64,000 bases of DNA, taken from the NCBI RefSeq assembly GCF_018350175.1, contig NC_058368.1, positions 107,448,001 through 107,512,000 of the forward strand. The letters run 5' to 3'. Position numbers and translations under genes: made by a program. The DNA comes from Felis catus (taxonomy: Eukaryota). Position 1 is the first letter of the stretch. Each line of letters starts with the position of its first letter. Below, piece after piece: positions 1-64,000 of this stretch. Below the pieces are notes generated by a model. That model saw only the letters and a list, made by a program, of their open reading frames with translations. It made no database searches and was not told the origin of the DNA.

Positions 1-2032
1 ATGAAGCAGCAGAAAAATTGATTTCTAGCTGCAGCTGCCTTGGGTTTCTTTTTTATTGGTTAAATGATGCAGGTACAACAGAATCAAACAAGTAATTTCT
101 GATGGCCTCTAATAGCTCCTTCCTGTACCTCTGAGCTGTCAGAAGTGGAAATAGTTGCTCTTAAGGGTAATAACATATATGGGACCATTTGTCTACTTTG
201 AAAGCTTTATGAATCATTTTCAATGATTTCCCTTGATACCTTGTAATATCAGCTATTATGGCCCTCTTCTGTTTCTTCTTACTCCTACCTCTATGCTCCA
301 CAGTCTTACTCATTTTGGATACAACTAAGTGTACCATCATCAGTAACTAGGTTCAGGGAATAGGTTTTATTTGTGACTTTCCCTGTAATTTATTCTCTGA
401 ATAATGGGAAAGAAAGATTTGAATGTGCTACAAAATTTTTAGGTGCTAAAACTCAGCGTAGTTGCCTCATGCAGTTAAGTAAATTTGGGTTAGGATATGA
501 TGCAGTATTCTTTAATTGCAGTTACACATTAATTTCCATAACAAAAATATTTTTAATAAAATGTGACCATGTATTATAACATCCCATGGGCTTAGTAGCA
601 ATCAAATGAGAGCTAAAAGAAATGAGCTTGAAACAATGAATAAAAGCTGTATTTTAAAATAAAAACTTGCCAACATCTATATTTTATAAGTATTTGCCAT
701 ATATCCTGCAGGAAAAATACCCAACTCATTTGGAAGTGAAAAACTGAGTCAAATTAATTATTCATTATCTAGTAGATTTTTAAGTACCTTTTTAGAAAGT
801 CGTTGGGTTGAATTCAGTTAAGCTTGTGTGTTCTAAATATGAAGGTACAGTTTTTGTGTCTTCAGAAATTCAGAGTGTATAGATTCATGTAACTGCACGG
901 TTCCAGTGGTCTCCAAGCTCAGATGTCAAAAAATGGAATTTTATATATTTTATAATTAAGCCCTAATTTGCATTATTGTGTGCAACTTAGTCTAGATGTT
1001 TTCAAGAAATTCATGTCAGTTCAGGAATTTCCTGACCAAATTTAAATTCTGTTTTAAGTTTTGCACTTCTTTTTTATAATGTATTTTTACGTCTTTTATT
1101 CTTTCTCATGCTGTTGCAAATTGAGTTTTTTCAATAATTTTGTTCTTCTGGAAGTTATTCCTGGAGGTATTGCTTACGCTTACAGTCAGCTCCTTCAGTT
1201 CTTTGAATGCTGTTATAATTCCTTATATTAAGCTTCTTGCTTAAATACCTTGAATGATATCTTTTGTCTGCAACAAACTCTGAATGATAGAAAATGACAG
1301 GTCATTTGTTGGGTCATGGTGACCTTATATTAACTTTAGAATATATATGAAGATTTCACCTTTAGAAGTTGGTATTCTGTGTCACATAGATGGTGGGAAA
1401 ATAATAATACATCAGTTTCATACATAAGATATAATAAGTATTGCCTGGGAGATGTGAAGTAAGACACTTGTTTTGGGATTCAGAAAATATCAAATATCAC
1501 ACCATATCAAACCAGTGGTAAAATTCACTGAAATGTTCTAAATGGGAAAGAATTTAATCATGTAACATCTGTTCCTATATGTCCTATGAATACAAGGGAT
1601 ATTTATAGTCTTTGATGTTTAGGAAAAGACTGGCTTCTGCAAATTTAAGAGACTTGATCTTATAAATAAGATTAGGAAAGCTGAACTTGAAGATGGAGCA
1701 GCTGTTTAATTACAAAGGATGATGTGAAATTTTCCACTTTTCACAGCTCTGATAAAGAGAGAAGGAATATAGGATTAAAGGTTAGAAATCCCAAGATAAA
1801 TTTTAATTAGTCAAAATTTTTTTCCATATCAAAATTAGCTAATAATTTGGAGGATACTGTTCTCAGGAGTCTTCATAAGAGATCTAACAGGTATTTTAAC
1901 AAGGTCTTATTAAATGGTAAAGATAGCTGTTATTTTATCATTTACCTGATCTTAATCATTAAAAAGACTGTTGACAAGATTGGCAAGATTATCATTTAGA
2001 TTGCACACAAAAGTTTATATTAAAATACTTTT

Positions 2033-2228
2033 GGGTGCCTGGGTGGCTCATTCAGTTCAATGTCTGACTTCGGCTCTGGTGATGATCTCGTGGTTTGTGA
2101 GTTTGAACCGCGCTTTGGGTTGTCAGCTGTTAGCACAGAGCCTGCTTCGGATCCTCTGTCCCTCTCTCTCTTCACCCCTCCCTGCTCATGCTCTCTCTCG
2201 CTCTGTCTCTCAAAAATAATATATAAAT
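2033..2228 (+). mobile_element. CAN-SINE (SINEC_Fc-like)
   Basis: GGGTGCCTGGGTGGCTCA head, (CT)n region and A-rich tail. Confidence 0.9.
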
Positions 2229-3646
2229 TTAAGTATTGTGTGTGTGTGTATAATATTCAAAAAAATAGTTTTTAAAGGGTAAATACGAACTCATATTTAG
2301 TTGAGATTGTCAGATGTATTTCAAAGAAAATATGAAATTTTATTTTAAAAAATTTAAAATACTAAAGTGGTATGGATGTTAGCTTATTATACCACATATC
2401 ACGTACCAAAAATTTGATTAACCTGCTTATTCTAACGTGAATTAGAAAAGTAAAAAAAAAAAAAAACACAGGAGTTTACTCTCTTTATTAAGTATAAGAG
2501 ATATGTCTTCTCACCCACAAAGCAAGTAGAAATTTAAGCCGGGGTTCGCCTTTCATTTTAGAACTGCTTTATTATTGATGATTTTATTTTTACCAATTGC
2601 CATGTAGAGTGTCCAGATTCTCTTCATATTTTTTTATGTTCCATTTACTAACATAACAAAACATTTCTTATTCGGAGAAATGTTAGGGAAAGTCTTTGTA
2701 TATATGAATTAATTGGCCAGAGAATAGTAGGACAATTTTAATAAATTCGTTTTGCTTACATGGAAAGGCCACAACTTTTCTTAAATCAGGCTGTCAAAAT
2801 TCTATGATATTTGTGTTTCTCACATACTGCTTGGCCCCACATCCATTATATGGAGGGAAAAGCAGGATTTACTTCCAACTTGGTTTTTCTGATTTGTATC
2901 CCTCCTCCCTAACCAGTAGATTTCCAAAATACAGTTACATTTAACTCTGTTTCGTTCTTTCCCAACCATATCTTATTCTTTATGTTACTTTTTTCATTTT
3001 GTGCCTTTGACATTCATTATAAATAATTTTTCTTTTAAGATTTATTTTTACCTCCTTTCATCTTCCTTCTATTCATTGATTCCAAAATATTTAATGGGTA
3101 TCTATTATTTGTCATATACTGTCCTGAGTGCAGGGATACAGCGATGGGAAAAATTGTAAACAAATTAAATGTTTTTTATACTTCTAAAAAGTAAATACAC
3201 AATAATAACATGAATATAATATATTCCCAGGATTTAAAGGAAAGAGTAGGGATTTTGCTTTTTTAGACTCTACCCCAATCCCATTCCAGGGACACTTAAC
3301 CGCTTTAAAGTTTAATGTCCCCCTTTCAGACTTTTGTATGGATTTATAAAAATAAATAATTTATATAGAAAGAAATATAAACTTCTGCCTGAACGGAATC
3401 ATACTATAAATGCTTCTTAATTTTATTTTTACTCTTAGCAGTGTGATTTTGCAGTCTTTCCATTGCAGAACATGCAGATTCATTTAACTACTATACAAAT
3501 TTCTATGGAGGTAACTTAATTAATTTAACCATTCCTTTACTGGTTAACATTGAAGTTTCTACTAATTTTCTACTAATATAATCATTACTATAATGAATAT
3601 ATTTATACATATGTTGTAGATATTTTTAGACATTCTATTTTATAGT

Positions 3647-3855
3647 GGGGCACCTGGGTGGCTTAGTTGGTAACCATCCGACTTCAGTTCAGGTCATGGT
3701 CTCACGGTTCATGAGTTTGAGCCCCGCCACAGGTTCTTTGTTGATGGCTCAGAGCCTGGAGCCTGCTTTGGATTCTGTGTCTCCCTCTCTCTCTGCCCCT
3801 CCCTTGCTCACATTCTGTCTCTCTCTCTCTCAAAAATAAACACACATTAAAAATT
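3647..3855 (+). mobile_element. CAN-SINE (SINEC_Fc-like)
   Basis: GGGGCACCTGGGTGGC head, CTCAGAGCCTGGAGCCTG felid-type motif, (CT)n and tail. Confidence 0.9.
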
Positions 3856-5242
3856 TAAGTACACATATAGGTAGATTGATGTAGGTTTTCCTGTGAAACA
3901 GATTACAAAATTAGATCTCTGTGTCCAAACAATATATAAATCCCATGTTTGTTTCAATATTTAATTCTAAAAAAGATTGTACCATGTATACTGCTGTCAA
4001 TAATTTTGTTAATTTCCTGTGACTTTCACATATGATCCCCACGATAGTAGTTGTAATTTTATTGAGTCTGAGAAATGAAATATATTATTGTTTTAATATG
4101 TATTTTTCTGATTTTTAGTGAGGTAGGTCATCTTTTTGTATAAATATGGTCTGCTTTTACTCCTGTGTGTTGTTACTTAGTCTTTTCCCACTTTTAATCA
4201 TTTACCTTTTGCTTACTGCAATGTAGACATTTTTTATATATGACGAGTATAAAACCTTTGTGCATCCTATACAGGGCATCTATTATTTAATATATAATTA
4301 ATACCAAATTTTTTATATTCCTATTATATTAGTTTGCTAGGGCTACTGCATATTAATTACATTTCTTAGCACATGAGTTATACTTCCTTTTTAACTGTTT
4401 TTAGTGATTGCCCTAGAGTTTACAATTAACACAGCTAATTCAAGTCCACTTTCAGATGAACACTAAAGCACTTCATTGGTTGTGTAAGTTTCTTATAGTA
4501 ACCAAATAATCTTAAACCCTGCCTCACATCCCTTGTACTGTTACTCTCATTCAGTTCACTTATGTATAAATATACAAAGCATGTGTGTGTATGTATGTAT
4601 GTACGTATATATACGTATGTATATGCATATATACATACATATAAGCTTGCATAATCAAATATATTATTGCTATTATTTTGAAAAATTATCTGTTAGATCA
4701 ATTAGGAAAAAGAAAGAGAAAAAAATATTTTTTACTTTCTTTGATGTTCATCCTTTATGTTGATCTGAGCTTCTGACCTATATTATTTCCTTCTCTCTAA
4801 AGAATTTTTTTTAATATTTCTTACAAGCCAGGTTTACAGGCAACAGATTGTCTTAATATTTTTGTCTGAGAAAGGCTTTATTTCTCCTTCACTTTTGAAA
4901 GATAATTTTTCAGGGTATAAAATTCTAGGTTGGTGGTTTCTTTCCCTCAACACTTCAAATATTTCACTCCACTCTCTCCTTGTTTGCGTGATTTCTGAGG
5001 ACAAGTCAGATGTAATTCTTCTTCTTGTTCCTCTTTGTGTAAGGTGTTTTTTTTCCTTTGACTTATTTTTGCATTTTTTTATCTTTAATTTTCTGTGTAA
5101 TTTTTTTGGCACTTATCCTGCTTGGTGTTCTCTGAGCTTCCTGGATCTGTGCTTTGTTATCTAACACTAATTTGGGAAAATTCTCATATTGTCCAAATAC
5201 TTTTTCTTTCTCTTTCTCTCTTTGTTCTCCTTTGGGCCATCT

Positions 5243-5244
<2 letters not shown>

Positions 5245-5307
<63 letters not shown>

Positions 5308-5350
5308 CATACATATATACATATATATATAATGTTTTATATATATATAT
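5245..5350. repeat. (TA)n microsatellite with CA interruptions
   Basis: Directly visible in the sequence. Confidence 0.95.
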
Positions 5351-6464
5351 AAAACATACTCATACTCCTTGGATATTGTTTTTTTCAATATTTGTTCTCT
5401 TTGCTTTTCAGTTTTAGAGGTTTCTTTTGAGATATCCTCACGCCGAGAGATTTTTTTCCTCAGTTGAATTCAGCTTGCCCTTAAAACATTTAAAGGAATT
5501 CTTCATTTCTGAGAGTATTTATTTGTGTCTAGCCTTTCTTTCTGGTTCTTTCTTGGGATTTGCATTTCTGCTTACACTATCTTCCTTTTAATGCATGTTG
5601 TATGCTTTCTTTACCCATGGGAGTCCTCAGCATATTAACCATTATTGTTTACATTTCTGATCTGATAATTACAACATTCCTGCCATGCTTGGTTTTGAGA
5701 TATATCTCTTCAAATTATGTTTTTTTGCCTCATGCTATGCTTTGTAGTTTTTTCTTGATTACCGGACATGAAATACTGGGTAAAAGAAACTGCTGTATTT
5801 GGCCTCTAGTAATTGATGTGAGGTGTGGGGGAGGGAAGATGAGCTATAGTCCTTTGATTTGTTTTAGTCTTTTAGTGCACCTATACCTCTGGACTATGAG
5901 TTTCATAAGTGTTTCTCAGTTTTCATCTTCTTCCTCAGGTAGGAGAGAATGACTAAAGTGGGCTAGAGTTCAGTATTTCCCTTTTTCCAGGCCCTTTAAG
6001 CACTGATAATACCCCAGCAGGTCAGGTTCTGGTTAACTGGCTTCTCCTACCACCATGACTTGTTAAGAACAGGGTGTTTTCAAGTTTTTCAAAATGGTTC
6101 CTTTGTTCCTCCCCCCTGCAGGAAGCATGAGGGTGTTTTTCTCTGATATTTATTTTGAGACTGTGGTAATGATCTTGGAGGTAAAACTTAGAAAATTGTG
6201 CCGTCTCCCCACTCCCATACTGAGTCTCTTAGGATTTTTAACTCTCAGACTTTTCCTCTGAGCCTTCAGCAATTTTTCAATTATAATTCAGCTTTTCCTC
6301 CCAGAAATTGTTTGCCACAGAGTTTTGGCTCATGAGTTTCTGTTGCTAGTAAGTTATGATTCTCTGTTTACCTGTTGGTCTCTCTAGTTTTAGGAGTAGC
6401 ATGTTGCTTTGTGACCTCACTTCTCTTATGGCTCTAAGAACAGTTGTTGATTTTTCTTTCTTTT

Positions 6465-6690
6465 TTTGTTTTTTGAGTTTATTTCTTTTGAGAAAAAGAG
6501 AAAGAGAGAGTGCGCACATGTGCACACACAGGAGGGGCAGAGAAAGAGGGAGAGAGAGAGAGAATACCAAGTAGATTCTGCACTGTCAGTTCAGAGCCTG
6601 ACCTGGGCTCAGACTCACAAACCAGGAGCTCATGATCTCAGCAGAAATCAAGAGTTGGCCACTTAACCAACTGAGTCATCTGGGTGCCCC
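6465..6690 (-). mobile_element. CAN-SINE inside the old L1
   Basis: Ends ...TGGGTGCCCC. AGTTGTTGA is repeated on both flanks. Confidence 0.85.
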
Positions 6691-7051
6691 AAGAGTTGTT
6701 GAGGTTTCAGTTTATTCAGCTCTTTACTTTTTAGAATGTGGTGGCAACTTGCAAGCTCCTTATAAGAGCCTGTTATAAAGGGATATAAAGGAGTGTAAAG
6801 AATTGAGTGATAGATTGAGTTCCCAACAAGATAGGTTTGTTAACTATGGTCTAAGGTTCCAGAGAGAATAATGAGAAGAGAAGGAAAGAAGTGGTGGATA
6901 GTTGTGTCAGGAAGGAGCAGCCTTCTCAGGCAGAAAAGAAGGGGTTGCCAGTTTGTTAAGATGACTGCAGTACCCTGAAATTTGGACTTTTCTAAGTTAT
7001 CCTAATATACTTATGTGGCTCCCTTTTTAATTCCTAGGATGCCACTCTTGT

Positions 7052-7277
7052 CTTTTTTTTTTTTTAATTTTTTTAACGTTTATTTTTGAGAGACTGAGAG
7101 AGACAGAGTGTGAGCAGGGTAGAGGCAGAGAGAGAGAGGGAGACACAGAATCCAAAGCAGGCTCCACACTCCAAGCTGTCAGCCCAGAGCCTGATGTGGG
7201 GCTCAAACCCATGAACCCTGAGATCATGACCTGAGCTGAAGTCGGGTGCTTAAGCAACTGAGCCACCCAGGTGCCCC
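7052..7277 (-). mobile_element. CAN-SINE (SINEC_Fc-like) with TSD
   Basis: TSD GGATGCCACTCTT at 7037-7049 and 7280-7292. Confidence 0.92.
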
Positions 7278-8064
7278 ATGGATGCCACTCTTTTCTAACC
7301 AGTATTCTAATTATCCCATAAAAGCCCAGCTGGTATGTCAAATTAAAATGATATAATTTAGCAATTTATAAAATTAAATTATTATTGATTTTTAAGTTAC
7401 TTCAGCACCATGAAAGCAAGAGATTAGAAAGTTTCTTGGTAAGGTTGTAAAAGTCCCTGAGTCTTCATCCATGATTTGAGCCATTAATTTAGAGCACTGA
7501 ACATGTCAATCTATTTCTTTAATCTTTCCAGTATTTAAAGAGTCCTTTATATTGTTAATAGGCAGCAATTACAAGTTTTCAGAAGTTTTGCCTTCACTCT
7601 ATTCTTTATTCCAGGAAATTACACTTGCTAATTCAGCTAACTATTTTACCTCTGTCACTGGTGGGTTGCCAGGGTTGGATGCCTAAATACTAGTGAGATT
7701 TTCACTTATGTCAGATAACCACTTTTTCATTCTCATTTCCTTCAAATTCTGCTTCTTGCCACCACTGTCGGTACCAATTGCTACATTAGTGATTTTTCTA
7801 CATTTCAAATGGCACAATCTATTATGGGTGGTTTAAACAGAAAATAAATTCATTTACAGATTCTTTGCTAGGGCAAGACAATGAGGTTTGCAAGCAATAT
7901 AAGGAGCAACACTGACAAATAATACTGTGAAAACAATCCAGCGGAGCCTCATTGCTACCACCCAAAACCCAGTTGCCAGAGTACATGTGTATATCCTAAA
8001 CACTTGATGTTTAAACTTCTGCCTCTTCTCTGTTGATTCATAATTTGACCCCATACACAAAAGG

Positions 8065-8250
8065 CAGGGAGAGACCGAGGGCATGGTGGACCACCCCCTG
8101 CCCCCAGACTGGCAAGTGGCAGTTTTAATAAGCAAGAGGACTTACATACGAGGCTTGTCTCGAGTGGCCACATGATGAGAAGATCTCCACACCAAACGGC
8201 CAAATTTTAAAAATTTATATGTAGACACTTTAACTGGGTTCCGTCATATG
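8065..8250 (-). mobile_element. Fragment of a carnivore ERV LTR within an older MLT-like remnant (about 7800-8620)
   Basis: GGACTTACATACGAGGCTTGTCTCG...AGATCTCCACAC...AATTTATATGTAG...TTAACTGGGTTC resembles a common carnivore LTR as recalled. Flanking MLT-like motif CTGAATGGCAGAGCCTGGATCACA. Confidence 0.45.
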
Positions 8251-9382
8251 TTCTACCAAGAGAGTTTCAACAACACTTTACTCTCTCAGGACTGTATCCT
8301 TGGAACAGCACCTACTGGGGAAACAGTAGGGAGAATGTGTATTCCAAGGACAGAGGAAAGGGTAAGAAGCCTCTTAATTGCCCAGGTCCGGCTCATCGGT
8401 CAGCCTGTGGTCTGTCCTCTCTATCACTTTCTCCAACTGTATCTCAATCAATGCTGGACATTCCTGCCAACTCCATGATGGACAGTGGTGCTTGCTTCGT
8501 CACATTATCTGCTTTTCAGTCAAGGTTTTACAAGGTTCATCTGAATGGCAGAGCCTGGATCACAAATGAGACTGAAAGGAAGGCTGCAGAAATTACTTTG
8601 GGATTTCTGCCTTGGGGTTGGTTATATACAGGCACAAAAACTCTCCAAGCATGGAAGGGATATGCAAAAGGTTTATGGCAGCCAAAAGGCATATTTGTCT
8701 CTGATACATCCTATTTTCTAACACAAAATTGCTAAAAATTATATGTTTTGAACATGATTTCCTTGTGCTACTGTCTGCATTCTGTAGCTCTGGAGTTAGT
8801 AGTGACCTTTCTTTTTTCTTGATGAAAAGACGAGATTAAGAATTACTTTTACCCCTAAGCTTGTTAACTGTCTTCATCATATTATTTGTTGCAGTAAGTC
8901 TACTTTCTTCCTAAGTATAGTCTTGAAATTTTAAGACTTCCCTCATCCATTTTGGACTATTTACTTTTCAGGCTTACTGCCTAGCTGTCTTTCCTGTTTT
9001 CTTCCATTTGCTCTTGTGGTTTAGTTTCCCTTTTTCTCTGATTCCATGTACTTTCTCTCTTGGATTCTTTTGCTTTTATAGACTGCCTGTTAGTTAATTT
9101 TCTCAGAAAGAGTATAGAGGAAGAAAGCTTTCTGAGTTCTTCTATGCCTAAAAGTTTGACTGTATATAAAATTCTAGATTCAAAATTATTTCACTCTAGA
9201 GCTGTGAAGATACTTGTCCATTTCTTCTAGCTCTTAGTTTCTTGAGTATTGGTGGTAATTATATTTATTATGAGAATTCTAATATCTTTGGGGGCAACCT
9301 GTTGATGTAACTAGGTAATAACTATATTGGCTATCAATCTATGGTTTTAACTGCAGAAATAGTATTTTATTAAGTATGAGAA

Positions 9383-9558
9383 AAAGAAATGAACATAATT
9401 TATATATGCATATCTTTAAGCAAATACACTGATTTCATGAAAGGTGAGAGAAACAAGATGCTAAATAAAGAAAGAAAGAAATGAAGATAATTTTAGATGT
9501 GCATATCTTTAAGTAAATACACTGAGTTCATGAAAGGTGAGAGAAACAAGATGCCAAA

Positions 9559-9601
<43 letters not shown>

Positions 9602-9644
9602 AACAAAACAAAACAAAACAAAACACACACACACAAAAAAAAAA
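9383..9644. repeat. Tandem duplication of about 92 bp followed by a compound (TAAA)n(AAAAC)n(AC)n(A)n tract
   Basis: Copies at 9383-9469 and 9475-9562 share GCATATCTTTAAG-AAATACACTGA-TTCATGAAAGGTGAGAGAAACAAGATGC. Confidence 0.9.
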
Positions 9645-9804
9645 CCCCAGGAGGATACTGTATTCACATGCTTTTTACCATCCACAATCTTAGTCTCTTC
9701 CCTTTCCTTTTCTCTGGATACAGCCATCCCTTCTTCTAGCACAAAAAATACCATACCTCCCACAGCAGATACATGGTTGATTCTATATTCTTCAGCTAGG
9801 GTCA

Positions 9805-10414
9805 GTGCTTGGTTAGGAATTCTGGCTTCAAACAGGGAAGTGGACTCAATAAGAGACATTTTATGTACACATACATACCTATATATACTTACATACATTT
9901 GTTACAGGTTATCAGCTTACACAATCATCAGGACTAAACAGTCGTTTTAAAGCTATGTTTGTTTCCACATTTAAAACTGGACTTGAAGTCCACAGTCAGA
10001 CCCTTAGGAAGGGAAAATTGTGAGCATAAGTTGAAACCCCATGAATATGTGCTGAAACTCCATGAAGATGAACTGAAACTTAGGTCTATTCTTGTTGCCT
10101 CTGACCTTGGTGAAAAGAGTATCCTGCAGAAGTCTTAATTGCAGAGCTAATTACGTACCTTGCCTTTGGAATCAGAAAAACTGGAAGTGAATCTAGAGAA
10201 GGTAGAACAATTGCTGGTGCTTCATGCCTTTGAGATGTGTTAAGCAATCAGCAGCAGTAGAGGTAAGCAGTAAAATGGTTGCTTCCTTTCCTAGTTCTTC
10301 CAAGTCTTGCAAGAATTTCCTTCTGGCTCACCCTAATTGGAAACATACAAAAAAGGCAGTTCTGGGTAATGTAGTTTTCAACTTAACCAAGTGACACATT
10401 ACATAGCCATTGCT
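9805..10414 (-). mobile_element. Ancient ERVL-type solo LTR (MLT2-like, tentatively MLT2F)
   Basis: Minus strand starts ...ATGTAATGTGTCACTTGGTTAAGTTGAAAACTACATTACCCAGAA. Plus strand carries the MLT2-like GCTTACACAATCAT motif. Confidence 0.6.
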
Positions 10415-10669
10415 ATTCCCCCCAAATGATAAATGATTTACCTGAAATTTTATCCACCACAACTGGAAAAAATATTAAGCAAATGGCCAACAAAATGATC
10501 TTCCCACATGTCTAACAGAATGAGTTAGGCTAAAAATGAACCTCAAAGTAATAGTGATAGTATTTTCTATAGGAATTTGTGTAATAATTAATGGCTTTTT
10601 AAAATATTTGCCAGTGGAAATTCTTTTTGTTTAATCCTAGTTTTATGTTAGTAACTTTTTTGTAATAAT

Positions 10670-10936
10670 TTATTTTTTAATTTACATCCAAATTAGTTAG
10701 CATATAGTGCAGCACTGGTTTTAGGAGTAGATTCCTTAATGCCCCTTACCCATTTAGCCCATCCCCCTTCCACAACCCATTCAGCAACCCTCTGTTCTCT
10801 GTATTTAGGAGTCTCTTATGTTTTGTCCCCCTTCCTGTTTTTATATTATTTTTACTTCCCTTTCCTTATGTTCATCTGTTTTGTATCTTAAATTCCTCAT
10901 GTGAGTGAAGTCATGATATTTGTCTTTCTCTGACTG
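10670..10936 (-). mobile_element. 5'-truncated felid L1 (L1_Fc-like) 3' end
   Basis: TTTACATCCAAATTAGTTAGCATATAGTGC...GTCTTTCTCTGACTG matches the cat L1 3' UTR as recalled. AATAATTTT occurs on both flanks (possible TSD). Confidence 0.8.
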
Positions 10937-12899
10937 TATGTCAATAATTTTTGAATAGTATAGGTCCCATTTGTTCAAAACTATGAGCAAAACCATGTTA
11001 GTATATACAAAGTTTTTCTCCTTTTTCTTTGCTCTGGTAGAAGAATCATCTTCTGTTTGATCAAAAAGTGGCATCACGTTGTTATTAGATAATTTAACAT
11101 CACTTTAAGTTATAATCTGTTTAGTTAAGATACCCATTCTGATTTCTCCTGCACTGATGGTATCATAAGCACCAAGACATTATAGAAGCATTAATAATCA
11201 AATTCACAGCTGGGTCTTGTCAACACAATCAAAGACTAATGAAAGTGAATTAAAGCTGAAAGCAATGGTTGGAACAGTTCTGGAATCATTCTGCTACTCC
11301 TCACATAGCCAAGGCCATTACATGGTCCTCCAAATGTATAATCCAAAATGGAAGGAAAATGAGATTCAGCTGGTCTCCAAGACACACAGGAGACCTGATG
11401 AAAGCATTGTAAATAAGCCAGTGGACTCCATCTATCATAAATAGTAGGCTGGTTTTTCATAAAACAAAGGACCTGGCAGAGAAAGTGCCAAAATGCTGTT
11501 CTTTAATAATGAGATGGAGCTGATAGTTTGTTCAATTTACACATCAATTTGTCCAGAAGATTTTTTTGAAAGGCAGAAATGTTTGAATGCTAATCACTTC
11601 ATATTTGAAAGGTGTCTAAATCTCTAGCCAGAGGGCATTGTGGAGAGATTAAAACGTTCTTAGTTTGGTAGAGGCTGAATTTACAGCAGTGAGTTTGGGA
11701 AGCTAAAATGTAGTTTCCCATGGATAAAGCTGTCATTGAAATAGATATGTCCTGGGCATAAACATGATCATTTTAAGGCCTTGACTTGTCACATCTTGCG
11801 TTGGTTTTCATGGCACAACAATACATATTTCTTTTCTTTCTTTCTTTCTTTCTTTTTTTTTTTTTTGATTCTGGGAGTTGTTCCCCCCCACACCTCTAAA
11901 AGATTTTAGATGAATTTAATTATACACAGAAAAAAATAACTTGTATGCTTTTACCAAAGTGATATAATGGCTCAGTCCCTCTCAAGAGAACTATTTTAGT
12001 TGGTATTATGAAGCAAAATTTCTTGAAAAACCTCTTTGAATATCCTAAAATCATAACTAATTATTTTCAGGGGAAAATGTGAGAGCAAACAAGGTGTTGA
12101 GTCTTATTCTAAATATGTAGCTGAGAGCAGGAACTAGTATATTTATCTCTATCAGATGAATTAGAAATTGTATGTGTTTTTTATTTCAGTATTTTTATGA
12201 TAACTCTTTCTTTTAAAATAATGCCTCAGGTGGGTGCTAAGTTTCTGGAGATGGTTCCTCAGATTTCACAGAATTTCACTCAAATTTCACTAAATATGTT
12301 TATACATTATTAAAAACATAATTAAAAACACAAATGTTTTATGTAGCCTAGTTTAACATAGTAAGATGATTAGTATGCTGATTTCTTCATATTTATTCAG
12401 TTTTCAAGTAGAAAATCTTTTCTTGGCAATTCTGTTTAACTGAAGAATATTCTAAGATTTCAAGATAAACTTTAAAAACATTTTACCATAACCCCTCAGT
12501 TGTCTATGTAAGTGAAATTTGGATGCACGTATTATTTTCAGTCATTGCCCATGACTCCAAATTGTAAATGCCTATGTTCATCAAAAACTAACTTTGTCAT
12601 TTCATTTACTTTTTAAAGAGTAAATGTTATGTATTTAATCCTACGTAGTTAAATAATATTAATAAAATTCTGTTCTTTTCTCTTGATTTTTGAGATGCCA
12701 CTTAACATTTCTTATGAAAAAAGATTTATGCTACTGAAAAATTTGAAAATTCACTTCTTAAAATGTGTTAATTTTCAGTAAGCCACTTCTTCCTCTTTAA
12801 GTTTAAGGGCATGAGAGAAAAAGCCACTCTTCCTGATCTCCTGTGCATTCATGGCAATGGTTATATCCTCTGTAATAGAGTATAGCCTATAGCCCTTGA

Positions 12900-14620
12900 C
12901 CTCCTTTATAGCTGTTTAACAAGTAGGGCAACTAACCAGGGCTGACAGATCAGTTTAGAATAACTGAGAACTCCAGTCAGGAAGGGAGGCCATTTTACTT
13001 GAAGGCTCTTTTCCATAGTTATTTATCTACCTGGTGCCCACAATAAAGCAGGAGTTTGGAAAGTGCCTCCTTCACTGTTCAGGTATGCAAATGGTTATCA
13101 AACACCATTTGAGTCAGGCACAAAACACCGTTTACCTTTTTGGATCCTACTTTCATTTAAACTAAACACCCCGCCCCCCCAATCCTAAGACTCAGAAAAA
13201 GATCCACTGCTTCTAGAGAAGGGTAGAGACAAAAAGGCCTTCTGTCTGAGGTGAGATGCAGGAAATTCACTTGGTTCCAGGCTTTGGCATCAACACAAAA
13301 CAGGAATCTGTTCAGTTGGAAGAGAAGCAGGAAATTCTCTCCTTCTTCTTCTCCTTTTTTTTTTTTTTTTTGAATTTATTTATTTATTTATTTTGAGAGA
13401 GAGGGAAAGAGAGCGCACCAGCAGAGGAGGGGTGGAGAGAGAGGAAGACACAGAATCCCAAGCAGGCTCTGTATCATCAGTGCAGAGTCTGACATGGAAC
13501 TTGACCCCATGAATCTGTGAAATCATGACCTAAGCCAAAATCAAGAGTCAGATGTTTAATGGATGGAGCTGCCCAGGCACCCCTTCTCTTTTGCCCAAGA
13601 CCTAGCATGGATACAGGTAGAGTTTAGCTGCCAAAGAGAGGAGGAGTGGAAATGCTGAAAAGGCCCATATACAGTGCTCAGCACAGGCCTGCAGAATATT
13701 GAAGCACAACAAATAGAACTGAGAACTTGCCTGCTGCAACACATAAGCCCAGAAGTTTATCAACAGTGAAAAGCAAGAAAATGCCCTCTCTATGGCACAG
13801 ACATCAGGAAGCACTGGAAGCTGAAGGTGGAATAGAGTGAGTAAAATACTCTGGCATCTCAGGCCATATACTGAACATATGCTAACAGCAGCCTAGGGCT
13901 GGAAGAATTTGAAACCTATGATGCACAGACAGCTGTGTGACAATATTGAAGAGTCTAACATAGATGTGATTAGACTTCAAAAAAGACAAGACAGAAAGAA
14001 CATGACAGAAGGAATATTTGAAGAGATAATGGCCAAGAATTTTCAAAATTATTGAAAGAATATCCTGAAGAAACTTATAAAACCCTAAGAGAATAAACAA
14101 AAATTTAAAAAATAAACAACAAAACAAAAGAAAACACTACTTTGACACATTATAGTCAAGTTTCTGGACACCAGAAATATAGAAAATGCCTTGAAAATAT
14201 ACAGAGAAAAAAATTGTTAGGTACAAAGAAACAAAAGTAAGAATTATAGCATACCATTCATCAGAAAATATATAAGTCAGAAAATAGTGAACAAATAATA
14301 TCTTTTTATTCTGAAATTAAAAGAACTCAGCCAAATTACTATAGTCAGCACCTATATCCTTTAATAACAAGGCAAAGATTTTCTTAGAAAATGTGAGAGA
14401 AGGCATTGCCAACACACCTGCCATCGAAGAAATATTAAAGGAAGCTCTTCAGGTACAGGGAATTTTATAAAAACTGGAAATTTGGATCTACATAAAAAAT
14501 ATGAAAAGACTAGAAAAGGTAAAATTAAGGGTAAATATAAAAGACATTTTTGTCTTAATTTTAATCACTCTAAAAATAATTGACAATTTAAAGTTTAAAG
14601 AACACAATGTATTTGAGATT
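12900..14620 (+). mobile_element. Old L1M 5' UTR/ORF1 fragment, interrupted by a SINE
   Basis: FEEIMAKNF-type ORF1 remnant at about 14015 and A-rich plus-strand L1-like sequence. Boundaries approximate. Confidence 0.65.
13355..13583 (-). mobile_element. CAN-SINE
   Basis: Poly(T), (GA)n and ...CCCAGGCACCCC end. Confidence 0.88.
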
Positions 14621-15984
14621 TATGTAACATCAGTGGGTGGTTTCTTGTTTAGTGGCAAGGTTAGTAAGAGGTAAAAGTTGGTTGCACCATCTTAAGTAAT
14701 TCCCCCAAATTTCAAACGGTGGGTCAGCCCTTGAGTTTTAGGTGGCTTTGTCAACCATTCTTTGTCATATGAATGATTGGAGTCCTTAATTGCTCTTCCT
14801 AATATTTCTGCCCTTAAAAATTTAATCGCTAGGATATCTTCAGTGTAGTATGTTAAAATATTCTTGATAATTATCCATTCCAACTTGCTCCATACTTGAT
14901 TATGAAAGCATGCTGATGAATTGAAATATCTCTGTCATAAAACCATACACGTATATTGAACATCATTCTGTAAAAATATGTATTGTGCCTGATGTGACTT
15001 TGAGACAGAAATTAAAAGAAGATAATTGCCAAACCTATCATAGCATATCAACCAGCTTGCTCTGTTGGACTTTTGGTACTATCTTTACACCTAAAGTGTA
15101 AAGTGAGCACACCTCAAGTGCTGGAGTAACCACATTTCCCCTCCATAGTCTACTCTCTATCTCCAGAAAATATGCCTTGCACTGAGCCATCCCAGGAGTA
15201 TCAGAGAGCTTTTGAAATCAGTGCTTCACTTTCAATCATTTCTCTGATTAGGACTATTATCTCTTGTTGCTCTCCTGGAAATCCATATTGCTTATAGGGA
15301 AATCAGGATAAGGGTATTAGCACGTTTTCAAAGAGTTCAGGAGCCCCTCCCTCACTTGCCAGTGTGGAATAATGTACATATCTGTGTTTTATCCTTTGTT
15401 CCTTCCCCTTTCCCTTCCCCCTCTGCCTCCTCCCCTCCTTCCCTCAGTCCCTACTTTCCCTCCCTCCCTCTCTCTCTCTCTCATCATTCTAGTCCAGTGG
15501 GTGACTTTGAACAATCCTTCTGAAGATCACGGCCAGATAGAAAGAATTCTCACCAATTTTCTATACCCAAGTGATGCATATGCCTGAAGCTATGGTTTTG
15601 TCCTGGATTCTCTTCTTTTCCCCTGTAGGTGGAAGGAAGTATTAAAAACAAGTGATGGATTTTTCATATGCGAGGATATGGTTATTTTTTTCTATTTCTT
15701 TCTCTCCGCCAAAGATGCTACATCTTTCATAAATGCTGATGTAATTTTCTTTGGTTAGTTTAAGCTGTTGTGTTCACTTAGTCACACACTTTCAAATGCA
15801 TTTTTGTCACAGAAATGTGGTATTCTGCTTTAGAGAGATCCTCAGTCCCAGTGACAAGGGGTTGAGATCAGGACCCCATTTTCCTCCACTTAGCTTTCTC
15901 AGGAGCATTTTTCAGCAGTTTTGTCCTCTGTTTATTATTGTCTTCTGGTTATACATTGTGCCAAGATCCTTAGAAATTTTTTAA

Positions 15985-16098
15985 AAATTTATTTAAATCT
16001 ACCTTAGAAAGTAGTCAACATTGTGATCTCCGTTTTATAATTGAAATTGAAGCTGAATATGTTAATTAAGTTATCCAAGATCACACAGTTAGTAAATG
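15985..16098 (-). mobile_element. MIR, left part (continues at about 17100-17180 after the MLT1/L1 insertion)
   Basis: CTCCGTTTTATAATTGAAATTGAAGCTG...CCAAGATCACACAGTTAGTAAATG, continuing as GGACTTGAACTCAACTCTGCATGACTCCAAAG. Confidence 0.6.
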
Positions 16099-16388
16099 AA
16101 TTTAAGGGGAAATGGCATTTTTGTCACCAAGCAACAATTTACTTCACCTGCAATAATAGCCTTCAATTTTCAGGTCATGTGTTTTGCAAACTCTACAAAC
16201 CCATGGTCTTCTTGGCTGGTATGTAACCTGAGATAATATGGAGCTGCATTTATTTTCCAACATAAATAAAATCATAACATGGAAGAGAGAAAATCATGCC
16301 AAGAGTTGGAGAGCAATTCAGTCCTGATGATACCGTTTGATTCCTGAATTTTGATTCTCCCTAAATCCAGATTCCCCTGTAATTTTTC

Positions 16389-16532
16389 TTTTTTTCCTCC
16401 AGTTTTACTGAGGTATAATTGACAGATAAAATTTTATATACTTAAGGTGATGTTTTGATATATGTATACATTGTGAAATGATTTTCACAGTCACGCTAAT
16501 TAAAATATCCATCACCTCACAGTTACCTTTGT

Positions 16533-16623
<91 letters not shown>

Positions 16624-17024
16624 TGAAAACATTTAAGATCTACTGTCTTAGCAGGTTTCAAGTACACAATCCACTATTAACAACTTTGGTCATCATGGTT
16701 TACTTTTCATTCCCTGAACTTATTCACCTTCCATAACTGAAACCTTGAAAATGTGTTCTGTACACACACACACACACACATACACACACACACAAGCATA
16801 TTATTCAGTCTTGAAAAAGGAGGAAATCCTGCCATTTGTGACAACATAGATGAACCTGGAGGACATTATACAAAGTAAAATAAGGTAGAATGAGAAAGGC
16901 AAATGTGTGATACTACTTATATGTGGAATCTTAAAAAGTCCAACTCATAGAAGCAGAGAGTAGAAAGGTAGGGAGTAGACACTATAGGGAGATGTTGCTG
17001 AAAGGGTACAAAGTTTTAGTTAAG
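16389..17024 (-). mobile_element. 5'-inverted, truncated L1MA-type 3' end
   Basis: About 16403-16747 is L1 3' UTR in minus orientation, and 16748-17022 is the adjacent upstream L1 segment in plus orientation. Flanks are CTGTAATTTTTC and CTGGAAATTTTC. Confidence 0.8.
16535..16622. repeat. Compound (AG)n(TG)n microsatellite
   Basis: Directly visible, located inside the L1 3' UTR. Confidence 0.95.
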
Positions 17025-20000
17025 CTGGAAATTTTCAATTATATGTGCAAACAAATTCCCTTTACTTGCTTAGGCTAGTTGAAACTTTGTTTTGTGATAC
17101 AGTAATGGAGATAGGACTTGAACTCAACTCTGCATGACTCCAAAGTTTATGATATAATTCATATGCTACTGTGCCTCTCCATGGGTGTTATACTGTGGAC
17201 AGAGGAAGTTCAAGGAATTCTTTACCAATATCTAGTGACTTAACAAGTAAAAGATACTCTGTAATTTCCTCCTCTATCAGTAATGAGAAAGTTGTCTTAT
17301 ATAAAGTTTAATGTACCCTATGTGAGTATTTATTAGGGAAGTACACAAGTATTAGATATCTTTCTCAAAGCGCTAACCTGTGTTATGAGTAAATTATCAT
17401 TACAAATGCCATTATATAATTTTCTGTAGACTTGAGGTATATTTTACTTTTAAATGTCCAAGAAAGAAAGATCTCAATATTATTCTCTTGTTTTTTCATA
17501 AGGACTTCTCTCACAAGTGACCATTTTTTTTTTCCTAGTTCAAATTATGTCAATGTTTGTTAAAGGGAGTTAGACACATAGCCCACATGGCCCATTTGTT
17601 TTACTTCTTTCTAGTACCAAATCAATATATTCTAGTGATGGGACAAATGACTCTTTTCTCCTACTCCTACTACTAAAAGGAAATCACTTCACCTGATTCA
17701 GACTCTGGACCTGAGCATACACATTTAAGCCACCAGAATAAGCTGAAACCAAAGGAAAAAGGACTGTTCTCAAATACACAGCCCTTAGCAGGGCTAATGC
17801 AAGATTCCTTTTTCACTTGACACATGGAGAATTTACTACTCCTGGATGATAAAAACACAGTGTTGATTGTTGACTGATACTTATACTTACTGGCTTTGAA
17901 ATGAATCAAGTCCCTGTAATTGTTTAAGTGCCCAGTTAAAGACATTCGTTCCTTAGCTTGGCACAGAAATACTCAACAGCAAACCTGTGTCTCATGCACT
18001 ATAGCTGCCTTTACCACCTTCTAGAGAGTTCCTGTATATAGTTTCTCTGAAGCTGGTGCCAGCCGCTTAGTGAGCAATGAATAAACATAGGAATAATTTT
18101 GTCTGGAAAAAAAAAGCTATAACATAAAGCAGGTCTAGAGAGGTCTCAGGAAAACCCCAAGACACAGAACTGCTTGACAAAACAGACTTAGCTTACCACC
18201 AAATTTTAGCACCCTGTTAACTGCTTTCTCAGGTTCTCCCTCCAGGGAGGTTCAGGGGATGTTAAATAGTATTTTTCATGGTTAAAGACTCCATTTCACC
18301 TTGATGTCCCTTAAGCATGATACCAATTCTCCATTTAGATCATTCTGAGGTACAGAAGTTGGGAGGAAGTAGAGGGAAACTACAAAAAAACTTTGCAGGA
18401 TGGAATAGAGGGAGGAGAACCAAGACTTGTGTATGCAGAAGGCCAAGGTTACACTTAAATGCCTGGAAGCTTGTGCACCCTTAACTAGGGGAAAAGGAAA
18501 ATAGCATCTGTTTGTCAGCCCACTTAGTGGGGTCTCCCAGGAACAGTCACTGTAAGTGGAGGGTAGAGTGGAAAGGAAGAAAAATCCAAAGGAACATTAA
18601 AATATGATCTCTGTCATTAAGAAATAACAATGAAGTGGGAAATGGAACATGAACAAATTTTTTAAAAGATCAGTATAGCAGCAAACAATCAGAGGAGCTA
18701 AAAGTTTAGTAGGACTTGTCATCACTTCTCTCCATTACCCAAATCCCATCACACATACTTTGCCCACTAACACTTTCCAGTTGTGCCAGGCCTGGGGTTC
18801 ATATCTATCACATTCTCAATAAGCTCCTTGACTCAATTCCTGTCTTTTTCAGATTCTGAGTTCACCTCCTCCAGGAAGGCTTTCCTGAAATGCCATCCCC
18901 ACTGGGCTCTATCACACCATATGTAACTTGACTGTAAGTACTTTGAAGAATATATCTTTACCTTTATCTTCAGAACCTGAAATACAGAAAAGATTCAAGA
19001 AATATTTGATGAATAAAATAAGGTCCACCCCCATTATTTTGTGGATGGGTTGATTAAGACCTTGGGTTAGATAAGACTTTTGCCCAAGGTTCAGCATATA
19101 GAATAGAAGACTTAAACTCTGTTTTTTGTTGTTGTTGTTTATGGCCCTGTTCACTCCAGTCTATCTGATGTCTTTGCATCATAGGACTTACCCAATGTGT
19201 AATCTGTTACATACTCCAGGCCCAATATATATGTTAAAGACTGTCTCGCTTCCCACATTTGTCAAATGACTTTTTCTTTAAAAACTGAGGGTAAAGATTT
19301 TTTTCCTCCCAGAATTAGAAGGGCAAAATACTATGAAATATTACCTTGGACTTCAAGAGACTTTAATAGTTAGCTTGTATAACCCTCAATGGATGAATAC
19401 AAATCTCTTTGACATTTAAGACAAACTGGCCATTTGCCATCTGTTTGAAAACTCTAGTGGTGGCAACCATAATTTCTGAGGGATGCTGAATGGCTAACAT
19501 TTTAGAATTCTTCCTCATAATGTGCTGAAACATGCCTGAAGTTTCACAGGTCTGGCCTTCTTCCACATGGCGAAACTGCAAATGTTCATTGCGTGTCCTT
19601 TTTCGAGGGTTGGCCAGGATTGGACCTTCCATAGCAGTAACAAATCCCCTTGTGGCTGTGGCTCTCAGGAAGATGGGTCTGAACATGAAACAAATCACTG
19701 TTCCCAGGTGCCGATGGCAGTACATGAGTATATAAGAATCCGTGGGTAAACAGGAAGGAGGTAGAAAGTATGGCCATGGGAAGGATGAGCTAACTGATGA
19801 CCTGTTTTGGGTGAGGCTGGTGAGACAGAGCGTTTCATGAATATGCTAAGAATATGCAGTGTATTTGAGATAAATGTGCAGCTTCTTCTTAAAAAGAAAC
19901 ATTTACATAGAATGTTAACCTCTAGAATACCTAGGAAGGCTATCTTTTTGATTCAAAACAGACAAAAATACAAGTCACAACCATTCTACATATATGAAGT

Positions 20001-20863
20001 CCAAGTAATTTCAAATAAAATTACTGCTCAGCTGAATGCTTAAGCAATTTTGGATTGCTGGAGTGAATCAAAGAATACTTATAATGTAAGCTCATTAGGT
20101 TCACAGGCAGATATGCTGATTTAATTTAAGTGTTCTCCTCATTTAAATCTCACTTTTTCCTACTTTGGATTACTAGATGCTTTGGCTAATACCATTTGGT
20201 AAGCTACATCTTATAAAATTGCCTGTTTGTGAACTGTCTTGCTATTAAAACTTCCATAGCAAAAATCACTTGAATCAAGTGAAATCATTAAAAATGTGTG
20301 GCTCTTAAAAGCATGCCTTTCTCCCCTCCATCATAGTATCTTCCTATGCACAAAATAAGCTAGACTATTTATAATGGTTTATATGTCATGGCTTACATAT
20401 GGCTTTTATATTTATGATGGTTCCTAAATATAAAATTCATTCCAGTGTTAATAGAGACCCAGTTGATATGGTGGTTCAGTCTTGATTTTATAGTCTAGGA
20501 TTTTCATGGGAGAATTAGGGGAAACCTTAATCTCTTTTCCACCCACAGAATAACTCTGCTTATAGTAAAAGATACCTTTTTTAATTATAAACTGCTCTCA
20601 CAAAGTATTCCCTTTTTTCTGTAAAAATATGTAACAAGTTGGTTGTATAGTATTGAATGTATGTCCTGGTTTTAAGTTTTTTAGTTCAGAAATATTGTGA
20701 TTGCTCTTTATAAACCTATTTGGGAAAATATCTATTGTTCTTTTTAAGAAACTACTTAGGAATTACAGCATACAGCAGTGTAGCATTGTATGAATTTTAT
20801 CATTTGCCTCAACTTTGCACTCTTAGATTGTGGACACATTAGTCTATTAAAAACAGACTGGCA

Positions 20864-21069
20864 GCGTGCCTGGGTGGCTCAGTTGGTTGAGCGTCCGACT
20901 TCAGCTCCGGTCATATCTCATAGTTCATGACTTTGAGTCCTGCATCAGGCTTTGTTCTGACAGCTTAGAGCCTGGAGCCTGCTTCAGATTCTGTGTTTCT
21001 CTCTCTCTGTCCTTCCCCTGCTTGCACTCTGTCTCTCTCTCAAAAATAATAAAATAAACATTAAAAAAA
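20864..21069 (+). mobile_element. CAN-SINE (SINEC_Fc-like) with TSD
   Basis: TSD TTAAAAA(C/T)AGACTGGCA at 20847-20863 and 21070-21086. Confidence 0.92.
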
Positions 21070-21464
21070 TTAAAAATAGACTGGCACATCATGTTTACAG
21101 GCAGATAGAGGCTATGATCCACCCTCTCCCCAGTTTGCCCCCAAAATATCAAAACAGCAACAGCTTGGGGCCTAAGTCTGCATGGACCATTGAATTTGCC
21201 ACAACAGGCAGAGATAGTGGAAAGCATAATGAATAAAAGCTGAATGTGGTTTACACATTTTTCCCCCATAGGGCATGAAAAGAAATATAAATCCTTTAAC
21301 TGTTTCCTATCTGTTAGTGTTCTGAAGTTTTTTACTCATAGCAAGTAGAAAAATCACAGAGAAGCTTGTACCAAAATGAGAAGTTGCTTCAAAACAGTAG
21401 GATTAAAACACAAAATGTGTCGTTCAGTAATGTAATTCTTTTATTATAAATATTTCTTTGCTAT

Positions 21465-21667
21465 GGGGTGCCTGGGTGGGTCAGTCGGTTAAGCGTCCAT
21501 CTTCAGCTCAGGTCATGATCTCACAGTCCGTGACTTCGAGCCGCGCGTCGGGCTCTGTGCTGACAGCTCAGAGCCTGGAGCTTGCTCAGGTTCTGTGTCT
21601 CCTTCTCTCTCTGCCCCTCCCCTGCTCATGCTCTGTCTCTCTCTGTCTCAAAAATAAATAAAAACAG
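21465..21667 (+). mobile_element. CAN-SINE (SINEC_Fc-like), CpG-rich and relatively young, with TSD
   Basis: TSD AAATATTTCTTTGCT at 21448-21462 and 21668-21682. Confidence 0.92.
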
Positions 21668-22689
21668 AAATATTTCTTTGCTTCATAATAATTCAGTTGT
21701 TCACTAAGGTTCTACAGAAGAGAGAAAAATAAACATATAAATGTTAAAATTTATCTCATTTCATACCTCATCTAGCATGGTTTGTTTTCATATTACTACT
21801 TACAGAGTCTTTTTACTAGCATTCTCCCCAAGATACAGAATTGTAGAGATAACACTGATTGGAATGAATTTCCACTTTATACCTAAGGACAAATTCTTGG
21901 GTCTTATAATGGCCAAAAATAGACTGAGTCTACACCAAAACAAAGTAAACAAATACAACATTGGGGTTATTTGGGTTCAAAACAAAACAAAACAAAACAT
22001 TTTCTATTTCAGTTACCTGAAAATTTCAGCCCAAAGGAGCATTTAATTAAGATCTGAGTTATCTGTTATTTGATCTGGCCATCTGTATCATTGTCATATA
22101 TTTGGTATCATTGTCATTTTAAACATCCATTTCATTTTCAGCATTTAGGCACAGGTTTTGTTTACATGCATGTGACAAAATCTAGCACATTGTGAAAATA
22201 TTAAACTGGCTAGTTTAGCATATCACAACATATTTGATTTGATCTATTGTGTTGTTTAATTTAACCCAAATCAAACTATGAAAAACAAGCATGCCTAGAA
22301 TAGCTTTTTCTTTTTCAGAAAACTTGACTATTTTTTTCATGAAATTGTAAAAACTTTGAATATTCTTTCACACCTCAATTCCCTCATTTCAAAAATGAGC
22401 AAAGGATATTTATAGACCTATTTTTGATAGATACCTCGCTGACAGATGGAAGTCACCTTTAAATTATGAGGTGGAATATGAAATTATAGGTGAAATTTGA
22501 CATTTTAAGGTGTTCATCGTCCTCAAATGCAATTATAAGAATCAACCTAGTTTGAAAATAGCAAATGCCTTTCACTATCCTCAGGATGGATATTTTGAAA
22601 AGCCTTGGTATGTTCTTGGTTGGTATATCAAAGATTACTGAGGGTTGTAGAATAGTGATATATTGAATTATATATTACCTTCACCATTT

Positions 22690-22828
22690 TTTCCAGCTTT
22701 ATTGAGGCCAAATTGCCATATAAAGGTTACATATAGTTAAGGTATACAAAGTGATGATTTGATACATGTATACAGTGTGAGATGATTACTACAGTCAACT
22801 TAATTAACACATCCATCACCTCATAGTT

Positions 22829-22877
<49 letters not shown>

Positions 22878-23440
22878 TGAGAACACTTAAGATCTACTCT
22901 CTTAGCAAATTTCAAGTGTAAAAAAAAATTGTATTAACTATAGTCACCATGCTGTACATAGATCCCTAGAACTTATTCATGTTACAACGGAAATTGTGTA
23001 CTCTTGACGAATATCTCACCATTTCCCGTACCCTGCAGGCCCTAGCAACCTCATTTTTATTCTCTGGTTCCAAAAGTTCAGCTTTTTTAGATTCTACATA
23101 GAAGTGAATTCATACAGCATTTGTCCTTCTACATTCATCCATGTTGTTGGAAGTGGCAAGATTTTCTTCTTTATGACTGAATAATATTCCTGTGTGTGTG
23201 TTTGTGTGTGTATGCCAAATTTTCTTCATTCATCCCTTGATGGATGCTTCTGTTATTTTCATATCTTGACTGTGAATAATACTGCAGGGATGATGAGTGC
23301 ACAGATATCTTTTCAAGGTACTGACTTCATTTCCTTTGGGTTATGTACCCAGAAGTGGGATTGCTGGAACATATGGTAGTTCTATTTTTAGGTTTTTGTG
23401 GAATCTCCATACTGTTTTACATTTTGGCTCTATCATTTTA
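22690..23440 (-). mobile_element. L1MA-type 3' end with internal (TG)n
   Basis: TTTATTGAGG...CATCCATCACCTCATAGTTAC...GATCTACTCTCTTAGCAAATTTCAAG...GTGGGATTGCTGGAACATATGGTAGTTCTATTTT are typical L1 3' UTR/ORF2-end motifs. Confidence 0.85.
22835..22875. repeat. (TG)n microsatellite
   Basis: Directly visible in the sequence. Confidence 0.95.
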
Positions 23441-23619
23441 CCTTTTCTAATTTGAACCTAAAATTTTATTGCTTGATTATTTATGAACTTAAATCGCATT
23501 TTTTTCCTAATACAGTTTTAAGAGAAAAATATCAGTATGGTTTACATTAAAATATTTTTAGGGTGCTTTAGAAGGCTGTATATCAGTAAATGTACAAAAA
23601 AAAGTCCGTGTATTTACCA

Positions 23620-24830
23620 AACAGATAATACTGGAGTGCCTATTATGCACTAGTATGCTGTGTGTTGGAAATACAGTAGCAAGTCAAGCAGAAATGGTTC
23701 TTGCTCTCACAGAATAAAAGACATAGACATAAAAGCTACCAAATGAAAAAATCTTTATAAATTGTGGTCAGTGTTACTGACGAAATGAAGTGGAATGGAG
23801 AAAAATGTGTGTGTGTGTGGGGGGGGGGAATGGAATTACTTTGTATGTGGGAAAGCGTCTTTGAGGAATGGGTGTTTGAACTGAGAATTGAATAAGTCAA
23901 AGGCAGTAGCCATGTGAATAACAAACAGAAGTCAATAATGAAAAATGTGGCAGGATCACGCTGATCAGTGGTATCTTATGTAGTAAGGTATTTTGGAGCA
24001 ATAAACCAGGGTGAAAGCAAAGAAGGACCAGAAGGTGTGTTCGTCATTTGAATTTCAATCCCAAGTGCAATGGGAAACCTTTGGGTTTCGGGTAGATAAG
24101 GAACAGAGGTGATATGTAGGGAAGGATTGGTGGTGTCACAGGTACAAGCAGGGGGGACAACTGGAAAGGAGGCTATAAGAGTTCAGGTGAGAGATGACAG
24201 GATTGAAAGGTATAGTAGGAGTAGATATAGAAAGGTAGAGGTATTCATAATATGTTTCAGAGGTAGATCAGTTAAAACAAATTGTTGAAACTTGATGACA
24301 AAGTTCATGTGGTAGCAAGCAGGGATTGGCAACAAACTGGAAGAATATACTAACTTCTAAACTTCTGCCTTAAAGTGGATATATGGTAGAACATTTAATC
24401 ATAAGTGGGAAACTGATATATGAGTGAAAATAAAAGGATTCTGTTCTGCATGTTGAGTTTGACCTGTTTGAAATACTCAGTTATAACTGTTAGGAGTTCA
24501 TGTGGAAATGGGAGTGTAGAACCCAGAGGAGTGATTTGGGTTGCAAATATATATTTATTTATTAATTTTTTAAATGTTTATTGATTTTTGAGAGAGACAT
24601 AGCGCCAGTGGGGGAGGGGCAGAGAGAGAGGAAGACACAGAATCTGAAGTAGGCTTCAGGCTCTGAGCTGTCAGCACAGAGCCCAACATGGGGCTTGAAC
24701 TCAAAAACCGTGAGATCGTGACCTGAGCTGAAGTCTGACGCTTAATCAACTGGGCCACCCAGGTGCCCCGCAAATATATAATTAGAGATCATCAATATAT
24801 AGATTTTGTGAGAGAATTCTCCTTTCTACT
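23620..24830 (-). mobile_element. L2 remnant with a SINE inserted
   Basis: GAGTGCCTATTATGCACTAG...CTTGCTCTCACAG...GTGTTTGAACTGAG...CAGGTGAGAGATGAC...CATGTTGAGTTTGA are L2-type motifs. Confidence 0.65.
24554..24769 (-). mobile_element. CAN-SINE (SINEC_Fc-like) with TSD
   Basis: GCAAATATATA on both flanks (24543 and 24770). Confidence 0.92.
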
Positions 24831-27277
24831 GATAATGTCATATGTTCAGAACTAAGTACAACTCAATTAAAACTCATTCAAATAGCATTTGTGTCCTTGC
24901 TGTCAATCTTGATTAAAGCCACCCTTACCTGTCTTCCTATATATTATTGAATAAAACACTGCACACCGCTTCTGATACCAGTGACCTAGAAGTCCTCCCA
25001 TTCCTCATCCTCCACGCATGTAAAAGCCATATTCAGATGTTTCAGGCCACCAGTCAAATAATCTGTGTCAGGTCTCTGGAGGGTGTATTACAGAGCCCTT
25101 CCTTTTCTGTAGTACCTTGGGTTAAATAGTATAGTAATGAATAAGTTGTGTTTTTTTAGAATTTCCTGTTGTTGCTGTTGTTTTTTTATTTCCAGTCAAA
25201 CCTATCGTCTCTGTGTCCCATTCTGAGCCAATCTAATAAGACAGTTGGTTAATGTTTGGTTCTCATGAGTTAAAATGTCATCTTAAACCAGCTATCTACT
25301 TTCTCTGTTCTACATGGCTCTAATAGTGTTCCATCTTACAGAGGACCATGGTCCACTTCTAGCCCCTGCCCCTCACTTTAACTATTTAATTTCTACCTCC
25401 CCTCCAAGGCCCAGGCAAGCATTTGCTGTCCATGAACCAACTTGAAACCTTTAGCTTACTCTTAAGTCCTTCTTCCTAAAGTTTCCAAGGCCCTTGCTGC
25501 ATACTTTACTTATTTTATTCTTGCTCCTTTCTGTTTCTTCAAATGTGTCTGATCTTATTTTCTAGAAAGTCCTCACGATTTGAATTATGACATACAATGT
25601 TATTATTTCTCTTGGAAGCTGTATGGCATAGGGCCAAGTTAAAAAAAAAATGTCCAACAGATGGTAACTGAATAGAACTTTAAGAGGTACTTAGTAGAGA
25701 TATTTTTTAAATTCCAGTTAGTTAACATATGGTGTAACATTAGTTTCAGTAGTAGAGTTTGTTATTTGCTTACTGGAAGTATTAAATGGAGTGATGTTTA
25801 GGCAGGAATTTCAAATCATCATAACTGTGGAAGTAAATATTGGGGGATTTATAGGCTTCTTGACACTTTCTATAAAGCCATATTTGTGGTGACTTACTTA
25901 GCATTTCACACGAACAATTTGACACAGAATCATACAGAATAGTACAAGACCCAGTTTGCCACACAGTAGTGTGGCACACAGAGAAATGGAGTTTTTGCTC
26001 TTACTGTGGATGATACATTTATATTACCAAGTATAAAGTCTCCTTGAAATAGACTAAAACACAAACTTCCATTACACCATGGATTTTGTGTCCATTAACA
26101 GTCATCCTCTAGATTTCTGAGTACTTTCTGAGTTCAACAGTTAATCAGAACTTTCTGGAATTAGTGATTTTAACTTAATTCTAGCCGTTTTTTAAATTTT
26201 CCTTTGTACTCACATGCCAATTTAACAAAGAGAATATTAATCAACCCCCCCTACATATTCCATAATACATGTTTAGAATAGCAATTCCAAGGTGACAAGG
26301 ATATTACACAATAAATTCATATGGGTCCCTCACTAAACAACTGTAACTGAATCTCAGATTTTATTTAAATGGATATTATGTGATCATTATGTAGCTCAAA
26401 AGAGTTCACTGATGTCCATCATATGATAATTTGGAACATGCACTTGGGAAGGCACTAGGGATACAAAAAATTAATAAAATATTTTATCAGCACTCAAGAG
26501 CTCAAAGGGGGAAATAGATAAGCAAAGAAACATAATGTCATAAGTACAATAGTAGAAACATGTATAAATTGAGTAATCATTGGTATGCCTTGAAGCTAGC
26601 ATGGAAGAATAAGAATTTACTAGGAGAAAAAGGAGAGCAGCACATGGAGAGAACAGCTTGAGCAAAGGTGCAGAGGTGGCCATGGGGGAAATGCTGGCCT
26701 TTAGCCCACCTTCCTTTTTTTCCTTCCCCCAGCTGTATGTCTTATCCAGCTTTGCTTTCTCAAACAATTCAATGGTCTTTGGCCATTCCTATAATCTAGG
26801 AATGATCACCTGGAAGATGTCTAAATTCAAGAAGGTGCTTCTACGGAAAAGGGCTGGTTACAGGTATTGGATATGCTATTGGCGCCATTTGGGCTGGGAA
26901 TTTACCAGGGTTTCAGGCACCAGATGCATGGCTTTACTGGTGGGGGTTGGGGGCAGCATACAGTATCACAGTGAGTTTGTCCCTTGGCGTCCCAACTCAT
27001 AGCTGTTAGGGCATAGTGAAAGACAAACCAGAGAAGGGCCATCTGAAGTATGTTATCTAAGCCAAGGTATGATCTTTCCCAAGTTTAAGGATTGTCTCTG
27101 TGATCTTTTTTGTTTTCTGTTTATGAGAAGTGCCAGTGTATATTCACATCTTGGTTCCTAAAGATACTTTTCCAGATCCTAATGTTGGTAGTATTGTATT
27201 TTCCATGATAGGATGGTCAATAATGATTGCCTCAGTGAGACAATGAATAATGAGCAGAATTACTTAAAATAAGTGAT

Positions 27278-27496
27278 GGGGACGCCTGGGTGGCTCGTTC
27301 AGTGAAGTATCTGACTCTTAATTTTGACTCAGCTCGTGATCTCACCATTTGTGGGATGGAGCCCCACTTGGGGCTCTACACTGACAGCACCGAGCCTGTG
27401 TAGGCTCTTTTTGTGTCTCTCTGCCCCTTCCCCACTAGGGCACCTGGGTGCACACTCTCTTTCTCTCTCAAAGTAACATTTTTTAATTAAAAAAGT
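27278..27496 (+). mobile_element. CAN-SINE with TSD
   Basis: AAAATAAGTGATG on both flanks. Confidence 0.9.
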
Positions 27497-30400
27497 AAAA
27501 TAAGTGATGAAAATGTAGCCCTGCTTATAGTTGGTCTTTGTTTTTAAAGTCATGTTTAGTTTTTTGTTGCAGCTTCATACAACTAAATGTAACAAGATGT
27601 TTTTCCTAATTTTCAGCAAGAATGCAACACTTTTCTCTAAAAGTTCTGATAGTTAATGTTGTCTGTGACCTTCTCTGGGGGAAAACAGTTCAATTAACTG
27701 CTGTATTAAAAAGTCATTTGCTGTGAGAAAAGAGCACTCATCTTGATTCCATCTCATTTTCATAATCCTTTGAAACACCTTACACATAATGGAAAACAAA
27801 TAAGTATGCCAGACAATTTATCGAGTCAAATAGCAGTTCACCCCCTTTTCTCTCATGTATTTATCTTGCTATTTCTGCTTGAATGTTTTATCCTCTGGGT
27901 GAATGCAGTGTTTTTTAATTATTTTGAAGAAAGCTTAACAGAGATAGGCATAATCCAATTAAAAATAGTCTTGTTCCTGCAGCTTTGTTACCTATTGTAG
28001 AAATTTAATTCTTGCTATAACTTTGGTTGATAAACATGTTAATAAGAGATTTTACTGAGAAAAATTAAAGCTTAAGCAAGAGATATTCCCTAGACACAAT
28101 AGCCTCCTCTACAAATGATAATTTCTTACATTTTTTTTTTCTGGTGAAAATTCTAACATGTCCCCAATGATTAAATTCCATGGTCCTCTAATAAAATAAC
28201 TTATCTTTACTTTGATATGAATAATCAGAGAAACTAATTACACATTCTGTCTGTACTTTTTCACCCTGTCTGTTAACATTTACTTTTCAGACAATGGCAT
28301 TAGTGATTATTGGTTTTAAATATCTGAGTATTATTGAACATTAGCAACTGATAATTAATTAACATTAATTAACATTGTCATCTCAGTAATTGTTTACAAA
28401 CTTCATTTCTGTGTGGAATAGAATTTTTTATATAAACTTACTGATTTTTGCCTTTGTAGTACCATGACAATTACATAAGTATGTTGGGAAAATATACTGA
28501 TACATTTTGAATATAAGTAGCAAACATAGGAAATACAGACACACTGGAGCGTATATACAGAAGACAGGCTGCCCAAGGCAGAAGGTTACCTGTATTTGAT
28601 TCATTCTTAACAATATTTTTTGTTGCTATCCTTTGATTTCAACTATTAATGTAAAAGTCCCAGAGCTCCTAGAAGTGATGCTGTGTGCCTAGTAGGTATT
28701 CTTTAATGTAAAATTGCTGAACCATCTATGAGCTGTATTCTGGCAAAAAGACACTCAGAAGCAGCTAGTTTACATAGCTTTGTGTTCATTCCTATATCCT
28801 TGGTTAAGATTTGCCCATGATTATTAAACTTCATCTGGGGAAGTGAACCCTAGTTTCATTTCACCATGTGATAGATTTGGGAAGTGAATAATTCTGGAAG
28901 AACTTAAAAATAGATTCTGTTTTATTTCATGGACGTGTAGTGGGAGATAAAGTGGCAGTGAATCCTACAGTTCTGTATCACTTTGGGCTGGATCATGAAA
29001 GCCAAGGCAGAAGAAGAGTAGTTTAGCCTTTCTCAGAGATAACAAAAAGTAGCAGAAGGCAGAAAGCCTGAGGTTCAATGCCATTGAAAGGACATGGTGT
29101 GGAGGAGACTTGTAAGAGAAAGCCAAGAAACTGGGAAAGGAAAGGTTTGTATGAAGAAAGGGTGAATGGTGTGAAATACCATTGAATGGTCAAGGAAGAG
29201 GGGCTGAAAAATTTTATCTGTGTTTATAAATTTGGAAATTTGGGTGACTTTACAGAGAGATTTCAATGGAATGATAAACAGCAAATATAGAACTTCCAAG
29301 AAGCTCGAATAAGAGATAATTGTTTTGTGAAAGAGAAGATTGAGAGGGATTAGTTAAGTTTGAAAGACCTCTTTGAGAGTGTGTTGTATTGTGTCCTTTT
29401 CTAACATGCACTCTAGTATAAGGTTTTAAAATTTTTAAGGGAAAATTTTAATTTTTACATAAATTTTACTCTACATAATTTTTAAAAGTAATTTTATGAA
29501 TAGAACACTCTGTTTTCACCTTCAATTTGAATAAGTTATTAAGCAGTTTTTCACATAGATACCTTACCCAGCTTAATGTAATATGGACTGAATTCATAAC
29601 TTTAAGTAACATATAGCTGTGATTTGTAGTACTTTATGGTTTGTTTGCTTCCAGTGACGTTAGTACAGTAAAGATTCTAAATAATAATAAAAATGTGTTT
29701 CTGACTAACCATACTAGTTATGTACAGTGTACTTAGAATTGCAGACATTAGTAGTATCCATAAATTCACTAGTATACTAGTTTTTCTTAACAAAAATGAG
29801 TTTTAGAATTTTTCCTGTGCCCTCAACTCCAAAAGCTTCCTACATTCTGATTCCAATGATATGTTGTAATCCATCACTTACTTGCTCTAATTGTTTCTTT
29901 TGACTTAGTTTATAAAAGTGGTAAAAACATAGTTCTGAGACATGAGCTAGACTTAGTGCAGTGTGGTCATCATTGACACATGTAGTCTGGAGGGAGGATG
30001 GGGACAGAGGTATGAATAATACAGCGCATTCATTCAGTCTGCATATGTCTCAGCGCAGTGAACCTTGTGGGATAAAAAAGTCATGACAAACTGAGTAAAG
30101 GCTAGCCTTCAGAGCAAAGAACCTCAAGTGTATCAGAGGTTTCATTGTATCAGATGAGGAAGGAAGCCACAGGGTCATGGTGTATAAATTTGCATTAGAA
30201 AATTTGGGTATGAAAGTGGCAGAAAAGGAAAAAAAAAGATTTTGAAAGAAATTAAGTTTCCCCCAATCCCTGTGCATTATCAGGCTGTTGTGGCTTGGGA
30301 ACTAAAGTAGACAATCTTGGGTTTGTAATGAGTGAACACTGGTTTGAGGATATATGGACAAAATAAAGGCACCTTGTTTTTAAATTTGAACAGTATTGTA

Positions 30401-33400
30401 CTATAAATAATAATATGAAAAATAAGTGTGAATTCAAAGTTAAATAATGACAGATTTCCTCAGGTATCCTTTTAGGTGAATGATCAGTCACATCTTCCAT
30501 TTGTCCTGAATCACACAGTGCACTCATCAAAAGGCATTGATTTTTTTTGAAGTGTTTATTTAAATTCCAGTTAACATATAATGCATTATTAGTTTCATGT
30601 GAACAATATAGTGATTCAGCCCTTCCATACAACACCTGGTGCTTATCACAGCAAGTGTATTCCTTAATCCCCATCACCTTTTTTACGCCCCACCCACCTC
30701 CCCTCTGGTAACCATCAGCTTGTTCTCTGTAGTTAAGAGTCTCTTTTTTGGTTTGTCTCCCTCTCTCTTTTCCCTTTGTTTGTTTGTTTTGTTACTTAAA
30801 TTCCACATATGAGTGAAATTATATGGTATTTCTGTTTCTCTCCCTGACTTATTTCAGTTAGCATAATACTCTCTAGCTCCATCCACATCATTGCAAATGG
30901 AAAAACTTCTTTTATGGCTAATATTCCGTTGTATATTTATATCTAACACCTCTTCTTTACCCATTCATCAGTCAATGGACATGAGCTGTTTACATAGTTT
31001 GCTGATTGTAAATAATGCTGCTATACATGTTGGGGTGCATGTATCCCTTTGAATTAGTATTTTTGCATTCTTAGGGGAAATACCTAGTAGTGCATTTGCT
31101 GGATCATAGGTTAATTTTACTTTTCAACTTTTTGAGGAATCTTCATTCTATTTTCCAGAGTGGCTGCACTGATTGCATTCCCACCAACAGTGCAAGAGGG
31201 TTCCCCTTTCTCTACATCCTCGCCTACACCTGTTGTTTCCTGTGTTAATTTTAGCCTTTACGACAGGTGTGAGTTGATACTTTATTGTCGTTTTGATTTT
31301 TATATCTCTGATAATCAGTGCTTTTGAGCATCTTTTCATGTGACTGTTGGCCATCTGTATGTCTTCTTTGGAAAAATTTCAATTCCTGTCTTCTTCCCAC
31401 TTTTTAATTGGATTATTTGTTTTTTGGGTGTTGAGTTTATAAGTCATTTATGTATTTCGGATACTAAACCTTGATCAGATATGTCATTTGCAAATATCTT
31501 CTCCCATTCTGTAGGCTGCCTTTTAATTTTGTTGATTGTTTCCTTCACTGTGCAAAAGATTTTTAGTTTAATGTAGTCCCAATAGTTTATTTTTACTTTG
31601 TTTCCCTTGCTTCAGGAGACATATCTAGGAAGAAGTTGCTACAGTCCATGTCAAAGAGATTACTGCCTGTGTTCTTGTCTAGGATTTTTATGGTTTCATG
31701 TCTCACATTTAGGTCTTTTATCTATTTTGAATTTATTTTTGTGCATGGTGGAAGAAAGTGGTCCAGTTTCATTCTTTTGCATGTTGCTATCCAGTTTTCC
31801 CAGCACCATTTGTTGAAGAGGCTATCTTTTTCCCTTTGGATATTCTTTCCTGCTTTGTGAAAGATTAATTGACCCTATAGTTGTGGGTTCATTTCTGGGT
31901 TTTCTATTCTGTTCTCTTGATCTGTGGGTCGGTCTGTCTTTGTGCCAGTATTGTACTGTTTTGATCACTGCAGCTTTGTAATCTAACTTGATGTCTGGAA
32001 TTGTGATGCCTCCGGCCTTGGTTTTCTTTTTCAAGGTTGCTCTGGCTATTCAGAGTCTTCTGTGGTTCCATAAAAATTTTAGGATTGTTTGGCCTAGTTT
32101 TATAAAAAATACTTTGGTATTTTCATAGGGATTATATTAAATATGTAGATTGATTTGGGTAGTATAGACATTTTAAAAATATTTTTCTCCCAATTTCTGA
32201 GCATGAAATGTCTTTCCATTTCTTTGTGTTCTCTTCAGTTTCTTTCATCAGTGTTTTATAGCTTCCAGAGTACAGATCTTTCGCCTCTTTGATTAGATTT
32301 ATTTCTGGATATCTTACAGTTTTTGGTGCAGTTGTAAATTGTATCAATTTTTTGGTTTCTGTTTCTGCTGCTTCATTATTGGTGTATAGAAATGCAACAG
32401 ATTTCTGTGCATTGATTTTTTTATCCTGCAACTTTGCCGAATTCGTGTATCATTTCCAGTAATTTTTTTGGTGGAGTCTTTTGAATTTTCTACATAGAGT
32501 TTCATGTCATCTGTGAATGGTGAAATTTTGACTTCCTCCTTGCCAATTTGGACGCCTTTTATTTCTTTTTGTTGTCTGCTAGCTGTGGCTGGGACTTCCA
32601 TTACTGTGTTAAATAACAGTGGTAAGAGTGGACATTGCTGTCTTGTTCATGATTGTAGAGGAAAAGCTCTTAGTTTTTCCCCATTGAGTATGATATTATC
32701 TGTGGGTCTTTCATATATGGCCTTTATGATGTGTTATGTTCCATCTATCCCTACTTTTTTGAGGGTTTTTATCAAGAATGGATGCTGTATTTTGTCAAAT
32801 GCTTTTTCTGCATCTGTTGAGAGGATCGTATGGTTCTTATCCTTTTCTTTATAAATGTGTATCACATTGATTGACTTGCAAATATTGAACCGCCGTTGCA
32901 GCCCAGAAATAAAACCCACTTACTCGTAGTAACAAATTCTTTTAGTGTACTGTTAGATTCAGTTTGCTTGTATTTTATTGAGAATTTCTGCATCCATCTT
33001 CATCAGGGATATTGGTCTATACTTCTCTATTTTAGTGAAGTGTTTGTCTGGTTTTGGAATCAAGGTAATCCTGGCTCCATAGAGAGAGTTTGGGAGTTTT
33101 CCTTCCATTTCTATTTTTTGGAACATTTTGAGATGAATACGTGTTAAGTCTTCTTTATATGTCTGCTAGAATTCCCCTGGGCTCTTGTTTGTTGGGAGAT
33201 TTTTGATTACTGATTCAGTTTCTTTGCTTCTTAATGGTCTGTTCAAATTATCTATTTCTTCGTTTCACTTTTGGTAGTTTGTATGTTTCTAGGAAATTGT
33301 CTCTTTCTTCCAGATTGCTCAGTTTGTTGGCCCATAATTTTTCATAATACTCTCTTATAATGGTATTTCTGTGGTTTTGGTTGTGATCTCCTCTCCCGTT

Positions 33401-33539
33401 TGTGATTTTATTTCTTTTGGCCCTTTCTCTTTTCTTTTTGATATGTCTAGCTAGGGGGTTATCAGTTTTATTAATTCTTTCGGAGAACCAGCTCTTAGTT
33501 GCATTGATCTTTTCTACTGTTTTTTTGTTTGTTTCTTTT

Positions 33540-33755
33540 TTTTTAAGTTTATTTATTTATTTTGAAAGAGAGAGCACCTGTGCATGAGCAAGGGAGGGGC
33601 AGAGAGAAATAGAGGGAGAGAGCAGGAATCCCCAGCAGGCTGCATGCTGTCTGCATAGAGCCAGATGCAGGGCTTGAACTCACAAACTGTGAGATCATGA
33701 CCTGAGCCCAAACCAACAGTTGGATGCTTAGCCACCTGAGCCACCCATGTGCCCC
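33540..33755 (-). mobile_element. CAN-SINE inserted in L1 ORF2
   Basis: Typical SINE body. TGTTTGTTTCT occurs on both flanks. Confidence 0.88.
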
Positions 33756-35484
33756 TGGGTTTTGTTTGTTTGTTTCTATATTGTTTATTTCTGCTCTAAT
33801 CTTTGTTATTTACCTTCTTCAGCTGGCTCTAGGCTTTATTTGCTGTTACTTCTAGCTCCTTTAGGTATAAAGTTAGGTTGTGTATTGAGACTTTTCTTGC
33901 TTTTTGAGATAGGTCTCTATTGCAGAACACTTCTGTGTTAGAACTGCCTTGTTGCATCCCAAAGGTTTTGGACTGTCATGTTTTCATTTTCATTTACTTC
34001 CATGTACTTTTTAATTTCTTCTTTAATTTACTGGTTAACCCATTCATTCTTTAGTATGATGTTCTTTAACCTCCACGTGTGGAAATTTCTTTCCAAATTT
34101 TTTCTCATAGTTGGCTTCAAGTTTCATCTTCAAGTTCCATAGCATTGTGACGTCAGAAATGATACGCAAAATATCATCTCAGTCTTTTTGTAGTTGTTGA
34201 GGCCTGATTTGTGACCCAGTATGTGATCTATTCTGGAGAATGTTCCATGTGCACTTGAAAAGAATGTGTATTCTGGTGTTTTAAGGTAAAATGTTCTGAA
34301 TATATCTGTTAAGTCCATCCAGTTCAGTGTATCAGTGTCATTTAAAACCATTGTTTCTTTGATTTTTCTGCTTAGATGATCTGTCTGTTGCTGTAAGGGG
34401 GGGGGGGTGTTGAAATCCCCTACTATTACTGTATTATTAGCAATGAGTTTCTTTTTGTTTGTTATTGTTTTATATATTTGGGTGCTTCTAAGTTGAGATT
34501 ATTAGATCTTACTGTTTGATAGACTCCTTAATTAGGATATAGTGCCCATCTTCATCTATTGTTATAGTCTTTGGTTTAAAATATGGTTTGTCTGATAGAA
34601 GCATGGCTACTCTGGCTTTAAGGTCCATTAGCATGATAGATGGTTCTCCATCCCCTAATTTTCCATCTGGAAGTGTCTTTAGGTCTAAAAATTAGTCTCT
34701 TGTAAGTGGCATATAGATAATTCTTGTTTTTTTATCCTATATAATACCCTGTGTCTTTTGATAGAGCTTTTAATCCACTTACATTTAGAGTAATTATTGA
34801 TAAAAATTTAATGCCATTGTGTTACCTGTACAGTTGCTGTTTCTGGAGATTTTCACTCTTCTTTGGTAGTCATTGTTGCTTTTGGTATTTCTTTCCCAGC
34901 CAAAGCATCCCTTTTTATATTTCTTGCAGGGATGGTTTAGTGGTCATGAACTCCTTTAGTTTTTGTTTGTTTGGGAAACTCTTTATCTCTCCTTCTATTC
35001 TGAATGACAGCCTTGATGGATGAAGTATTCTTGGCTGCATTTTTTTTCTCTTCGGCACACTGAATATATCATGCCACTCCCTTTTGGCCTGCCAGATTTC
35101 TGTGGAGAGATCTGCTGTGAAACTGATTTTTCTTCCCTTGTAGTTTGTTTTCCCTTGCTGCTTTCAGGATTCTTTCCTTATATCTATAGTTTAAAATTTT
35201 TACTATAATTTTTTTGATGTTGATCAGTTTTTGTTGAATTTGATGGGAGTTCTTTGTGCCTCCTGTATTTCAATGTCTGTTTCCTTCCCAGATCATGGAA
35301 GTTTTCAACTGTAATTTGCTCAAATAAACCTTCTGCCACTTTTTCCCTCTTCTTTTTCTGGGACTCCTATGATAGGAATATTATTATGCTTTATGGAGTT
35401 GCTGAGTTCCCTAAGTCTACATTCATGGTCCAATACCTTTCCTTCCCTTTTCTTTCCTGCTTAATTATTTTCTCTAATTTTATC

Positions 35485-35693
35485 TTTTTTTAAGTTTATT
35501 TATTTTGAGAGAGACAGAGACAGTATGAGTGGTGGGTGGGTGGGAGCAGAAAAAAGAGAGAGAATCCCAAACAGGCCCTGCACTGCCACCTGTAAAGCGC
35601 AACACAGGGCTTGAACTCAGGAACCTTGAGATGATGACCTGAGCTGAAACCAAGAGTCAGACACTTAGCTGACTGAGCCACCCAGGTGCTCCC
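35485..35693 (-). mobile_element. CAN-SINE inserted in L1 ORF1
   Basis: Ends CACCCAGGTGCTCCC. TAATTTTAT occurs on both flanks. Confidence 0.88.
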
Positions 35694-36054
35694 ATAATTT
35701 TATTTTCTACATCACTCATTTTTTCCTTTGCTCTGTCCTTGTTGTCATTACATCCAGTCAGTTTTGCATCTTGATTGTTACATTTTTTATTTCAGCCTGA
35801 CTGGTTTTTAGTTCTTTTATCTCTGCCATAAGAAATTTTCTAGTGTGTCTTTGCTTTTCTTGATCCCAGCTAGTATCCTTATGATTGTTGTTTTAAATTC
35901 TGGTTCAGGCATATTACTTATATCTGTATAAATTAAATCCGTGGTCATGATCTCTTCTTGTTCTTTCTTTTGGCGTGAATTTCACCATCTTGTCAATTTG
36001 TCTAGGTCACTATGTATTTTTGTGTTGGAAAAACATATTAAATTTCTTACTCCT

Positions 36055-36280
36055 GGGGTGCCTGGGTGGCTCTGTTGGTTAAGTGACTGATTTTTGGTTT
36101 TGGTTCGGGTCATGATCTCTCAGTTCATGAGATCAAGCCCTGAGTTGGGCTCTGTGATGACAGCACAGAGCCTCCTTCGGATTCTCTTTCTCCCTCTCTC
36201 TCTGCCTCGTGTGCAGTTGGCTCGTGTGCAGTCTCTCTTTGTCTCTCTAAATAAATAAACTAAACTAAAAAAATAAATAA
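36055..36280 (+). mobile_element. CAN-SINE inserted in the L1 5' UTR
   Basis: GGGGTGCCTGGGTGGCTC head. TCTT(A/G)CTCCT occurs on both flanks. Confidence 0.88.
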
Positions 36281-37825
36281 ATCTTGCTCCTCAGAGTAAT
36301 GGCTGTATTGAGAAGAGGTCCTCCACTGTCCAGCCCCTGACACTTCAGGAATTGTATCAGAGTGTGCACTCTGCTGTTGTGTTGTTTTGACTGCTCTTTC
36401 CCTCAGGTCAGTCCTCTGTAGAGTTTCTTCTTGCTTGCCATGGGGAGTGTGTGGACTTTGTCCCATGTGTGGTGTTTTAAGTAGGTATGCTTTAGTCTAC
36501 TTTTTAAAATAAACCTGATCATATTTCTACCAGTGATGAAGCTTTGCAGCACTCTATATAATTAGTAGAGTTGGTGCATGTTGGGAGTTTGTGCTCATCT
36601 TCTTGGGGAGGGGTGTACTGCTCAGGTTCTCAGGATGACTTGCCCTACTAAAGATGCACCTACAGGGAACAGTAGGGCAGGACTTGGTGTAAGTGGCTCC
36701 AGCCTCCATGGGGGGCACTGTGATGCTCACTGAAGTCTGTCCATGCTAATGTGGGGGGGGGATTCCATCATCCTGTTGTCTCCTCCCTGGAGAGGGGGGT
36801 TCACACCTGCCTCTGTTCAGGAAGCCTTCACAGACAAGTGAACAGTCTCCCTTCTTGTGTCTCAGGCTTCCATCAGAACCCTGCTTTTACGCTGTATGTC
36901 CAAGCCATCTGCTTGCCTGGAGCCATAGTACTCCTGTGTTTTATTTCAGCTGCATGGCTGGGTTTCAAGAACTCTAAATTTTAAGGGCATGGCATTGACC
37001 CCTGCTCATCCTCTGGAGGAGGATCTCAACATGCTGTGGCTAGTGCCAGTTTGTCATAGAAAAGCAGTTGCATGACTCTGCAGGGGGCTTGGGGTTTATG
37101 GTAAAGCACAGCCAAAAGCTGACTTCCAAGTTAGCTGCCTTCAACAATTGCCTCTGCTGCTCTGATAGTTAAAGGGAGGCAGTGCCACTTCTCCCAAATG
37201 CACTCCAAGAAGACCCAGAGATCCTCAGACCATGCTGTCCACTCCCACGCCTCTGCCTTCCTTCCCCATAGGAGTACTACTGGGCCTGCCAGGCAAAGGC
37301 ATGGACTTCTAAAACTTCAGATTTTGAGCTCTGCTGCTTATAAAAACTTGTGAAAATCATCCGTTTTCCTTTTCCCAGCCTTCTCTCCCTCTTTCTTTCC
37401 CTCTCTTCTCTCCATATCAGGGCTCCCTCCCCTCTGCAGCACCCACAATTCTTATCTCTCCCAAATCTCTCCAAAACTCCTACCTTCCACGATGTGGCCA
37501 TTTTTCACCCTCTAGATGTGCAGTTTGTTCTTTCAGTCCTCACATCAATTTCTTGGGTGTTCAGGATGATTTCATATTTATCTAGCTGTGTTTGAGGGAT
37601 GAGGAAAGCATAGGGTCCTTCTACTACTCCCCCATCTTAACTCTAAAATTATACTTGATTCTTCATCTTATTTAAATCAAATATGAATGGATAAGCCAAT
37701 CTTTATATTATTGATTGCTAAAATCTTTATAATAAAAAAAAAAAACCACTTAGGAATTAAGAGAAAAGAATATTTCTACACACATTCATACAAACTTAGC
37801 TTTGATTTAAAAATAAGATCTTTAA

Positions 37826-38033
37826 GGGGTGCCTGGGTGGCTCAATTGAGTGTCTGACTTTGGCTCAGGTCATGATCTCGCAGTTTGTGGGTTTGAGCCC
37901 CACATAAGGCTCTGTGCTCACAGCTCAGAGCCGGAGCCTGCTTCAGATTCTGTATCTGCTTCTCTCTCTGTCCCTCCGCTTCTCATGCTCTCTCTCTCTC
38001 TCTCTCCCTCTCTCTCTTAAGAATAAATAAACA
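37826..38033 (+). mobile_element. CAN-SINE (SINEC_Fc-like) with TSD
   Basis: TSD TTAAAAATAAGATCTTT at 37807-37823 and 38034-38050. Confidence 0.92.
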
Positions 38034-39242
38034 TTAAAAATAAGATCTTTTAGATGTTGTTTCCTGGGAGGAAAATACAATTTAGAAAATCAATTAAACA
38101 TCAGAAGACATATAGGAAAAAGCATAAATTTGAGAGCTTTTAAAAAATACCTCTTTTGGGATAATTGTATTAATTTGTTGTTTTAATTTAAAAAAATTTT
38201 AATGTAAAAATTAGGAAGGATTCCTTGATATGAATACTGAAATATTTTTTTTATCAGAACTGTTCTACTACAAAAATGTGACATTGTTGACCATATATAG
38301 TCTTGATTTACTAGTCACACCAAACAATGTGAAAAAACAAACATACGATGCCTTAGGATTTAGGAATTTTTTTGTGTGGCACTCTGTTTTTTTTAACTCC
38401 AAAATAACTTGAAAACATTTTGTGAAAAGAAAATGCTATAATTATTAAGGAAAATGATATGATTATGAAGGGGAATATAAGTTATGGCAATCAAGTTCTA
38501 GGTTTTACTATGTAAAGTATCAAGAAATGCATCTAATATTCCCTTTATATAAAAGAGTCTAAATGTTGTTCTGATCCATGCTGTATTCTTATATCACTTT
38601 AATTATGAAGGATTCAAATTATATGGTCAACTACAGAGAATAATACTAAAACAGCACTTACCTTTTATGTTTATCAAGAGAAGTGAAATAATGTTTGCCG
38701 AAATTACTTCAGTAATATAGAGATCTTACCAAGAAATGAAAAGAACTATGAATGTAACTGAAAGTGATGCACATTAATAAATAAGGTCAGCTTCCACATT
38801 ATTATGGTATAGTATTAAGAGCCACATCCTGCACGTTAGGATAATTTCAGGAGTTTCTATTGCTGGCTAAGCCCGGGAAAAATCCTTTTACCTATCTTTT
38901 CCTGGTCTGATATTCCAAAGTTACATGATACTGTCTTGAATAAAAGTTAAGGTTTTCAATGGAAGCTACTAGAAGCAAAATGTATAAACTTGTGCGGGTA
39001 TGGTATCATATAGTAATAAAAGCTGTCATTAATTCACAAGAAATTAAGAGTTAAAGTGTATAATTATTAAGGTATGATGAAAAATGCTTTATGAAAATAT
39101 CAATTGTATTTGAGGTTTACAATTACTGTTTGAAAAAGAATAAAAAAGGACTAAATAGAATAAGGAGCTAATACATAAAATAAATGCAAAAAAGGAGAGA
39201 TTTTGTAATTGATAATAAAGAAAATGTATCTCTCATATATAT

Positions 39243-39673
39243 CACAGATTGGCAAATTATGTCCTACAGGCCAAGGCCAGCCCACCTTATGTTTTTGAAA
39301 TAAAGTTTTATGAGATCACAGTTACAATTTTTTTTAATGTTTATTTATTTTTGAGAGAGAGAGAGAGACAGAGTGTGAGCAGGAGAGGGTCACAGAGAGA
39401 GGGAGACACAGAACCTGAAGCAGGCTCCAGGTTCTGAGCTATTAGCACAGAGCCCAATGCGGGGCTCAAACTCACAAACAGTGAGATCAGACCTGAGCTG
39501 AAGTCCAACGCTTAACCGACTGAGCCATCCAGGCGCGCCTATACTCACTTGTTTATGCATTGTCTATGACCACTTTCTGATTACAACTACAGAATTGAGT
39601 AGTTGCTACAGAGAATGGCCCTCACCTAAAATTTTTAGTACTTGACCCCTTATAGCAAGTTTGTTGACATCTG
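39243..39673 (+). mobile_element. MER58-like hAT-Charlie DNA transposon remnant with a SINE inserted at about 39328-39540
   Basis: TTGGCAAATTATG...GGCCAAGGCCAGCCC...AAATAAAGTTTTAT [SINE] ...GAATTGAGTAGTTGC...TTTGTTGACATCTG. Confidence 0.75.
39328..39540 (-). mobile_element. CAN-SINE (SINEC_Fc-like) inside the MER58-like element
   Basis: Typical SINE body ending CCAGGCGCGCC. Confidence 0.9.
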
Positions 39674-41559
39674 GCATAGAGGAATTCCAAGACAAAAATG
39701 TTAATTAATGCCATACTAAAACTACCATCCACATCAACTAACTGTCTCTTAGTTTAAGTAGTGTCTTTGGGCTTCATTATAAATAATACATCTATAAACC
39801 TCTTATGACATGAGCAATGATAGAGCATTAAATATAACAAATTTGAATTCCTAATAAATAGTAAAAAAGTTATTCTTTGTAGGTATAAAATTCACCATTA
39901 ATCTACATTTAGAATAATTTTTAATACCTCATTTGGTTTAAACTATTTAAAAAAAGAAAGTTTTACATTATGAATTGCATAATATTGGTACACTTCTGAA
40001 ATTAGTTTCTTTATTCTAAATTACAATGAAAGTATACTCTTTGAATTGCAGTCATCTTCACTGTCTTTCTTCTCCCATACGAAAGCCTTCCATTGACAGA
40101 GTTTAGTTATTTTCAGGGCCTAGCCTGGCACCTGGTAGATGCCCTACAAATATGTTAAATAAATGAATTCCTTCTGACAAAACTTTTATAACCTTTGTCT
40201 CTTATTACCTGTGAAAGGAAGATTTGGGTAGTTGTTCATTTTTCTGCAGACATTTGGCAGGTTAGTAAAAGGCCATGTAAATTATATTAATCATAAGCAC
40301 ACAATTTCCAGAGATGGCCTTTCACTTGGAGATAATGAAATAGCCATGACCGGTTAGCATTTGATTTACTTTAAGTTTCTGTGGCTGATCTTTCCATTTA
40401 AATAGATTTGTGAGTCTCTTTCTTAAACATTTAATTTGTCCAGAAACAGTCTTTCTTTCCATGAATTTAAATGAATATTGATTTTTCTTTTGGTTTTAAA
40501 AGCCATCAATTGAGTTTTTAAAATGTATCAGTGATTATTATGAGAATTAAATAGTGCAAGTAAAAAAACCCACTTTAATTAATCCATTTCAGCAGTTAAT
40601 GATCACAGTTTTACATGAGATCCTGTTCCCTTCTTTAGTTGGTCCAGAGGCATTTTGTCAGGAGAAAATAATTGGTGTAGTACAGACTCTTTACATAAAG
40701 AGCTGATCTTAATGTAGAGCCTCTGTAACTGATCCTTTCAGAAGCTGATAGAAGAAAGGAAGAATACAGACAGTGACTCGGCCCCTTAGAAACAATTTAT
40801 AATTCATGAGGTAAAAAAAAAAAAAAATCAGGTTGTCTTCCCACCCAAATGTTCTTACATTTGAAAATTAAGAGGCAGAATTAACCAACCTGTGAGTGAT
40901 GTGTCATCTTTACTGCCATTTAAAAAACTATAATTTTCCTTTTTTTCATTTACCTCCTATTCAAATGTTTATATTTTTTTCATGAGAATCAGCTTTTTTC
41001 CCCCATTTTCTTTATTTAACCACTAAAATTGGCTTAAGTCCTTCAAGCAAGAGTTTTAAAGTGATTTTATTTCAAAATCTAGTTGAGATCAGATTAAGTC
41101 ATGGATGCAACTCTGAGTCTGTCTTTGAGAAATTTGTGGTGGCCTCTATAGCTTCTCAGCTAGACAAAAGAGCTTCAAAGAAGTAAAAGGGCATTGTCTC
41201 ATAGCTCCTTGACTTTTCAGTAGAAATGAGCCTGGATCAAAGATATGTATAGGAGTGGCTTGTGTCTAATATAGTGGATTATATCTACTATGCAGTAAGC
41301 CCACAAATTTTTAAAGGATTTGTGCTATCTTGGGCTGAAAAGGAGAGAGACTGTTCAAATGAAAAGAGGTCTCTTGGCCCCCATCCTTCCATGGGGAGAA
41401 AATTGAGAGAACTACTCACATGCAAATATGGACCATTTCTCCTAGAAGACAAGTAACTCAAAGGCTGGAACCAAATTTACAGAAGGCAGAGTCAAAAACC
41501 CTGAGAACTAGTCTCAGGGAGCCAAATGGGTTTTAATCAGTAACATTACCAAAGCCTCA

Positions 41560-42400
41560 GAGCATGATAGATGCAGAAAAGGCATTTGCTTTCAATATGT
41601 GATTTAATACGCTATTACAATACAAAACAAAAAAATTAAAACACTTAGTATGTTAGATACGTGGGGATTTCTAAAGCCTAACGAAAAAAAATTCATGAAA
41701 ATCTAGAGCAAACATTTTCTTAAATAGGGTAACAATAGGAGCAGTATCCTGTAAGACAAGTCAAGTATGTTTGTTCACTATTACTACAACTATTCTACGT
41801 TTTATTGGAGGCCCTAGGTAGTCTAAGAAGAAATGAAAAAAACTATTAGGAGTATAGGATAAGAGAGCAAAAAAATTATTTGGAGATAATGTTTATCATT
41901 CACATAGAAAATGCAAAAGAATCCTTAACTCTAGCAAAATTACAGAATGGAGTTAACATTTATATACATCAAAAACAAACACCTAGAAAACAAAAATAAA
42001 AAGACGCTGTTTATAGTAGTGGAAATACCATAGAAGAATGTAAGAATAAGCCTATTATAAGATAAATAAAGTCTCTATAGCTAAATTATAAAACTTTAAA
42101 AACTACTAAAATAATAAAAAAAAACTGTAGAAATACACTATATATGTAGTTAGGAAAACTTAATATTATAACCTACAGGTTTAATGTAATTCCAATAGAA
42201 ATTTCTGTTGAATCATTTTTAATGGAACTTGTTCAGATTATTATTAAATGTATGCAAAAGAATAAAGAGCCAAAAAATAGCCAGAGCTCTTTTAAGTCCA
42301 GGATGGGGGTTTGCCAAATTACATATTTTGAACCATAATATTGTAGGTAGTATAGTACTGGAGCATGGATAGATAATATAAGAGTGTAAAATTAATGATA
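41560..42400 (+). mobile_element. Old L1M ORF2 fragment
   Basis: ATAGATGCAGAAAAGGCATTTG (IDAEKAF) followed by degenerate ORF2-like A-rich sequence. Confidence 0.65.
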
Positions 42401-42979
42401 AATATGGAATTCAGAATGGTATTTGTTTAGACTGAGGTAGGTAGGAAGATGGGATATACAGTAATAAAGATATTTTTCAGTATAGAAATTCCTTAAATTA
42501 CTTGTCCTTTAATCCACTGACACTGAATAAGGCATTAGAGATAAAAAAAAAATGGTGATCTCTCATGCATATCAGTTCCTTAAAACCATGTAATGTGAGA
42601 ATCCAGCCTAACTGGGTGTGATTCTAGTGTATAAAAATTCTAGTGTATAAGATGATGTGGTATCTTAACTCAAAGCCAGTGTCTCTTTTGGAACTCAGCT
42701 GGAGAACCAGCCCCTGAAATAAACAGTATACTTACTGAGCAGTGGTATCTCATGATCTGACCTGACACTTGAGTAAGATACATTGAGAATAATATTTTTA
42801 CTCTTAATTTTCATCTCATTACATTATTAACATGTACACTCACATTGTATCATAACTTTTGTGTGAATTAACAATTTTTCCCTTAAACATTTTCTTTACC
42901 AAACAACATTTAATTAGGTGGAAATTAATTATAATCTTATTCATAATAAGAAAGGGTTTCTGTAATTATTTTTATTTTA

Positions 42980-43185
42980 TTTTAGATTTTTATTGAAGTG
43001 TAGTTGACATAGAGTATCATATAGTTTCTAGGTGTACAACATAGTGATTAGACAATCCCATACATTATAGAATGCTCACCAAGATGAGTGTAGCTACCAT
43101 TTGTCACCATACAAGTTTACTACAATATTATTGACTGTATTCCCTATGATGTACTTTTCATCCCCATGACTTATTTATTGTATTA
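42980..43185 (-). mobile_element. L1 3'-end fragment (carnivore type)
   Basis: TTTTATTGAAGTGTAGTTGACATAG...GGTGTACAACATAGTGATT...TACTTTTCATCCCCATGACTTATTTATT. Confidence 0.75.
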
Positions 43186-43339
43186 TATTTGACTTCTTCC
43201 TTATTGTGAGTTTCTTAATAAGATTTTGTCTTTGTATCCACCCTCAAGCACTGTACCTCCAGCATATACTAAGCATTCAAGACCGTTTGCTGAGAAAGTG
43301 AATAAACGGGAGAATGAATGAGGAGCAAATTTACATGAA

Positions 43340-43570
43340 GATTAAGAATAAAAGCTTTAGAGTTAGGAAGACCTCTAACTCAAGTCCTACTTTTTTTATT
43401 CATTATATAAATTTGTAAAATTAAGTCCTTTTTAATTATTTAGTAAAGAGGTAGATAATGACAGCCACCACCTCATTGAGTGTGGTGATGGTTAAATGAG
43501 TACATGTATGTGAAGTACTTAATAGAGTGCCCAGAACATATTAAACACTCCATAAATTTAAGTTATTAGT
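43340..43570 (+). mobile_element. MIR
   Basis: GCTTTAGAGTTAGGAAGACCT...GTTAAATGAG...GTGAAGTACTTAATAGAGTGCCCAGAACATA. Confidence 0.6.
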
Positions 43571-44549
43571 GCCATCTATATTATTATTATTACTATTATC
43601 AAGAATGGTTGCCTCACTAGAACTTATCGTTACTCGATGGTACCCAATTACGAGAATTTATTGTAATATTTAAAATTAGAGAATGTACTGTAATCTCTAA
43701 ACCAAGAAATTTATTACATTTATGAAGTCATAAAGACTGAAATGTTCTGTTAGGTAGTTTATTAGGCCCTAAAAGTTTTTCATCTTAGCAGTGGTCTTTA
43801 TGTCCTAGAAAAGATCATTTAAACATCTTTGATTTTTCTTTACGAAGCAGTAAATGTTGATTATAGAATAGACATTTGGTATAGTTCTTCCTTTCTGAAT
43901 AAAAAGGATAGGCCAATTTTTCTAATGAACCGCAAAGAGGTAGGCCTTTCCAAAATCCTCTGTTGACTGCAAAATTATTCCAAGTGGTTTCCAAAAGGTT
44001 CTGATTAATCTTTGAGGAAGAAAACATATCTCTAGCACCCTGAATGATAGTGCCGGAAATTTCTTTTCCTTCAGTTTGGCAATAAGCCATATCCGTATTG
44101 TATTGTTAGATGTTAGGGAAGTTCTATAGGTGGCCTAGAAGCTCCATTCTTAGGTTCCCCAGAAAAATGACAAACATGACAGTCAAGGAGGCCATCGGCT
44201 TCTCTTGACTTTGACTCGGTGCTTTCCTTCAGAGAACCAGACAGGAAGGACTTGTGTTAGACATTGAAGGTCCTAAAACTATCTTCTAAACAGAATTCTA
44301 ATTTTTAGTATCTTGTAGTTAATTTCAAATTCCAAAAGAAACATACCAGCTCAAGCAGTGTAATTTGGCCAAGAAAGAGAGTGGTAGGAGATGATCAGAG
44401 GGATGGTCCAGGACAGCATCAGGTAAGGACCTTGCAAGTCATGATGAAAGGTTAGGTTTTTTTTAATGCACATTTTATTTTGAAAATCGAGTTAAAATGT
44501 ATACATATATATCATGAAATACACAAATTATTATTATTTGTATTTTTTA

Positions 44550-44632
44550 AATTTTTAAAAATGTTTGTTTATTTTTGAGAAAGAGAGCATGAGCAGCGGA
44601 GAAGAGAGAGAGGGAGACACAGAATCTGAAAC
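44550..44632 (-). mobile_element. 5'-truncated CAN-SINE tail fragment
   Basis: ATGTTTGTTTATTTTTGAGA...GAGAGGGAGACACAGAATCTGAA only. Confidence 0.75.
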
Positions 44633-44859
44633 AAAGATACGCAAGTTTTTAAATGTTTGATTTGTTAAGTTTAACAACTATATGGTAATATAATTACCAT
44701 CCCAGTAAAGATACAGAACATTTCCATCACATCAAAAGTTCCCTTGTCCCCTTGTCCTGACAGTGCACAACCCCATAGAACCAATTGCTTTGGTTTATAT
44801 CATCATTGATGAGTTTTGCCTGTTTTTGAACTTCATACAAATACAATCCTACAGTATTA

Positions 44860-45083
44860 GGGTGCCTGGGTGGCTCAGTCGGTTAAGCATCTGACTTCAG
44901 CTTAGGTCATGATCTCTCTGATCATGAGTTCTAGCCCTGTGTCGGGCTCTGTGCTGACAGCTCAGAGCCTGGAGCCTGCTTTGGATTCTGTCTCTCCCTC
45001 TCTCTCTGCCCTTCCTCCCCTAGTCACACTCTGTCTGTCTCTCTCTCAAAAATAAACATTTTTTAAAAATTAAAACAATTAAG
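44860..45083 (+). mobile_element. CAN-SINE (SINEC_Fc-like) with TSD
   Basis: TSD AATCCTACAGTATTA at 44845-44859 and 45084-45098. Confidence 0.92.
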
Positions 45084-45577
45084 AATCCTACAGTATTAAC
45101 AGTGTATGCTATTTTGTGTCTGGTTTCCTTCTCTCAACATAATGTTTTGGAGATTTATCCCTCTTGTTGCATGCATGAGTAGCTTCCTCAAGTACAAGTC
45201 TTTGTACAGACATACTTTCATTTTTCTTTGGGTGAATACTTAGGTATAGAATGGCTAAATCATACAGTAGGTGTATGTTCGATTTTTTAGAAACCACCAA
45301 ACTATTTTTCACAGTGCATTTACCTCTTCACATTCCCATCAGCAGTGAATAGGAGTTCCAGTTCCAACACATTCTTGCTAAGCTAACACCTGTATGAGCT
45401 CTTTTTAATTTTAGCCTTGCAAATAATAATGGTATCCGTTGCAGTTTTAATTAGTATTTTCCTTGTAATAATGATGTTGAGCATCTTTTTAAGTGCTTAT
45501 TTATCAAATATTTATCTTCTTTGGCCAAATGTCTATATAGTCTTTTGCCCATTCTTTTCATTGTATTGCTTGTTGTA

Positions 45578-45721
45578 TTAATAATGAATTTTGAGGGTTC
45601 TTTATGTATTCTAGATACAAGTACTTCATCAGATATGTGATTTGTAACTTCTTAATAATGAATTTTGAGAATTCTTTATGCATTCTAGATACAACTACTT
45701 AATCGGATATATGATTTGTAA
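45578..45721. repeat. Tandem duplication with 74-bp period inside L1
   Basis: TTAATAATGAATTTTGAG...TTCTAGATACAA...GATTTGTAA at 45578-45647 and 45652-45721. Confidence 0.9.
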
Positions 45722-47184
45722 ATATTCTCCCAGTTTGTGCGTGTGGTTGGGGTGCATGAGCATGAATGCGTGTGCTTGTTCTTCTAAAAGAATGTTTTGT
45801 AGAGCAAATTTTTAAATTTTATGAAAGCCAATTAAGTATTTCTTTTAAGGACCTTGCATTTAGTTTTATCTGTAAGAAATCTTTGATCCAAAGTCACAAA
45901 TATTTTTCTTAATATTGTCTTCTAGAAATTTATAGAGGTTTTACATTTAGGTCAATTTTACATTTTGAGTCAATTCTTGTAAATTGCAAGGTACAGGTTG
46001 ATGTTCATGTCAGTGCATATGGATATCTAAATGTTCCAGCACTATTTGTTGAAAAGACTGTACTGTCTTCACTAAATTGTCTTTTCACCTTTGTCAGAAA
46101 TCAGTTGTTCAAACGTGTATATTAATTTCTAGTGTCTCTTTTCTGTTTATTTAATCTCTTTATTTATGACAGAGCAGCACTGTCTTTATAACTGCAGTGT
46201 TATAATAAATATTGAAATCAGATAATGCCATCTTTATGGAAGTTTTAAAGACTCTCCTATGAAGTTGTCTTTGATGTTGTATTTTCTTTGTATTTCCACT
46301 TAAATTATAAAATCAGCTTATTTAGTTCTACAAAAAAATTATGAATCTTTTTTATCACAGTTGGCTTGGATCTATCAGTTTTGGGGGAATTGACAGAATA
46401 TTGAATCATCTGATTTACGAACACAGCAAATTTTTATTTATTTAGTTTTCTTTTATTTCCCTAAGTAATATTTTAGAGCTACAGTGTCATGCATATCTCT
46501 TTTAATATAGTTCCCTAAATAGACAGTGTTATAAATGAATAAAGGCAGTTTTAATTTTTTCTTTACAATCTAGATGTATTTTATTTCTTTTTCTTGCCCT
46601 TACCATACTGGGTAGTATCTTTAAAACAGTGTTTGGTAGAATTCACCAGGCAAATCATCTGCTCCTGGGCTTTACTTTGTTGGGAGGTTTTGATTACTGG
46701 TTCAATATTTTACTCATTATTGGTGTGTTCAGATTTTCTATTTCTTCATGAATCAGGCTTAGTAGCTTTTATCTTTCTAGGAATTTATCTGTTTCTTCCA
46801 GTGTATCTAGTTTGTTGACATTTAATTTTTCATAGTTGTCTCTTATGATGTTTGTATTTCTGTGTTAACCAGTTGTAATGTTTCCTTTAATTTTTTAATT
46901 TTATTTACTTGAATCTCTCTTTTCTTTTTCTAGCCTAGTTAAAGATTTGTCAGTTTTTTGTATCTTTTCCAAAAAATCACTTCTTAATTCTTTTGATCTT
47001 TTTTATTGTTTTTCTGGTGTCTATTTCTATTCTATTCTATTCTATTCACTTATTTCTATTCTTGCCTTGGTTATTTCTTTCCTTCTCACAACTTTGGGCT
47101 TGGTTTGCTCTTGTTTTTCTAGCTCCTTGGGATAAAAAGTCAGATTATTCGAGATCTTGGTTTTTTCACTTCCATTTCTTTTCT

Positions 47185-47270
47185 TCGTTATGTAGGCTCC
47201 ACACCCAATGTCAGGCTTGAACTCATCACCTTGAGATCAAGAGTCACATGCTCTACCAACTGAGCGTCCC
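47185..47270 (-). mobile_element. Short tRNA-derived carnivore SINE inside the L1
   Basis: Minus strand GGGACGCTCAGTTGGTAGAGCATGTGACTCTTGATCTCAAGGTGATGAGTTCAAGCCTGACATTGGGTGTGGAG (A/B-box-like) followed by an A-rich tail. Confidence 0.75.
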
Positions 47271-48390
47271 TTGCTTTTTTCTTAATGTAGGTGTTTATCA
47301 TTATAAACTTCCTTCTTAGAATTGCTTTTGTTGCAGCCCATACATTTTGGTATGTTGTGTTTCCATTTTTATTTACTTCAATATATTTTTTTATTTCTTT
47401 AAAACAATTTTTTTGACGCATTGGTTGTTCAGGAGTGTGTTGTTTAGTGTCCACATATTTGTGAATTTTTCCAGTTTTCCCTCTTTTATCAATTTCTAGT
47501 TTCATACCATTTTGATCCAAACAGATACTTGGTATGATTTGTCTTACATTATTTGCTAAGACTTGTTTTATGACTAATATCATCTGTCTTTGAGAAGTTC
47601 CATGTGTGTTTGAGAAGAATGTGTATTCTGCTGCTATTAGAATGGTTGTGTCCATTGTTTCCTTACTGATTTTCTGTCTGGATGATCCACCCACTGTTAA
47701 AAGTAGAGTATTGAAATCCTCTACTATTAGTGTTCTTTGTTCATTTATTTCCTTTAGATTTGTTAGTATTTACTTAGTACATTTAGGTGCTTCATTGTTT
47801 GATACATAAATATTTACAATTGTTACATCCTTTTGATGAATTGATCAACTCCTTTATCATTGTATATTAATGTGCTACATTTCTTGTTATAGTTTTTTAA
47901 CATGAAATCAATCTTGTCTGTTATGGGTACAGACAACTATGTTTTCTTTTGGTTTCCGTTTGCATGTAACATCTTTTTCCATCCCTTCACTTTGAGTCTC
48001 TGTGTGTCCTTAAAGCTGAATAAGTCTCTTCTAGGTGACATATAATTGGTCTTTTTCTCTGATCCATTCAATCATTCTTTATCTTTTGATTGGAGAATTT
48101 TTTTCATTTACATTTAGAGTAATTATTCATAGGTAAGGATTTACTAATATCATTTTGTTAATTGTTTCCTGGATAGTTTTTAATTCCTTTGTTCCTTTCT
48201 TACTATTTCCCTTTGTGAATTGATGGTATGCTTTGATTCCCTCCTCTGTCTTTTGTGTATCTACTATAGGTTTTTGCTTTCTGGTTACACATCAAACATC
48301 TTATAGATGTAGCAGTCTCTTTTGAGTTGATGGTAATTTACCTTTGATCACATAAAAAACTTTAACCTTTTATTTCTCTTATCTTAGATC

Positions 48391-48452
48391 TTTTATATTG
48401 TATATCCTTTAACAAAGTGTTATTTTATATTGTGTATCCTTTCACAAAGTGT
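48391..48452. repeat. Tandem duplication with 32-bp period
   Basis: TTTTATATTGT(A/G)TATCCTTT(A/C)ACAAAGTGT occurs twice. Confidence 0.9.
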
Positions 48453-51400
48453 TGTAGCTATAGTTGTTTGTAAATATGTTTCTCCTTTAACCTTTTAATA
48501 GTTAATGATTAACACACTATCACATTGTAGTATAGTATTAAAGTATTCTGAATTTGACTATATGTTTACCTTTACCAGTTTTATATTTTCTTATGTTTTC
48601 ATGGTATAAATCCTCTATTCCGCATTTTGTGGGAAATAAAATGTGCTTCCCTTATCTTGTGAAGTGTGAATGTGAATTTCAGAAGGATTATAAGAAGATC
48701 TTTTACAGTAAAAATTTTTCTTGCTTTTAATTTATTATTCATATTTCACATCATTTAGCTATGTTCTTCTCTTGCTCCACAGGTCACAGAGCATAGTCTT
48801 TCCAGGCCTTCACAGAACTGAAAGCACACTAACCATTTGTGTGTAGTAGGTTTTAATAAAGATGTGGTACAATGCAAAGGGGGCTGTGTTGCTGCACTTA
48901 AAAAACTCTTTTAGTTAAGCCTACCCCTAGGAACATCTTACTATGTACAGAAACTAATAGGTTTCTGTAGTCATGTAGAACAGTCCCTGTTTACCCTGTT
49001 GGTAAATCTCTCCTTTTGGTTCTTACTTTACTTTGAAAATGTCTCTCTTTTATTCCTTGTCCTATGAATTCATAATGAAGAAATTATCACTTTGTTTTGC
49101 TGTCTCTTTTCAATGCATGATCTTATATTTGCTTATTCAGGTATTCTGTCAGACAAAAGCCTATAATCTCTAGAAAGAAACAACGCAACTTCCTAGGAGT
49201 AGTAGCTATTATTATTAAAATAGCAATTAAAATAGCAATTATTGATGTTACATTTAATAATGTGATACATTTCTCTTCTTTTGTTTGACTGTCATAACAA
49301 TAGATGAATATATTTGTCATTATTTTCTTATGACCCCCTAGCTTTCATCTAGTGAGCACCTTTAAGAAACCACATCCCTGTGGTCCAGCTTTGCACCAAG
49401 TGCTGGAATATACATGTTCATGCCTAGTTAGGGCTGCCACTTAAATGGGATTTTCTCATTTGTGACCTAGGGCTAGCAATCGCTAAAACACAGTTGTTCT
49501 GTGGTTCAAATATGTAAATTAATATGACTTATTAAATACAGATCATAAACCTAAAATACTATGTAGATATGAGGTATTGTTCTGTTTGTGATGCATTCTT
49601 TCATTCAAAAAATATTTCATGAGTGTCTGAAATGCTACAGTGATCTCACTGACGTTCTATATATCGAGGACATAAAGGAAAAGTCCTTACCCTTATCAGC
49701 TTTATATTTCTCATATATTGAAGAGGGATATTTCTTTGTAAAATATAAGATTTTTATTTTTTTTTTGTTCTCTTCTGTGTGAACTTATTTCTGTGGGACT
49801 CTGTCTAGTGTCTAGTTAGAAAATCTTATAGACATCACCTCTATATAACTACCGAAAAAAGGTTATCTAATTATTGAAACATCTTATTTAACATGCAAAC
49901 AGTAAGAATGGGCATAGGAGGCAATATAAACAGTACGTTGTTTGATTGTACCAGTGTGAGAAATGAACGTAATGGTGCGTATATGGTGGAGGGTGGGGGG
50001 ACTTAATTGTGGAGGTTTTTCTTTCTGAGATTTACCCTTTAATATATTGCTTTTAAAGACATTCATTTATTATGATCATAGAAATGGAGATTTCAAAGCA
50101 AGGCATAAAGGTAGAAGTAAGAGCTATGAATTACCTGATAATAAATTGGAACCAGCCCTATGAGCCAAAATAGATAAAACATAGTTTCATGACTTAACAT
50201 CATTCCTCCCAAATGTCAGTGCTACATATATATTATATTGGAATTTCAAAATTGAAGCTTCTGCTAACTTCCCATATGATCCCAGAATATCTTCATTCCA
50301 GTTTATAATAAAAAAAGGATAATTTATGAATAAGAAGCCAGAGAATATGGTTCTTTTGACTCTTTGGCAGTAATGCTATTATCTCTCACGTAAATCAGAT
50401 TACATCTTCTTCATTAGCATCCAGGAAATCAATATTTAAAACCCTTTAATTCTCAGGCCCGTGGACTTAGGAGCACCCTTTTATGATATCATGGAAATAA
50501 GATACACATATATTAGTCTCCACTGCAAGAACCATTAGCTACTGGGCACATGATCACATTTAGATTGTTGTTGGAGATGGAAAAGTAAATTCCTCATGCT
50601 TTTGCTGGAGAAATACTGAATGCAAAAGAAAAAACAAAGAAGAAAACTCCATTGCCTATGAAAATAGGAGATAGCCACACTTCTAAACCATAATCTGTGA
50701 AATAGTTGTGCCAAAAAGAATGAAAGATAAATAAAACTGAGGATGAGCAAACACACACCCCTGCAGATAAAAATCATTGTACAGAATTGTTCAAGAGGTG
50801 AGGGCACAATTTAAGTATATGAGCTAATGATGCTTTTCTTATAGTCATAATATCTAAATGTGCATACATTGTTGTTTTAATTAATAAGTTCATTAAAATA
50901 TCAGAAACACACAAAACCTAAATAAATGTGCATACAAGCCATCTAATGTGTTGCCCTTATAACAAAGTAGGCAAATCAGGTTTTAAACATACACACACCC
51001 AGACATCATAACTGTGAGAATCCATTTCAGCATGGTTAGATCATGAAAAAATGATACATTACAATTAGCTCTGCAATAGACACTGAGATAGGTCAACTGA
51101 GAAGCAAACATTCACTATATAGGAAGACTGTGGATATGGGACTTCCCTTTAAACAAGGCAGACTTCTGCCAGTTCATGGAAGACCAGAACCCCAAAGTGG
51201 AATATTAGTGAAAATGATTAACATTTCTTAAAACTTTCTGCCTCATGGAATTGAGCCCCAGTTGCTCACAAGACTAACCCACCTATTAATATACTCCCTG
51301 AAATAGAGGCTCATGGATCCAGTCCTTGTAAAACACCAAGAGATCTGTGCATCCTAATTCTTCGCTCACCATTTTTGGATTGAATCAGTAGATCTTTTTC

Positions 51401-51455
51401 TACTGCCTTCTCCTATGCTCTGATGTTCTGTTTCAAAATTCAATTTGTTTCTTTG

Positions 51456-51653
51456 TGAAGTTTATTTATTTTGAGAGAGACAGCGAGCATGAATGGGGGA
51501 GAGGCAGAGAGAAAGGGAGACAGAGAATCCCAAGCAGGCACCATGCTGTCAGTGCAGAGCCCAATGTGGGGCTTGAACCCATTAACTGTGAGATCATGAC
51601 CCCAGCTGAAACCAAGCATCGGCTGGTTAACCAACTGAGCCACCCAGGTGCCC
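51456..51653 (-). mobile_element. CAN-SINE
   Basis: Typical SINE body ending CACCCAGGTGCCCC. Confidence 0.9.
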
Positions 51654-51914
51654 CAGTTTTTAACTACTTCCAAAATTTCTGTAGTTTCCTAACGGACCCT
51701 TCCATTAGAGCAGGCAGCTCACCTGTGGGGAAAAAAAAATCCGTGAACAATATAATATTGATAATATAATATGAAAATAAATCTGTGTTATTTCCTTATT
51801 AGTCCTTTTGCTTCATTTATCTGTGGTGATTGATCATCATTTCCTCAAGATCCATATCCCAAGTCAATCTCATTATCTCTGGTTTTTTACATTGAACACT
51901 GTTCTCATATTCTT

Positions 51915-52373
51915 TTCCTGGGACTCCATTTTCTGTGGCTGCTGTGACAAATTTCCACAAACTTGGTGGCATAAGACAACAGAATTTATCGTTGCGTACT
52001 TCTGAAGGTCAGAAGTCTGAAATCATTTTCATTGGGTTAAAATCAAATTGTCATGAGGGCCACACTCCCTCTGTAGGCTCTAGGGAAAAATCCATTTCTC
52101 ACCTGTTCCAGTATCTGGTGACTTGGCTTATAGCTGCACTCTAATCTCTGCCTCTGTCTTAACATAGCCTTCTCCACAGTGTTAAATCTCCCTCTGTTTT
52201 GATGGACCCATGTGATGGCATTTAGGGCCCATCCAGATAAAACAGGGTAATCTGCTCTTCTAGAGATCCTTAACTTAAACTTAATCACATCTGTGAAAAC
52301 CTTTTTTCCAAATAAAGTAACATTCCAGGGGTTAGGACCTGATACCTTTGGGACCACTATTCAACTTTCTGTA
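51915..52373 (-). mobile_element. MLT1 (MaLR) solo LTR, MLT1C-like
   Basis: GCTGCTGTGACAAATTTCCACAAACTTGGTGGCATAAGACAACAGAATTTAT...TTAATCACATCTG...AAATAAAGTAACATTC...CCACTATTCAAC. Confidence 0.85.
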
Positions 52374-52402
52374 GACTCCATAGATCTAAATTTTTGTTTA
52401 TT

Positions 52403-52690
52403 TGTTATGGAACCTGGTCTGGATCACCTGGCGGAAGAACCAAGCAGCACTCAAGAGATCTCGGAAGGCAGGAGGTTTATTTCACACCCCCAGGTTCAAA
52501 GAAGATCATGCTCCAGAGTTCTGAGTCCCAAGCTTAAGCAGAGGGAACAGTTGATAGTCTGTTACTTCTGCATTAGGAGGAATTTGGCTCATGGCAAGCA
52601 GGGTAGGAAGAACCTGGAAGGGGAGTCTTCGACCAGGGACTGGAATTCCCCTATCAGTACTGTGGGCTATCTTATAATTTTTCCCTATCA
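52403..52690 (-). repeat. 3' LTR of the provirus (288 bp)
   Basis: Aligns end to end with 57929-58222 (by hand about 40 substitutions in 284 aligned nt plus 4 indels). AATAAA at 52481-52476. Preceded by the PPT. Confidence 0.93.
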
Positions 52691-52701
52691 TTCCCCACTC
52701 T
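52691..52701 (-). promoter_or_regulatory. Polypurine tract
   Basis: Minus strand AGAGTGGGGAA directly before the TG of the 3' LTR. Confidence 0.85.
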
Positions 52702-53300
52702 GATGCCCCTTTAAACAGATCCAGGCTGTCCTGGAGGACGTCATCTTATTTATTATGGGCTGGCCCTTTCCCTTAGTTCCCTGACTTAGGTTGTGACTAT
52801 TCTGGACTGGTTTTCAAAGTAACAGCATTCTTCTCCGAGGAGGATACAGGTGTCCCCTTTCTCGGCAGTGAGGAGGTCAAGTGCCTGTCTGTTCTGGAGA
52901 GCCACTCCTGCCAAGAAACTTACTTGGCTCTGGAAGGACACTAGGGAGTTGGCCAGTCATTAGTCCCACAGAAGAGTCTATGCCTCCTATGCCAGTCCCT
53001 GTTCCCCATGGCTATTCCTGCCCCTCAGAGGACAGGTAGCAACATCGCTCATTTAGCCTGGGCCTTAGGGCTGAAGGTTTACAACTTGGGCCCAGAATAG
53101 AGGCAGCCAATACCAACAAAACATCCTACGCATAAGAGGAAGGTGAGTGTGAACAGGAACCTCTTGCTGTTTCCCCAGCTTTCTGGGGAAACCTCTGCCA
53201 ATCCGATGGCAAGGAGTAAGGACAGTGTATTTATTTTACCGGACCAGGGATTCCTCAAGCTTCTGTCATGCTTAGACCAGACAGCTTCCAGGGTGTGGCT
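52702..53300 (-). pseudogene. env: Deleted env: fusion peptide and TM ectodomain remnant (ISD plus CX6CC); most of SU and the membrane anchor absent
   Basis: Minus strand reads ...AK*AMLLPVL*GAGIAMG/TGTGIGGIDSSV, then [64 protein letters not shown] (about 53062-52763). ISD at 52899-52849, CX6CC at 52848-52822. Confidence 0.9.
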
Positions 53301-53318
53301 AGAGCAGGGCTCAAGATC

Positions 53319-56300
53319 CTAAGAATCTAGGACTCTCCAGAAGGTCGCTTTGAGCGGGTTCGTCAGACATGGGTCAGTCTTCCAGGTCTGGGGCTCCTCA
53401 GGATTGGCCCTCTTGAGTCTAGAGTAGCAGACCCATGGAGTGATACTTGTGACCTTGAGGGCAGTAGGGTAGTGGGAATACCCATATGAGGCCCAGTCTG
53501 CTGTGGTTTGAAAGGGTCTTTTTTTTCCCCAATCTTTGTCCCAGACTGAGTCCCCTGATGAGAAGGGGACTTTAGGGGGGATCCTAAAGAGATTGGGGCC
53601 TTCTCTATAGTATATCGTTGTAACTTATTTAGGGTAGCTCCTAAAGCTTGAAGTTTTTCTCTTATTCCCTTATCCCCTATTTTGTGTAGGTTCACTGGTA
53701 GGCTCCCTAGACATGGAGGGGGCATGCTCAAAAGGGGAGAGAGAAACCTTGAGTTCCTGGTGTGCAACAGACACTCAGGAGGGCCAGGGGCAACAGGTCC
53801 AGCCACGGGAGGTCTGTTTCCTGACAGAACTTGGCTGAGGTTCCCTTGAGGGTGTGATTCATCTGCTCTACTTTCCCTGAACTTGGAGGCTGGTCCAAGT
53901 GATGTTAAGGGAGTTGGTTAAAGTTTGTATAATGTCCACCATGAACGCAGGCCCATTATCACCGTGGATTATGGCTGGTAAGCTGAAGGGGGGAACACTT
54001 TTTTTCAGGAGGACTTTAGCTACTTCCCGGCTCCATTCCGTCCTGGTTGGGAAGGCTTCGACCTATACAGAGTATGTACAGACTATCACTAGGGGGCCAA
54101 ACAGGGTAGTTCCTATTCTTTGGACTGCTGGTGGGAGTCACAGCATGAATCCGCCATTATTCTTGGCACAAGTCACACATAATTAGACTGATGTAATATT
54201 GTTTTTTGAGGAGGGCCTCTGATGCAGTTTTTATTCGCTGTCTGGATGCCCTCCCATTGTTGCTGGGATGAAGATGCTTCCATCTGGCAGTTTCCACCAT
54301 CCTTTCTTGGTCTGGGTAGCCCCTTCGACCTGAGCCTATTTATTTTCTTTTTTAGTGTATCTGAGTGGAGGGGTTTCTGCCGGGGGCGTCAGGGCCATAG
54401 TAAGGGAGGGAGCTATGTCTACCTCTTTATTAGCTGCTATCTTGGCTGCTTTGTCTGCTAGACTATTCCCTCATGCTGTGGGGTCGTCTCCCTTCTGGTG
54501 TCCTTTGTAGTGTAGAACTGCAACTTCTTTTGGGAGCCAGACGACTTTGGGGAGCTTTAGTATTTCCTCCTTGTTTTTGATGGTCTTCCATACCATGGTG
54601 AGGAGGCCTCTCTCTTTTTAGATTGCCCCATGTATGTGTACAGTAGAGAAGGCATACCAGGAGTCAGTATACATATTGATTCATTTGCCCTCACTGATGG
54701 TGAGGGCCTGGCCTAGGGCATGGAATTCAGTCCATTATGCTGACCATCCTGTGGGGAGGGTGTCGGCTTCTAGGGTCTCATCTGTGGTCATCACTGCATA
54801 ACCCGCTTTTCTAGTGCCCACTGTACAACGGCATGGGGGACTTTAACATGCAGTTCTTGTCCCAGGGCAAGCTTATCTGCCTCTTTAACGACTAGAATCA
54901 TTGCCGCCAATGCCCTAAGATGTGCAGCCATCCTGCTGCAACTGGGTCCAGCTTTTTGGACAGGTAGGCCACTAGCCACTGCCAGGGGCCAACAGTCTGT
55001 GTGAGAACCCCAAGGGCAACCTTTTCCTTCTCATGCACAAAGATGTTCTATATCTGGCAGGCCAAGGGCTGATGCCTGCCCTAGGATATCCTTTATTGCT
55101 AGGAAGGCAAACTTTGCCTCTTCTGTCCAGACAGGGGTTCTTGATCCAGCCCTACCAAGAGATTATAGGAGGGTCTTGCCATTGCTGAGAATCCGGGAAT
55201 CCAGATTTGGCAGAATCCCACAGCCCTCAGGAATTATCATAGCCCCCTCTTAGTTTGGCGTTGGGGTAGGGAGGTGATGACCTCTTTATCTCTGGCCCTA
55301 GTGCTCTTTTCCCTTGGGTGAGGAGGAAGCCTAAGTATTGGACTTGCTGTTGGCATATCTGTGACTTTTTCCATGAGACCTGATACTCTAAGTCTGACAA
55401 GAGTTGGAGGAAGGCCCTTGTGCCCTCTGTACAGTTCTCTCGGTATCGCTGGCAAGGATACCAGGTCATACTAGAGATACCGAGGTCATACTAGAGAAGG
55501 GTGCAACGTGTGACTTCCCTTGGAAAGCCGGCAAGGTCTCCAGCCAGTGCTTTCCCAAAGAGGGTAAGCAAGTTTTTAAACCCCTGTGGGAGTCACATCC
55601 AAGTCATTTTAATCTGATGCCTCGTGTCTGGTTTGGTCCATTTGAAGGCAAACAAGGATTGGCTTGGGGGTGGGGGTGGGGGGGGCAGGTGGAGGCAGAA
55701 GAAGGCATCCTTTTAAGTCTGGGCAGGTAAACCAGCTGGCAGATCCTTGGATCTGGCTGAGGAGCATGTACAGGTTTGGGACCACCTGATGCAAGGAGAC
55801 AGTCATTTTGTTGATAGCTCATAGGTCTTGAACTGATTGGTATCCTTCTCCCAACTTCTTGACTGGCAAGAGTGGGGTGTTCCAGGGTGATTGGCATTCC
55901 ACCAGAATGCCTGCTTCTTTGAGTCTGGTCAGGTGTTCTTGGATGCCTGCCCTTGCCTCTTGTGAGAGAGGGTATTACCGCTGTCTCTGCAATTGAGCCC
56001 CTGGAATTAACTCTGCGATGACAGGGGCCTGGTTGTGGGCAAGTCCTGGGGGGTTGTCCTTGGCTTATACAGTGGGGAGGCAGTCCTGCATTTGCGCAGG
56101 CCGCTCGGTTGGGCCTAGGGGCAGAATAGCCTCAATTCTTTCTCTCTTAGCGCAGTGATTGCCGTTGTAAGTGGGCTTGATTCTTCTCTTCTTGGATCCA
56201 ATTGGAGGCTGGCGTGTCCCCTTCACTCAAAGGTTATTTAGGGCCCCAGTTTTGAGAATATATCCCAGCCAAGGAGAGGGATAGGGCACTCAGGTAGGTA

Positions 56301-56447
56301 GAGGAATTCATGCTGTACCGTGTGGCCCCCAAGTTTACATTGATGGGCTTGGCAGAGGGCTGCTGCACTGCCTGTTTCCCTGTGGCCCTAAAGATCATTT
56401 TGACTGTGGGCTCATGGGGGGCTAAGAGGAAGTGGGCCCGGCCCCCC
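53319..56447 (-). pseudogene. pol: Defective pro-pol (PR, RT, RNase H, IN remnants)
   Basis: [64 protein letters not shown]. RNase H: YTDSWYAF, HYKGHQKG, GNSLADKAAK. IN: VEAFPTRTE, GDNGPAF, SSGKVEQMNHTLK, TALKVTSITPWV. Many stops and frameshifts. Confidence 0.92.
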
Positions 56448-57276
56448 TCAATCTGAATCTATTCCTGCTAGGCCTATGAGGTCTTTTCCACAGGGTTCTT
56501 CTGTGTATCCACTGGGCATCTGGGACTTTCCCCTATTAAGAATTTATTCTTCCAGTGTCCTTTCTCCTTGCAGTTGGCACATTGATCCCTTGCTAAGGAG
56601 GTTCTGTGCCTCCCCCCTTTTGGCAGCTCTCTTGTGCCTTGGGATCAAATGGGGTGTAAATGCGGAAAGCCTCGCATAGCCTTTCCTAATAATCCCCAGA
56701 GGATTCCCCTTGCTGCTGGGCATATTCATGGGCTTCTTAGCCCCTGCTTGGATCCCCTGGAGGAGAGCCTTTTGGTAGGTAATGGCGGATGTGGACTGGC
56801 GTCTGGAGAGCACTTGCCTCTGGCCAAGGGCCCAATCTGGCCAAGTCCGGAGGTGGTGGGGAGACTGAAGGTGACAGAGTATCAGGAACCAAGGGGTTCC
56901 TATGGCGGGGCAAGATTGGTTCTTCCTCTGGATCACTGGTGAGAATTTGTGGAGGTTGGGACTTCTGTTGACCTTTCCTAGGGCGGTTTTGTCAAGGAGA
57001 CTAAGTCCCTAGCCTGTCCCTGTTTGTTGCAGGTAAATCGCACCCAAGGGGGAAGGGTTTGGGCAATCTCTAACCAGGAACTTATCAGGGTGACCTGAAT
57101 CTCCAGTGACAATACACCAGATGCGGTGGGCCACTGGGACATCTAAGGTTCCTTCCGAGGAACATCTTACACCAAAAGTAGGCCATTCCAACTCACATAG
57201 GGTCCTTAACTTGCTGGGGGTCATCTTAATTCCATAGTCTCTCAAAAACCCCTGTTTTGCTCTGTCCTGATCCCAT
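56448..57276 (-). pseudogene. gag: Defective gag (MA, partial p12-like region, capsid MHR, NC zinc knuckle)
   Basis: ATG at 57276 gives MGSGQSK (myristoylation-type start). MA reads RDYGIKMTPSKLRTLCELEWPTFGV...GDSGHPDKF. YQKALLQGIQAGAKKPMNM is followed by MHR QQGESSGDY*ERLCEAFRIYTPFDP (about 56636-56716). NC reads DQCANCKEKGHWKNKF (about 56540-56590). TGA at 56450-56448. Confidence 0.9.
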
Positions 57277-57712
57277 AATGTTCCTGTGAGATGAAGTCAC
57301 AAAGACAGAGGGGTAGGGGTGCCCCCTCTAATGAGGATAACAGTCAGATGGCTGTCTGACTGTGTCCCCAAGGAACTTAGTTGACGCTTAGCCGTATTGG
57401 TCTCAGCTTTGTGATTTATAATCAGAAACTATTCTGATGCCACCATGGACTGTATGCTGTTCACCACAGAATCGCAGATGGGCCCACTCAGACTCCGTAG
57501 GCTTTTGGCTACCTTAAGGGTGCCTGCCGTGGAGCCACAGATCAGTCCCAACTGGAGGACCAGCTTGGGCTGCACATTCACTCACACATTCAGACCAGAG
57601 GTTAATACATTCCCTCTCTGGGAATCCCTACCTCTGACACCTCTAAAAGTTCTCTGGGAGGTGATCAGGCTCCCCTTCCACCCTGGCAAGTGGGTCTTAC
57701 AGGGGCCCCAGG

Positions 57713-57721
57713 CCTTACCTG
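57713..57721 (-). promoter_or_regulatory. Probable major splice donor in the proviral leader
   Basis: Minus strand CAG|GTAAGG about 190 nt downstream of the PBS, a typical position for a gammaretroviral splice donor. Confidence 0.5.
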
Positions 57722-57908
57722 TATCTGATGTCAGACCCAGGTCCTCACTTGCCAAGTCTCCTTGAGTCTGGCAGGAACAGTGGAGGGAGGCCGGCCTGAG
57801 ATAACCGAGGGGGAGACTGCCAAATATCAGGCAGGGCGTGCTTTCCTCGTTCTGTCACCACCTTGCCATTTTCCCAAACCGGTGTCAACAATGAGCCAGC
57901 ACGGCTGG

Positions 57909-57926
57909 GTCCCGGTCGGGGAACCA
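57909..57926 (-). promoter_or_regulatory. Primer-binding site complementary to tRNA-Glu
   Basis: Minus strand TGGTTCCCCGACCGGGAC versus the complement of the tRNA-Glu(CTC) 3' end, TGGTTCCCTGACCGGGAA (16/18). Lies 2 nt after the 5' LTR. Confidence 0.88.
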
Positions 57927-57928
57927 AA

Positions 57929-58222
57929 TGTTACAGAACCTGTTCGGGGTCACCTGGCAGAAGAATCAAGCAGCACTCAGAGATCTTGGAAGGCAGGAGG
58001 TTTATTTCACACCCGCGGGCTCAGAGGTGATCACTCTCCAGACGTCTGAGTCCTGAGTAAAAGCAGAGGGAACAATTTATAGTCTGTTACTTCCACATTC
58101 TGCATTAGTAGTTATTTGGCACAGAGCAAGCACGTTAGGAAGAAGAACCTGGAAGGGGAGTCTTCGACCAGAGACGGGAATTCCATCAGTCATGTCAGCC
58201 ATCTTATAATTTTTCCCTATCA
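57929..58222 (-). repeat. 5' LTR of the provirus (294 bp)
   Basis: Minus strand reads TGATAGGGAAAAATTATAAG...GGTTCTGTAACA. TATAAA at 58081-58076 and AATAAA at 58006-58001. Followed by a 2-nt spacer and the PBS. Confidence 0.93.
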
Positions 58223-59064
58223 CAGTGTTCAATATCAGGTGTGTAGGTGGTCTTTCTTTTTGCTTTAGATCTCTTGTGCTTGATTAATTAACATCCTCCT
58301 CTAAAGTTGGTCCAGTAGGGTCTTCTATTTATTCATGGAAGAACTTAGGTATTATTTGAAAAACAAATCCTTCCTTTCATTAACTCTTTGGGAAAATATA
58401 CCCAGAGATTCAGACTTGTATTGACCAGCATTTAAACCAGACTTCTATTGTGCCTACTGTGGACATGCTAGACTCCGTGTTACTTTGTAACCTGTGCTGT
58501 AAGCCTTTACTTGGATTCCTGACTCCAAAACTGTCTTGGTTTTGCTTCCTACCTAAAATAACTACTACTATAAAACACACTGTGTAAAGCTTCATGTGTC
58601 CTCATTGATCTTCTTGGCCTTTCTCTTTCAATTCGTCAAAATTGTATGTTGTCACTTCATAAGTTGAATTTTAACTGTGTAAAAGGAATTTTACAATAGC
58701 TCATATCATCAGTTTCCTAAGGCTTTAAGAGATTTACTCTTAAAGAGGTCTTGGACCCAGTTTCCTTTTGTGGAAACAATAGACTGTGGGTCCAAGCTTT
58801 ATCTTTTAGCATGTATTCTTTTTAGTAGGGGTTGAGTTGGATCTCTAAGACATTAAGCCTTTTAATCATCCCCCTTTCTATTTTTGTCACCTGATAATCT
58901 TCCAGTTTGCTCTCTTATCTTTCTGAAATTAAACTATGTCCTGAGATTAATTCTTTATTCACATAAAATATCTTGTCGCTAGATATCCTTGGCCCTTGCT
59001 AATCAGACTATTGTGCTTAGATTGACATAATCTGTGTTACAGAGGCATCTACTAAGAATGAAAA

Positions 59065-59165
59065 TTTTCAAATCTATTAAATTAGACCTACTGAGTTAGA
59101 ACCTGAAATATAACAAGATCTCGAGGTGATTTGTACATATGTTAAAGTTTGAAAAGTGCTTTGCT
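59065..59165 (+). mobile_element. MER5-like hAT remnant
   Basis: AGACCTACTGAGTTAGAA...AGGTGATT...AAAGTTTGAAAAGTGCT. Confidence 0.55.
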
Positions 59166-60299
59166 AACTAAACAACTTCTAATGTAGTACCTGAGCATGC
59201 AATTTATAAGCTTAGTAGTTGTGTTTATATTTAAATTTATAATAATTTCATTCAGGTTTTTCCTCTACCTCGGTCTAATTGGTAGTTACTAATTATGCCA
59301 TTCTTAAGTGATTTCTCTTACCTTGAGGAAGGGAGAGAAGAGTGAGGTGGAGAGATTAGTAAGTTCCTTCCTACACTTCAGGAGTTAGGAGGAAAATTAT
59401 TTTGAAGGGCAACAACTTTGATATTGGATGAGTAAACAACTATAAAATATTTAATAGATGAAGTTTTAATAAAAGTGATATATATTAAGAATCTTCCATT
59501 ATATTTAATGTAATCAACTTTACCAATTTTTCTGATATGTTTTGAAGTTTTTGTGTTTTGTTTTTTCTCCAAGTTCATAAGGATAATAATCTACTACGTT
59601 AAGTTTTAAAGTTTTTACAAATACTTTTTCACACTTAAATCTTTAATATTAGCAGAAATATATGTATATCCTATGTAGTGTGGGACATGGTTTTATTTTT
59701 TTTCTTATTAACTATTGTTTTGGTAACATTTACTGAAAATTCCATTTTTCTACTTTTCTGCCTTTCACGAATGCTCTAAATCATTTCCATGCTCATATTT
59801 CGTTAGTGTTTTTATCCCTATGCCAATACATAACTTTAATAGAACTTTATAGTTTTTTTTTTTTAAATATCTGGTAGAGCAAGTCTTCTGCTTCTGCCTT
59901 ATTATTCGCATTGAACAATGTCATCACTTTTTAACCCCTCCTTCATAATATTCTTTGTAGGAAATCAAATAGCTATGTCCTGGGTTAGGAGATTATAGGG
60001 AAGCCATTGCAAAGCAGAGAACTGCTTTCTAGCCTTGCTAAGAACAGCATGCTATGCTTCGCTTATCTAGTTAATGTGTATCTAAGGGTTAGGTCCTGTC
60101 TGTGTTCAAAAATTCCTTAGACCATGTTATCGCATGGAATATTTTACCATCTTAACTTGTTTCTGTGCACATTTTCTATATATTCTTACTGGCACATAGC
60201 TCCCTGAGTATTGCATACTGTTACCCTAAATGTATGCTCAATAAATACAGGAGCTTGAGAGCAGCTCTGGGAGACTTCCCTTAGCCTCCCTCTCACCTC

Positions 60300-61985
60300 T
60301 CTTGCACAGAGTCTTGAGTAATCCTTTCTGCCATCCTCGGCCTTTGCTGGACAAAGCTGAAAGCTGAACCCACAATTCATAAGCTTTTCCTTATGAATAT
60401 TAAAATCAGCTTGTCAGGTTTTCCACCCCATCCCCAAACCTCCATCAAAATATTCTGTTTGGTTTTTGGTTGAAGTTCCAAAAGAATCTATTTAGGTCAA
60501 TTTGGGGAAGATTGCCATCTCTGTTTTGCATACTGCAGATCATTAAATGTAAAATGGTACATCTCCTCATGTTTTTAGAAGTTTTTGAATGATTTGCAAG
60601 AAAGATTATAGTTTTATCTATATGGTTCTTGCACATGTTTATGCATATGTTCCAAAGAACTTATATAGTCATTTTGTATTGTACAGAGTAATTTTTTCAT
60701 TATAATTTCTCATTGTATATTGATGAAGTTTGGTATTCAAATGATTTTAGCACATTGAATTTGTATTTTAAGCTAATATAATTAGTTATAAGTGAATGTA
60801 TTTCTCCCGCTTTGTGTTTTCTACTTGTCCTGCACTATGTTTCTTCTCTCTTTTCTTGTCTTCCTTTGCATTGTTTGCCTTTTTAAATTCCGTTTTCCTT
60901 TCCTACTTTCATATTGTACAATCTTTTCTTATTCCTTAATAGTTACCCTAAGAATTTTAGAAGAGATACTTAAGGTTTTAATAGCTAAAGTTAATAATAA
61001 CTTTATCTCCCAACTAAAGACTTCAGGGATCTTAGAACACTTACGTTCCAGAACCCTTTTCCTATTTATATGCTATATTGTTGTCATGTATATTATCTCT
61101 AACTTTGGTTTTCTCATAAGGTATTTTATGTGTTTTTTATATATAGACATCCCTGTATATATTTATATAGGTATGGACTGAATGTGTTTCTTCAAAATTC
61201 ATATATTGAAATACTAACTCCCAATTTAATAGTATTAGAAGGTGGGGCCTGTCGGAGGTACCTGGTTCATGAGATTGGAACCCTATGGAAGGTTTAGTGC
61301 CCTCTTAAGAGACACAGAAAGCTTGCTTACTATCTCTCTGCCCTTTGTCATGTAAGGATAAGTTGAGAAGATGGCCATGTGTAAACCAGGACACAGACCC
61401 TCACCAGACACCAGACCTGGTGACACCTTAATCTTGGACCTCCCAATCTCCAGAACTGAGAAATAAAGGTTTTCTATAAAAGCCACACACTACAGTAATT
61501 TGTTATAGCAGCCTGAGCTGAATGAGACACATATTGACCATTTGTCAACTCTTGTCTTGTGGAACAGACCTTTCCTCTGAGAAGCCCTTTTCTCCTGCCA
61601 GAAGTATGATTTAAATTGTCTTTTAATGAGGATTCCCTAGTGGAACACAGTTTTTGTTTGTCTGAAGATACCATTTTTTCCCACTTGGAATACTGAGTCA
61701 TATTTTTGTTGGATGTAGAATTCAAAGTTGACAGACAGTGTCTCTCAGCACATTGAAGACACTGTTCCACTGATATTTAGCTTCCAGTTTTACTTTAAAA
61801 GTAATTTCTCCTTTATCTATAGCTATATTTTATATCTTTATATAGATTTATTTTTATCTGTCTACCTTTATATAACTGGGCTTCTTAATTCTATAGATTC
61901 TGAGACTCCTCAACCATTATTTCTTCACATATCATCCCGGCTCTATTTTCTCTCTACTCTCCTTCTGTAACTGCTTCTAGTTCAT
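60300..61985 (-). mobile_element. Very old L1M/HAL1-like fragments, interrupted by an MLT1 LTR
   Basis: L1-like motifs AATCTATTTAGGTCAATTTGGGGAAGATTGCCATCT and TTTTGTTTGTCTGAAGAT...TAGAATTCAAAGTTGACAG. Confidence 0.5.
61171..61530 (+). mobile_element. MLT1A-like (MaLR) solo LTR
   Basis: TATGGACTGAATGTGT...AAAATTCATATATTGAAA...CTCCAGAACTGAGAAATAAA...TTTGTTATAGCAGCCTGAGCTGAATGAGACA. Confidence 0.85.
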
Positions 61986-61991
61986 AATCAC

Positions 61992-62458
61992 TGACAAACA
62001 TTCTCTCCTTGACCAAACTGTAGTCAGGTTCCTCTGAACTCTCTTTCTACTAGGTCACATCTGAGAGCATGTCTTCAAGAGCCCAGTTTTAGCAAGAATC
62101 CTGCTAGGTCTTTTTAGGCTGAATTCCCACTTACAATATCTGTTCACCCTTAATTCCTCATCCCCTGCTATCTCCCAGGTTATGTGTGATCATAGTGGCT
62201 TGCCTTCAGCTAGAATCCTATTTGGACAGTTTAGCCAGAATTCTCTCTTACCCCGATGTTTCCTCTTAATAACTTTCTATATGCCACACACTCTGCTCCT
62301 TGACTAAAAATTCCCGCTTTTCCATCATGTATTTAGAGTTGAGCACATTTTCTCTCCCCTACTGAAAAACCCCACTGCAGTAGACCCTTTACCTATTGTG
62401 ATAGTCCTGAGTAAAGTCTGCCTTTCCATTTTGGGGTCACAATAAGTTTTCTTTAACA
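61992..62458 (+). mobile_element. ERV1 (MER4-group) solo LTR, MER31-like
   Basis: TGACAAACATTCTCTCCTTGACCAAACT...TTTTAGCAAGAATCCTGCTAGGTC...TTTTCTTTAACA. TG...CA ends, with 4-bp flanks TCAC and CCAT (possible decayed TSD). Confidence 0.75.
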
Positions 62459-63199
62459 CCATCTATATAGGGTGAATTTTTGTAGTAATGTGTGTGATAA
62501 GCAGTTTATGGTTATAAATTATAAAAATGTATTTCTTCTCCTCTTATACGCAGTGCCAGAGTTTCAAACAGACAATTTTCTTTAAGGGAAAATTAAAGTT
62601 TACTACTAGACTATAGGTGTGGACCTTAAAGATCTCATTTTATAGTGGTGATCTTTTAATAGACATCTCAGTTTAGGTGGGCCCGAGGCTTGGTCTCCTA
62701 ACCACTGAATTCTGAAATGCTTCAAAATTAAAGCTCGAATTAATTCATTTTGGTAATGTCCTTAAGGGTTAAAAAATCAGCTTTCATGTTCCGTTTACCT
62801 TTATCAGCTTCTGATTATTGCTTACTTTTTTGACAGTTCTCCAATGCATCTAAGATATTTAGCCTTTTTTAGTTATATACAATGGTCATATCTGTCCAGA
62901 GAAAATGCCATACTGTTGGACAGGCATAAAAATGTCTTACCTTGGTAAAAGAAAATAGTTTTATTTTTTGAGTCTATACGTTTTACCCAAAATAGCAAAT
63001 GTGTGACTCTGTCTAGGTAATCTCTTATGTAAATACAATTCCATGTGGCTTGACTACTTACATATGTAGACCTTTGCTTTTGCACCTCAAACTGTATTTT
63101 TCTCTTTTCAGTGTTTGGTTTATTTTATTTCTTTTAATCAACTTCATCCTAATATAAGGGACATAAACAGGCAGCAAAGAGAAGCAGTTACCAGCCCAA

Positions 63200-63412
63200 A
63201 TTCTGGAATCTTGGTTTTTCTACTTAATAGCTGTGAGATCTTGGGAAGTTATTTAATCTCTAGTTGCCTTGCTTTCTTCATTTGTAAGAAAGGAATAATA
63301 AAGATATTTAAGACATGGGGTTTTCCTGAGGATTAAGTGGGTTACTATGGTTAATGTGTTCACAACATTGCCTTGCACATATTAAGTGGTTTGTAAATAT
63401 GTAATATCATTA
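63200..63412 (+). mobile_element. MIR
   Basis: TAGCTGTGAGATCTTGGGAAGTTATTTAATCTCT...TTTCTTCATTTGTAAG...GAGGATTAAGTG. Confidence 0.7.
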
Positions 63413-64000
63413 TTATAAAGAAAAGCATTTAAACCCCAAAGCATAATAGTCCTGATAGTCCTTCGGACTTAAAAGAAAAAATGTAAAATAGTAACTTAAA
63501 GAAAAGTTTAGACTTTATTATTCATGCCTTTTCTTCCCAGTAACAAACACAGTCAAAACTTAGCTATTAAAAACTATCTTGCAATTGTTTTTAGACTCTT
63601 TCCTGGCTCCTAACATAAAGAGGCAATATGTTTGGGTATTCAAGGTGCTTTTGGTGGTTATTTCATTATGGAACATCCAAATGTGGAGCTTGCTTTCAGA
63701 ACATCCCTATGATAATTACTAATGAAGCCTCAAATTTGCCATAACCCTTCAAGAAGTAAGAATAACACTGCTGTTGTTTGTGGATAGCTGTAATTTTCAT
63801 AAAGTTCTACTTCCTCCTGTATCATAAACAATCTCCATCTAACTTCTATGTCTTGTGTTTTGTCCTGCCACCTAAGTGATGTATCTACTCCATCTTCCTG
63901 TCAAAACGGAAACTACCACTTCCTCTACAAATAAATGTATCAAATATTTTAAAAGCTTTTTGGGAAAAATAAGTATTTAAATGTTAGCTCCCTTCTTTAA

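Follow-up and report, generated by a model that had tools for sequence, protein, structure and literature searches.

The provirus described here is, in the reading that we consider fairly probable, a dead germ-line copy of an old class I (gamma-like) retrovirus with a HERV-E-adjacent gag-pol, a tRNA-Glu primer-binding site and a W-like envelope, from a lineage that is also present in horseshoe bats. It spans 5,820 bp on the minus strand (52403..58222) of a 64-kb window, which is the whole stretch of DNA that was analysed and comes from the genome of a cat-like carnivore. The provirus DNA is real, as 76-86% of the words sampled from it are present in 20 of the 24 sequencing runs listed (11 studies).

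The layout is that of a class I (gamma-like) element, LTR-PBS-gag-pro-pol-env-PPT-LTR with gamma-type domains, and all of its genes are broken. Matches to eight Pfam families fall in gag-pro-pol-env order on eight of the 22 in-frame stretches: Gag_MA (E 4e-5), zf-CCHC (2e-3), RVP (0.045), RVT_1 (1e-3), RT_RNaseH_2 (0.05), rve (8e-4), MLVIN_C (9e-5) and TLV_coat (4e-14), the last being the only one to pass the curated cut-off. Following the minus strand, on which all the features lie, the 5' LTR (57929..58222; 294 bp, TG...CA, AATAAA signal) is followed by the primer-binding site (57909..57926) and by a gag start (Met-Gly) with a HERV-E-type matrix (MA) remnant (57078..57276), which has a broken frame and is matched by Pfam Gag_MA and by MA entries of the PDB. 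The capsid is mostly deleted, leaving two short remnants (56626..56840) seen by tblastn with P0112 and P0259. Next come a nucleocapsid zinc-knuckle remnant (56546..56584; zf-CCHC, below the cut-off) and a partly deleted protease remnant (56124..56435) located by Pfam and homologue comparison. The reverse transcriptase (RT) and connection domain (54827..56079) contain numerous stops and frameshifts, as well as a 20-nt tandem duplication (55457-55497) within the RT catalytic-motif region, and about 90 codons are absent between this part and the RNase H remnant (54432..54818). Integrase core and C-terminal remnants (53334..54092; rve and MLVIN_C) lead to the pol/env junction (53250..53310), which by eye is similar to the beginning of the HERV-E env consensus.

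The SU, where a W-type env would carry its RDR receptor-binding motif, is almost wholly deleted. A short env N-terminal remnant (53103..53249) gave no match better than E 0.04 among the matches listed; the faint SU-like words in it are not above chance and so are not claimed. The SU end, cleavage-site region and fusion peptide (52961..53102) are W-like and carry stops and a frameshift; this stretch agrees with P0004 at 19/32 positions, with a local score of 83 versus a shuffled maximum of 29. The W-like TM ectodomain core (52765..52956), which holds the ISD and a degenerate CX6CC region, begins after a gap of about 15 deleted codons, and the membrane anchor and tail are missing. A short purine-rich tract (52691..52700) then precedes the 3' LTR (52403..52690; 288 bp, TG...CA). 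The env remainder is about 500 nt with stops, a frameshift and deletions, and lacks the open conserved frame expected of a syncytin, thus it is not one. This copy encodes nothing functional and has no evident host function, and the locus itself is inert. Rfam gave no matches within the window, and blastn found no second copy of the element elsewhere in it.

The 5' part of the provirus is similar to HERV-E, which primes with tRNA-Glu. The PBS, read from 57926-57909, matches the antisense primer for the tRNA-Glu 3' end (printed in bioRxiv 10.1101/797472) at 16 of its 18 bases, and paralogous read contigs carry a 17/18 tRNA-Glu site. The MA is identical to the HERVE Gag consensus at 31 of 54 positions counted by eye, and the KLRTLC motif is confined to HERVE and Harlequin Gags within the consensus Gag file compared. 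Both the Glu PBS and the HERV-E-type MA had been proposed in the initial annotation, whose MA, fusion-peptide and TM readings were all recovered in place. A search of a 5.8-billion protein set with the MA returned five candidates, none of them significant, and no usable match to the MA came from the ESM Atlas.

Judged from its sequence, the RT sits on the MLV/HERV-E side, outside HERV-W and ERV-Fc. Identities counted by eye are 50/87 to HERV-E, 51/87 to MLV, 42/86 to the published HERV-W pol and 41/86 to ERV-Fc. One HERV-E-like row is identical to the RT at 53/105 positions. The exclusion of a HERV-W or ERV-Fc pol rests on the by-eye counts, because the RT trees were built without any HERV-W or ERV-Fc row. 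The W/9-type motifs that were searched for are carried by none of the stored RT relatives. One protein (P0101) had been flagged by motif as H/Fc-type; its printed sequence is unlike H or Fc pol, the label was dropped, and its AU test is left out of the evidence against H/Fc. A first RT tree, built by a quick method from the 130 of 151 rows that passed a length filter, was too open, and the tree used has 35 hand-picked rows, with its HERV-E rows labelled by eye against the HERVE consensus. In this tree the provirus groups with P0046, P0044 and P0043 (100/94) and then with the bat protein P0041 (95/83). Its placement alone among the HERV-E rows has a p-AU of 0.04, and that of its clade as the sister of HERV-E is not rejected (p 0.37); the pol forms its own clade near HERV-E and separate from HERV-E proper. 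The likeness to HERV-E (HERVERI supergroup; Vargiu 2016, PMC4724089) thus covers the Glu PBS, the MA and the env-start region, whereas the RT, its separate clade and the ISD differ. The HERV-E-like backbone that had been proposed holds for the PBS, the MA and an RT outside HERV-W and ERV-Fc, but the pol is not that of HERV-E itself.

The affinities of the TM are different. The TM remnant scores 72 bits with syncytin-1, 50 with syncytin-2 and 30 with MLV, and the fusion peptide has GTGIGG, as in HERV-W/syncytin-1. The ISD agrees with syncytin-1 at 18/23 positions versus 10/23 with HERV-E (the latter counted by eye), as its initial description as syncytin-like and unlike HERV-E would have it. 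The HERVE, HERV3 and HERVI env consensuses mostly have a YQNRLALDYLL-type ISD, and the HERVE b and HERV1 a consensus rows have yet another type. In the TM tree, W-like rows are split from ERV-Fc-type rows at 99/97; the provirus falls among the W-like rows, outside both the primate W clade (100/99) and the canid Fc1 env clade (100/99). Over the core, an unnamed protein is closest (45/64), followed by a dog CfERV-Fc1-type env (43/64) and syncytin-1 (41/64). AU tests on the 64 columns rejected none of the placements with primate W (0.31), canid Fc1 (0.21), P0004 (0.16), P0259 (0.056) or Fc-type rows (0.18), so a 64-residue TM appears too short to resolve a position inside the W-like clade. An ERV-W envelope had been proposed: the W-like clade is retained, but ERV-W specifically is not, given that the dog-type and unnamed proteins are about as close as syncytin-1. 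The resemblance to HERV-W/syncytin-1 is limited to the TM core, the ISD and the fusion peptide; the RT differs, the TM lies outside the primate W clade, and here the SU is deleted and no frame is open. Searches with P0004 gave only generic TLV_coat clusters in the ESM Atlas, and 0 of 204 stretches were confirmed in a metagenome scan. A viral contig scan returned one match (L001; 1 of 16 stretches, 25 residues, E 6e-4) that we treated as chance.

A W-like TM together with an RT on the MLV/HERV-E side means that env and backbone differ in origin, as the initial annotation had held. The pairing would have formed in an ancestor that still replicated, through a template switch between co-packaged genomes, probably near the env start, and would predate the insertion at this locus. 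A very unlikely alternative is that there was no real swap, and that the W-like env is the long-standing env of this pol lineage, foreign only by the yardstick of human HERV-E. W-like TMs do occur in bats, musk deer, canids, primates and several unnamed records, and the pol clade is separate from HERV-E. However, the HERV-E type of the junction ends at about 53250, beyond which the sequence changes, and the HERV-E-related env consensuses mostly carry the other ISD.

The raw reads come from a multi-copy family, env pieces included, as 975 of the 1231 aligned were less than 90% alike. Raw depth is about 15 in two env bins, whereas five flank bins average 1.7, and summed contig depth is about 640 in the env bins versus 22-25 in the flank. 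At 53249, 25 raw reads depart from the provirus into other sequence, therefore many relatives part from this copy just where env begins. No one other felid copy was seen to run through both pol and TM, and no listed contig piece bridges the stretch. In a run from a second organism (X21; 13 records, listed pieces of 36-46 bases) no counterpart was seen, which does not prove its absence.

For each of two independent pol domains, the closest named relative comes from the horseshoe bat Rhinolophus ferrumequinum. In the RNase H tree (20 rows) the sister of the provirus is P0259 (98/93), identical at 82/128 positions (64%). This is the gene model mRhiFer1_009124, which combines a capsid, RT, RNase H and integrase with a W-like TM; its capsid remnants are similar, its gene order is the same, and its TM is identical to that of the provirus at 35/50 positions. 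It is a spliced gene prediction, and its last exon could derive from a neighbouring element. Because this bat model has the same pairing, the lineage appears not to be confined to feliforms, contrary to the feliform-only env swap that had been suggested. A protein identity of only about 64% points to long separation and not to a recent transfer. We find it rather unlikely that a HERV-E-like virus gained the W-like env in feliforms and that the bat pairing reflects an independent capture or an artefact of the gene model. Such an env has been captured at least two times on ERV-Fc, sisterhood of the provirus and bat TMs is not established (p-AU 0.056), and the 25 reads that depart at 53249 may belong to sister copies whose env is a different one. 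Against this, the nearest named pol relatives in both domains are from R. ferrumequinum, one of them with a W-like TM, and one common origin is more economical than separate captures by two sister backbones. The pairing is probably that of an old virus lineage shared among mammals rather than a cat-specific swap, and would be a trait of a lineage that reached horseshoe bats as well.

The history of the locus itself may be more complicated. The two LTRs are identical at 244 of 284 aligned bases, and the differences (19 transitions and 21 transversions, clustered at p 0.009, with only 3 CpG transitions) are unlike neutral decay in pattern. The two look like different subtypes, thus we do not trust the date from their K2P distance of 0.156, which the three rates given in Mata 2015 would convert to 34, 16 or 6.5 million years. 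No 4-6 bp repeat common to both flanks was found as a target-site duplication; neither this nor the LTR pattern had been remarked on in the initial annotation. Given the missing duplication and the differing LTRs, a local mosaic may be present as well, and recombination or gene conversion with a sister copy may have changed the provirus further once it was in place. A stronger version, that after insertion the 5' part of one provirus was joined to a second provirus's env and 3' LTR, in which case the pairing never existed in a replicating virus, would account for the missing duplication and for the clustered, transversion-rich LTR differences, but is quite improbable. Paralogous contigs join the same leader and Glu PBS to a 3'-LTR-type LTR end, therefore both LTR types belong to one family, as would both parents of any mosaic; the env bins match many gag-pol bins in depth, and the bat model has the same pairing.

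To judge by the published descriptions, the family has probably been catalogued already by its pol among the felid gamma-like lineages of Mata 2015 (PMC4373062), as lineage III or lineage I. Lineage III (its PCR product matches gamma3) is bat-related and the most degraded, with LTRs of 260-343 bp and a distance of 0.20-0.22; lineage I (gamma1) has distances of 0.08-0.28, and two of its three copies have LTRs of 294 and 298 bp. The provirus LTRs measure 294/288 bp, with a distance of 0.156. The lineages were defined by pro-pol alone, and the word 'envelope' is absent from that paper's text. Membership in FcERV-gamma6/ERV1-1_Fca/MLERV1 looks unlikely: four short provirus motifs had 0 matches in the alignment archive of Zhuo and Feschotte 2015, and the lineage VII LTRs measure 336-375 bp with distances of 0.03-0.06.

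Env snatching is common among class I ERVs and swapping as such is well documented, so the surprise is limited accordingly. No description of a HERV-E-adjacent pol paired with a W-like env was found in the literature searched. W-like envelopes were previously known from HERV-W and, by capture, from the ERV-Fc of caniforms and tarsier. Carnivore ERV-Fc1, including CfERV-Fc1(a), and the tarsier ERV-Fc carry a W-like env on an ERV-Fc backbone; ERV-Fc1 has a Phe PBS and is reported in dog, ferret and panda, the cat having Fc2 alone (Diehl 2016, PMC4798954; Halo 2019, PMC6407205). This is the same type of event, a W-like env on a non-W backbone, but the Glu PBS and the RT set the provirus apart, its TM falls outside the canid clade in the tree with a sister position not rejected (p 0.21), and the swap is distinct from that of CfERV-Fc1, as had been supposed. 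The provirus and the bat model point to a third backbone for this env; if this holds, the W-like env clade has passed between distantly related class I lineages in hosts that include bats and carnivores. They also suggest where carnivore ERV-Fc1 may have obtained its envelope, a candidate donor that trees can test. It is unlikely, but would matter if true, that an unrecognised Glu-primed, HERV-E-adjacent lineage with a W-like env moved between bats, the ancestors of cats and a third host (that of P0043's 23-member cluster) and donated its env to carnivore ERV-Fc; the bat/cat lineage would then be the unnamed env donor in the ERV-Fc1 story.

Both the provirus at 58222-52403 (minus strand, 5,820 bp) and the mismatch between its envelope and its backbone are real. 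Its words are present at 76-86% in 20 of the 24 sequencing runs listed (11 studies), thus the stretch is genuine genomic DNA. The two LTRs measure 294 and 288 bp, both run TG...CA, and 244 of 284 aligned bases are identical. The primer binding site, 18 bases starting 2 bases past the 5' LTR, agrees at 16 positions with the cytosolic tRNA-Glu antisense primer, taken here as printed in a passage of bioRxiv 10.1101/797472. Of 22 in-frame stretches, 8 have Pfam matches, which read in sequence MA, zinc knuckle, protease, RT, RNase-H-like, integrase core, integrase C-terminus and TLV_coat, the last being the sole match above cut-off. Every gene is broken: the capsid is mostly lost, the protease is partial, about 90 codons are absent upstream of RNase H, and the RT is interrupted by stops and frameshifts and has a 20-nt tandem duplication at 55457-55497 in the region of the catalytic motif. 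The env remnant of about 500 nt has neither SU body nor membrane anchor, and some 15 codons are missing behind its fusion peptide. The element is a viral fossil and not a syncytin.

The initial annotation called the gag-pol HERV-E-like, which is borne out by the tRNA-Glu site and by an MA of HERV-E type (31/54 by eye), whose central motif is found in two entries of the Vargiu 2016 (PMC4724089) consensus file, HERVE and Harlequin. It does not extend to the RT being HERV-E itself. Over the same 86-87 residues the identities counted by eye were 51 to MLV, 50 to HERV-E, 42 to HERV-W and 41 to CfERV-Fc1(a), and since the RT tree held no HERV-W or ERV-Fc RT, the exclusion of these two comes from the by-eye counts. 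In that 35-row tree the window groups with three further proteins (support 100/94) and with a Rhinolophus ferrumequinum protein (95/83). Constraining the window alone with the HERV-E-like rows was rejected (p-AU 0.04), while placing its whole RT clade as their sister was not (p-AU 0.37). By the tree and these placement tests, therefore, the backbone is adjacent to HERV-E and not HERV-E itself. A 23-member cluster around P0043, a protein relative from the database searches, lies in the same RT clade, pointing to a possible further host for this pol lineage.

The envelope has a different affinity. The TM core scored 72 bits to syncytin-1, 50 to syncytin-2 and 30 to MLV, and by eye 18 positions of the 23-residue ISD equal syncytin-1 against 10 for the main HERV-E env consensus. 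Over 64 TM residues the closest were P0004, another database relative (45/64), a dog protein of CfERV-Fc1(a) type whose own TM matches the published CfERV-Fc1(a) (43/64), and chimpanzee syncytin-1 (41/64); an ERV-Fc-type row gave 37/60. The stretch with the cleavage site and fusion peptide scored 83 against P0004, compared with 44 for the next best of 22 rows and a shuffled maximum of 29. A 23-row env tree split Fc-type from W-like rows at 99/97, with the window among the latter, so the ERV-W label first given to the env survives as a W-like clade; the window TM falls outside both the primate W and the canid clades. Because the 64 TM core columns alone rejected none of five tested placements, no finer label than W-like is justified. 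W-like envelopes were also found in horseshoe bat, musk deer, fox and raccoon dog. Those designated P0015/P0020, P0249, P0254, P0256, P0257 and P0019, from Rhinolophus sinicus, musk deer and several other records, all lie outside the primate and canid env clades.

We consider it probable that a class I virus gained a W-like env and spread in bats and the ancestors of cats. Template switching close to the env start would have given a replicating virus its new envelope, and the chimera would have entered germ lines repeatedly and then decayed; that a switch happened, and where and when, is inferred. Up to about 53250 the pol/env junction is similar to the beginning of the HERV-E env consensus. 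It seems very improbable that there was no real swap and that the W-like env is the lineage's own old envelope.

The swap had been assigned to a feliform lineage, and here the horseshoe bat tells against it. One of the 17 proteins matched in a search with P0004 is P0259, a gene model of 872 residues from R. ferrumequinum (mRhiFer1_009124) in which Gag_p30, RT, RNase H and TLV_coat domains are present. It matches the window's RNase H best (82/128; second best 73/127), and a 20-row RNase H tree makes the two sisters (98/93). The final segment of P0259 is a W-like TM identical to the window's at 35 of 50 positions. P0259 thus shows the same pairing outside feliforms, although as a spliced prediction it could fuse neighbouring elements; a swap limited to feliforms is unlikely.

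Sister copies provide a further view. Raw reads were placed on the element at 80% likeness (n=1231), and since 975 of the 1231 are less than 90% alike, most come from sister copies. Raw depth was about 15 in two env bins and averaged 1.7 in five flank bins. In run X1 the summed contig depths, which are not copy numbers, were about 640 in env bins versus 22-25, and 3800 in the 5' LTR bin. The depths suggest some 10-30 relatives that carry env and something like a hundred LTRs. In paralogous contigs an LTR end of the 3' type is attached to the same leader and to a Glu PBS that matches at 17 of 18 positions, thus both LTR types belong to one family. That the locus itself is a mosaic seems quite improbable. 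Other results complicate the picture. No contig aligned to the element spans pol to TM. At 53249, just downstream of a depth of about 33, 25 related reads that match on the pol side diverge, so many relatives have another env or sequence deleted in this copy; the position reflects either a second type of env within the family or the edge of a deletion in this copy. Between the two LTRs there are 19 transitions and 21 transversions, just 3 of them at CpG, and the differences cluster (11 adjacent pairs versus 5.5 expected, p 0.009). Being transversion-rich and clustered, these look like two subfamily types. No target-site duplication was found at the flanks 52403 and 58222, and the copy may have undergone rearrangement since it inserted. 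Its LTR-based age is unreliable.

In the passages searched, Diehl 2016 (PMC4798954) and Halo 2019 (PMC6407205) report ERV-Fc elements with a W-like env from dog, ferret, panda and tarsier, and from cat ERV-Fc2 alone, and Vargiu 2016 shows env snatching to be common, in HERVERI above all. Of the eleven felid gamma-like lineages that Mata 2015 (PMC4373062) defines via pro-pol, two fit the element by the description in the passages searched: lineage III, bat-related and most degraded, and lineage I, with LTRs of 294 and 298 bp. The younger bat-cat ERV family of Zhuo and Feschotte 2015 seems distinct, judging from the parts searched. The passages searched of PMC10536682, PMC10539813 and PMC13461226 held nothing bearing on the env/backbone pairing. 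Our search of titles, abstract openings and passages, which took in few subscription papers and not the gamma1-9 cat inventory, found no description of the pairing or family in print, nor of the W-like env pairing as shared with a bat element. The family is probably already catalogued through its pol.

Several other features lie in the window. Adjoining the 3' LTR, about 51950-52380 presumably is an old MLT1-type solo LTR, and we take about 51465-51665 (minus) to be a tRNA-derived carnivore SINE, apparently of feliform type. An open stretch of 193 codons lies at 47188-47769 on the minus strand, which we assume to be a decayed LINE-1 ORF2 endonuclease region. Short two-copy tandem duplications occur at 9383-9575 (93 bp) and 45578-45721 (74 bp).
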